Assembly (NCBI RefSeq): GCF_000315625.1 | Contig: NW_005434648.1 | Coordinates: forward strand, 186,001-250,000 | DNA from: Guillardia theta CCMP2712 | Lineage: Eukaryota; Protista; Cryptophyta | Length of the DNA stretch: 64,000 nucleotides | Direction: 5' to 3' | In this document: piece after piece, positions 1 through 64,000 of the stretch | Numbering within the stretch: the stretch's first letter is position 1 | How the letters are laid out: every line of letters starts with the position of its first letter | Program-made: the position numbers and the translations under genes | The notes under the pieces: model-generated | Told to the model about the DNA's origin: nothing | What the model saw: only the letters and a program-made list of their open reading frames with translations | Database searches by the model: none

Positions 1-416
1 TTGCTGCCTTGTTCGGTTCCAGCATGCACCACGTCATTCACGACTTCGAACTGCTGCACTTTGCGCTGTTCGCAGTGGTGAACCTCTACTTCGTCCAGGT
101 TCTCTTCGTCATCTTTGGGGTGATCAAGACGTACCAGAAGATCGAAGCGTTCGACAAGGTTCAGTTCAGCGGGGGAGGCTCGAGCCCCTCCAAGTGGGAG
201 GACAGAGACTCGAGGATCGCCATCATCAAGAGCATGTCCATGTACCAGGCAAGCAAGCCCGACAGCTCGCTGCAGGAGAAGATCAGCCGCTATGTCAGCA
301 ATCTCTTTGGATGGGACAGGCAGATCGGAGGTATCGTGATCCCCTTGATGCTGTGAACGAGGACTGATGGAGATGATGATGATGATGATGATGATGGAGA
401 TGATGATGATGATGGA

Positions 417-453
<37 letters not shown>

Positions 454-3400
454 ATGATGATGATGATGGCGATGGAGATGATGATGATGATGGCGATGGC
501 GATGATGATAATGATTATGATGATTGCGATTGAGATGATTGAGATGATTATGATGATTGCGATTGAGATGATGGAGATGATGAAAATGAAGTTGGGATCA
601 AGGAATCGATGATGAATTGTGCAGAATTTTTCTTGTTCCGTGAGAGGATGCGGCTGAAGATCGGATCCCACGGCCTTCTTGACTTCACTGCCTACATGGA
701 GAAATCCATCGGCAGGTGAAACTACACTTGTTGCTCCTCCTTTATTCTCCCCCCTCTCTCGTCGCCTACCCCCCCCCCTCCCCTCCCTCCCGTTTGATCT
801 CCTTCATGCTCATTGACAAGCACGCGCAGAGCTCTCAAGACTCTTGTCCACATCCCTGGGAGAGGCTGGGTCACTTTCTGGGCTATGTTCACCGTTGCCA
901 TTACTTTGAAGTATTTCTCCCCTGCTCCAGCTCCAGCTCCAGCTCCAGCTGCTGCTCCAGCTGCTGCTCTTCCCTCTGCTGCTCCTTCTGCCCTGCTCTT
1001 GCTCTTGCTCTTGCTCTTGCTCTCTTGGTTCCCGCACCTTGCTCTTCCCGCTGCTCCCGCTGTTCCGTCTGCTGCTTTCCTTCTACATTCTTCTCACTTC
1101 GCCTTCAGGCAGTACCTGCAGCTACATGGAGTCACGTCAGCCATGGCGCTGTTCGGTATCATCGCAAGCGGACATCTGGTGACATCCAGTCTTCCTCGCC
1201 CTCGCCCTCCCGGCGCTCCTCTTTCTTCCTCCTCCTGCTCCACCCTCCCTCCCGCCATTCGTCTTCTTCCCTCCCTCCCCTCCCCCTTCCCCATCCTCGC
1301 TCTTCCTTAGTCCCCTGCTTCCGTAGCGCATGCATGACGAAAGTTCGTCAGATCCTGCTGGGAGGTGCTCTCTGGATGCTCGTCAAGGTTTCTCAGGTAC
1401 GAGACAGCTGGACTTGTTGCCTCCGCTCACACCCGCACAGATCAAGGACATGCTGAGGCCGCGACTGACTGCGGTGAAGGAGGAAGGGGAGGGGAGCAAC
1501 AGGATGGGAGGGGTGGAGGGGGGGGGAGGGGGGAGGGTATGTTGAGGCAACGAAGGGGAGGAGGGATTGGCAAGGGGAGGGGAGGAGAGGAAGGGGAGTA
1601 GAAGGAACTTTGTGGGGATCAGAGCTGTAGCTCTGATGCTGCTGGGGTCAGAGGGCTCTGGAGCTCGTGAGGAAGAGTGAGAGCGGCGGGTTGTCGTCGA
1701 CGCCTATCAGAGCCGTTACGGTCTTTGACAAGATGGGAGCCGAGACCGACCTTTGGTGAAGCATCCCTCCCAATGACCTCTGCTCTGCTCTGCTCTGCTC
1801 TGCTCTGCTCTGCTCTGCTCTGCTCTGCTCTGCTCTGCTCTGCTCTGCTCTGCTCTGCTCTGCTCTGCTCTGCTCTGCTCTGCTCTGCTCTGCTCTGCTC
1901 TGCTCTGCTCTGCTCTGCTCTGCTCTGCTCTGCTCTGCTCTGCTCTGCTCTGCTCTCCTCTCATCTTTCCATTCTTCTCCTTTGCTATCCTCTCTTCTCC
2001 TTTCTGCTCTGCTCTGCCCACTTACCTGCGGCTCTCCTCCTCTCTCCTCTTTCCACTCTGCGCGCTCCCTGCTTCCCTACTTGCCCCTACATCTCTACCA
2101 TCCTCTCACACCCTCTTCTCCCCTCTGTCACTGTTTGCATCTCCTCAGGTCACTTCCATCCCTTCCTCTCGTTTTCCTCTTGTTTTCCTTTCGTTTTCCT
2201 CTCGTTTTCCTCCCCCTTCCATCGTCTTACCAACAGCCTCCTCTGACTTTCACTCCTCTTCCAGGGACAGCTCTGTCCTCCTCCATCCCCCCAAGTACCT
2301 CGACCTCCCCGGTGATCTCAGGGAGGAGGAGAACCGGTACTGACGGGACCGCAGACGGCGAGCAGCCCGCATGGAAGAGCAAGTGGGAGCAGCAGGCGCT
2401 GGGGGGGCCTGGGACTGACTCCTTGCTGCGCTAGGTTGAGATCCATCTTTCATCTCAGAGATCCAAGGTTACCTCCCCCCATCTCTTGCTCTCTCCTGCC
2501 CTGCCCTCCCCTACCTCTTTCCTCCACCCTCTTCCTCCTTCCCCTCCCTTGCTCTGCTCTGCTCTGCTCTGCTCTGCACTGCTCTGCTCTGCTCTGCTCT
2601 GCTCTGCTCTGCTCTGCTCTGCTGTCCTGTCCTGTCCTGTCCTGTCCTGTCCTGTCCTGTCCTGTCCTGTCCTGTCCTCACTCTACTCCATCCTCCTTTT
2701 GTCTTCCCCTCTCTCCTCCCCCTCGTCTCACCTCAGTCCCCTCCTCTGCTCAACTTCCCTCTAGGAACAAGCATGAGAGGCTTTTCGGCCTCTACGGAGC
2801 CAACGGGCCGAAAATCTACACTAGCATCTTGCAGGTAAAGGAAGAGAGGCAGAGAATTCTCAGCTCGTGCTTTCCTCGTCCTCCTCCTCGCTCTCCTCTC
2901 CTCATACTGCAGCAATCCTCGTCCTCCTCCTCGCTCTCCTCTCCTCATACTGCTGCAATCCTCGTTCTTTCCGTCCTCATCTTCACATCCTCTTCCCATG
3001 TTCTCTTGTCCTCCCTGTTCCTCCCGCATGCTTCTCTTCTGTCTTCCTGCATGACTGAGTTTTCTTCTCTTGCTCTCTGCAGGCCATCTTCTTTCTCAGC
3101 ACCATCCTCCTCACGTCGCAGATCACGCTGCTCTCGGTGAGACAAAACAAATTGTTTCTCTCCTTCTTCTTTTGCTCCTCCTGCTCCTCCTGCTCCTTCT
3201 GCTCCTCTTCCTCCTCCCCTCCTCTACCACTACCACCACCATCTCCACCTCCTCTGTCTTCTCGTTCTTCACCTCCATCTCTCTTCCTTCTACCTTGTCT
3301 TACATCGCTCCACCAGAATCTTGCTCTGTCCTACAAGCTCGTTACCATCAGCATGTGGGCCTTCACCATGTTCCTCCTCCCCGCCATTATGATGCGACTC

Positions 3401-3458
3401 AACTTCGCCATCTCCACTGAGGAGCTGACAGACTATGGTGTTCTAAGGTATGTCATGT

Positions 3459-3504
<46 letters not shown>

Positions 3505-4641
3505 GCCCCCGCCTCATATCTCATCTGTCCTCGTCATTCCATGGCTGTGCTCTGATTGGTTGGTAGTGAGATTCTCGAAAAACAGAGGCAGAAGCAGGTG
3601 ACGCCGCCTCCTCCATCTGCCCTCCCTCAACTCCCTTCGCTCCACTCGCCCTCTTCCTTCGCTCTGCTCTGCTCTGCTCTGCTCTCTGATGTTTTCTTTC
3701 CTTCAGTTTCTCGTCGGCATTCGCGCCATCCTCGCCTTCCTCGTTCTCTTTCAGAACGGAGACAACAACCTTAACAACAAGATCGAAGTCCTCAGGAAAC
3801 TTCGAACGCTCCCCCCCGATCAAGTTCCGCAGGTTGTTGGCGTTCCACTTCCCTTTCGTCCTCTCCGCTCATTTCCATTTCTCTCTCCTTCCCTCCCCTC
3901 CCCCTTCCCATTTCAGCTGGTCTTCTCCGTCCCTGTCCCATTCTCTTGCCTGTGCTCTCGTTTGAACCTGCTTCGTTTGTCGCTCGCGCTCGCGCTCGCT
4001 CTCGCTCTTCCTCTGACAGCATACGCAGAGACGGGCGGTGGAGGAGGAGTACCAGGAGCTGCAGAAGCTCCCGCAGGTGATGAGCGAGGCAGAGCTAGGA
4101 ACGGAGTGACGAGGAGGCGGCAGGAGGAGATCGGTCTGCTTCAGTACTCCTTCAATGAGGTAAACACTCGATCCTTCCGTCTTGCTCCTTCCCTCCCCCG
4201 CCGCTCTCCCGGCCTCCTCTTCCTCTTCCTCTTCCTCCTCCCCCTTCCTCTTCCACCTCTCTGGTCTTCCCCTCCCCCCCCCACCTCCTTTTTCGTATAT
4301 TCCACTCTCCTCGGCTCTCNNNNNNNNNNNNNNNNNNNNNNNNNNNNNNNNNNNNNNNNNNNNNNNNNNNNNNNNNNNNNNNNNNNNNNNNNNNNNNNNN
4401 NNNNNNNNNNNNNNNNNNNNNNNNNNNNNNNNNNNNNNNNNNNNNNNNNNNNNNNNNNNNNNNNNNNNNNNNNNNNNNNNNNNNNNNNNNNNNNNNNNNN
4501 NNNNNNNNNNNNNNNNNNNNNNNNNNNNTTAGATGACATCGAGGCCAACCTGGACAAGAAGGGGCTACATCTTGTTCTCTCTAACTTGGGAGTCAACCTC
4601 GACGACGAGCAGGTGATGATTTGTTGTGACGACCTCCACCT

Positions 4642-4703
<62 letters not shown>

Positions 4704-6122
4704 TTCCTTCTCGATCTGCTTTCCTCCTCCTCTCCTCGAGTTTCTGACTTTCATCTCAGATTGACATCTTGTTCGAGTACATGGACAGGTCTCCTGCGCT
4801 GACTCACAATCTCAATGCTAACACCGCCTCTCCCCTGCCCTCCCTTTCTCCCTCCCTGCCTCCTCCTCCTCCTCCTCCTCCTCCTCCTCCTCGCTGTTTC
4901 CTGGCTTTCCGCTTCCTTTCCCCTCTTTCAGGGCCAAGAACGACCTGATCGACTTCAAGGAGTTCGCCACTGCTCTGCTTCTGGTACTGCTGCTTCCGCA
5001 CTGTCCCTTCCCTCCCTCACATCTTTTCAGCCTGCTCCTGGCATGCCCCCGCTAGACAAGAAGGCCTTCGATACCGACATCGCTGGTACGTCGCCCCTTG
5101 ACATCCTCCTCCTCCGTCTCCTCTCTTCCCTCCCCTCTCTCCTCTCCTCCCTCTCCCTCCTCTCCTCCCTTTTTCCCTCCTTATCTCATCGACTTCGAGG
5201 TGTTCCCTCCCTCGCACCCTCTGTGAATCTTCCACCCTGTCGTCCTGCCTGTCTTCTCATCAATTCATCCCTGCCTTCCTGCTTCTACTCTGTCTCTACC
5301 CCCTTCCCCTCCCTCCTCGCCTTCCCTGTCCCGTTGCCTCTGCTACGTTTACTGACGAGGGTATCTGATAGCTGACGCTGCCAATCGATTGTTCGAGGTT
5401 CATCTCCAGCTCCCTTGCTGTTTTCCCTCCACTCCCACCCGCTTCCTACCTATCCTCCAGCGTTGCCCCCACGATCTCCCCTTCTTTCTTCCCACTCCCC
5501 TTTCCTCACACCTACTCTCTCTCCCCTGTTCTTGAAGCCGCTCAGCTCCTCTCCTCTCTCCGCTCCTCTCATCTTCTCTCCTCTCGTCTCCTCTCCTCCC
5601 CTCCTCTCGTCTCCTCTCATCTCCTCTTCCTCCCCTCCCCTCTCCTCTCTTCTCCTCTCATCTCCTCTGCTCCTCCCGCAGGTCATCGACCTCAACGACG
5701 ACGGCAACATATCTCTCGATGAGTTTCAGGGCGCCCTCACCACCATCTACCCCTCCTGGAATCCCGAGTCCCTTGTCGGCCTCTTCCGTGAGCTCGACTA
5801 CAATGTGAGCCCTGCCCTTCCCCCTTCCTCCCCTTCGCTCCTCCCCCTCCCCCTCTCCCCTCCTTCCAGCTCCTTCCTGCTCCCCTCCCCTTTCTTCCTT
5901 CCCCTTCCTCCCCTTCTCACCTCTCCCTTCTCCTCGTACTCTCACTGACGCCTGCTGCTACAAGAACACTGGATTGATCGACAAGGAGGACCTCGACAAG
6001 TTCGTTCGCAAGGTCCGTCCTCCTCTACAGCCCGTCCCACCGCTCCCTCTCTCCCTCTTTCCTTCCTTCCCTCGCTCGCTTGCTGACTCCTGCCCTGCCA
6101 GGCGTTGAGCACAACCGTGTGA
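1..6122 (+). CDS. MLO-like multi-pass membrane protein with C-terminal calmodulin-like EF-hand domain (5' end outside window, many exons, one N-gap)
   Basis: Spliced exons give [48 protein letters not shown] (MLO-type FDFxxYxxRS), [36 protein letters not shown], then EF-hand segments [31 protein letters not shown] and [15 protein letters not shown]; stop TGA at 6120-6122. Confidence 0.72.
366..590 (+). repeat. (ATG)n-based microsatellite in an intron
   Basis: Long degenerate GATGAT tract; produces the spurious poly-Met ORF 367-612. Confidence 0.95.
1779..1956 (+). repeat. (TGCTC)n pentanucleotide microsatellite, intronic
   Basis: Perfect tctgc run of about 175 bp. Confidence 0.97.
2550..2677 (+). 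repeat. compound (TGCTC)n-(TGTCC)n microsatellite, intronic
   Basis: Seen directly; same TGCTC unit as 1779-1956. Confidence 0.95.
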
Positions 6123-7337
6123 ACGGAGGTCTTTCTTAACGCTACTTCAAGAGGTAGCAGCGGAGGGATCATGTCTCGTCTATTACGAGGAAAGAAGATT
6201 ACAGCAGCCTGCGTATGCCTCGTCGCCCCAAGTCTCCTCTCACCCATCCTCGATTTGTTCGTGCCTTCCTGCACAACAGCTTTCGTCACTTTGATGGCCA
6301 GTCCTCGCAGCTCCCGTCTGCTTGGCTCGTCAAACTCTTGCTTTCCAGCCTCCTCTCGCTCTCCCTCTCGCTCTCCCTCTCCCTCTCCCTCTCCCTCTCC
6401 CTCTCCCTCTCCCTCTCCCTCTCCCTCTCTCCCCTGCATCATATAAAGGCATTTCGACATGCTCTACTCCCCCTCGCCTTCTCGTCCTTGGGTGGTACCC
6501 ACCCCACTTTTACCACATAATTTGAGTCTAAGTAGGGGCTCAAATGTGATCGCAGACTACCCCTACCCCCCCTTGACGAAAACCTTCGTTCAGTCTCAAT
6601 GTACCCTATGGCAGAAGCGGGGGAAGCCGGAGGGGAGGGAGGGGAGGGAGGGGAGGGAAGGGAGAAGCTACGGGCTTGGGGAAGGGGGAAGGAAGCGTAG
6701 AGGGGAGGAAGGAGTGAGGAGGAAGGGCGGGAGGAGGTGTAGGGGGTGGAAGTAGGGGGAGGCGATCAGGGACGCGCAATAGAGTAGCAATGGAGCACAG
6801 GAAACAGGGTGGAGGGAAGCGAACGATTGGGTGAGACCAGAACTGTGATTGAGAGAGGAGTAGGAGAGAAGCGACAGAAGCATGGTGCCCGCTCGCAGAA
6901 GCCGGAAGTAGATCGGTGAGTAGAGCGGGGGCGGGAGAGAGTCGAAAGGGGTATTAGGAATAAGGAGCGGCAGTGCGAGGAGCGAGAGAGGAGAAGAGGA
7001 GAGGAGAGGTGCGAGAATGGATTGAACGGGTCAGGTTGAGTCGGTTGATGTGCTCAGGCACAAGCTAGATGTAAAAACTATGACAGAATGAGGTTGAGGA
7101 AACGAGTCCTTTCCCTCTTCCTTGTTGCTGTTCTCTGGCAATGATGGGGAGAACAGGTCAGGGTGGGAGCAGGAGCACATGACGGGCAGCGAGTTGGACA
7201 TACTGTGCAGCATCTGAGACGGCGAAGTGCGAGGAACGGGCTGAGGATGAAGTGAGCATGCCCGTCTGAAGGAGATCTGGAGAAGGTTCAACGGTCGACC
7301 GCGGTCAAGATCTGCTGGTCCGGTGGAGGCATCGCGG

Positions 7338-8980
7338 ATGCAGGACCCCGGGCAGACACCGACGAGCAAGGCAGGTAGAGCACAAGGGAGGGAGGAGAGG
7401 GGAAGGGCTTCTGACGCTTCTGGTGGAGGCGTGACAGCAATCCAGACCGCCAGACAGGTAAGAGCTGGCAGGGAGGAAGGGGGCAGGAGGAGGACCTGGT
7501 TGTAGTGGTGGTGGTGGTGGTGGTGGTGGTGGTGGAGGAGGAGGAGGAGGAGGAGGAGGAGTTTCCCTTGGAGCATGCGTGACGGGAGTGCTGCAGAGCC
7601 TATCGAAGCAGATGAATCTGTCGAGCCATGCCGTGGCCGGTCTGCTGGCTGGGTTTGTTAGCAGGTGAAAGGGCTGAACTAGAGTGAGGACCATGTTGAC
7701 ACCCTGCCGCTAGCGTGATGACCCATCCACTTGACGTTGTCAAGACAAGATTCCAGGTGAGGAGGAGGAGGAGGAGGAGGAGGAGGAGGAGGGAGGGCAG
7801 TGGGGAGGGGCAGTGGGGAGGGGCAGTTGGGAGGGAGGAACGGGGAGCAGCAGGTTGAACGAGAGATGAGAGGGAGGAGGGAGGGAGAGGGAGCAAGTGG
7901 AAGGAGAGACTGACGAGCATGCGTCAGGTGCAAGACGGAGTCATGAGCTCCGTGCCCAAGTACAAGAGCACCTTCCATGTACGCGAGAGATTTGAGCGAG
8001 AGGCGGGATGAAGTTGAGGAGCTGAGAGCTGAAGGAGAGAGGAAGGATTGAGGCAGAAACGCGGGCAGAGGAAAGTAGACAATGGATGAGAGGAGGAGAA
8101 GGAGGAGGATGGTGAGGAGGAGGGGAAACAGGAGGAGGAGGAGGATGGTGAGGAGGAGGGGAAGCAGAAGGAGGAGGAGGAGGTGGAGGAGGCTGATGAT
8201 AAGATTTGCAGGCACTTGTGACCATCGTCAGGACAGAGGGCGTGACAACCTTGTGAAGTCTTCGGGTTGTTTGGGCCGCAGTAACAACCTGTCAGGTATG
8301 CTGGACTGACCCCCAACCTGCTGGGGTCGACTATCGCGTGGGGCTGCTACTTCTACAGCTACAACTACCTCCGAGGGCTTGCAAGAGCAGGAACAACTCC
8401 CGTCTTCCTCTTCCCAACTTCCTTGTCTCTTCTTTTCTCCCCACCTCCTCCTACCCTCCTTCTTATCTTGCCGCTCCGTCATCCCCCGTGCTCTTTGTGC
8501 CTCTCCCGGCGGTCGAGGAGTGGGAGTGACGTCGTGCTGCAGACGGTCGGCTGCTCGACTCGCGCGGTCAGTTGGGTCCGCTGGTGAACATGGCATGCGC
8601 TGCATGTGCGTGCTGGGCCCCTGCTGGATGCCTGCTGGGCTGACGGGGGAGCAGGCGCGGGGATCGGGACTTGTCTCGCCACCAACCCCATCTGGCTTGT
8701 CAAGACGAGACTCCAGCTGCAGTCGGGGGCCGTCAACAAGGCCGGGGCCGCTCCAGGAGCGCAGCAGGCGATCAGGTGGGAGGCGGTGCAAGGAGGAGAG
8801 GAGGGGAATGGAGGGAGAGGACACGGGGTGGGCTGTGGGGAGGGAGTAGGGTAGGGTTGGTGGAGGGTAACAAGTTGATTGAAGATACCGAGGGATGATC
8901 GACGGATTTCGTCAAGTTATCAAGAGCGATGGGGTAAACATTCCTCCCCCTGGTGGTGGTGGTGGTGGTGGTGGTGGTGG

Positions 8981-9011
<31 letters not shown>

Positions 9012-10267
9012 GCTGGTGGTGCTGGTGCTGGTGCTGGTGCTGGTGCTGGTGGTGCTGCTCCTCCTCCTCCTCCTCCTCTGCGTTGTTTCCTCCTCCTCCT
9101 CCTCCTCCGCTCCCTCCTCTCCCACACCTTCCCCTCCTTGACATTGTTCAGTTTTTTGGACTCTACCGCGGACTCGTCCCTTCCTTGTTCCTTGTCTCTC
9201 ATGGAGCAATTCAGGTAGGAAAGAGAAGAAAGTCGAGATAGTGCAGGGAGAAGGGAAGCAGGAGCAGGAGGCGAGAGGCAGGAGGCAGGAGGCAGGAGGC
9301 AGGAGGCAGGAGGCAGGAGGCAGGAGGCAGGAGGAGGGAGGCAGGAGGCAGGAGGCAGGAGGCAGGAGGCAGGAGGCAGGAGGCAGGAGGAGGGAGGCAG
9401 GAGGAGGGAGGAGGGAGGATGTTGTATTCACCCTGCCCTGCGCGTGCAGTTCATGGCGTACGAGGAGCTCAAGAAACTTTTCCGCCACTACTGGGAGAAG
9501 GGAGACGATCACCTGCACACGTGGCAGACTCTCTTGACCAGCTCCCTGTCCAAGGTCCAGACCCCAGCGAACCGTTTGCGGCCCCTCAACCTGATCCGCC
9601 CAACTGCTCCTGCTTCTGCTCTCGCTGCCGCTGCCGCTCATGATCCTGATCCTGATCCTGATCCTGATCCTGATCCTGATCCTGATCCTGATCCTGATCC
9701 TGATCCTGATCCTGCTGCTCTTGCTGCTCCTCCGTGTTCTCTTCCTCCATCCCCTCACCCATGGTCTCAGGTCTTCGCCTCTGCCGTCACCTACCCCAAC
9801 CAAGTTGTGCGATCTCGCCTGCAGCAGGTACCACACAGTCTGCCCCCCCTCCTCTCCGCTCCCATCAGTATCTTCTCCCTTCACCTATCCGCCCTCCTCA
9901 CTGTTTCCATGGCTTGCCTGTTCCTTTCCTTTCCCCCGTTGGTTCACATTTGCCTTCCTCTGTCTCCCTCCTCTCGTCTTCCCTTCACCTCTTCCCCTCC
10001 CTCCTCCTCCCTCCTCCTCCCTCCTCCTCGCTGCTTCACCCTTTCTCACCTCCCCTTCCCTCTCTTCTCTTCATTGCTCCTCCTTCCTCTCCCTTGCTCG
10101 TCCCTCACTCGCAGTTCCAGGTAGACCCGAACCTCTCGCTCGGGAGCTCCAATCAGGGGGAGGGAAGGTACCTCTACTTCCCAGCGCTCTCCGTGTCCCA
10201 ACAGGAGGTGGCAGGTACTACAAGGGAACCGTCGACGTCATCGTCAAGACTCTGAGGAGGGAGGGGG
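7338..10267 (+). CDS. Mitochondrial carrier family protein, folate/FAD transporter type (SLC25A32/FOLT1-like); 3' end lost in gap, start uncertain
   Basis: Three carrier signatures across exons: THPLDVVKTRFQ, TNPIWLVKTRLQLQ, TYPNQVVRSRLQ; also YAGLTPNLLGSTIAWGCYFYSYN and [27 protein letters not shown], typical of this subfamily. Confidence 0.9.
9641..9713 (+). repeat. (GATCCT)n hexanucleotide microsatellite, intronic
   Basis: Seen directly. Confidence 0.95.
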
Positions 10268-12902
10268 TGAGCCAACGCTAGTCTGCTCCGCGGGCTGGAT
10301 CCTCCCCCCCCCCCTTTCTTTTCAAACTCTTGNNNNNNNNNNNNNNNNNNNNNNNNNNNNNNNNNNNNNNNNNNNNNNNNNNNNNNNNNNNNNNNNNNNN
10401 NNNNNNNNNNNNNNNNNNNNNNNNNNNNNNNNNNNNNNNNNNNNNNNNNNNNNNNNNNNNNNNNNNNNNNNNNNNNNNNNNNNNNNNNNNNNNNNNNNNN
10501 NNNNNNNNNNNNNNNNNNNNNNNNNNNNNNNNNNNNNNNNNNNNNNNNNNNNNNNNNNNNNNNNNNNNNNNNNNNNNNNNNNNNNNNNNNNNNNNNNNNN
10601 NNNNNNNNNNNNNNNNNNNNNNNNNNNNNNNNNNNNNNNNNNNNNNNNNNNNNNNNNNNNNNNNNNNNNNNNNNNNNNNNNNNNNNNNNNNNNNNNNNNN
10701 NNNNNNNNNNNNNNNNNNNNNNNNNNNNNNNNNNNNNNNNNNNNNNNNNNNNNNNNNNNNNNNNNNNNNNNNNNNNNNNNNNNNNNNNNNNNNNNNNNNN
10801 NNNNNNNNNNNNNNNNNNNNNNNNNNNNNNNNNNNNNNNNNNNNNNNNNNNNNNNNNNNNNNNNNNNNNNNNNNNNNNNNNNNNNNNNNNNNNNNNNNNN
10901 NNNNNNNNNNNNNNNNNNNNNNNNNNNNNNNNNNNNNNNNNNNNNNNNNNNNNNNNNNNNNNNNNNNNNNNNNNNNNNNNNNNNNNNNNNNNNNNNNNNN
11001 NNNNNNNNNNNNNNNNNNNNNNNNNNNNNNNNNNNNNNNNNNNNNNNNNNNNNNNNNNNNNNNNNNNNNNNNNNNNNNNNNNNNNNNNNNNNNNNNNNNN
11101 NNNNNNNNNNNNNNNNNNNNNNNNNNNNNNNNNNNNNNNNNNNNNNNNNNNNNNNNNNNNNNNNNNNNNNNNNNNNNNNNNNNNNNNNNNNNNNNNNNNN
11201 NNNNNNNNNNNGTCACGGTCACAAGGGGTTGCAGGGCCAGTTTGGGTGATGGGACTGAATATTCGTTATATAATTTCAAAATATAATTGCTCATATGAAA
11301 AACGTCTCAGTAAATTTCAAGCATGCATCTCGAGCCCCATAGATTGTTTACTACAGGACGTGATGACTCGGACTGAAGGGTGGGGTGGAAGAAAATTATG
11401 CAGTGACTAAAGCATAGAGTAGGGGTAGGGTAGTGATGCGCAGGAAAACGAAGCTGTGGGTGGTACAAAGCATAGAAAATGGCGTTCAATAATTGGGAAT
11501 AACAGGGGGTACTGGTAGGGAGACAAGACCATTTCAACAGGGTGGGTAGTGTAAACTGGGGGGTGGGGAAGGCACATCTACATCTGTCAATCGGAGGAAC
11601 AAGACAACGTTTCGACACTTTCTCTTCATAGTACTTTTTTTAGTCGCAGTAGCACTCAACAACCCAACCAATACTACCAGTAGGAGTACCCCTATCCCTC
11701 CTCCGATGTTCCCAAAATTGATTAAAGTTTTATGGTACCAAAGCAATGGTGACCTTACTACTATCTTTACAACAGAAACACACGTGTAGTAATCTTTTTT
11801 TTTTTTGAGGGGGGAAATGGCTTTGCCTGTGGGTGGGATTCCACGTCTTTCGTCTGGTGCCAGGGGTATAGTTTTTGCGGCTTCAATTGAACCCCCCTTG
11901 GGGACAGAAGGATGACCCCCTGTGACTCCCAAAGTTTTGAAATACTGCGATACAGGAGGGTGTAGGGTAACACCGGTACACCCCCCAACCCATCTCTAAT
12001 TTCCAATCAAATACCTGTGCCTCTCGTACCAAATAGTGTGAGGTGCCCTATAGATTTTTTCATAAAAATTGGTACAATATTTGAGTTATCTTGATAAAAT
12101 GTACCATGTTTCAAAACAAGAGGTATAGGCTTGTGATTATTTGATACAAATAAAAAAACATTTCGAAACTGGTGGTAATACGAAGAATAGAATATGATGG
12201 TACACTTTTGAAAACAAACAAATAGTTTTATTTTTGTGTACTGATTTTAAGACTCCAGTACCGGGTCGTTACGAAGTCTGTACAAATCTTAAAACGACTT
12301 TTGTTGTCCCGCGCTGCAGTAAAAATGGCGAAGGAGGAAGGGAGGAGAGGGAAGAATATGTTGAGGGAGAGTAATGTTGGGAGGACGGAGGGAGGAGGGA
12401 GAGTTTAGAATCAGGATATAATGATGCTGGTATCTACACGCCCTTTCGCGTGGCTGCATGCTAAGAATGTATGGCGTTTGTGCCTTTCAGTTCGAGGAAG
12501 ACTCTTGCTCCCGTACAATGGCGGGTTGCTTGGCATAGACCATCGATGCGTTTTGCAAGTTGAGGGTAAAAATGATCTAGCAGGAAGCAGACACCTGATG
12601 TCTTAAAGCGCTTTGATCGGTGTGCTGCTGGGCGAGAGTCATTCCTTGTGCAGTACTTTTTGTTCGTGACGTGACTAGACCTGCCGTCGCAATGTTGCCT
12701 GTTGTTGACGATTTCATGCTGTGCAGAGCAAGCTGCTGCAATGTTCGTGCCAATGATTCCCAGGTAATGACAACTGCATGACTAAAACTAGAAAACTGAA
12801 CTTCAGGACAGCGAGGTGTGATCGCCCAACACCGGAACTGCTGTTATCTTCGGAAGGACTACTTATCATTATTCAGCTCTCTGAAACTTGCCGAGAGGGC
12901 AT

Positions 12903-15512
12903 ATGAATCAGCAGCAGGGGGTACCAGGTCAAGGTGCAGGCAACATGCAATCAGGCCTTGCTATGCAGATGCAAGCGAATGTACAAACATCCCAAATGAT
13001 GCAGCCAGGTATGAACGTCTCTGGGAATGTTGGATTGCAACAGCCTGGCATGTCAATGTCGAATTTTCCTGCTCAATCAGGCTTCGAACGACTTGGTTCT
13101 CTGGTCGGCAACATGCAGGATGGCTTCACTAGGACTGGAAGTTCCTTCAACTCAGGGTTCGACCGACTGGGATCCAGCTCGGGTACCTTCGACAGAGTCC
13201 CTTCTGCAGTGAACCCCAACAACTTTGAGAGATTATCATCAGCAGTCAATCAGAATCAGCCCATCGACCGGCTGACGTCGATACCGCAGAACACTTTTGA
13301 AAGAGTGGTGTCAACTTCACATCAAGGGCAGTTTGAGAGGATAGGATCAGCGTTTCCTAACTCTCAAGGCGGACAATTTTTCAACCCCGGCTTTGATCGC
13401 TTGGGATCCATATCTGGGTTTGACCGTCTTGGATCAATAAGCATACCAAATCAAAATCCTGTAGACAATCTCAATGTCAACAACATGAATGATCCCAATC
13501 AAATGGGAAAGGGAAATATCTTTCCCCTGCAGAACAATATGGGTGGCCAAGGACAATTCACCAGGACGCCTTCGATTGGAATACCAGGACAGTTTCCGAC
13601 ATGGCTCGGAAACTCAGGACCAGGAGCAAATGTTTCCTCCATCAAGCCTGGAGTGGGGAATTCCGCGGGTGGACCGGTGTGTCTGTTGACACAGTTCACC
13701 TCAGCAGTCTAATCCTTACCGGTTACAGATGTCCAACCCAACTGGTGCTGAGTGGGGAGCTTTGCAGCGGACGATGAGCAGTGGCAACAATGCTTTTGGT
13801 CGAACAGCATCGGTGAGCGTCTGCCTGTTGTGCTGTCAAGGTCGGGCAGCCGTGTAATGGTGGTTAACCAGAGTGGATTCATCATGCCTGGCGACTTTGG
13901 TCCAGACAAGTCTCTTGCACCGGTAAGGATCTGAAGCTGTCGTTGCCAGTGCTCTGACATTCTTTTTTAGTGGGATACGGGTATGGGCAATGATGGAATG
14001 TGGATGGGAGGGATTCAAAACTTTCAGTCGCACATGCCTCCGGTACTTTGCAGCAATATACATTCATGGCCTGGTTGTATGACGTTGGTTTTCGGGAAAA
14101 GGGCATGCAACAACCCTCCATGCATCATTTTCCACAGCAGGTGGTTGAGCTTTTGTGTAGTTGTAAATTCGACTGACGTCCTGAGCAGGGCATGCAGGAC
14201 CCGCAGATGCAACAGATGCAGGTGGAGGGAGCAGATGTGCACGTGCTGTCAGAGACTGATAATTGTTGTTGGACAGGGAATGCAGAATCCTGGAAATCTT
14301 CAGGTTAGAAAGACCCAGATTCCATAAACATGAGCTGATCGAATGGGCAGGTTCCCTTTCAGAATCAAAGCATGCCATCGAATGGCTTGTACAACAACAT
14401 GGGGGATAAGGTGATAAAACTGGAACTCAATCGCCCGGGATTCATTCAACGATTTACAGATGGGCATGCCAAATGATGATTTCGAAGATAGAAAAGGAAA
14501 GAAGGTGAGATGAGATCTAGTTTTGTTTTTTTCCTCGGGATACCTGAAGTGTGAATGTCAGGGACGTAAACGAGGCAAAGGTGGAAGGGATGACGATGAC
14601 GATTCGGTTGGATAAGGACAAAGCTCTTTGCGGCAAGTAACATCTTGACCAGAATGGCATGCACAAGAGCCAGAAGATGCGTGGGGATTCGGACATGAAC
14701 GATGGGGTCGGGGGAGACGTGAGTTGCTGTTCCCAAAGAACGTATGATGTGCTCTGACGCTGAGCCTCCAGGGATTTGAAAAGCACAATCAATTTCTATG
14801 GGCCAAACGCATGGGGCAGCAGAACGAGCCTCGTTGGGGGCTGTTCAAACAGGTTTCCTCGTCCTCGTATCCCCGGCATGTCGCTGAGCAGTAGGGGCGG
14901 CAGGGAGGGAGCGCAGGGCCAGCATTCTTGAAGCTGTTGGAGGATCTCGAGAAGGATGGAGTGATTGAGAGACACTTGGATGCGAGAGTGCCGGAGAATC
15001 TTGGAGGTCAAGATATGAAACCTCACGTGTGACTCGCTGAGAGAGATGCTAGGTGTGTGTGGATGGACGGTGAAGGAAGGGATGATGGACGAGTGGCAAA
15101 GGAGACGACAGGTCGAGGCGCTGCTCGCCAAGGCCAGTCACACTGACGTCCTTTCAGGCATGGTTCATGGAGGGCAAGGAAGGAAAAGAGTGAGTAGAGA
15201 TTGTTTTCCCTTCGCCGCCTCACCTTGTCGTCAGGTACAAGCCGAACTCTCTCTATCAAATCATGAGGCGGCTGGGCTACTTTCCTACCATGAGGAGCAG
15301 GTGAGGACGATGTCTGTCGGCTTAGGAGGCAAATGACGTGGCTGTAGCCGAGCTGGCCATGGACACGACTTCGAGGGGAGCAGTGTTTTCCGATGGGACC
15401 CGGTGAGGTGGAGGAGCAGGGAGGAAGGAGGGAGTGACGTCGATGATAGGACCGTCGATATACGCAGAGACGGACAAAAGCAGGCGAAGGGAAGGGTCGC
15501 GTGATGGACTGA
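12903..15512 (+). CDS. Q/N/G/M-rich low-complexity protein with repeated F[DET]RxxS motifs and a small C-terminal globular (possibly winged-helix/HSF-like) domain; putative transcription factor
   Basis: Large exon from 12903 to about 13676, many short GT-AG introns, final exons QNEPRWGLFKQ LLEDLEKDGVIERH.. CGWTVKEGMMDEWQRRRQ .. YKPNSLYQIMRRLGYFPTMRS .. FRWDP DRRYTQRRTK..*. Confidence 0.6.
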
Positions 15513-15812
15513 GACAGGAGCTGCTGCTGTAGATGGGGATGATTGATCTTGGAGAAGTTTTATATCCCTTGCTGTTTCACAGGGACTGGTCTGTGAATGC
15601 GCCATGTGTCGATATGTTGCATTTTAATGAGTTATCAAGATTGTAACCTAAAACTCCTCCTCCTCATCCTCCTCCTCCTCCTCCTCCTCCTCCTCCTCCT
15701 CCTCTCTCATCTTCCTGTCAACGCTGATCCTTCCCCACCTTCCTCCTCTGTCCCTTTCATGTTTCTGCTTCCTTCCCGCTTCCTCCTGCAATGCCCTTCC
15801 CCTCTTATCCGA

Positions 15813-18186
<2,374 letters not shown>

Positions 18187-18510
18187 GGTTCTGATACTAC
18201 CTTGCTCGCTCCTCTTCTGAGGATACAGATGTGTTGGCTTTGCTCTCCTCTCCTCTCTGACTTGCTGAGATTCGAAGGCCTCACTGCGGTTCCCTCTTCT
18301 TCCTGCTATGTTCCCTTCCCCTCGTTCGCCTTTCTTTCTTCTCCCTTCAGCTCTCTTCCTCTCTTCCTCTCTTCCTCTCTTCCTCTCTTCCTCTCTTCCT
18401 CTCTTCCTTCTTCTTCTCTCTCCCACTCAGTATCTCCCTCCCTCACTCTTTCTCCCTCCTCCCCTCTTCTCTTCACAGAGCATGCGCTCTCAACTATGTA
18501 TCATCCCCCT

Positions 18511-19430
18511 CGTACCCGCCCCCAGTCGGGCCCCCGGACAGGCCCCCGGATCCGACGGCCCGGCGGGCCCGGCGGGCCCGGCTGATTGACCGTACCCGGT
18601 GCGAGTCGGTCGGACCGCCGGGGCGTCCGATACGGTCCGGGGCGATCTGCAGTGCGGGCGGCCGAGTCCGTCGGAGCCCGACGCAGTGCCGACCTTCCGA
18701 TCGACTCCCGACGCCCGCGGCTCAGGTCCGTACGGTCAGCGGACTGCGGCGCCCGGTACGGCCGTACCGCCCGGCCCCCCCGGCCCCCCCGGGGATCGGA
18801 CGGGCGGCGGGCAAACGGAAGTTCGGCGCGAGGCTCGACTTTTGACCGTTACTGTTAGCCCCCGAGTCAGTTATTAAGACGTTACATCCCCTCAGCGGCC
18901 GTTACACATGGGTTAAAACGGCGCAGTCACACCTCTGACGTCTCCAATGCCAAAGAGGGGGTGGGGTAACTACCCCTACCCTACATCGGAAATACCCACG
19001 GTTCAAAATCAGGTCCGAAGTGTACGACTGATCGGTCAAGTACCCCACACTTGGATAACATTTGCCCGCTTTCATACTACCCCCACCCCCAAGGAGGACA
19101 AACCTTTCAAAATCACCGGGTACAATGAAAAAACTGAAAAAAAGAAAAAAATCTTTCAAATCATCAGAGGCCCTCGCTTTCCCACCCCACCCCACCCTTG
19201 TCCCTGAACACAACCCCACTCTGTTTCTGTTGCCACCCCCTTTTGAAAGATCACCCCACCTCATTCGAGCAGTACCCACGTCATTTCATTTGATTACCCC
19301 TTATTTATAGTCATATATTTTTCATTTTGTAGGGGTCATGACAGTACCTTGCACGCTGTCTATTCACCCCACCCCTTCTTTTCTTACTACCTCACCCTAC
19401 TGATTTGAATGCTGTGGACCACCACCCCAC
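18511..19430. promoter_or_regulatory. Bidirectional promoter region (PCID2 / TALE gene): CCGG-rich island followed by TACCC/ACCCC-rich flank
   Basis: Lies between divergent starts 18186(-) and 19461(+); about a dozen CCGG in 18530-18795. Confidence 0.6.
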
Positions 19431-19460
19431 ATTTGCTTCTTGCCTTCGAGACCGCCAGGA

Positions 19461-21993
19461 ATGTCGGACGGGGAGGCAGAGCTCATGGCCCGGGACGCGG
19501 TGGAGGCCGACGCGGAGATGCTGCCGAGTGTTGGGATGATGGAGAGCGATAACTACAGAGAGGCTCCTCTCTCCTCCTCCTCCTCCTCCTCCTCCCTCCT
19601 CTCGCAGTCCTTGGAGGAGCTAGAGGATGAGTTCAACCGGCATGAGGTAGAGATTACCTCCTCCCTGTTCCTCCACCTCCATGTGAAAATTTCCTTTGAC
19701 GTCCAACTTCCCCTCTCGAGTCTGTCAAATCCTGCATCCTTGACTTCCTTTCCCTGTATTCTCTGCTCCCCTGCTCACGTTCCAACGTGGACTATAAGAA
19801 ATTCTATCAGCAGCCCACCCGCTGTTTTATGAGAGTTCTGACCTGGATGCGTCAACCCGCAGCTCCTGCGCATCCCTGGACTTGTTGGCTCCCTCATCAA
19901 CCTTGTGAAGAAGACGTCCGAGTCAGAGAGCTCCCTCACGCTGCAGCTCAACACCCAGGACGTGTCTGAGCCCGTGATGCAACAAATAAAGCTGATAGAG
20001 AATCAGTACGTGCTTCCTCACGCTTGAAGGTTTCATGCTGAGCTCTCTTACAGATTCAATTCCGAGAAGTGCAAAGTCGATCAGGTTCCCTCCCTCCCTC
20101 CCTCCCTCCCTCCCTCCCTCCCTCCCTCCCTCCCTTCTTCCCTCCTCCCAATGCTTCATGCCACCCGTCCCTCTCTCCCCTGCTCCCCTGTTTCACTGGA
20201 CCCGGACACGATGCAGCTGAGTTTGTCCATCTGTTTTCAGGTCTGCGAAGACGTCTGCCAACGGATGCGAACCATCCTGAACTCGCAGAGGAAGACGAGG
20301 CATGTGTCAGAGCAGGTACCGCGATGCCTCACTTGCTCCATGAAGATCGATGACCCTCGGACCTCTCAGGAGGAGAACGTACATTGCCAGGCCATCCAGG
20401 CCAAGTTCCAGTCTGTGAGGCTTCTCCTGCGAGACAGGCATGCGGCGGCCCGGCACAAGAGACTCTGATCGTCTTCCCACAGGTACCAGGAGTACGTCAA
20501 CGACTGTCTGAACCAGCTCAACCTCAACCCCGACGGGTCTGTCTCTCAAGTTCCTAGCGCAAGCCCGCACAAGCTCATCAAGTGAGATCTGTGCCAGCAG
20601 CTCTCGCGCTCCTGATCCCTGCTCGGCCCAGGCTCTCCGCTGGCAGTGCGGGCGAGTCAGGAAATGACAGTCAGCCGAGGAGGAAACGAGAAAATCTCCC
20701 GAAGCGCGCGATTGAGAAGCTGCTGGAGGTATGGAGGAGAGGGAGAGAGCTTTCTGTGTGCATCTGACCCTCCTTGCAAGTGGTTGAACCAGCATTGGGG
20801 GCATCCGTACCCTTCTGAGCAAGAGAAACAGGTTGGAACCATCTCTGCTTGTCCTCCTTGTGCCTCAACTTGCTGCAGACGCTGGCGGACGCGACTGGGC
20901 TGAATGTCATGCAAGTGAGCAACTGGTTCATCACTCACGAGTCCGTATCTGGAGGTGCGAACTCGCGTACATATCTCCTTGCTGCACACTTGTCCTGCCC
21001 TCCTCTACTCCTCTATCCCCTCCTCCTCCTCACCTGTCCTGCTCGCTCCCCTGGCCGACTCAATCTTCCTTCCCTTACTCTCTTTCACAGGCCCGAGATC
21101 CAGAAGCAAGCAGAAGCAGTGGTGTCGAAGCAGCAGAGCGCCTCTGCGGGCATGGGCTACGCGCTGCAGATACAGAAAGGTGACGTAGACGCGTCGACGG
21201 GGGGGGCTGCACTGACAGGGAAGCTGTAGGACTGAGAGGCTCCGTCCAGTTCCCTAGCGCCACGGACGCTCCTGGTGAGACTTCCAACGCCAGCTCGGAG
21301 GTCAGTCGCGCAATCTCCTGACATCCTTGCTGAGCCAGACTCGCAGGATGGTGGGCAGGTTGCGTCCAGGTCAGGGGAGGCTGAAAAACCTGCCAGGGAT
21401 GGTGGAGAGGAGGTGAAAGCAGGAGCGGAGGCGGAGGAGAAGAAGGCAGAGGTCAAGGAAGCAAGTAGCAAGGAAGCAGATGCAGCGGGCAAGCAGGAGC
21501 AAGGGGCGAGTGATCGCAAGAAGGAGAGCAAAAGTGAGCAGAAGCACAAGTCGGACGAGCAGGGCAGGGGGAAGGCCAAGACACAGGAGGAAGCGCAGGA
21601 GGACGATCAGTCAGGGAAGAAGGCCGAGGAGAGTGGCCCCGCCCAGAACGGGAAAGAGGAGGCCGGGAAGAGCAAGACGCGGTCCAAGTCCGCAAGCAAG
21701 CAAGCAGAGCCAGCGGCCAGCCCAGTCGTCAAGTTGCGGCCAAGGCGCTCGGTGATGTCACAGGCGCCATCTGCTGTTACTCACGGCTGGACTTGCAGAA
21801 GGCTGAGAGCCACGAGGAGGAGGAGGAGGAGGAGGAGACGAAGCCTGCAGCCGCCAAGAAGGTTGCGAGGCTGCGGCAATGCGAACGCTGACGTGAGTTT
21901 GTGCAGCGGAAAAAGGAGGAGGAGGCGAAGGTGGAGCAGAAGGGGCAGGGGAAGGGCACTGGTGCTCGCAAGGGCAAGACAAGACGGAGCTAG
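19461..21993 (+). CDS. TALE-class homeodomain transcription factor with PBC-B-like domain; apparent frameshift at about 20933
   Basis: RRKRENLPKRAIEKLLE WLNQHWGHPYPSEQEKQ TLADATGLNVMQVSNWFI(N)SRVRIWRPEI; upstream QIKLIENQFNSEKCKVDQVCEDVCQRMRTILNSQRKTRHVSEQEENVHCQAIQAKF; charged low-complexity tail. Confidence 0.88.
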
Positions 21994-22179
21994 AGGACGC
22001 GACTAGTCACGGGGCGTGATATGTACCATGTGATCAGAAGAGCAGGAAAGGTGTCGCCCCCATCCCCCTCCCCTCTCCCCCATTCCCCCGAAGAAAGAAT
22101 GTTGTCAAGCAATGAGTTGCGAGATTGTTTATTATTTAAAAGATGATAACATACATGAACATGTCGGTACCTTCCCTCC

Positions 22180-25100
22180 CTAGCTCCCTGCCTGATCGCT
22201 CTTGAACTCCTGCACCGCTTCCTGCACCTGCGGATCTCGTCAGTCCTATCTCCTCCTCCGGCCCCCTCCTCCTGCCCCCATCCCCTCCGCCCGCCTCCTC
22301 CTTTCCTCCTCTGCCTCCTTCTGCCTCTTCCCCCGTCACTCACTATGAGCTTCTGCAGCTGCAAGTCTGCGTCCTTCGGGATGCGAATCTGCTCGATGGC
22401 AGCCAAGACCTGAAGTGCCGGGTGACGTCAGCAGGAGGAAAGACGAGCGAGGAGAGCGAGGGTAGGTAGGAGAGGAGGAGAGAGCAAGGGAGTAAGAGAG
22501 GACGGAGCAAACGAGCGACGTAGAATTTGGAAGGGGAGGAGTGGGATGGAGGAGGGAGGATGGAGGATGGAGGAGGGAGGAGGGAGGAGGGAGGAGGGAG
22601 GAGGGAGGAGGGAGGAGGGGAAGAAGAGAAGATATTTGGAGTACCTTCTGCTCCGAGGGGAGCTCATCAGCAATGTTGCCAAGGAGGATTTTCAGAACGT
22701 CGTCTGACTCCTTGGCCTTGAGGCTTTAGAGAAATCAGAAGCTGATGATGAGAGGAGGGGAGGAGACAAGAGGAGAGGAGAGGAGGGGAGAGGAGAGGAG
22801 GGGAGAGGAGAGGAGAGGAGAGGAGGGGAGATGAGAAGCAGGAACTGAGTTCATGATGACCTTGGGGACAAAAGTTTGAGCATCCCGACAGCAACTCTGT
22901 TGATTTCCGTGAGATAAAAGGCAGGCAGAGGAGAAGAATGAAGAGAGGAGGGGGGAAAGCAAAGGAGATCAGAGCAGAAGACAAGGAAGCGTCAGGGGAG
23001 CGAGGGGGCAGCAGGAAATGACAGTGCTGCGAGGAGGCGAAAGTGAAGAAGGAGAGGAGCAGAGGACCTGTACAAGAAGATTTCGCCCTGCGAGAAGTTT
23101 CAATGCCGAGAAAAAAGATGCAAGGGATGAGCATGCCGGGAGGAAGGCAGCAGAAAGAGTAAAGATAAGGAGGAGGATGGTGAGGAGGAGGAGGAGGAGG
23201 AGGAGGAGTGGCGGGGGGCGGGGGGCGGGGGAGGAGGAGGAGGAGGAGGAGGAGGAGGAGGACCTGAACGAGGTAGATGTCCCACACGCGAGCGCACAGG
23301 GGCACAGGGAGCTGCTTGGCGAAGAGAGTGACAAACCAGAGGCTAACGTAGAGATCGGATCGAATCTGAAGGAGCGTGAGGGACAGCCCGGGAGGCGGGG
23401 AGAACAAAATACTCACCTCGAGGGAGTCAAAGAACTTGTAGAGGTCGTGGAGGTTGAACTGTAAGGGGTAAGGAGGGAGGAGAGGCAAGGCAGGTCGACC
23501 TGGAAGATGCGATCGAAGATCTGCATGCGTTGGAGGAGTGAGTTGGAGTTGTTCCTGCAGGTAGAGCCGTGAGGAGCGGGTGGTGGTGAAGGACTAGGAG
23601 GAGAGTGAGCGGAAGTGACGCGGGGGAGGGGAGAGAGGGAGAGAGGGAGGGAGGGAGAGGAGAAGGAGGAGCAAGAGGGGAGCAGGAGCAGCAGAAGCAG
23701 CAGGAGGAGCAGGAGGAGGAGGGGAGAGATTTCTCACCGGTAGAAGCATTGAAAGAAGGGTCGGGAGATGAGATTTGCAAGACACGTGAAGGCGGCAAAA
23801 TCGTCGTTACAGTGCAGGACAAAGATCGCCGCCTGAGCTGTGAGAGTGAGTGAAAGGCAAGAGGGTGGGGCAGAAGAAGAGGATGGCAACACGCGAGCAC
23901 AAGGCGGAGGAGAGCGAATGCTGGCAGAGACGAGGAGGAGCACGACAGGAGAGGAGGGAGGGGAGGAGACGATCGATGTGGAGGATTGAGGGACCTGAAA
24001 CGACATGCCTTGCACGTATCCAACATCCGGGCGGTAGTAACAGTAAGCTTCTGGAGTGAAATATCAGACACCGGAGACAACCATGAGAAGGGGAGAACGA
24101 AAGATAGGTGAAGCCAAGACAGTTTGAAGAAAGAAAGGGGAAAGAAAAGGAAGAGGTGGGAGGCAGAGAAGTGAAGGAAAGAAGGAGATGAGTAGAGAAG
24201 GACGGAGAAGCGAGGGGAAAACAAACGAAAGGAAAGAAGGGGATAGGAAGGACGGAAAAGGAGAGGGAGCGAAGGGAAGAGAAGGGGGAAGGAGGGACGG
24301 GAAGTGAAGGAGGGGGGGTCACCTAGGACGTCGCGCAGCTCATCGTAGAAAGGACCTGAAGGGTCAAAGAGCCCCAGGTGCGAGAGAGTCCTTGACAGGT
24401 CCGTCTGTTGACTCACGTCAACGTCACGAGTCAAGGAGGTGGCGGGTCAACCTGTACAAGCTTCGCGCTGTCCTCCCGGCCCAGGAATATCCCCCCTGCC
24501 ATAAGCAGGCGTGAGAGGAGCAGAGGACGGGCCCTAGAGGATAGGATGGGTGGGGGGAAGGGGGGCAAGGCGGAGGAGGATGGTGGGAGACTGTAGGATG
24601 CAGCAAGGGACTAGGGCAGAAGATCAGCGGCGTCCACGGATCGTGCAGGGAGCTGCAAGGAAGCAGCTGGGCATTCGGCCGTTACCTTCCTTCCTCAATG
24701 TCCGCGCCTGCCGTGAGGTGAGGGAACAGGGCGACGAGTCTCCTCACCGTACCTTGAGCTTGAGGATTGAGTAGAGGTCGCGATTCAAGTTGAGATTGTT
24801 GCCAATGGAGAGGGGCCAGATGTAACTGCGAGCGAAGGCACTGATGCCATCATGCACCAGGAGCGCGAGGGCCTGGGGGGAGGGAGATGACAAGAGTTGA
24901 CATGAAGCTCCTCCTCCTCCTCCTCCCTCTCACCTGACGCTTCCTTGGGCTCTTGCTCACATCCCCTCCTGTTTGCTCCCACTGTGGCAACTGGGGACAG
25001 AGGGTTCAGGGAGTGCATCAACTAGTCTTCCCCCTCCTCCTCCTCTTCCTTCCCTCCTCTCTTCTCTTACCATCTCATGCAGCCAGTATGCACATCCTCG

Positions 25101-28100
25101 CCAGAGAGAGGGGTCCGGCCTCCGCGGCAGATCGTCTTGAGAAGCACCATGCGCAGGCCTGTCAGGGGAGGAGAACGAGGAGGGATGGCTGCCGCTTGCT
25201 TCACTCGCGTGACCCTTGATGCCTTCGGAGTGACGGGGATGGGGCTGCTGGTAATCACGCGGCCTAGGAAAGCAGACAGCATCTATCTCGTCCCTCTCCT
25301 CCTCCCTCGAGTCGAATTGAGCTCGAGGGGACAAGAAACTCGCTCTCTGCACAAGCAACGAAGGAGTTACTCGATATATATAAACATCAACCGTTATCTG
25401 CTGACCGGCAGAACGTCCCGAGCATAGGAATCGATCTTGACGCTCCTCTGATAGACCTGCCTTGACCTTTCATCGCCTTCACTCTCACCGTTCCTATCAT
25501 GAGTGGTTTCCATCATGACGTTGGCAGTTTTTGAGGGCGTTGTGAAGTAGCGGATGAGATCAGGATGGAAGATATGATCGACCCTGACCTCTACCCCTGT
25601 CTTCACTGAGTTCCGAGGAGTGTTCTCTCCGAAGAGCGAAGAGAAGAAGTTCCCTGGCGCCTGCGAGGCAATCTTCTCGAGCATCGACTTCTGGCTCGGA
25701 TCAGGCTTGTGGAGCATGTCCAGCGAGATCGGCCGGTTGTTGTAGCGGAGGTTGTTCATCTCGAAGAAAGCACGGAAACAAGGCAAGACTGTCACTCCCG
25801 GGATCGCCATCAGCTGATCGAGGTACGCCTGAAGGTCCTGCAGCCTGCGCTCCACAACATCACTGAAACTAGCAGTCTTGTTGAACTTGAGCGAAAAGAT
25901 GCGCGGCGGCAGGAAGGGGACGTCAGCATTCACAAAACCACGGAAGGATCGCTGGAGACGGATGTGAAACATTCGAAACTGATTGTACCGTCGCTCGATG
26001 GACCAGGACAGTGCAGCATACCTTACAAGCACGCGGTAGAAACGAACTCCTTCGCGGACTTTGACCAGGTCGATGGTGGCATTCATCATGCCAGGGGTCT
26101 CGCTGGAGTTTTCTCTATGATAAAATATCGGGATGTTCTTTGCTACCGAAGGAGGGAGGCTCTCCATGTGCTCCCCATCGCACGTCACCAGCCCGGAAGC
26201 ATGCATCATCTGCAGCTCCGACACCAAGTCAAGTTTCTCGCGCGATTCGCTGTGCGATGAGTCCGACAGAGGTTGGGATGGAGAAATCTCCTTGTCCTCA
26301 CTGAGAGAAAAACTGACCGAAGACCGTTCCAGTTCTTCTCCTTCGTCCAGAGTTCTTCCAGGCGCCAACGACGCTTGAACGAGGGTCACTCCCCATCCGC
26401 ACGATACCTGCTTCACTATCTTGCCTTGCAAGGCTGAGACCACCTGAAAGCTCATCAGGTGCTGAACAGATGCATAGTCCTCCCAGGGAGCAAACCTTGG
26501 CACAAAGAATGCTGCTGCGATTCCCATGGCCGAGTTGACCCCAGTCACCCCTTCCCCATGTGAGCAAAGTCCCGTCATTTGTAACGGCAGCCGTGTGCGC
26601 CCCTGCCGGAGATCTCAGTCGACTTGACTTCCGTGCACTCAGTCCAGCAGGCTGGAGGCACAGACCTCCGCAAGATACTTCAACGATGTGAAGGTTTGCA
26701 TCGGCCATGGACTTCACGAGGACGGGTTCCAAGTGCGATTCTGCTAGCACCGTTACTCAGCCGTCAACGTCAGCCTCGGATTTACCTGTGGAACCGACTC
26801 CAAGTTGGCCGTGCTCGCCCAAACCCCAGGTCCAGACCGTTCCATTCTCACAACAGACAGCGGAGTGATCGTATGACCCGCTAGCCATCATCGCTTTCAT
26901 CCTGATTCTGTAAAGGCGATCGACGAATCTCGGCCTCCAGACATCCAGGACGTTGCCATGCCCCAGCCTTCCCGCGTTTCCACATCCCCACGTAAAAAGC
27001 TTCAAGTGAAACAGATCAGAAGAAGAGAAGATCAAAACCAACAACAAAGATCGGGTCTACCTTGCCATCGTCGTCGATCGCCATCGAATGCGTCCACCCC
27101 GCAGCGATGAAGGTGATCCTCTTACTTTCAAGGGAGGCGATGGGCTGAGGAAGCGAATAATTTCGACAGTTGCCGTGCCCAAGACGCCCGTTCGCGCCAT
27201 CTCCGAATGAGAAGACCTTTCCCTCTTTAGACAGCAGCAGAGTGTGCATCCCCCCGCAGGACGCAGAGACGACGAAGACGTTTGGCAGGTGCAGCTCTGA
27301 TGGCAGAGACCAGAGCCTCGAATACTGCTTCCATGAAGATACAAGGTGTCAGAAACACGACAAGGATCCAACTTCAGGCAGCATCCACCTGTACATTCCC
27401 TCCTAACGTCGCTTGACCTCTTGAGGCGGGTGGCAAGCTGGCTTCAGGCTGCTGTACACCAAGCTGCCCTTTGAGATTGCATCCGAACGCCAGAGCAATC
27501 CCTTCCGCGCATACCACAACTGTGTGCGCTCCTCCACAGGAAACTAGGTGGGCACGATTCCCGCAGTAAGCCTTGATAATGGAGAGTGCCCGCAAGACCC
27601 TGGAGGGAGGGAGGAAGAATCAGCAACCTCAACCGACATCCTCTCATGACTAGTGACTTCACCTCGGACGGGGAGTGGGGGAAGTGACCGACGTGTTGGT
27701 GGGATCGACGAACCTCCCGCTGATATCCAGAGAGTCTACGATCAGCCCGAGCCCCATCTCCTCAAACCTCGTCGCCAGCTGGTTCTTCCCTTTGTGGCTC
27801 CCCAGCTCTACGTCCCTGCCTAGCTGACCGAAGAAATTGGCACCCCAGGTGTAGACGTCCCCGAGGCCCGACACCAGCGCGGCGTGATACGGCCCAGCTG
27901 CAAGATGCGCCATGTTGAGATGCGAGACCTGCGGCAATGATCAGGCGCTCACGGGAGGATGGGTGCTGGCAGCACCGACTGGACTTCACGCGGAGTTAGC
28001 TCCTCGTCCTGCCCACGACCCTCGGAGTCTCCCAACCTCCCCATGATCCACATGGAGCAATCGTTGGGATCCCGCACCGTGTTCTTGTGGGCGATCGTCA

Positions 28101-28152
28101 CCATCAGCTGCCTCTTCGCCTGTCGGGCCTCGCTCCCCTCTGACGCTTGCAT
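22180..28152 (-). CDS. RCC1-repeat + PX + TBC (Rab-GAP, TBC1D12/14-like) multidomain protein
   Basis: RCC1 repeats (GDVYTWGANFFGQLG, GKVFSFGDGANGRLGHG, TWGRGDWGQLGHG); PX (ERRYNQFRMFHIRL..PFLPPR..VERRLQDLQAYLDQL); TBC (WLHEM LPQWE, GISAFARSYIWPLSIGNNL, DLSRTL, YRPDVGYVQGM, WFVTLF..RVWD); PX and TBC parts are joined by in-frame phase-0 introns. Confidence 0.82.
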
Positions 28153-28479
28153 GATCCTCAAAGTTCAGATCCTCTTGTCGATCGGACTACACTCATCGTC
28201 TTCCCCAGATCACTCAGTGCTGTCATGGGAAGCACGTGTGTTCCATGCTGTCGCTCCCAGCCGGGCAGGCATGGCGGGAATCCTTGTGTGTTGCCTCATT
28301 TGCAAGAACGTGGAGCAGCAGCGAGGTTAGCTCTTATCGAAACTTCGATGCATTGCAGAAGCTCTGCTCTCCTGCCATCGCCGACCTCGCAGGCCGCCCA
28401 TCCCTCGCCTTTATCGCCATTCCACATGCCACTCGCACTACAGTCGCTAGGGAGGAAAAAGAATTGTAAATCCTAAAAC

Positions 28480-29290
28480 AAGATATTATAAAAAGCAAAC
28501 ATAACTTTTAATTCACTCTTATTTGTACTCAATTGGCAATCGATCATCGTATTACTACCAAGATGTCAGATAAAATGATATTTTGGTACTGATTTGTTGT
28601 ACTCAACCAATCCCTTGTACTGCAATTCAAACCTGATCTCGTACTGTATTTATTAACATTTTAGTCTATGATCTCAATAAGGGGTCGTAAGCTGTGCTAC
28701 CAAGAGAAGCTCTTTAAAATGATTGTTTTAGCTATGTTGAGTGATTCTTGTCCCAGTGCCGCACGCAGGGCCCGCCGACTCCGAACTCCGACGGCCCCGA
28801 CGGCCCGGGTACTCCCAGGAACGGTTACGCTAGATATAGATGTAACGGAAATCTCGCAGAAGGGCCAGAAGGGAAGCTTGAAAGAGGGGGTAGGGGTGAA
28901 GGTGTTGCTCTCCAACTCCCAAGGGGGTGGTTCACTCAGTTAGACTTTAGGGGTAGTTCCCGGTACCATCCTAGGTAGACATCGGGGTATATTTTATCGA
29001 GGGGTGGGGTGAGTGAATCTGATTTTTCAGATTGCAGGGGGGTGGTGACAGTGATCCATTGAGGGGTAGTAAGAGACTCTCTTTGCAAGAATGGTGGTAG
29101 GGGTACATGCTTTCAGATTCCTGGTCAAAGGGTACCGTGTAAAGACCCCTCAGAGGGTCACTTATCTTGGGATCTAGGGAGGTAGGGTCACTGATTGAGT
29201 TCAATAGAATAGGTAGGGGTATACTGAAGAGGGGTTCATTGATTCATGGTAGGGTGTCATTGTAGGGGAGGAGGTTGGGAGGTGTCTCAC
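28480..29290. promoter_or_regulatory. Bidirectional promoter region (RCC1-PX-TBC / A20-AN1): GTAC-rich AT tract, small GC island, GGGTA-rich flank
   Basis: Between divergent starts; five GTACT in 28520-28650, GC island 28755-28830, many GGGTA to 29280. Confidence 0.55.
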
Positions 29291-29631
29291 GCAATAATGC
29301 GCGCTTCTCGTGCGAAGAGTTAAGCCATGTCGAGAAGAAGAGAGCGTCGGGCAGATGTATGAGGCTGGAAACATGATAGGATAGCCAATGAGAAGTCACC
29401 AAGAGTGAATGCTTGTACACACTGACAACTTGTCGACTAGTTGATGTGGTTTGCTCATTGATGCTTTAGATAGTCACACAGCTGATCTTGTTGCGACTTG
29501 ACTTTCACTGGTCGCTCACAATACTTTCTCCGCAGATTCGTTGCCCCCGAGTCTGTGCTCGCGCCCATCCCAGCACTTGAACTGCAGTTGGTCTGTTTTT
29601 CAAACAGCGCTTGTTACCTGACTCATCAAGA

Positions 29632-30280
29632 ATGGAAAGCGGTACTGCCAGCGCCAACTCGGAGGCCCCAACTCTGTGTGCCGGAGGATGTGGCTTTTTT
29701 GGATCACCACAGTTGAATTCATACTGCTCAGTGTGCTTCAAGAAGACGCATGGTGAGGAAGAATTCAAGAGGAGGACAGGAAAGGCTACCGATTCTGCAT
29801 CGAAAGAAACCATTTCCTACGGCGAGGGTAACAGCAAGGGTGAGCAAATAGTTGCACGATCAGAAGCTTGCAATCAAGCTCCTGAGGTTAAGCAGGACGA
29901 TGGAAAGGATTTGGAATGTAACTCAATCAAAGATGACTTGAAGGAGGAGGAGGATGCCAAGATAGAATCTGAAACTGCTGAGTGTGCAACAACAGCCGAA
30001 ACTGCAGATGACGAGCCCAAAACAAAGAAGATGGCTACCATTCGATGCGAGACGTGCAAGAAAAAAGTTGGGCTGACGGGATTTCATTGTCGATGTGGAG
30101 GAACTTACTGCGGGACACACCGATACTCGGACAAGCATGATTGCACTTTCGACTACAAGTCTCTCGGTCGTGAGCAGGTGATTCGTTGATTCTTTGAGTT
30201 GAAATGTTGCCATGACGATGGTCTCTCAGCTGGCCAAAGCCAATCCAACAATCTGTCCAGAGAAGTTAGACAAGATTTGA
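29632..30280 (+). CDS. A20/AN1 zinc finger stress-associated protein (ZFAND5/6, SAP-like)
   Basis: A20: [23 protein letters not shown]; AN1: [39 protein letters not shown]; intron 30178-30229 then [16 protein letters not shown]. Confidence 0.96.
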
Positions 30281-30481
30281 GCGTTTGTGACAAATTTTTC
30301 AGCACCCACGGCGTCATACTGGCGCCTTCAGGAAGTTAGTGTGAATATTCTCTTGTTCTTTAGTTCTCTGATCCCGGATAGAATGTGTTCTGTGCCAGTG
30401 TGTTTACTAATATCTCAACTTGGTTTCGTATAAATCAAATATGAACTCTCAACAAAGAAAAACTGCCTCGCTACAGACTTT

Positions 30482-31702
30482 CATTCAAGGCTTCGCAAGA
30501 TGTCAATGGTGGGTCGGACTTGGGAGTGAGTTGGGCAGGAGGATTTCGGATCAGAATGGCTAAAATCTCCGCGCTGACCTCGAACAGCAGACCAATAAAT
30601 CCCACAACGGCAAGAGGTGTAGCAATGTCGGACAGAAAATTGTAGATACATGAAACCCCAGACGTGCACTGAACCTGAGGAAAACGCTGTCAACAAACTG
30701 CAAGAACAACAACGAAGATAGCCTTAGTGCTGTCACACTTCAAAAGAGCAGTACAACAGCTCAACTCTTCGTGGCTTCGTTGGAATTCACAATCTCCGTA
30801 AAATCTACACAGCGGATGGTAATAACTGACAACCGATCTCAGTCAGAGAAGAAATGTCCCAAGGAATTCTCACGTGTCTGTCGTTGAATCGTTGTACGAT
30901 GATCCTTGTGACAGGACAACAGTAGTTTTTCCTATACAGTGATTCAAGACACGTCATGGAAACTGAACCCCAACTGCAGACCTGCATAACATTTTGCTGG
31001 GAAGATCGTAGAGAATTGACTCCAGTCGAACATCCTGAGAACAGTCGTCAGCCCAGATGTGCAAGACACAGCGAAGCCAGCAGGACCTCCCTGCAGTGCT
31101 GTCTAGCACGTCATACAATCCTCCTGCAACTGACGCGCTGCTTCCTGCGGATCGAATCAGCCCCACTTGAGCAACGGAGCTCGGGCAACCTGTCGCTACA
31201 GCAATAGCTGCGCACCCGAAGCAGAATTGCAACAAGATGACGAGCGGCATGGCAACAGCATAGCATGCTAGCTGTTTCCTGCTGATCCATATGGAGCCTG
31301 CACGGCCAGCAGTCAGCACGTCACTGAGAGTACCGCGAGGGAGACACCTGAGTACCCCAGGATCGCACACAGAAACAGCAGGACACCTATCACGATCACC
31401 CCTATCGACGGAGCTAAGAAGAAGTTCATGGGGATCGTTGACTTTGAGCTGCTTTCGCAGTTGCAGCCCACAACTTGTTCCGACGACTGCGCACATTCGT
31501 TGGAACAATATTGCTCCACCTTGGACGCGAACGCCTTGCCTGCATCGGGAGAATTTCATTCAGCCCAGCTAATTCAAATTTAAGCAGCAGCATTACCATA
31601 TTGAAGAGTAGCAGACCCCACACCCATGAAGATGACCGAGAAGATGACGATAAACCCGTTCGAGATCCAAAAGAGCTTCCTATTCGTTCTGAAGCTAGCC
31701 AT
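30482..31702 (-). CDS. Tetraspanin-like four-TM protein (3' end approximate)
   Basis: TM1 LFWISNGFIVIFSVIFMGVG; TM2 GVIVIGVLLFLCAILGYSG; TM3 LACYAVAMPLVILLQFCFG; large loop with LSCCT..C; TM4 CIYNFLSDIATPLAVVGFIGLLFE. Confidence 0.72.
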
Positions 31703-32194
31703 AGCTACAGAACGGCTTCAATTCCACTGAATCATCCCATGAGTAGCTTGATTTGTCTTCTGGTCCGTGGAGACCTTTGATCTATCATCTGTTTAAACAA
31801 TCCATCTTAGTATCAGAAAGAAAGAAACATCTCAACTGGGGACATCTTTTCTGCACCTAGGAGATTTTTATCGATCACTTCAAATCAATCGCGTCTTATT
31901 TTTCAATAGGATGCGAAAGCATACCAAAAGTTGTGTATCTTTTTCAATGCCTTCATCTTCCTTCTTCACTGCCTTCAATACTCCTTTCCTCTCCTCCCCA
32001 TTCTCCTCTCCACCCCATTCCCTTCCACTCAGAACAATCTTGTCGTGCTTTCCGCCATGTTTCAACGGTAAGTCCGCGAATGATGGGAGACCGTGCCGGC
32101 GCCGGGAAATTTTACGGCAGGCCGAGGGCTATCAAAAGATTTCCGTTATATTTCCCTCTCGTTTTGTAACGGAAGGATCGCTGCTCCGGGGGCC

Positions 32195-34265
32195 ATGCAG
32201 GCAGCGCCGACAGTGATGGCGGCGATGCTGGTGCAAGTGGCAGGGGCGACGGCAACATGGCGAGCTCATCCCTTCTCTCCTCACTCAGTGTACATGAAAG
32301 ACCCTTCTCTGCTCCCTCTCCCTACCTCCTCTCCGTTCCACTCGTTGTCTTGGCGCTCGTCGGACCTGCGGCTCAGGGGTGGCGGGGTGCCGAGCTTATC
32401 CTCGCAAGCCTCACGATTCGCAAAGTTCTACAGTGAAGACGGTCTGACTGATCTGCCGATGAATGCTTCCTTTGCCATGGGCTCCGGGAGCGGCGACGAA
32501 TACCAGGAGCAGGACTCTGCTTGTGAGGGAGAGCTGAACGCGTGGGAAGTTGGAAAGCTGCAACTGGAAGCATGCCAGGACATCATGGATGACTGTTACG
32601 ACCGGTGGATAAGACCATGTGTAGAAGAACTCGAGAACAGAATCTTTGAAGGAGAGGAGGAGGCAGCGCGGAAGGGAGAGTTCCGCCCCTACAACTTCTT
32701 TGCCAAGGAAGCCACCTCGATCATTCAGAAGTGCAAGATCGTGATAGACAAGGCGGTGAAGGACCTGCAGACGCGGCTCGAGGTCATTCAGTTCAGTGCG
32801 GTGAGGGGAGGGCAACCAGTCAGCAGCATCGAGTTTGAAGACTTCAACGTGGACCTCAAGCACGTCCGCCACCTGACCGTCGAGTCCCATCGGTACCCTG
32901 AGCCTCTCGCTTCCCTTGGAGGACGAGATGCTAACCTTGCGATCCAGAGAGCTGCATGCCACCACCGACAGGAACATGGACAGGCTGTGGCAGCAGGTGA
33001 GATGAGCTCTCGCTGCTCACAGCCCACCTGGCGCTGACGGCTGGTTGGGCAGCAAAAGGCAGTGATCAAGGACTACTACGTGGAGATGTTTGAGCGAGGG
33101 ATCGAGTGAGAGCAGATCGGATTCTCAGGGATGGGAGGACTGAGACTCTTTGCCAGGAATCTCATCGCTGGTTCACGGCAGTTCAACAAGACCTCGTCCA
33201 AGCTGGCGAAGAAGGTAAGGATGGGAGGAGCCTGTGGGGTGTGACCGGTTTCCGTCGCAGATCTACAAGCAGTGCGAGCACGAGCTGAAGTTGTCTGTGC
33301 CCAAGAACGGGAAACCGAGTTTCTGGAACTACACGCAGGACCTTGACGACATGAAAGAAGTGAGGCATTGCGACTCCTGCGCCTCTCCTGCCCCGCGGCC
33401 TTCGACTGACCTGCCACAGGCGATGATGGCGTTGATTCAAGCCAGACGGCGAGAAGCAGGACTGGACGATCTTGTTAGCTACTTCAGTGAGCTGGTAGAG
33501 CTGGTGAGAAGGATGGGGTTGGGAAAGTGACTCGCGGCAGGACGATGGTCAGCGAATGTTCTCAAGAAAATGGTGGAAGAATCTATTGATCCGAGGAGTG
33601 ATCACCTATTTCCAGATGTAAGACACGTTCTCCTTCTCCCTCTCTCCTCCTCCTTCTATCAATCCAGTTGTCTCTTGCCTCTCTCCATCCCCTCGGCTGA
33701 TGGCCTCCGCGTGCTATAGCTGTCAGTCGGCCTGGGCGTACAGGAAGGCGAGGAGGATCATGCTCCCGCCGAGGTTCTCCAAGGTGACAAGACAGAGAGG
33801 AGGGAGAAGAGATGGAGGGAATGGTCTCATGGTTGCTGCAGGCATGGATGGCTGCCGTGTTCCTGCCTTGGACCTTCTCGCCCGTCACCCTGGGAGACGT
33901 TCGGCCTCTCGTCCCAGAAGTTGTGGAGACAGCAGCAGCGGAGAGGAGGGAGAACACAGGAGGTGATGGGGAAGGACAGGACGAGACCCACGAAGCTGCA
34001 GCGCAAGCACAGCATGAGAAGCCAGAGGATGGAAAGGAACGAGCGACTGAGGTCAGGGAGAAGGAGAAGCAGGTGGAGGAGAAGGCGGCGGCTGGTGAGG
34101 GCAAGGAGCACAAGGATGCGGATCATGGAGGCTCGACGGAGCAAGAAATCGAGTGAGACGACTGTGGCAAGTTGGGTGTACGAGCTGACCGTGTGCTGGC
34201 GCAGGCAAGAATTCAAGGATGGGCTGTCGAGTCAGAGTAAGCTTGAGGAAATCTTCAAAGAATAA
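32195..34265 (+). CDS. Uncharacterised helical protein with N-terminal signal-like leader ending in LRLRGG
   Basis: Long first exon plus several short GT-AG introns (ELHATTDRNMDRLWQQ, QKAVIKDYYVEMF, FWNYTQDLDDMKE, AWMAAVFLPWTF); no family recognised. Confidence 0.65.
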
Positions 34266-34322
34266 ACATAGAAGGGAGGAGGAGAGGAAGAGAGGACGAG
34301 GCTCGCGAGCTGCCGAGCTGAA

Positions 34323-37300
34323 TTATCCCTGCGCCTGCTGCTGGTCCTTGTTTCTTAGCGCCACCAGGCTCTGCAGCTGCAAGGCAGGATGTCAATACGT
34401 GGAGCAGGAGATGGTCATGGCAGCACTTCGCCCCTCACCTGCTTGACAGTATCCACGTACAGTGACTCGAGCTCATGGGAATTTTCTTTCCCCCGTGGTC
34501 TTTCTGACTGCATCCGCTCCTCCGTGGCAGCTTCTGGCCTGATCCAAGCTGCCATGGCAGGAGGAGGGGAGGGAGGAGGGAAGGAGGGATGAGCACGAAG
34601 GGGATGAGGGGGAACTGGAGGATAGACAGTATGGGGAGCGGGAGCGGGAGCAGTAGCTCCGAAGGCAGGAGCAGGAGCAGGAGCCCGCGTGTAAGGAGCA
34701 CGGGGACGTTGGTTGAGGTCCAGCCAGGAGGAGCTGGGAATCGACGGAGGATGCTCGAGCTGGACTCGTTCTCTTCTCTCTACTGGCAGTTGAGCCCCCC
34801 GGGCATGAGGAGCATTGTGCTGCCATGGCTCGAAGGTCTCCCGCAGCGTGCTCGGGCCCTGCTTGTCCCTTGCAGCCTTGCCCTTTCTGTCCAGCAGCTC
34901 GCGGAGGCGGACGTAAACACCAGCTCTCTGTCGAGCCTCTGCCAGGGAGCTGAGAGCCTCGGGAGGTGGGAAGAGGACCGAAAGAAGCTCGGAGGTGAGA
35001 ATGTAGCCAATGCACTTGGGGTCGAAGGCCAGAATAATCTGTTGGGGAGGTCACACAGGAGTTGGGGGGAGCGGAGGGAGAAGGGGAGGACTGGCGGAGC
35101 ACTCGAGGATGGGAGGCGGTGAGGGAGCGAAGCTTCTGGGTTAACGGGGGAGAGGGAGAGGGAGAGGGAGCAAGGAGTTCTTTCACCTCTTTCACTTTCC
35201 CTTCGCCGCACCCGAGACTCTCGAGCTTCTCCTTCAACTGCAGCAGCAGCAGCACAAGTTCACTCAGCTCCCTGAGATTCACAACTACCGCATCCTCCTA
35301 CCTGGTCGTGCTGGATCGATCCATGCCCGCTGGGGTCAAGAAACTCGCAGGCTCTCTCGCTCGAGTCAAACTTTGCCGTCACCAGCTGCGTCAGCTCTTT
35401 AACTGCCCCCGAGGGAGCTTCCCTGCTAGCGTCTGCCTGCGGGACCTGAACCTTCTGCCGTCTTGATCTCGGAGCACTTGGAACGACTTGCTTGGAGGGA
35501 GTGAAATCGACACGAGAGGTCTCCCTTCTCCTCCAGAAATCTCTCCAGGGCTCGGTTCCATACACCTTCTCTGTCCGATAGCTGTGGATCCTCTGCAGCT
35601 CTTCCGAGGGCCTCATGGAGGGCAGAAGCGCCTCGTCCCCCCGGCTGAAGACCTGCTGCAGGTGAGTCCTCTTGAGAGGCTCTGCGCCGACATGCCGGAG
35701 GGCATCGGAGGAGTGGAAGGCAACTCCCTTGATCGCTCCGATCTCAAGGCGAGGAACCAGATGGTCAGTCCAGGTCTCAAAGATCATGTGCTTGGACACA
35801 GCGTAGATGTCGGAGAAGGAGCTGCGGAAGTGCTCCACCTCCTTCACGTCCAGGTAATCCCCGACTAGCTCTCGGATGACATTCGCGATGGATCGCTCCT
35901 GGAGCTGGTGGTCGCTCGAGACCTTCTCTGCTCTCGTCAAGAGGACTTTGATATGGACGTCTTTGATAGACTCGCTCTCGAGCGTCTTCTTGAGGAGCTT
36001 CTCAGCCTCCTTGCGCGGCAGAGACCCTTGAAAGGTAGTGTACTGCTTGATGATCTCGTTGCGGAAGGAAGAGAGGACCTCCATGCCTCGCTCGAGCAAG
36101 ACTTGTCTCAGAGTACTCTTCGCCATCTCCCAGGAGAACCCTTCGTAGTCGATCGCGTCGGTTCCTTCCGGATCGAGCACGTCGAAGATGGCGTTGATCA
36201 CTTCGACGTCGGTAAGTTGCTCCTTCTTGAGATGGAAGATCGCACTCACAAACTCGTTGCGCGAGACTGTTCCATCGGCGTTCACATCGAACTTCCAGAA
36301 ATGCTCTGCCAGCTGCTCCCACTCTGACTCCATCGTCCGCCATCCAACGTACTCCTTTGCAGGGAACTTCAAGCAGTTCAGCTCTCCTCGGAGCAGGCGG
36401 TCGTAGTCGTACTTCCCATCTGCTTGCATGTCCATCTTCTTCCACTGTTTCATGAAGGTGGTGACCTGAAGCTTTGTCAACCCCAAGTCTGCCCTCCCGA
36501 GAATGGTCTCCATTGCCGCAGCCTCCAGCCGCAGGGAGTTCGATGGATCGCACTTCCTGCACGCCAACATAATCGCCGACCACTTCTTCTGCATGATCTC
36601 GGCTATGGTTGACTGGCCGCATCGCCAACTGAGGGCATCCACGTCTGAGATCTCATCCTTCACATCTTGCAACAAGTAGTCGATCATAAATTCTGAGATC
36701 CCCAGCTCGGGCCTGCGCAGCGCCATTTCCAGCGCCGACCTGGGCAGCTGCAAGACATCGAATCAGCTTCACGTGTGCACAGAACGAGCTCAGACAGGAA
36801 GGGAGATAGCCGAAGAGGATGAAACAAAATCAAGAGCGTTGGAGTGTGGAAGTGGAGGAGAGGTAGGACAAGATCCGCGGCTCACCGGCTCCTCCGACTG
36901 AGCGGCTGCTGAGTTTAGGATCTCCACGATGGTCTCCCACTTGTTTCTGCACATTTTCTCTGCCTCGAAGGATTCGCCAGCAATGTACTTGCACAGCCCG
37001 AGGTAGTTGATAGAAATTCTCTTCGTCCCCCCTGCAGGCGCATCCTCCTGCTTTCCGAACGCGCTCTCATAGGACGAGACGATCATACCCGCAAGGGTGG
37101 ACAGGTCGAAAGAGGGCTGGCTGTTTCTCGGAGGCGAGATCGATTGCAGGATTGAGAGCAAGTCTGCCTTGGGGATGAAGCCTGTCGGGGAACTCCTGGG
37201 AAGTTTCAGCTGGACGCTTCTCTGCACCTCGAAGGCCTTGCACTTGGCGAAGATGGACCGCCAGTTTCTTCGGAGGAACTTCAAGATTTCATACTGGTCG

Positions 37301-40300
37301 CCTCCGTTGAGGAAGAAGGGAGGTGACTTTTCAACACCCGTCGGGCCAACCCCGTAGACGAAGGCACCCCAGTTGATCTGCCCGCTGGTTGTTGGATCGA
37401 AATGGTCGATGGCGATTTGGACGTGGCGATCGTCGAGGTCAATTCTGGTCTGCCTCAGACATTTGCGGAACTGCAAAGCAACGTCAGCCAGGGAGGGGGA
37501 CAGCAGGAACAGATGTGAGACGATGATGTGCATCGGGGAAGCGCAGCGATCAACAAGTCACAACATTCACCTGATCCCACGAGATGGTGTTTGACTCAGG
37601 CGCCCGGTTGCTGAAATTCCAGCAGGCATCCACATTCTCAAAGGCGTTGATCACTTTGTCCCACTTAGGGATCTTGCTTTGCGCATCGAAACCTTGGAAG
37701 GCCATATGGATCAAGAAGTACTCGGAGACATAGTTTTTGATCCAATCGTCAATGTTAACGGGGCCAAGAGACTTGTTGACCAACGCAAAGACATCGTCAC
37801 GGCTGAGGGATCCAAGAACCTGATGATCAAACGCTTTGAGAAGACCAGATCGAAATTCCATGGGTGTCAGGACATTTCCAGCTTTCATGGTGTTTCTCTC
37901 TCGCAGGAGATACGATCTGACAGGTTGCCAATGGACAAGGAGCGTCTGTCTGAGCTTTGCATTTTCTCGCGCATACCGCTCAACGAATTCAGACCTTGCT
38001 ATCGTTCCATCTCCATTGCGATCGATCACATCAATCAAGAAATGTATCTGTTCACTCGTCAACTGACTGCCCAGACTTGACACGTTCTCGCAAAGAATTT
38101 CAAACTCTGGATAAGTAAGAAGACTGCCTTGCTTCTCAAACTCTCGATCAAACTTTTCCCATATTGGAAAAATGATTTCATGGGCTCTCAATTCGTCACC
38201 TATGTACTTATCGAGGAAGTTGCGGTGATAATCGATATATCCGATATACTTTGGATGCATTTGAAAACACTTGTCCTCGTCCAATTTCTTAATGATGCTT
38301 TGTCGCTCATTGGCCTTGATTGATCTGTTGTCTACCATGACTTGCAGTGCGGAGCAGAAATCAGCTTTGGAGATGAGTCTTACTTCTCCTTGAAAGTTGT
38401 CTTCGATGACACATGGGTAAGTATTCAACAGCTGTAGTAAGTCTGGCCATCTATTCTGAACAAGGAGCACATCAAAGAGCACTTTTTCTGTGTCGAAGTA
38501 AACGTCTACGAACGATTGAATGAAGCGACGAATGTTGAGCGACAGGATAGTAAACTTTCCGAGGTCGTCCTTGTCAAGGTCACACCACTGCTGCTTCGTG
38601 CCATCTTTCTTCTTCATGAAGATATCGATTTCTTCGTCACTGAGCTCGTCACCCATCTTTAGGCCTTCCTGCAAGGCGATCTTAAAGGTCTTCCTGGTCA
38701 GGGACCCTTTCAAGTTGGTATCAAATTTTCTGAGGGTCACTTCGATGCCTCCACGTCCAAACCATTTGCTGGCTGGAAGCTTTTCACGAAAAAGATTTAC
38801 TGCAAGCTCAACACTGTCGTCCTTTCCTCCAGATTCTTGCAGTTCGTCTGCTGACTTGAATATCCATCGCCCGTCGGTCTTTGAATCAAGACCGAAATGA
38901 ACGATGAAATCATAGTAATCGATGTACATCCCATCTATTGATGCTGATCGCTTGAAAAGGGACTCGATGTCGTCATCGATTTTTTCGTCAACAAAATTAT
39001 CAAAATTGGATGTGAGGGCTTGTTTCAAATCTTCCCTGGACAATCTGTTGTCCCGATCGTGATCGAGTGCTCGGAATGCTTCCGTTATGTTCCGACCAAA
39101 TTTCTTCAACATTGCACTACGAAGTTTCTGATCAAACAAAGGCCTTGGATAAATAGCCTTTGGACGAATTTCGAAGTTGAAGAGAAACTCGTGATAGGCG
39201 ATGAAACCATCTCCGATACTGTCACAGTAATCGAAAATCCGAGAAATTTTCTCATTGTGATCGCTGTCGCCCTCGAAGACTTTCAATCTGACCAGACCCT
39301 TATGAAATTCTTCTTTCGAAAGTCGACCATCTGCGTCTTCGTCCAGAGAATGGAAAGCCTGGATAGCATCATCAAATATTTCTCTCATTTTTTGTTTGAT
39401 CGTTTCCAAATTTTCTGAGATCGAATCCCACTTATCTCTACGCAGATCACGGAGATCAATGGCTGCAAGCCTTTTCAGAAATTCTTGATAGTCAACTTTG
39501 CGATTTTTATCTACATCCAGCCAGGCCAGAAATTGTTCATTTCTGCCCTGGCTGATGTTCAAACCGGCTTTGATCAGTCCCTTGTGAATGTCATCCGAAT
39601 TCAGCACTCCGAGCCCACTTTCATCCATCTCGTCAAAGAGTTGAGCAATATTTCCAAACGAAGAGAGTAGATACTTTGCTATCTCGGTGTCAGAAAAAGT
39701 ATCGTGCTTCCCGTCTTGAACTGAAATCGCGTTGTGTTTGTTGAATGTCTCCAAAAAATGTTCATAATCAATGAATCCAGTTCCTTGTTTGTCCGATCTC
39801 CTGATAATTTCGTCGAGTATTTTCGAAGGAAGCTTGAGCTTAAGCCTGTTTTCAACACCTTTGCGGAATTCCTCTCGAGAGAGCCTGCCGTCATGATCGA
39901 CATCCATTCGCTTGAAAGCTTGTAACAGCGATTTGAAATTCGAGCGCATCGCTTTGTTGATTTTCGCTTCGACTGTCCAAATCTCAGCTTCACTTGCGGC
40001 TCCAGTGCCCGTAGCTTTCTGATTGTTAGCCTGCCCGACCTTCTTGATTTGTGCATACTCGTGATATAGCACGTCTCCAACGTCATTCTTCTGTGCATCT
40101 CGAACATACCATTCAACATCTTCCGCCGACATTCGAGGCTCAGTTCTAATCAGCGCATTCCTAAAGCCTTCCACAGTGACCACTCCTTTGGGAGTGCCCA
40201 TATCCAATGCAGCACATTCTTGGATCAAAACATCCCACTTGCCTTGCATCGATGCGGGCTCATCGTCTAGAGGGGCCCCTAAGAGCCGCATCATATCATC

Positions 40301-41236
40301 GATCCATCTATTTCTTGCGCTGAAGTCCATGGCCACTCGTCTGGATCGAACGGATCCTCGATCCCCAAGGTCCTTTCTTCTTTCAAGAAGAGGAACCCTC
40401 TCACGAGCCCCCTTCACAACCCGATCGGAATTGAAGTCTACGATAAAGGCTTCAAGGTGCACTGAACCCTCCCCGTCCTCGCCATTGTCCCGAAGACTCA
40501 GGTCAAGATAGTCCCAGCACTTGACAAAGTCAGCTTCTGTCTTTACTGTGAACTGGTGACCGTTAGACTCGTACATGAAGGTAACCGGTCGACCGTATTT
40601 AGACTTCAGCGTTTGGAGGAGCTCTGAAAAGGACACTGACGCTTCAATGGCGAAATTCTTCTCCACACCTTTTTCATCTTTGCATTCCAACAACACCTCT
40701 GAGAACGATCTTTTATTCGTTGAGGCCGCCCCCGCCTTGTGCCCGGGTTTCAAATAATTTGCCTTTGCGTCCCCGCCTTTCGGCCCAGATTGCAGACCCT
40801 TTCCTTTCCTTTTATCTACGGTGAATGTCGATAGGAACTCTTCTAAAGTAATGATTCCATCAGCGTTGCTGTCGATGTAGTCAAATAGGTCTTCTAGCAC
40901 GGAATCAGAAATATCTTTGAGACTGGGCTCATTCAAATTCCGAATGGCTTCACAAAACTCGGTTTTATGGAGCTTTCCATCAGAGTTTGAATCAAACACA
41001 ACAAAGGCATCGAAGAGCTCATCGAAGAGACTTTCTATGGCCTTCCTGACTGAAGGTATCACTTCTGATATTGCAAGCCTGGAATTTGCCTTGCCAGCGG
41101 AAGCTGCTGCCTTCTTTTCAATTCCATGCTTTTCAAGGGCATTGAGAAAGTTCTTTCTTCGCTTCACCGCGGCATCCAGCAAGTCGTCGTGATTTGATCC
41201 GACAAACCAGTCCACCCCACTGGTTGTTTGAGACAT
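34323..41236 (-). CDS. Very large (over 2000 aa) multi-EF-hand protein with a PB1-like domain (EFCAB6-like)
   Basis: 1228-aa ORF plus 247- and 497-aa ORFs linked by short introns; loops DSNSDGKLHKTEF, DSNADGIITLEEF, DVDHDGRLSREEF, DEDADGRLSKEEF, DHDRDNRLSREDL, DRNGDGTIARSEF, DVNADGTVSRNEF. Confidence 0.88.
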
Positions 41237-41577
41237 CGCCTAGTCTGACGGATCGAATCTGCCGCAAATGTCTTGCTCCTTGTCAATATAACCTTGTTCC
41301 ACGTCCTCCCCCTCTCTTCCTCGTGCTTGTCACAGGTTTCGCCAGCTCTCACTCAACAACTTCTTCACTGAATTTCTCCCGCCATTTCCCCTCGCTAACC
41401 CATGTCCCCATTCCGCTCCCGCTACCCGCCATTCCGAAGTTGGCGGGCCTGGTCGAAAAACCAATTAGCTCCTTGAATTCAAACCAGTAAAATAGATGAG
41501 CTAATATCTATTACATCTAAAGGCTTTAGCTCCCTTGATTATGAACTGCTGGCCTCCTCGTGCGTCTTTCTACCGCA

Positions 41578-42578
41578 ATGCGCGCGGCTCTTCCATGCCT
41601 TCTCATGGCGCTCGCGCTCCTCGCTCACTGCGCTGAGGCCGCTCCATGCAGCTCCTCAGATGTCAGCATAGTGCAGGTACCCTCCTCTGATCCTCCGACC
41701 TTGTCTCAATGCCTCTCCCCTTCCGTGTCGAGTTTCCCGGCCATGCCGATTGAGTTCCCCCGGCCACACTGGGAGCACTGGATGGTTATGTCTGAGGGTG
41801 GTACCTGGCAGGACTCGGCATACACTGACATGGCGACCACTTTTATCCCAACCCGCGCGGGAGTGGAAGAGGACAAGACCGCTGTAATTGACCTAATCTT
41901 GACGAGGATCCTAGTCAGAGGATGCTGACGTCAGGAATTTTCCAGGTGTTCATCACCAACTTCAGGTTGTTTTGCAAGTCTGAGCAAGTCAAGGATGTGA
42001 ATGTGAAGGCCTCTGTGTCCTTCCGCTCCGGCTCGGGATCCTACACCGTCCAGGTTGGAAGATCTGTGTTGCCAGTTAGAATTTCGTCTTATGGGTGAGA
42101 CAGCCCAAGCTGTCCAACGTTGCTGTTCTCAAGGACGAGTCTGGATCTTATCAGGTGAGTCGGAATATCCTCCTCCCCTCACGATCTCAGAGGGTTCTGA
42201 ATGAGCTGCTACCATGAAAGGTCTCCTTCACCATCCCTGAGAGGAGCATGCAGTCTGGGGAGTACAAGGTTCTTGCCTCGCAGCAAAGGGAGCAAACATG
42301 ACGTGCATGCTTCAGGTTGATGTTTTCTTCGTCGGAGAATCATCCCCGGCCGCTTCCATCTCTCTCTTTCACAGGTTTCGCTGGCCACCCCATGGGCAAA
42401 CACATAGTGACATGTTTGTTTGGAATTCAGCGTGCCAATCATCTCGGGAAGACACATGGAGTTCTTGGCCACCATTGTTCTGTTCTTCCAGGCTTATTAC
42501 GTGACATTTCACTTGCACTCTCTTGCATGTGCTCACTTAATGCCACAGATCTCTGGACAATTCAAGACTTCGCAGTAA
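41578..42578 (+). CDS. SSR4: Translocon-associated protein delta (TRAP-delta/SSR4)-like
   Basis: Signal peptide, then PC..SAYTDMATTF..VFITNFRLFCKS..GSYQVSFTIPERSMQSGEYKVDVF..H..EFLATIVLFFQAYY; mirrors recalled SSR4 motifs YTT.DA..ETVFIVE.SL.CKN, RYQVSW, GTYEV and EVLAA..YY. Confidence 0.7.
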
Positions 42579-43109
42579 ATTCAATGAAACAATTGACCCT
42601 TTTCAAGTAAACTCAAGTTGTATATCGGAGATCAGTCGATGACAAGCTATTCTTCGCTTTCTCTGTCATGTCAAGACATGATGACGAACAAAACATAACA
42701 TAACATGGCCATGCGTTACACGATCATTTTGCTTTCTCTATTGCAGCGATGACTAGCTCCAAGGGCAAAGGAGATGTGGGGAGCGGGGATAACGGCAAGG
42801 AGATCAAGGACGAGGAGAGCAGGGACTCAACAGATCCGCGACGGTTCCTGACGTCGTGAGGGGCCGGAGCCTCGAGCCTCACTCGCCCATCGCCCGCTGG
42901 TCGACCCAGGCGGCTCTCCTCTATTTCATATGAGTGCTGTTCGATTTGGTTCCCGCCTGGACCTACGTCACCATTCCCCCTGCCCTATCGTTGTCTGCGG
43001 ACCCCTGCCGCCTCCTCCTACTGCTCCCCCTCTCCTACCATCTTCCATCAGCTTTCCTTCACCCTGCTCGTCCTGCCCTGATCGCATCCCTTCCATCATC
43101 GCGCTGGAA

Positions 43110-43679
43110 ATGTCTGACAACACAGCGCGAGCTGCCTCGAGGCAGGACGAGGCAGCGGACAGGAAGAAGTCAGCAGAGGAGAAGACAAAGTTCCTGGAGA
43201 AGAGGATCATGATCGACCGGCAGCTCGGGAGGTCCCGCCATGGTTCCTGGCAGTTCCTGCGTCGGAACGCGGATCTAGCGTTCGAGGACTTCGCTGAGAG
43301 GATAGGAACTCCAAGGGACCGTCCCGCAAGGGATCAAGTCCTACCACTCAGTGCGAGGGGAACAAGATCGACCTTTGAAGATTGGTCTGCATTCCGAGAT
43401 GATGCTTCCTTGCATCCTGCAAGGACGCCCAGGCGCCATGTCGCCCGGTCCTCCTCGTCCCCAGCCAGCTGCACTCCTCGCAACCTGCCATGCACGGAGA
43501 GCTTCAAGTGCATCCCGGACCCCAGGTGGAAGGAGATCTTCAGCCGGTCAGCCAAGGAGTTTGAGAAGGCCGTGCAACTGGAAAAGCTGTATGCACAGAA
43601 GATGTTTGCGTACAAGGGAGAGCAGGTGTCAAGGAAGCGAATCGAACTCAACACGCCCAGGGCTGCCAAGGGGGACTAG
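43110..43679 (+). CDS. Hypothetical basic protein
   Basis: Intronless ORF with coding-like codon usage (MSDNTARAASRQ..RIELNTPRAAKGD); no family recognised, start uncertain. Confidence 0.5.
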   Translation: MSDNTARAASRQDEAADRKKSAEEKTKFLEKRIMIDRQLGRSRHGSWQFLRRNADLAFEDFAERIGTPRDRPARDQVLPLSARGTRSTFEDWSAFRDDASLHPARTPRRHVARSSSSPASCTPRNLPCTESFKCIPDPRWKEIFSRSAKEFEKAVQLEKLYAQKMFAYKGEQVSRKRIELNTPRAAKGD

Positions 43680-43776
43680 CAATGTGTTAGGATACTTCAA
43701 GGGCGAGGCAGGATAGACGGTGAGAGGGTGGAAGGCAGGGAGAGCAAGACATGAAAACATTTTCTTAAAAGTCAAC

Positions 43777-45191
43777 CTATTCGTACAGGTGCATACTGTC
43801 CAACCCCACATCATGGCTTTCGTCGTGCTCGTCGTCAAGAGAGTCGTCGAGGTGCGGGGGCCCGCCATGATGAAAGTCTTCTCCTTCGGGCATGTAGTCG
43901 TCATGGTACATCCCCTCTGGATCGCCGTGGAGATGGTTGTGATGGAAGTATCCCTCGTGAACATCCTGGGCGGTGGAGTCAACAGCTGCGTGGTGGCGCA
44001 GCACAGCAGGGGAGACAAGCACCTCATGCAAGTCACGCAGATGCATCTGGAAGAATTCGTCGAAGGAGACGTGCGAGCTGTTGTCACTGAGAGCAACGGT
44101 CAGGAGCTGACGGCTCAAGGAGCGTTGCCTCACTGATCAAGGTCGGCAAAGATCTCGTCGATCATCTGTTTGGTCTGGAGGATTCATCACTCAACCAGGG
44201 AACAAGCCTCTGCCAGCAAAGGTTCCAGACCTCTTCCGGTGACATATCCTGCTCTGAGCTCTCAGAGTTGTGCTGTGCGACGTGGTTTGTCAACTGGGTA
44301 GAAAAGTCAACATGCACAAGCTCGATCGTTCATGAAAGGAGAACCTCCTCGTACGAGACTTGCCCGTCCTTGTTGGAGTCCATGAGATCGAAGTCCTTCC
44401 GGGCTTCGTCCTTTGCCTCGTTCATCTCCGTCTCTGTGAGGTTTCCGACAAAACTGTGGAAGTCGTGGCCGTCCTCATAGTCTGGCTCCTGCGGGATGTT
44501 GTGGTACATAGCATGCAACCACTCCTCGAAGCTGATCCTGGAGTTGCCGTCTCCATCATCCTCGTGAAACTGCTTCTTCTGCAAGAACGAATGAGACGCT
44601 GACACACAAGGCGCAACGAAAGACCATGGTCTCCATCTGCTGCTTCTCCACTTCCTCCACGTTTCCCACCGAGCTTCCTGTATCATTCCCCGCCCCGGGT
44701 TTTGTCGTCCTCACGTGCGAATCCTTGAACAAGGCCTTTGCATACTCCCGCAGGTCCAACTCGCCGTCCTTGTTCAGGTCTGCCTCGTCAAAGAACCCTT
44801 TCTCCATTTCCCTCCAGTGTTCCTCTTCTTCCTCATCCATGACATGCACGCCCTGCCTCCCGAGCCCATGATCGTCCTCCAACGGGTAGTCTGGTGCTCG
44901 TCCATGGTCCTCTTCATCTAGATCGTGCTCGTACTTGTCTCCCAATATCCCTTCCATGAGCTCGTTGACATCGTCGTTGAATCTTGTTCGGGTGTCAACA
45001 CTACAAGGATAGCACAAGCCTGCATCACCTTCGAGCCGCCGGCGGGAAGGTTTCGGAGTCAACAACTGGAGCGATCGTCAGGTAAAGGAACAGATGTCAT
45101 GTTGTGTCCTTGGATACCGTGCAATAATGCAAACAGCGACGATGCGAGGACCACCCAGTAAAGGGCCCGACTGCATCGTACCCGACACATG
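43777..45191 (-). CDS. Secretory-pathway His/Asp-rich EF-hand protein (CREC/calumenin-like)
   Basis: Signal peptide (ALYWVVLASSLFALLHGIQG); EF loops DLNKDGELDLREY, DGDGNSRISFEEW, DSNKDGQVSYEE, SSHVSFDEF. Confidence 0.75.
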
Positions 45192-45574
45192 CCTGTAGTG
45201 AGCAAAGAGAAAGCATCACTGTCAAGAGAAGAAGATGCACGATTCAAACCACAGAATCAAATTCCTCCTCTGAACCACTAACTCCCTCCAGCTCAATTCG
45301 AATCACTCTCTCTTCCATTCCCGACCTTTCGACTCTTTTCCCTCGCTGGCTAGTTCTTACTCTCCCAGCCTTCACAAAAACTCGCCAAAGTCACGCACTT
45401 CCCTCATCTGGCCTCTCCCCTCGCAGCATCTTTCATCTATCCTATCTCCTCCTGCTCCTCCCTCCCTCCCTCCTCTGCTCGTTCCATTGCCCATCGCTCT
45501 AGTTGAACTGCCATAGTCGCGTCAGAGGAAAAAAGAATTTTTGTTTGTTTTACACAAACTTGGTAGTGACATAT

Positions 45575-46440
45575 TCGTGACTCCGAGGCTCCGTGATCCG
45601 ATCCGATGATGCCGGATTGCGGCCGGGCCGGGGCGGGGCGGGCGCCGCGGGCCCAGTGCGCCCCGCCGCCGCCGGGGCGGCGGCCCGGGGCCGCCGTGAC
45701 TCGTGTTACGAAGCCCGGGCCCCCCGGGGCTGACTCAGACCGATACGGGACTCCCGGACTTCCTGAGTCAACCCAGTGACCTAGCAGTCCGGTTCGAGTC
45801 CCCCACTGGCCCGCCGGACCTCGTCCGTGGCAAGTTACCGGCCCGGCGAGTTCCTTGGACCGTTCGCCGACTGAGTCGTTCACTCAGTGAACTACCGGTT
45901 CGGAAGCCGCTGAGCCGGGCCCGGGCCGCGGCCCGGCCCGGCGTTCTAGTCGCTTCCGAAGTTCAGCCGCCCGATCGGAACTCTTGGAAGTCACAGGCCG
46001 TTAGTGACTGCTTTCCCGGCTCCCCGACCACCCCTCCTTTCCTCTGAACTCCACCCCCATCCTCCCCTTCCTCAGCACCCCTATTTTGATACCCCCCTCT
46101 TTCCCTGCAAACTACCCAGTGCAGGGAAGGGTCCCTATCCTTTAGATGTCTTGCACCCTATGGTTGTGGACCCCACCCCCTGCTGGGATTCTGACCACCC
46201 CTACCATGTCATCACCCCCCGAACTCCCTTTGGACCATCAACAAATTTGTACCACCCTGCCTTTATGACAGGTAGTCGTAACATACCCCCTATTTCAGGC
46301 AAGATTTCCAGCAATTTAATACCCACACATGAATATTCTGACCCACCCCTCATGAGTGTACCCACCACTTCATCATCAGTACCCGTTCCTGCTTCACTTA
46401 TACCCCTTGTACCGCGTACGCCCCCCACTGACCCTCCTCA
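45575..46440. promoter_or_regulatory. Bidirectional promoter region (CREC-like / UGPase): CCGG island plus TACCC flank
   Basis: Roughly 18 CCGG and multiple GACTC/GAGTC in 45575-46025, then a TACCC/GTACC-rich tract up to the ATG. Confidence 0.6.
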
Positions 46441-46449
46441 GTCATCGCA

Positions 46450-49416
46450 ATGCAGGGAGCCGGTGCTGCGTCGCGGTCAGCGATCGTGCTGTCGGCGCTT
46501 CTCATGTCATCCTTGTTGCTCCTTTCTAGTGCTAGCACTCAGCAGTGCTCCTCTCCTCTCCACCTGCGCGGCGGAGGAGTCATGGCGCCCCTGCAGTCCA
46601 TCGCCAAGAGGGTTGGAGGTTTTCTTCGAACCGCTTCCTTCGGGAATCTTGACTCTTCAAACCTGGTAGCTCCAGAGGGCAAGGTCGATCTCTCCTACTC
46701 CGATGTGCAGCGTTTGAGGGGCGGGGTGCAGGTGTATCCTCTTGTTTCCCTTGCATGCTCCTTGCTGCTGCTGCTTTCTCCTTGTTGTCTTTGAGGGATA
46801 CTTGAAATTCTCCACCAAGGATGTTCGTTACACCGCGGTGACTTGAATGTTCTTTTCTTGCAGATCATCTTCGATGATATTAGGAAGCTCATGGAGGAGG
46901 AGAAGCTCTCTGAATCCGCCATCAGGGTACAGCTTCATCGCACCCAACAGGCAAGGATCCTGACGTTAGCACAGGCCTTCCAGCAAGCCTACGAAGCCTT
47001 GGTCCGTGGAGACGACGGCATGATCTCAGAGCGAATGATCTCTCCTGCTCTTGACTTGCCTATGCTTGCCGATATCAAGCAGGTTTTCTCCCTCCGCCAA
47101 GTTGATGATGGTGCTGACGAGACTGTCAGGCCTCGATTCCCGACGACAAAGTCAAGGCTGTAAGAGAGCTTGACGCCTGATGGGCGACGGGCTGACATCT
47201 GGTTCCCAGCTTCTTGGACAGACTGTCATCTTGAAGCTCAACGGTGGTCTGGGAACGGGAATGGGTCTGGAGAAGGTGAGAGGGTTGCATGGCGGGCGGG
47301 GACAGTGTCTGAAAGCGAGGCACAGGCCAAGTCCCTCCTTGAAGTCAAGGGGTCCGAGACCTTCTTGGACTTCATTGCCAAGCAGGTGAGCTTGACAGTC
47401 TGACGAGGATCCTGCTGGTTTGAGAGACTGCAGGTGTTGCACTTCAGGAAGACCAAAGGAGACGTCCGCTCGATGTTCATGAACTCCTTCTCTACCAGGT
47501 CCTCCCGTGACGCCGATGGGAGAGGACTGGGAGCTGACAGCCTTGCTCGCAGCGCCGACACCAAGGATGCTCTCAAGGGACATCCAGAGTTGGTTCAGGG
47601 AGGATGGTGCGCCACGCGAGCTGCTCGCTCTCTGTCCTTGGGATCGCGCGCTTAAATGATGCAAACAGGGAGGTCGTCCAGAACAAGGTCCCCAAGATCG
47701 ATGCCGAGAGCCTGCGCCCAGCCAAGTGGCCAGGTAGAAGGCATGGAGGAGAGGATTGCAGCGAGACTGATGACTGGGCTCAGCAAACCCCACCAAGGAG
47801 TGGTGCCCTCCCGGTCACGGTGATCTCTACCCTTCCCTTGCTGGATCAGGGATGCTCGATTCCCTCCTCAAGGTGAGCGGGGAGGCAGGACAGCAATCCG
47901 AGGTGTTGTGAAGAGGAGAGGCAGGATGGGGTGAAGTACATGTTCGTCTCCAACTCGGACAACTTGGGAGGTACGACTTGTCATGGTTAGCCAGCTGGAA
48001 TATGACGGGAGTGAGCGCAGCCACCCTCGACCTCGAGCTCTTGAACTTCTTCGCTCAGTCCGACAAGTCCTTCTTGATGGAGGTGCTGCTGTGCGAGGGA
48101 GGATGGGCTGTGTCTGAACTTCCACGTTTCAGGTGTGCGAGCGCACGGAAGCTGACAAGAAGGGAGGACACCTTGCCGTGAGGTTTGACGCCTTCGTCCG
48201 ACCTCAGTCCCTCTCCTCACTGCCTCCCTCCCACCTGCAGGAAGCAGGACGGCCGCCTCCTCCTTCGTGAGTCGGCTCAGTGCCCACCAGACGACGAGAA
48301 GGCCTTCCAGGATGTGTCCAAGCACAAGTACTTCAACACCAACAACTTGTGGATCCGCCTGGACAAGCTGAAGGAGGTTCTGAGAGCATACACTTGGTTG
48401 CTGGACTGAGCTGCTGGGAAGGTGTTGGACAAGAACAATGGAGTTGTTCCCCTGCCCATGATCAAGAACGCCAAGACCGTGGATCCCAGCGACTCCAAGT
48501 CAGCTGCTGTCTTCCAGGTTTGAGGAGACGAACCCCTCCCCTTCCCCTTCGCTCTCTCTGACTTCATTCCAGCTGGAAACTGCCATGGGCGCAGCTATCG
48601 AGAGCTTCGACAACTCTGGAGCCATCGTGGTCGACCGATCTCGTTTCGCCCCTGTCAAGACCTGTGCTGATCTCCTGAGGGTGCGGCTGGAGGAGGACGG
48701 CCCCGCTCCTCTCTCATGCTCTTGCTCCATGGCAGGTCCGCTCCGACGCCTACGATGTGACTGAGGACAGCCGCCTAGTGCTCTCGGCCGAGTGCAAGGG
48801 ACAGGTAGGAGACTCCAGCTGGAGGGAGAGCCCAGCTCCTGACCCAGCTGTCAGCCGCCTGTCGTCGATCTCGACAAGAAGGAGTATAAGACGATGAGCG
48901 GGCTCGACAAGATGCTCAGCAAGGTGAAAGGAGCTCCTCCACCACAGCCAGACCTGGCTGCTTCTGACACTCCATGGCAGGGAGACGTCCCCTCCCTGAA
49001 GCACTGCAAGAAGCTCACTGTCAAGGGCAAGGTCTGCCTTCCCCACCTAGAGTGGAGCTGGAGCTGAGCTGGACCCCAGGTTGCGCTCGAGAAGGGCATC
49101 ACCTTCAAGGGCGAAGTCACCATTGTCAACCCGACCGCCGAGTGGCGTATCCTCAAGGTGGGAATCAGCTGGGGTTTGACGCAGCCCTCCGCTCACAGTC
49201 TTTAATGCGCAGGCCGGAGTTTATGAGAACCAGACCGTCGAGCTGGTAGCGTCGCCTCCTCTTCCATCCTCACTGCTCCCTCCCATCTCCTCCATGCTCT
49301 TTCATCCCCCTCCCCCCCTCTTGAAATCCCTGTTTTCTTTCCTGCTACTTTCTCCTTGTCCCGACTCCGATGTTGACGAGCTTGACTGGCAGGGCGAGAA
49401 CAGTGAGAAGTTGTAA
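46450..49416 (+). CDS. UGP: UTP--glucose-1-phosphate uridylyltransferase (UDP-glucose pyrophosphorylase) with bipartite leader, probably periplastid-targeted; last exon approximate
   Basis: [87 protein letters not shown]; many introns of about 50 nt. Confidence 0.95.
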
Positions 49417-49709
49417 GAGCCGGGCCCCTCGAGACCTCGGGAGGTAGGGACAAGCTTGTGGAGTGGAGACGAACTGATCGGTGTGGACAGGCCGACAGGG
49501 CAAACAACTTCAGTTGATCATGTGATGATGAGTGAAGACATACAGAGGTTGAACTGGAAGCTTTGCCTCAGTAAACACCTCCTAGTGATGAAATTGGTTT
49601 CCGACACGATACCAAACTCCTGCTCTTCCTCCCTTCACTTCACTCTCACTGGCTCTCTCTATCCTCACTTAATCCCTCCCATCCATACATGTACACCGAC
49701 ACCTTATTA

Positions 49710-50811
49710 TCACTTCGCCCACGCGTTCAACGCGCTCATGGCGCTTGCAACGTCGCTCCTCTCGCATGCCGGCGTCGACATGTCTACCGGCTCTGAACCA
49801 GATGTCAGCTCACGAGTGCCTGGAGGGAGGAGAAAACAACCGACTGCGAGCGGGAAGGGGCCAAGGAAGAGGAGAGTGTCGAGTAGAGGCGCCTGTCATC
49901 GCATCAAAAAACCCCTTCCTCCCCTCTCTCGTGCTCTCCTCCCCTCTCCCTCCAACCAACCACCTTCCACCCCCTTTCCTGCCTCCTCCCTCCCCTCTCC
50001 CTCTTCACCGTGCCCTCCTCGAACGGATAGTTGACAGCCTTGTACGCAAGCCTCCACTCAGCGAGCGGCTGCAACCCTCCGCTGGTGGGAAACAGCTGCC
50101 ACATCTCCTTCCGCATCGCCACCGTTCCTCTCGCATCCACCACGCTGGTGTCCGTCACGTTCCCTTCGTCCTCACCGTCAGCACTCCGTTCCTCAGGATC
50201 TCAGTCAGCGCACTTGAGATGAGCAGTCGGTATTCCCCGCTGCAGCCGCACTCTTGGCAGCCGTTGAGGTCGAGCGGCTCTGCCTTGGGGAGCTCGAAGT
50301 TGAGCTCGTAGTAACCAACTTGCCCTTCCTTACAGCAACATCCTCAGATTCCTCCCTCTCTTCCTTCAGCTCCTCCTCCTCCCTCCCTTTCCTCCCCCCT
50401 CCCCATCCTTCCTTTCCGCCTCCACCCCCTCCTCCTCCTCCTCACCTTACGCAAAGAAACGAGGGGGCGAACAGCATTGGCATCGCACAGTGTCAAGGCA
50501 GCAGAGTGATTCTTGCGAAAGGCGACGTTGAACGACAGGGCCTCATCCTCCGACGCCTGCGCCCCTTGGCAAAAGAGAGCAAGCCGAGCTGTGCAGCTGA
50601 CGCGATCGGGGAGGCTGCTGAGGGTGAAGGAAGCGCTCCAGGCAGTGAGAACGTCGACGTTGAGGTTGGTGAAGGAGAGGGCAGGATCCATCCGAGGAAG
50701 GGAGACCCGGAGGTCATCGTTCTTGCACTGGGGTACGGAGGAGACGGCAGCGAGGAGCGCACCGGCGCAAAGGGAGATGCGGAGCCAGGCATCCAGTGCT
50801 AACTTGAGCAT
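49710..50811 (-). CDS. Uncharacterised Cys-rich secreted protein
   Basis: Signal-like MLKLALDAWLRISLCAGALLAAVSS; exons GQVGYYELNFELPKAEPLDLNGCQECGC and EWRLAYKAVNYPFEEGT; exon structure only partly resolved. Confidence 0.5.
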
Positions 50812-51074
50812 GGGAGTAGAGGTGTGCTGCCAGGAGAGGTGTGCTGTACTCAACTCATCTGCATCCCCTTCTAGGCCAGAGCAGGAGGGAGTAGAAAGGG
50901 ACAGGGAGGAGGGCTGCCGCTATTCCCACTGTTGCCGCTTCTGCTGCTGGGCTGCTGCTATTCCCACTGCTGCTGGTGCTGGTGCTATTCCCACTGCTGC
51001 TGGTGCTGGTGCTGGGGCGAGTGCTGCTGCTGCTGCTGCTGGTGCTGCTACTGCTACTGCTGCTGCTGCTACCG

Positions 51075-51117
<43 letters not shown>

Positions 51118-51254
51118 GCTGCTGCTGCCGTCGTTCTGCTGCCTCAAAGAGGTCAAGTTGACCTGCCGGTAAAACAGAGTACCCTCATCCCCCCACTTGC
51201 CCTTCCTCAAAACCCTCATCCCACCCTCATCCCTTCACTTACCCTCTCCGGATC

Positions 51255-51398
51255 ACCCTACCCCTGCACCCTACCCTGCACCCTACCCTGCACCCTGCCA
51301 GAGGGGAGCACCCTACCCTGACCATACCCAGCACCCTACCCCTGCACCCTACCCTGCACCCTACCCTGCACCCTACCAGAGGGGAGCACCCTACCCTG
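51255..51398 (+). repeat. Direct duplication (about 77 bp) built from CACCCTACCCTG 12-mers, in a divergent intergenic region
   Basis: Two copies of caccctacccctgcaccctaccctgcaccctaccctgcaccctRccagaggggagcaccctaccctg. Confidence 0.9.
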
Positions 51399-51759
51399 GT
51401 TTCGAAATGTACTTGAGGAACAACGGGTGCGGTAAACCAGGGGTCCTTTCCTATTAGAATTGAAAGAAAAGGGAGGGTGGGTCGTTCGATCGTGCACTCG
51501 CAGTGGGTCGGAACAAATGCAGGGTGTCGTCGCGACGCTGAGCGGGAAGATGGCGGGAGGGATGAGGAGAGTAATGGTATCGAACTGGAGGTCAGGGTAT
51601 CCAGCTATCTCCGCTCTCCTCCCTCCTCTCCCTTCCCTCCGCCATCGTCCCTTTCCTGAATCAGGGCAGTCTTCGTCGCCCCCACTCGCTGGATCCTCTG
51701 AGCCGACGGTCAGGTCGTGCACAGCTAGCGATCAGAGGAGCGCGTCCTTCAAGCTGCTC

Positions 51760-53846
51760 ATGAAGAGAACCGCTGGGACCATGAGCCATGCCCTCGCATC
51801 CAGTGCAGGAGCCTTGAAAGGCCCCCCTGCCCGCTCCTTCTCCTCCCCTGCTGGGAACTTGAAGGCAGTGACTCGCCAGTCGCGGAGGAGGAACGAGAGG
51901 TACGAGTTCAGAAGACTGCGACGACCCCTGCAGAACGTGTACAAGCTCTCACGACCTCTCCGACCCGCCGAGAGGCTTCAAGCTCACAAGCTTGCCAAGA
52001 GATATTTCCCAATGGCGGTTGCGATGCGGCGCCTGGCAGACGATGGTAATGATTCATGAAGCAGGTGAGAGGAAGCATAGCTCGGCTGCTCAAGGGGATC
52101 CTAGACCGCAGGAGTCGCAGATACCTTCATGTCCACCGCCTCAAGATCCCGTGAGCCATGGCAACCTTGACGCCTGTGTGCTAACCACTTGCTCCCTCCC
52201 TAGTTTGCCATCCCTGATCCTTGAGCCGTGGAGAGAGGACAAGGTTTCCAAGTCGCCACAGCCGAGCGACGTGAAGGCTGACGGGAATGAAAATCCCCCT
52301 GTTGTCAAGCCGAAGGCTGTGAAGAAGAGCAAGTTAGCTGTGCAGGCAGACGGGGCTCAGGGGAAGGAGGAGGTGGTAAAAGTAGCGAAATTGCGGAGAA
52401 AGTCGGATGCGCCCATTACCGGCCTCAGTCAGGCAGACTTGGACGCCATCTTGGAGGGCACAGGCATCCCACAAGCAGCTGGCAAAGATGTGAAGCCCAT
52501 CACGATCGAAGACCTCGGTCAGCCCGGAGATATGGTGGATGAAGGAATGCTTCCTCCTCGCAGGGGCAAGAAGAGCGCGAGACAGATGAAGCAGATGTCG
52601 TTCCAAGAAGAAGACGATCTCTTCGACGAGGATGAGGATGGGTCGGATAGGCGTCCTCCTCGGAGGGGAGGCAAGCAGCTCTCGAAACCGAAGAAGATGT
52701 CATTTCATGATGAGGACGATCTGTTCGACGATGACGATTACGAGATCGATGGACGTCCTGCTCGGAGGGTAGAGAAGCAGCAGACCGGGAAGAGAAAAGG
52801 CGGCAGAGCGAGGGAGGACGAGGACATGGACGAAGACGAGGATTGGAAGGAAAGGCGTTCTCCTCGCTCCCCCGGGAAGTATGGGGATGTACGAGAATTG
52901 GATGAGATGGACCACAAGTCCTTCCTGGCCTTGAAGGGCATTAAAGTACCAGGTGAGAGCGATCGAGTGAAGCGGGACGGCAAGCGACGTTCGGACAGTT
53001 CGAGAGTGTTCCGCAAGCCTCTCAAGGATGAGCGATGGGTGACAGACCGGAGCTCCGGCGGGTTCAACAGCAGCGGCGTCGTCAATTTCGTTGCGAGCGC
53101 TTCTACCAAGAGTAAACTTGTGCTTGCAGTCACTTGCCTTGTATGACTTGCACGAACAGTTACGAATCCTGAAACCTCCTGGATGAATCCCGAGCAAGAA
53201 GCGTCTTGGTGGGGAGGGCTGGATCGCGTGTGGATTGTAACTTTTGCGCAGGCTGGGCTATCAGGAGCTTGATGACGAAGATTCGGATCCCGTGGATGCG
53301 CGAGGAGGAAGAAGTTCGATGGGAAAGAGCCAAGAGGGCAACGAGGGCCGGAGGTTTCAATCTCAAAACAGATATGGACGAGACGAAGAATCAAGTGGTG
53401 GATTCGGCAGAGGAGGACGTAGAGGAGAGGGGAGGGGAGGGAGGTTTGAAGGAGGAGGAAGAGGAGAAAGCAGGGGAGAGGGAGGCAGGTGGGGCAGGGA
53501 AAGGTATGAAGATCGGAATGATGGAAGGGATGGGAGGGGAGGAAGGTTTGAAAGAGGAGGGTACGGAGACAGAAGGGGAAGAGGAGGCAGAGGAAGGTAT
53601 GAAGATCGGGAAGATGGCAGAGAAAGGAGGGGATTTGAAAGAGGAGAGGGAAGAGGAGGGTTCGGAGGAAACAGGTTTGCACGACAGGGATCTGGAGAAA
53701 GGAGAGGAGGAAGAGGAAATAGGGACGAAAGAGACGGTAGAGACAGGCGGGAGAGAGGAGGAAGGGAGGAGAGAGGAGGAAGGGAGGAGCGAGGAGGGAG
53801 GTCTGGTTTCCGAGGCAGAAGAGGTGGAGACGGATGGGACGTCTAA
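51760..53846 (+). CDS. Disordered acidic/RGG-rich protein, putative RNA-binding; start and 5' exons uncertain
   Basis: Basic N-terminus (ARSFSS, mitochondrial-presequence-like), MSFxxEDDLFDxD repeated twice, C-terminal RGG/RG-rich exon ending GGDGWDV*. Confidence 0.55.
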
Positions 53847-54126
53847 GCGCGCCAAGGACGAGACGAGGAGGAGGAGGAGGAGGAGAACGAGGGAGGAGGA
53901 GGAGGAGGAGCTGGACTGTGCATGCGAGGAATCAAGTGCAGAGTGGAGAGAGCGCAAGTTCGAGACGAAAATCCAATTTTTTTTTCCCACAACAAAAGTT
54001 TCCATTTTTTTTCCCCCACAACAAAAGACTGAAAGCAAGGTGCCGTTATCCAGGTTTGAATTTGAATCTTGAACTCGTATTTTACACGCCATGCACGCGG
54101 GCAATGGATGGTTCGGCCCTCTCCCT

Positions 54127-58971
<4,845 letters not shown>

Positions 58972-58989
58972 GGCGGCAGCGTGGACGAG

Positions 58990-60380
58990 CAATGAGCCTC
59001 CGAAGGGAATGGGTGAGTTCCACAGGGTAGGTGGTTGCGTATTTTGAAGGTAGGGGTACTTGATGACTGTATGAAGGTGGGGTATGTTTGTGCTTAGTTG
59101 AACGGGTACATAATCCACCTTGTTTGACAGTAGGGGGTACTGGACGATTTGGGGGGTAGGGGGGTAGTCGTTTGTGGACGGGCAAAGACCTTCCTTATCG
59201 GGAAAGCAGAGGCGGCAGAGCAAATTACCGGCGGGTAGTACTGGACCTCATCCCCGCTCAACCGGGAGTCACCAGCCAACCTTGCCGGGCCCGGCCGCGC
59301 GCGCGTAGCGGGCCGCGGCCCGCCGTCGATGGTCACCAGTCCGGTTGAAGGCTGAGAGCAGGCCGCACGGTGCCACGGTGCGACCGTCGGACGGCCTCGG
59401 CGCCTTGGGGCCGCGCCACATAAGCGGCAGTCCGATCCGACTCGTGACACGGTCCAACGGTCACCGTGGCACCGGGTCAAGGGCAGTGGCAGTCACCCGA
59501 TCGTGCCACGGTGCCCTACCGCAGTGATCGGACGGTGAGGCCACTGCCGTGACCCGCCGGCGCTGACGGTACGGCGGGTCCGTCCGACTGGGATCATCCG
59601 GATTGCCGTGCCACCGTCGGTGACTCACCGGTGTCGGACTCCGGAGTCAGCCTCGAGTCAGCAGCCTCCGGTTGGCAGCCCGGCCCGGCCGGTGGGTCCA
59701 CTGCCCGGATAGCCCGGCCATCCCCGGCCGCCGGCGGCCCGGCGGCGGTCGGGCCCCCGGACTACCCTACGGGCCCTCATTCCGGATGAAGGACTCCGGG
59801 AGAATGACCCCCTCGTGGGCCTCAAAGCCGCTCTCCTACCCTACCCTCCACCCCCCGTGCTCGACGCTTTAGGACCTGACATCTTTTGAGGAGGGCATGG
59901 AGAGGAGGGGGGTACTATGAGGTGACCCAGGGGGTAGAATCTGGTAAATTCATGGGGTGGGTGGTAGTCGCTCCTCAGCTCCACCCAGGAGCTCATGGAA
60001 GGTTCAATAGAACACCCAGGGGGTGGGGTGACAATCAAGGGGGTATTAGTCTGATCCCACCATGAAGCAGGGGTACTTTTGATAGCAAAGACCCTGAGGA
60101 GGTCATGGGTGGGGTATTTTTGTATGGATGGGGTACAGGCTGAGGGGGTGGGACATTTGAACTTGCAGTAGGGGGTAGGAACCACACTAGGGGGTGGTGA
60201 CTCGGTTCGCCTCAGAGGGGAATGTAAGTCACGTGATCCAACAAGCATGTCACATGTAATAGTCACGTGATCTCAAATCTATAGTGATTGTATCTCACGT
60301 GACATTTCCTACTATGCTCGACCCCTCACGTGACATCAGGTGAGGGGGATCACGTGGTCTTCCTTTTTCTGACGTGAAAT
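58990..60380. promoter_or_regulatory. Bidirectional promoter region (MCM7 / PsbW): GGGTA flank, CCGG island, GGGTA flank, G-box cluster
   Basis: Island at about 59225-59800; CACGTG at 60230, 60264, 60296, 60327 and 60351. Confidence 0.65.
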
Positions 60381-60421
60381 CCTCCTCCCCACCACCTTCG
60401 CCTCCGTCGCCACCCTCCGCC

Positions 60422-61158
60422 ATGCTCCGCGCTGCCCTCCTCCTCGCGCTCGTAGCCGCCGCCGCCGCCTTCACGGCCCCTCACTCTGCTGGCCTTCGCC
60501 TCAGATCCGCTACCCCAGGTGGGAACCTGCTCTTTTCTGTGTCTCTAGCCGCTTTTCTTGTTGTGGGGTCCAGGAACAGCCTGGTGCATTTGCGCTAGTT
60601 GCAGCAGTGCAGTATGGCAGTTTAGAGTTCCTCTGGTGTATGTGAGAGGTTGAGACTAAGTCCCCTGATTCAATGCTGTTGTACGGCCGAAATAAGACGT
60701 ATGTGGGACTGTTTTGTACCACATCGCATGAATTTCATGTCACGACTGTTCGTTGCAAGACTTGCAAAGTTGTTGATTCTGTTCGTCTTATCCGTCTTGT
60801 TTTTCTTGTGTGGGTTGTTTACAATTACCTGATCTAATATCGTTGTCGTCCAGCCATGAGCATGAAGGCTGATTCCAATATCCGCATTCCCGAGGGTGTG
60901 AAGAAGGCTCTCGCCCCCGCCATCGCCTTTGCTGGCGCTGCTGCCCCTGCCTTCGCTGAGGGAACCGGCGAGGTCAGACCTCAGCAGATGCTCTGACTTG
61001 ATTCTGACAAGGACATGCAGGCCCTCGGAGTCGATGATGGCAAGCTCTTGATCCCCATCATCGTTGTCCCCCTCTTCGTTTTCTTGCTCTTCCAGGGATT
61101 TGCTGCTAACCAGGACAACGAGGACTTCTTTGACACCTATGACCAGCGCCGCCGGTAA
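60422..61158 (+). CDS. psbW: Photosystem II PsbW (nuclear-encoded 6.1 kDa type) with signal peptide, transit peptide and lumenal signal
   Basis: MLRAALLLALVAAAAA-F leader; introns 60519-60853 and 60973-61020; AAAPAFA^EGTGEALGVDDGKLLIPIIVVPLFVFLLF..acidic tail. Confidence 0.9.
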
Positions 61159-61402
61159 ACTTGTCGAGTTTCAACACGTCAAGTCAGCAGATGTGTGATG
61201 TGTGATTCTTTCAAGTAAAGCTATTGTTTCTTTGTTGACTTGAAATGTAAAAATTCGAAAAAAACAAAAAACACGAAATGAATCAGTACACGAGGCGCTT
61301 GGAGTTTGGCTCGCTCACACATACACACTTATGTTTAAGGTATGAGGCTTTATCCTAGTCAACGATATTTACATTATGAGCAGCAGAGAGAGAGGAGATA
61401 TC

Positions 61403-63179
61403 CTCAGCTCGGGCTAAAACTTGTCCATGTCATCCTTGACTTCACCTGGCAGAGGTTTGAATCTGCGCAGGTATATCAGGAGATCACAATCGGGCAGATC
61501 AGTGTTTACCCCGGTAGCAGCTTCACCATGCCGAGCACCTGAGCAAGCATCATCACGTCATCGCCCACAACCTTCGACATGTCACCGCTTGGAGCAATCC
61601 CGACGCCAGGGATGTGAAGGGCAAGGAGGGTGCGCGCTCAATTGTGTAGAGTTTGGTGCTCTCGATCCTGACAGAGCGAAGATGAGACATGCTCTCATGC
61701 GGCAGAGAAGCTTCTCACCCTGGTGCCGTGTACTTGGGTCGATCATCAGCGATGGAATTCGTCGACGACAACCGCTTCCTGTAGCTCGTGGAAGTGGGAA
61801 CTGGGACATCCTGCATGCGGATAGCGGTCATCAAGAACAGCACAGCTCCTCATCCTCATCCTCACATCCATCCAATTCGGGCCCAGCGTCTTGCATCGAA
61901 GGCTGTGATACTTGTTTGCGTTTGTTCGGACCGCTGCGAGCATAGGAGGAACCTTTCCAGCAGTCAACAACCAGTCCATGCAACGGCGTGTCTCTCGCAC
62001 CTCCTTCTTGATCTTGCCCTGCACAAGCTGGATGGGGAGGATGGGGAGTGGGAGAGCTTCGACGGAGTACTCGAGGTACGCCCTGCTGATGGCTTCACCG
62101 CCAGCAGATACACAGGAGCATAGAAAAGCCCTCACCTGCCATCCTTGCAGCTGGTGATTGAGTAGATGCCTTCGAACTCGATGAACTCCCTGGACTCTAC
62201 CTTGGAGAACTTGAGGCGCTGGAATGGTTCTTCTGTGACCTCCAAGACGATCCTCGTCGTTATCCTCAGGGTCGGCGATATCACTCCGACCTGTTCGATC
62301 CGAACTCTCCCATTGGGCTGCAGGATAGCTCCTGCAACAAGCACGCCAAAGCCGTCAGGATGTGACGACAGGAGCAGCATGAGTTAGCTCACCAGATTCT
62401 GCGATGTTCGGAATGTACTCGTGCAAGTTGTTGTAGTTGGTAAGAACGTCCCAGATCGCTCTCGGAGGCGCTTCAATGAACAGCCCTCCGCTGATTCGCC
62501 GCCTACTGCCGCCCAGGCCCTCGAGCTTGATGTTGATGTCAACGCCGTCCACGTTCTTGACCTCCTTCAGAATCAGCTCAGCTGGTCTGTACATATCGAG
62601 CGCTGAATGGACTTGAAGAGTGTCGCCTCGTGAACGTTTTGCACGCACTTTCCTCCTGTTCGATGATTCGACGGCAAGCTTTCCTGCAACCTCTCCCAGT
62701 CGAGGTGCATGAGTGGCAAAGCAAGCGGTTGATGTCTCTTGTCGCAAACAAAGACAGGATACAGAGTGTTCACCCACGAGGATGAAGAGGATTGCGATGA
62801 GGAAGGGAGCGCGGCATTTTGACAAAAATAGATTTTCAGTTCCAGACCATAAACGCAAACCATTCAAGCTCCATGAGGATTTCCCCGAGGATATTGCCAC
62901 AGCAGGAGAAAATTCAACGTCTTGAACAAAGTTTGTGGTCCGAAAGGACGAGATCAGGTCCCTCAGAGATGATGGGGACGAGGGGACGGAGATGTTGGTA
63001 TCACTTAGCACGCAACGGGAGTCGGCTACATGGCAACAAGGGGAGAGGGCAGAGGTGGAGCAGGAGGAAGCATCAGTGGGAGATGGACAGAGAGAGGAGG
63101 AGCGAGGGGAAGGCGAGGAGGTGGCAAGAAACTCTCCATCCTCCCTCCTGCTTCTTGCGCGTCTCCTCCTGTCAGCCAT
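61403..63179 (-). CDS. Polyketide cyclase/dehydrase (START-like, SRPBCC) domain protein; ends approximate
   Basis: RRISGGLFIEAPPRAIWDVLTNYNNLHEYIPNIAES, VRIEQVG..RIVLEVTE..F..VESREFIEFEGIY, LEYSVEALP..PIQLVQGKIKKEV. Confidence 0.85.
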
Positions 63180-63184
63180 GGCGG

Positions 63185-63570
63185 CCAGAGGGTACCCCGT
63201 CTGGTAAGAGGGTAGTCTGAACCTTCGGGGGTCATGGTGACAACATACCCCTTATCTGCTAAGAGACATCGCTATTAAACTAGGGGTTCAATCCAAATAT
63301 ACAAATTGTGTCGCCAGGTGGGTTGTTGTCAGAAGGGGGTAGGGTGGATCCCCGCAAGTCATAAGGCTCGAAACCACATCCCCGCTCACTAGAAAAACCG
63401 CAAACTTAGTCAAACTCAGTGACTGACCCGGAGCCTCACAGTCTCGGACGGTCAGTCAGAGTCCGACCCGGAGGCTCCCGGGCTCGGAGTCAGTGCGACC
63501 GGCCCGGTCGAGCCGACCGAGTCAAGGGCAGTGACTCGTCCAATATCCGATCGGTAACTGTTGGCAGCTT
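63185..63570. promoter_or_regulatory. Bidirectional promoter region: GGGTA/TACCC flank plus CCGG/GAGTC island
   Basis: Island 63415-63560 with repeated GAGTC/GACTC, CCGG and TCGGA/TCCGA between divergent starts. Confidence 0.55.
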
Positions 63571-63591
63571 TTCAAAGTTTCAATCAAGTTC

Positions 63592-64000
63592 ATGGCGGCC
63601 TTAGGGCGGCCGCCTTTCTCAGTTCCCCAGCTACTTGGCTTCAGCCTTCTCTTCCTCTGCGGCAGCCTCCGAGTTTGCGGCTTGCCCCTCGCATGGAGGA
63701 AGCACGAAGCCCCAGCGGTTGAGAGGTTTGTTCCCGCAAAGCTGTTAGTGTGTCAGAGTCAGGTGGGGAGAGAGAGAGCAACTTGGCAAGGGAGGAGGGG
63801 GGTGAAGGTTGACTGGGAGGACAGGGTGCAGCCAACGGAGGACAAAGAGAGTTGGCAGGAAGGTTCACCTTGGGGGAGTAGTTAATCGCAACCTCGTATC
63901 CTCTCTGTAGACCCTCGTCCGCTGCTGTCACGATTATCTGTCATTTAGGTCAGATCAAGCTCGCCTTGCTCCTCCCTTTCGCCGACTGTTGCTGCCTGAG
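63592..64000 (+). CDS. 5' part of a signal-peptide-bearing protein (runs out of the window)
   Basis: MAALGRPPFSVPQLLGFSLLFLCGSLRVCG.. followed by a GT donor at about 63763. Confidence 0.45.

What the first reader, a model, noticed from the sequence alone, without database searches (positions are those of the whole stretch)
46450..46735. Two ubiquitin-C-terminus-like (L/R)LRGG motifs in the UGPase leader, the second directly before the catalytic domain
Seen: the leader reads signal peptide..SPLHLRGG (46558-46575)..DVQRLRGG (46708-46725), and the conserved UGPase N-terminus ([17 protein letters not shown]) starts within a few residues of the second GG. No Phe follows the likely signal cleavage site. 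Established: ubiquitin ends in LRLRGG and deubiquitinases cut after the di-Gly; complex red plastids import proteins through the ubiquitin-dependent SELMA machinery; non-Phe leaders go to the periplastid compartment, where cryptophytes make starch. Inference: LRGG may be a processing site for a DUB-like peptidase that matures periplastid proteins, a candidate undescribed presequence-processing system.
Basis: partly seen in the sequence, partly recalled or inferred. Interest (0 to 1): 0.8.

Follow-up and report, generated by a model that had tools for sequence, protein, structure and literature searches.

The report
Periplastid UGPase leader with LRGG boxes
The alga Guillardia theta sends its UDP-glucose pyrophosphorylase, which supplies the sugar donor for starch, into the relict cytoplasm around its plastid behind a leader with two copies of ubiquitin's tail (LRGG); the first is a genome-wide, conserved mark of such leaders and the second is switched in or out by alternative splicing, which points to an apparently undescribed "cut here" signal.

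Summary
The window is Guillardia theta CCMP2712 nuclear DNA. The gene at 46450-49416 is its only canonical UDP-glucose pyrophosphorylase. Its leader has a signal peptide, no Phe after it, LHLRGG at residues 37-42, and RLRGG directly before the conserved enzyme.

Transcripts show a 51-nt intron inside it and an alternative donor. The public gene model starts at Met87 and has no leader at all.

Box 1 is kept in six related UGPases ([LM][RH]LRGG in five, LRHRGG in one), while the rest of the leader drifts. Box 2 is looser (L[RK]GG, once TKGG). In G. theta and two relatives it lies in a cassette that some transcripts splice out.

Genome-wide, 21-27 of 40 sampled LRLRGG sites lie 29-70 residues after a signal peptide. 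Background is 3-5% (P about 1e-17). None has Phe at +1. One is the published periplastid EF-1alpha, where the box abuts the native GKEK start. Phe-type plastid leaders lack the box.

The best reading is a periplastid leader whose LRGG boxes are processing sites. Cleavage and a deubiquitinase are inferred, not shown.

This scan has found the same leader class before, on other DNA of this genome. The double box and its splice switch were not among the notes I retrieved. I found no publication describing the motif.

The parts
46450..49416 (+). UDP-glucose pyrophosphorylase gene (public model GUITHDRAFT_93945), 23 coding exons in isoform A, introns mostly 45-62 nt
   Evidence: Exon model with GT-AG borders. 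Pfam UDPGP hits on single exons. The product is identical to database proteins P0206, P0289 and P0288, named Guillardia theta. The last exon, 49393-49416, encodes GENSEKL and the stop.
46450..46536 (+). Signal peptide coding part (about residues 1-29, [29 protein letters not shown]). The next residues are TQQC, with no Phe.
   Evidence: Hydrophobic core and small residues at -3/-1, read from the sequence and a simple hydropathy rule. No dedicated signal-peptide predictor was available.
46558..46575 (+). LRGG box 1: LHLRGG (residues 37-42), the canonical end of the periplastid leader
   Evidence: L39-R40-G41-G42 is invariant in the five aligned orthologues and present in the 15 orthologue or cluster-member sequences whose N-terminus reaches the box. 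A sixth lineage has LRHRGG. AF2 predicts the region as disordered.
46619..46669 (+). 51-nt in-frame intron inside the leader, removed in isoform A and retained in isoform B ([17 protein letters not shown])
   Evidence: P0206 against P0289, both reproduced exactly from window DNA with these borders (GT...AG).
46576..46710 (+). N-terminal extension between the boxes. It has a moderately conserved segment (Gt [14 protein letters not shown]; relatives [IV]D[IL]GK[VI]AQxIxGVF) followed by a variable linker.
   Evidence: Alignment A1, sequences, low-confidence helix 48-54 in AF2.
46684..46731 (+). Alternatively spliced 48-nt cassette ([16 protein letters not shown]). An alternative donor GT at 46684 skips it in isoform B.
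   Evidence: P0289 joins ...APEGK directly to IIFDD. Two relatives show the same kind of switch with a 10-residue cassette TL[RH]LKGGGEV.
46711..46725 (+). LRGG box 2: RLRGG (residues 71-75 of isoform A), at the N-terminal edge of the folded enzyme
   Evidence: Sequence. Relatives have GLRGGG, GLKGGG, RLKGGE, RLKGGG/HLKGGG, RLKGG or RTKGGG at the same place. Homologues without a signal peptide or LRGG box (P0003, P0099) begin about here. pLDDT rises from 55 to 96 across residues 61-90.
46732..46863 (+). Phase-0 intron (132 nt) separating the leader exons from the first conserved enzyme exon
46864..46926 (+). First conserved UGPase exon ([21 protein letters not shown]). The public gene model starts at the Met inside it (MEEEKLS).
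32195..32389 (+). Leader of a second, unrelated gene in the window: hydrophobic N-terminus, linker, then LRLRGG (LRGG at 32372-32383). It belongs to the same leader class.
   Evidence: No Pfam family and no reliable Atlas match for the mature part.

Best explanation
Exons 1a and 1b of the G. theta UGPase gene encode a bipartite periplastid targeting leader. It works in four steps.

1. A signal peptide takes the protein into the ER that surrounds the plastid. This is established for this class of leader.
2. A short Phe-less linker marks the protein for the periplastid compartment rather than the stroma. This is the established rule for cryptophytes.
3. The linker ends in LHLRGG, a copy of ubiquitin's tail. 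That ending is the conserved terminal element of a large class of G. theta periplastid leaders. I take it to be the site where the leader is cut off after transfer across the periplastid membrane, most likely after Gly-Gly by a ubiquitin-tail-specific (DUB-type) peptidase of the periplastid ubiquitin system. This step is inferred.
4. The released enzyme keeps a 33-residue extension that ends in a second, weaker box (RLRGG) abutting the catalytic fold. Alternative splicing includes or skips that box, so one isoform can be trimmed down to the bare enzyme and the other cannot. This step is inferred.

The enzyme then makes UDP-glucose for periplastidial starch synthesis.

The confidence of 0.5 is for the whole chain. 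By part: about 0.85 that this is a periplastid leader with a functional, conserved LRGG box; about 0.5-0.6 that the box is a cleavage site; about 0.35 that the enzyme is a DUB.
For: Identity of the gene: Pfam UDPGP hits on its exons. The product is identical to the G. theta proteins P0206, P0289 and P0288. It is the only canonical UGPase locus in the genome. Cryptophyte starch is made in the periplast from UDP-Glc (preprint 10.64898/2026.09.25.754361).

Conservation: box 1 is invariant in five orthologue clusters and is LRHRGG in a sixth, while its flanks vary. Box 2 is L[RK]GG in most.

Splice switch: isoform pairs that are otherwise 100% identical differ only by the box-2 cassette, in G. theta and in two relatives.

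Genome-wide class:
- The LRLRGG DNA pattern gives 353 hits against 255 for the reversed control. About 73 of the 100 listed hits use true Leu/Arg codons, against 32% expected.
- Of the first 40 true-codon sites, 21 pass a signal-peptide heuristic and 6 more look like leaders by eye. Background is 2.6-4.9%, P about 2e-17. The median distance from Met is 46 residues.
- For LRGGGV sites the figure is 6 of 60, against 2.6% background.

Link to the periplastid compartment: the leader of GFP-localised EF-1alpha gt_84077 is my locus L080, which reads ...[12 protein letters not shown]. RRM1 gt_85468 carries SSPLRLRGG (ASAFind 2.0 supplement, PMC12136025). The FBPase paralogue with an ASAF leader lacks the box, and the non-Phe paralogue has LRLRGG.

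Junction position: the box abuts the native N-terminus in EF-1alpha, in a DnaJ protein (LRLRGGGV|DNRRYYDILGL), and at UGPase box 2.

Open niche in the literature: the TPL peptidase is unidentified (PMC5756292), and ptDUP is absent from cryptophytes (PMC12412216).

A DUB with the same kind of leader exists: a USP14/Ubp6-like gene with a signal peptide plus LLSLRGG.
Against: No mature N-terminus was seen.

Known DUBs normally need the ubiquitin fold as well as the tail. The leader has no such fold (no Pfam hit; disordered in AF2).

Box 1 in one orthologue is HRGG and box 2 is often LKGG or even TKGG, so the requirement may be only [RK]GG.

If box 1 is the cut site, the purpose of box 2 is unclear. 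Its skipping could be splicing noise at a GKV-encoded AG|GT.

The signal peptide and its cleavage site were judged by eye and a simple rule, not by a trained predictor. The orthologues are unnamed transcriptome or metatranscriptome proteins. No USP or UCH gene other than the USP14-like one showed such a leader in the flanks examined.
Confidence: 0.5

Rival explanations
1. The LRGG boxes are sorting or recognition elements that are not cut. For example, the SELMA receptor/derlin complex, the Cdc48-Ufd1-Npl4 motor or a retention factor may read them.
For: Conservation and enrichment show function but not cleavage. The import machinery is ubiquitin-dependent and its transit-peptide receptor is unknown (PMC5756292). 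A ubiquitin-tail mimic could plausibly engage ubiquitin-binding parts.
Against: A pure recognition signal need not sit exactly at the junction with the native N-terminus, as it does in EF-1alpha ([10 protein letters not shown]), DnaJ and UGPase box 2. Ubiquitin receptors bind the Ile44 patch of the fold, not the tail (established knowledge). The distance from the signal peptide varies from 29 to 70 residues.
Confidence: 0.2
2. The boxes are cleavage sites, but for a dedicated non-DUB processing peptidase (the postulated TPL peptidase). The likeness to ubiquitin's tail is convergent.
For: A TPL peptidase is postulated but unidentified. Box variants HRGG, LKGG and TKGG suggest a looser [RK]GG rule than the ubiquitin tail. 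DUBs usually need the ubiquitin fold, which is absent here.
Against: The commonest form is the full six-residue ubiquitin tail LRLRGG, an estimated 135-175 leaders genome-wide. The compartment has its own ubiquitin system but lacks the diatom-type ptDUP. A USP14-like DUB carries the same leader.
Confidence: 0.2
3. Only box 1 matters. Box 2 is a decaying relic of an older leader end, and its alternative splicing is noise from a cryptic donor created by the Gly-Lys-Val codons.
For: Box 2 varies (LRGG, LKGG, TKGG). In-frame intron retention and alternative donors are common noise. The assembled isoforms do not give abundances.
Against: An [RK]GG box is still present at the same place in all six lineages, next to a fast-changing linker. 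The same in-or-out switch is seen in three taxa, and the GKV that provides the donor is itself conserved.
Confidence: 0.3
4. Chance or compositional artefact: two LRGG in a Gly/Arg/Leu-rich leader with no function.
For: Bulk DNA-pattern counts for LRGG and LRGGGV are not above the reversed control. The motif was picked post hoc.
Against: Conservation in orthologous leaders. 21-27 of 40 LRLRGG sites lie behind signal peptides, P about 2e-17. True-codon excess.
Confidence: 0.01

Closest known systems
Bipartite topogenic signals of periplastid (PPC) proteins in cryptophytes and diatoms: signal peptide plus transit-peptide-like region lacking the +1 aromatic residue (Gould et al. 2006; ASAFind 2.0, PMC12136025)
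   Same: Signal peptide, short Phe-less spacer, nucleus-encoded protein with a function expected in the periplastid compartment. Two published GFP-localised G. theta PPC leaders carry the same box.
   Different: Published descriptions define the class only by the missing Phe and by charge. A conserved LRGG / LRLRGG terminal box is not mentioned in any paper I could search. The only near miss is a passing remark on an 'LRGGG motif' in diatom and red-algal Omp85 (PMC2222254).
C-terminal processing of ubiquitin and ubiquitin-like precursors by deubiquitinases (cut after ...LRLRGG)
   Same: The same six residues immediately upstream of the presumed cut, with a downstream protein released. The compartment has its own ubiquitin system.
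   Different: No ubiquitin fold precedes the tail (no Pfam hit; disordered in AF2). Here the 'tail' ends a targeting peptide. Cleavage is not shown.
PEXEL/TEXEL export elements of apicomplexans (signal peptide, spacer, short RxLxE/Q/D motif cut by plasmepsin V / ASP5)
   Same: Same architecture: signal peptide, variable spacer of a few dozen residues, and a short conserved motif acting as a processing-and-sorting mark on many unrelated proteins.
   Different: Different motif, protease class, compartment and lineage. This is an analogy only.
LXGG sites of coronavirus papain-like proteases, and double-glycine leaders of bacteriocins (C39 peptidases)
   Same: Linear peptides cut after Gly-Gly with Leu at P4 (PLpro) without a ubiquitin fold. 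This shows that a DUB-fold enzyme can use the tail alone.
   Different: Viral or bacterial systems. No homologous enzyme was sought or found here.
Eukaryotic UDP-glucose pyrophosphorylase (UGP-A type, Pfam PF01704)
   Same: Full catalytic fold with [12 protein letters not shown] and the other invariant residues. 45-58% identity to algal, plant-lineage and bacterial UGPases.
   Different: A 75-residue targeting leader and N-terminal extension, absent from homologues without a signal peptide. The public model of this gene omits it.

Membership tests
UDP-glucose pyrophosphorylase (PF01704, UGP-A type) | Match to the UDPGP profile above the curated cut-off | tested here: met
   Exon translations score 34-46 bits against a cut-off of 22. 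The genome search shows the same exons. The full-length database protein P0206 carries PF01704.
UDP-glucose pyrophosphorylase (PF01704, UGP-A type) | Nucleotide-binding loop [11 protein letters not shown] and the other invariant catalytic-core residues | tested here: met
   L152-L164 and about 90 further columns are invariant across 35 UGPases including this one. Confident Rossmann-like model, mean pLDDT 85.5 and above 90 over the core.
UDP-glucose pyrophosphorylase (PF01704, UGP-A type) | Enzyme activity with UTP and glucose-1-phosphate | not testable with these tools
   Needs an assay.
Periplastid-type bipartite targeting signal (cryptophyte) | N-terminal signal peptide | tested here: inconclusive
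   Clear hydrophobic core and an A-S/S-A-S cleavage context by eye and by a hydropathy rule. No trained predictor was available.
Periplastid-type bipartite targeting signal (cryptophyte) | No Phe or other aromatic residue at +1 of the transit-peptide-like part | tested here: met
   TQQC follows the predicted site. Orthologues have M, and L148 has A, at +1.
Periplastid-type bipartite targeting signal (cryptophyte) | Experimentally shown periplastid location | not tested
   Not done for UGPase. Leaders of the same class (EF-1alpha, RRM1) were GFP-localised by others.
LRGG-ended periplastid leader class (defined within this scan) | Signal peptide, variable linker, then (LR)LRGG 29-70 residues from Met | tested here: met
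   Box 1 starts 36 residues from Met. The class distribution comes from 21 sampled leaders.
LRGG-ended periplastid leader class (defined within this scan) | Box kept in orthologues while the linker diverges | tested here: met
LRGG-ended periplastid leader class (defined within this scan) | Proteolytic cut at the box | not testable with these tools
   Needs N-terminal proteomics or mutagenesis.
Ubiquitin / ubiquitin-like protein | Beta-grasp fold preceding the LRGG tail | tested here: not met
   No Pfam family on the 94-residue exon-1 translation. Residues 1-63 have pLDDT below 50 with no beta structure. Only about 8-10 residues separate the signal peptide from box 1.

The most novel reading that the evidence does not exclude
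LRGG boxes are the cut sites of a periplastid ubiquitin-tail-specific protease that is the long-postulated TPL peptidase of cryptophytes, taking over the deubiquitinating role that ptDUP is proposed to play in diatoms. In UGPase, alternative splicing of a second box decides whether a 33-residue N-terminal extension is removed. That would give two enzyme forms and a splice-controlled handle on periplastidial starch synthesis.
Probability: 0.2. Interest if true: 0.85.

Novelty: new variant of a known kind. Interest (0 to 1): 0.75.

Why it matters
How proteins that stay in the periplastid compartment lose their targeting peptide is an open question. The 'TPL peptidase' is only postulated (PMC5756292). 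Cryptophytes lack the ptDUP deubiquitinase that diatoms are thought to use (PMC12412216).

A short, conserved motif at the end of a large class of leaders, with an estimated 135-175 exact LRLRGG cases, gives three things:
- A sequence rule that should sharpen prediction of the periplastid and nucleomorph proteome.
- A defined site for GG-to-AA mutagenesis and N-terminomics.
- A substrate for fishing out the protease.

For this locus specifically, the work shows that the only canonical UGPase of G. theta is aimed at the compartment where starch is made from UDP-glucose. The public gene model hides this because it lacks the leader. The locus also offers a natural experiment, with isoforms that have or lack the second box.

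Tried and rejected
No read-level support for splice sites or isoform ratios was obtained. Splice evidence rests on database transcripts.

2. Bulk DNA-pattern counts for LRGG (12,115 against 14,038 for the control) and LRGGGV (121 against 147) show no genome-wide excess. Non-coding G-rich DNA swamps the signal. Only site-by-site context analysis and the longer LRLRGG pattern were informative.

3. The representative-protein search with exon 14 returned mostly fragments and no cryptophyte cluster. Local tblastn ranking was muddied by intron read-through. The G. theta protein was reached only through a word search with hit P0145.

4. The spliced model was never sent to a search tool as a joined sequence. 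Exons were searched by reference, and later searches used the database protein P0206.

5. Looking for the protease:
- The two UCH (C12) genes have no leader.
- Five USP genes with long ORFs showed none in 2 kb upstream.
- Of 20 further USP upstream regions, only C13 showed one.
- OTU, Josephin, JAMM and ULP families were not examined.

6. The LHC loci gave only three readable Phe-type leaders, so I used the published cryptophyte plastid set instead.

7. The mature part of gene 2 (32390-32890) has no Pfam family and no reliable Atlas match.

8. Gould et al. 2006 (MBE) and Curtis et al. 2012 (Nature) are not held. I could not check whether their figures or supplements mention the motif.

9. I considered that the inter-box segment might be a second transit peptide for the stroma. 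I rejected this because no aromatic residue would be exposed after either the signal-peptide site or box 1.
Full report
**What is there**

The window is G000:C26:186001-250000 of an 87.1-Mb, 669-contig assembly. Its UGPase product is identical to proteins that their sources name Guillardia theta CCMP2712: EKX47327.1 / GUITHDRAFT_93945, and MMETSP transcripts.

The gene runs from 46450 to 49416 on the + strand. Its exons are very short and its introns are 45-62 nt with GT-AG borders. Single exons hit Pfam UDPGP.

A Pfam search of the whole genome finds no second canonical UGPase. It finds only three distant UDPGP-family loci, on C20, C17 and C28.

The joined model was translated once in a script to check the frame and was never sent to a search tool. 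Once the word search returned the database protein P0206, I used that id.

**Check of the observation**

LRGG is encoded at 46564-46575 ([10 protein letters not shown]) and at 46714-46725 ([10 protein letters not shown]), both in the frame that opens at ATG 46450. The N-terminus has a hydrophobic core, followed by SSAS|TQQC with no Phe. The conserved enzyme starts in the next exon ([23 protein letters not shown]).

- Transcript isoform A (P0206, 550 aa) removes an in-frame 51-nt intron (46619-46669). The leader up to the second GG is then 75 residues.
- Isoform B (P0289, 551 aa) retains that stretch but uses a donor at 46684. It joins ...APEGK to IIFDD and so skips [16 protein letters not shown], which contains the second box.

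Both N-termini are reproduced letter for letter from the window with these borders. The public gene model (P0288, 464 aa) begins at Met87 inside the first enzyme exon and has no leader.

**Is it more than chance?**

In the window's six-frame translation, LRGG occurs 12 times against 3-7 for each of eleven permuted tetrapeptides. The only copies in real coding frames are the two in the UGPase leader and one in the leader of an unrelated gene at 32195.

The stronger test is conservation. Five orthologue clusters, 69-71% identical to the G. theta protein overall and 39-50% over the first 130 residues, all have a signal peptide followed by [LM][HR]LRGG. L39, R40, G41 and G42 are the only invariant leader columns before the second box. 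A sixth lineage, recovered from its contig (L148), reads PPLRHRGG.

At the second position the relatives read GLRGGG, RTKGGG, GLKGGG, RLKGGE, RLKGGG/HLKGGG and RLKGG. In every case this is 2-5 residues before F.[ED]IR.LME. So box 1 is strictly kept, and box 2 is kept as [LT][RK]GG.

These relatives carry no organism names. Their being cryptophytes is an inference from similarity.

**The splice switch**

In two relatives, pairs of otherwise 100% identical proteins differ only by a 10-residue cassette, TL[RH]LKGGGEV, which is box 2 (P0271/P0282 and P0284/P0287). G. theta's isoform B skips its own box 2 in the same way.

In all three taxa the upstream donor falls after a conserved Gly-Lys, in Gly-Lys-Val. 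I could not measure isoform abundance, so regulated switching and splicing noise both remain possible.

**The wider class, tested here**

The DNA pattern for LRLRGG occurs 353 times in the genome, against 255 for the reversed control. By my count, about 73 of the 100 listed hits use true Leu and Arg codons, where 32% is expected.

I fetched the first 40 true-codon sites in genome order, without regard to context.
- 21 lie 29-70 residues (median 46) downstream of an in-frame Met followed by an uncharged hydrophobic stretch, with no stop between.
- Six more look like leaders by eye.
- The same rule accepts 2.6-4.9% of background positions. Binomial P is about 2e-17.

Scaled up, that is roughly 135-175 exact LRLRGG leaders, before counting xLRGG variants. 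A parallel census of LRGGGV sites gave 6 of 60, plus the two in this window, against 2.6% background.

None of the 21 leaders has Phe at the likely +1 position.

Three results place the box exactly at the junction with the mature protein.
- Locus L080 reads ...[40 protein letters not shown]. The box stands where EF-1alpha's initiator Met would be.
- A DnaJ protein reads LRLRGGGV-DNRRYYDILGL.
- UGPase box 2 overlaps the position of Met1 of homologues without a signal peptide or LRGG box, such as P0003 and P0099.

**Link to the periplastid compartment**

The ASAFind 2.0 supplement (PMC12136025) lists G. theta proteins localised by GFP fusion in Phaeodactylum.
- gt_84077, EF-1alpha, has a 25-residue window that is the L080 leader.
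- gt_85468, RRM1, has a window that contains SSPLRLRGG.

The same paper's cryptophyte plastid set has about 90 mostly xSAF-type leaders. LRGG occurs three times in that file, and two of those are the same protein, the non-Phe FBPase paralogue XP_005839318 (…PQALRLRGGSAATHVR). The ASAF-type paralogue XP_005821930 lacks the box. Three LHC leaders read from the genome (ASAF/AVSF type) also lack it.

Cryptophyte starch is made in the periplast from UDP-Glc (preprint 10.64898/2026.09.25.754361). A periplastid UGPase therefore makes metabolic sense.

**Structure**

An AF2 model built on 35 sequences is confident for the enzyme (mean pLDDT 85.5). Residues 1-63 are below 50. Confidence rises through 61-90, and box 2 sits at the N-terminal edge of the first helix. 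No ubiquitin-like fold precedes either box.

**Mechanism**

Shown here:
- A Phe-less leader starting with a signal-peptide-like stretch on the only canonical UGPase.
- A conserved box 1 that is the hallmark of a large leader class.
- Periplastid localisation of class members, from the literature.
- Junction placement of the box.
- A semi-conserved box 2 under alternative splicing.

Inferred: the boxes are cut after Gly-Gly. The cutting enzyme is a ubiquitin-tail-specific peptidase of the periplastid ubiquitin system.

The inference has some support.
- The commonest form is the full six-residue ubiquitin tail.
- The TPL peptidase is unidentified (PMC5756292).
- Cryptophytes lack ptDUP (PMC12412216).
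- G. theta encodes a USP14/Ubp6-like protein at G000:C13. It has a signal peptide plus LLSLRGG, a UBL domain that matches USP14's (1wgg_A, E 1.9e-5), and a USP Cys box GLENLGNTCYM downstream.

There is also evidence against it.
- DUBs normally need the ubiquitin fold.
- Variants such as HRGG, LKGG and TKGG suggest a looser rule.
- USP14 is a proteasome-bound chain trimmer, not an obvious leader peptidase.
- No N-terminus was observed.

**Comparison and novelty**

The leader belongs to the known kind 'periplastid bipartite signal'. The conserved LRGG terminal box is not mentioned in any paper I could search. The nearest is a passing remark on an 'LRGGG motif' in diatom and red-algal Omp85.

This scan has already noted the same leader class on other DNA of this genome. 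Thirty-five notes mention it, and several follow-up reports call it undescribed. Those are AI notes and I did not use them as evidence. I re-derived enrichment, conservation and the link to published periplastid proteins independently.

This locus adds the following:
- The tandem arrangement of two boxes.
- The contrast between a strict first box and a loose second one.
- The conserved splice switch over the second box.
- The corrected gene model, which shows that G. theta's only canonical UGPase carries a periplastid leader.

**Limits**

No trained signal-peptide predictor was available. No RNA reads were available. The orthologues are unnamed. The census is a sample, not the whole proteome. 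The count of true codons among listed hits was done by eye.

Noticed in passing
window 32195-34265 (+): A second gene of unknown function carries the same kind of leader: MQAAPTVMAAMLVQVAGATA..., then SSDLRLRGGGVPS with LRGG at 32372-32383. A possible short upstream ORF and a roughly 49-nt 5'-UTR intron lie at 32058-32120. The mature part has no Pfam family and no reliable Atlas match.
   Followed up: partly
window 46864-46926; protein P0288 (EKX47327.1, GUITHDRAFT_93945): The public G. theta gene model for this UGPase starts at Met87 ([11 protein letters not shown]) and omits the whole leader. Annotation-based targeting predictions would therefore call the enzyme cytosolic.
   Followed up: yes
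G000:C13:4753-8300 (+) (L162, L169): A USP14/Ubp6-like deubiquitinase gene has a signal peptide, the linker ...RRTSLLSLRGG, a UBL domain matching USP14's UBL (1wgg_A, E 1.9e-5), a long insert, and a USP Cys box (GLENLGNTCYM). It is a candidate periplastid DUB, possibly the partner of the periplastid proteasome.
   Followed up: partly
G000:C3:1065084-1066005 (L080): The periplastid EF-1alpha leader ends ...[16 protein letters not shown], so the box replaces the initiator Met of the native protein. The published 25-residue window (gt_84077) stops just short of the box.
   Followed up: yes
G000:C139:97082-98000 (L059): A DnaJ-type protein carries two box-like elements eight residues apart (ASMRGGGGVREVVLRLRGGGV-DNRRYYDILGL). 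This is another possible double-box leader.
   Followed up: no
ASAFind 2.0 supplement (PMC12136025, files 18, 19): Diatom hints exist. Thalassiosira TrxH (Thaps3a_19991), the best BLAST hit to a Phaeodactylum protein in the ASAFind periplastid reference set, reads ...IDGVLSLRGGVVHE between leader and thioredoxin domain. sDTC (Thaps3a_8632) has LQLRLGG. PMC2222254 mentions an LRGGG motif in diatom and red-algal Omp85. The box may not be confined to cryptophytes.
   Followed up: no
G000 (whole genome): Only one canonical UGPase locus was found, and it carries a periplastid leader. The host cytosol may rely on the distant UDPGP-family genes (C20, C17, C28) or on a leaderless product from an internal start. 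This was not examined.
   Followed up: no
window 4320-4528, 10333-11211, 55682-55781: Runs of N (assembly gaps). They explain the apparent GC dip at 10-12 kb.
   Followed up: yes
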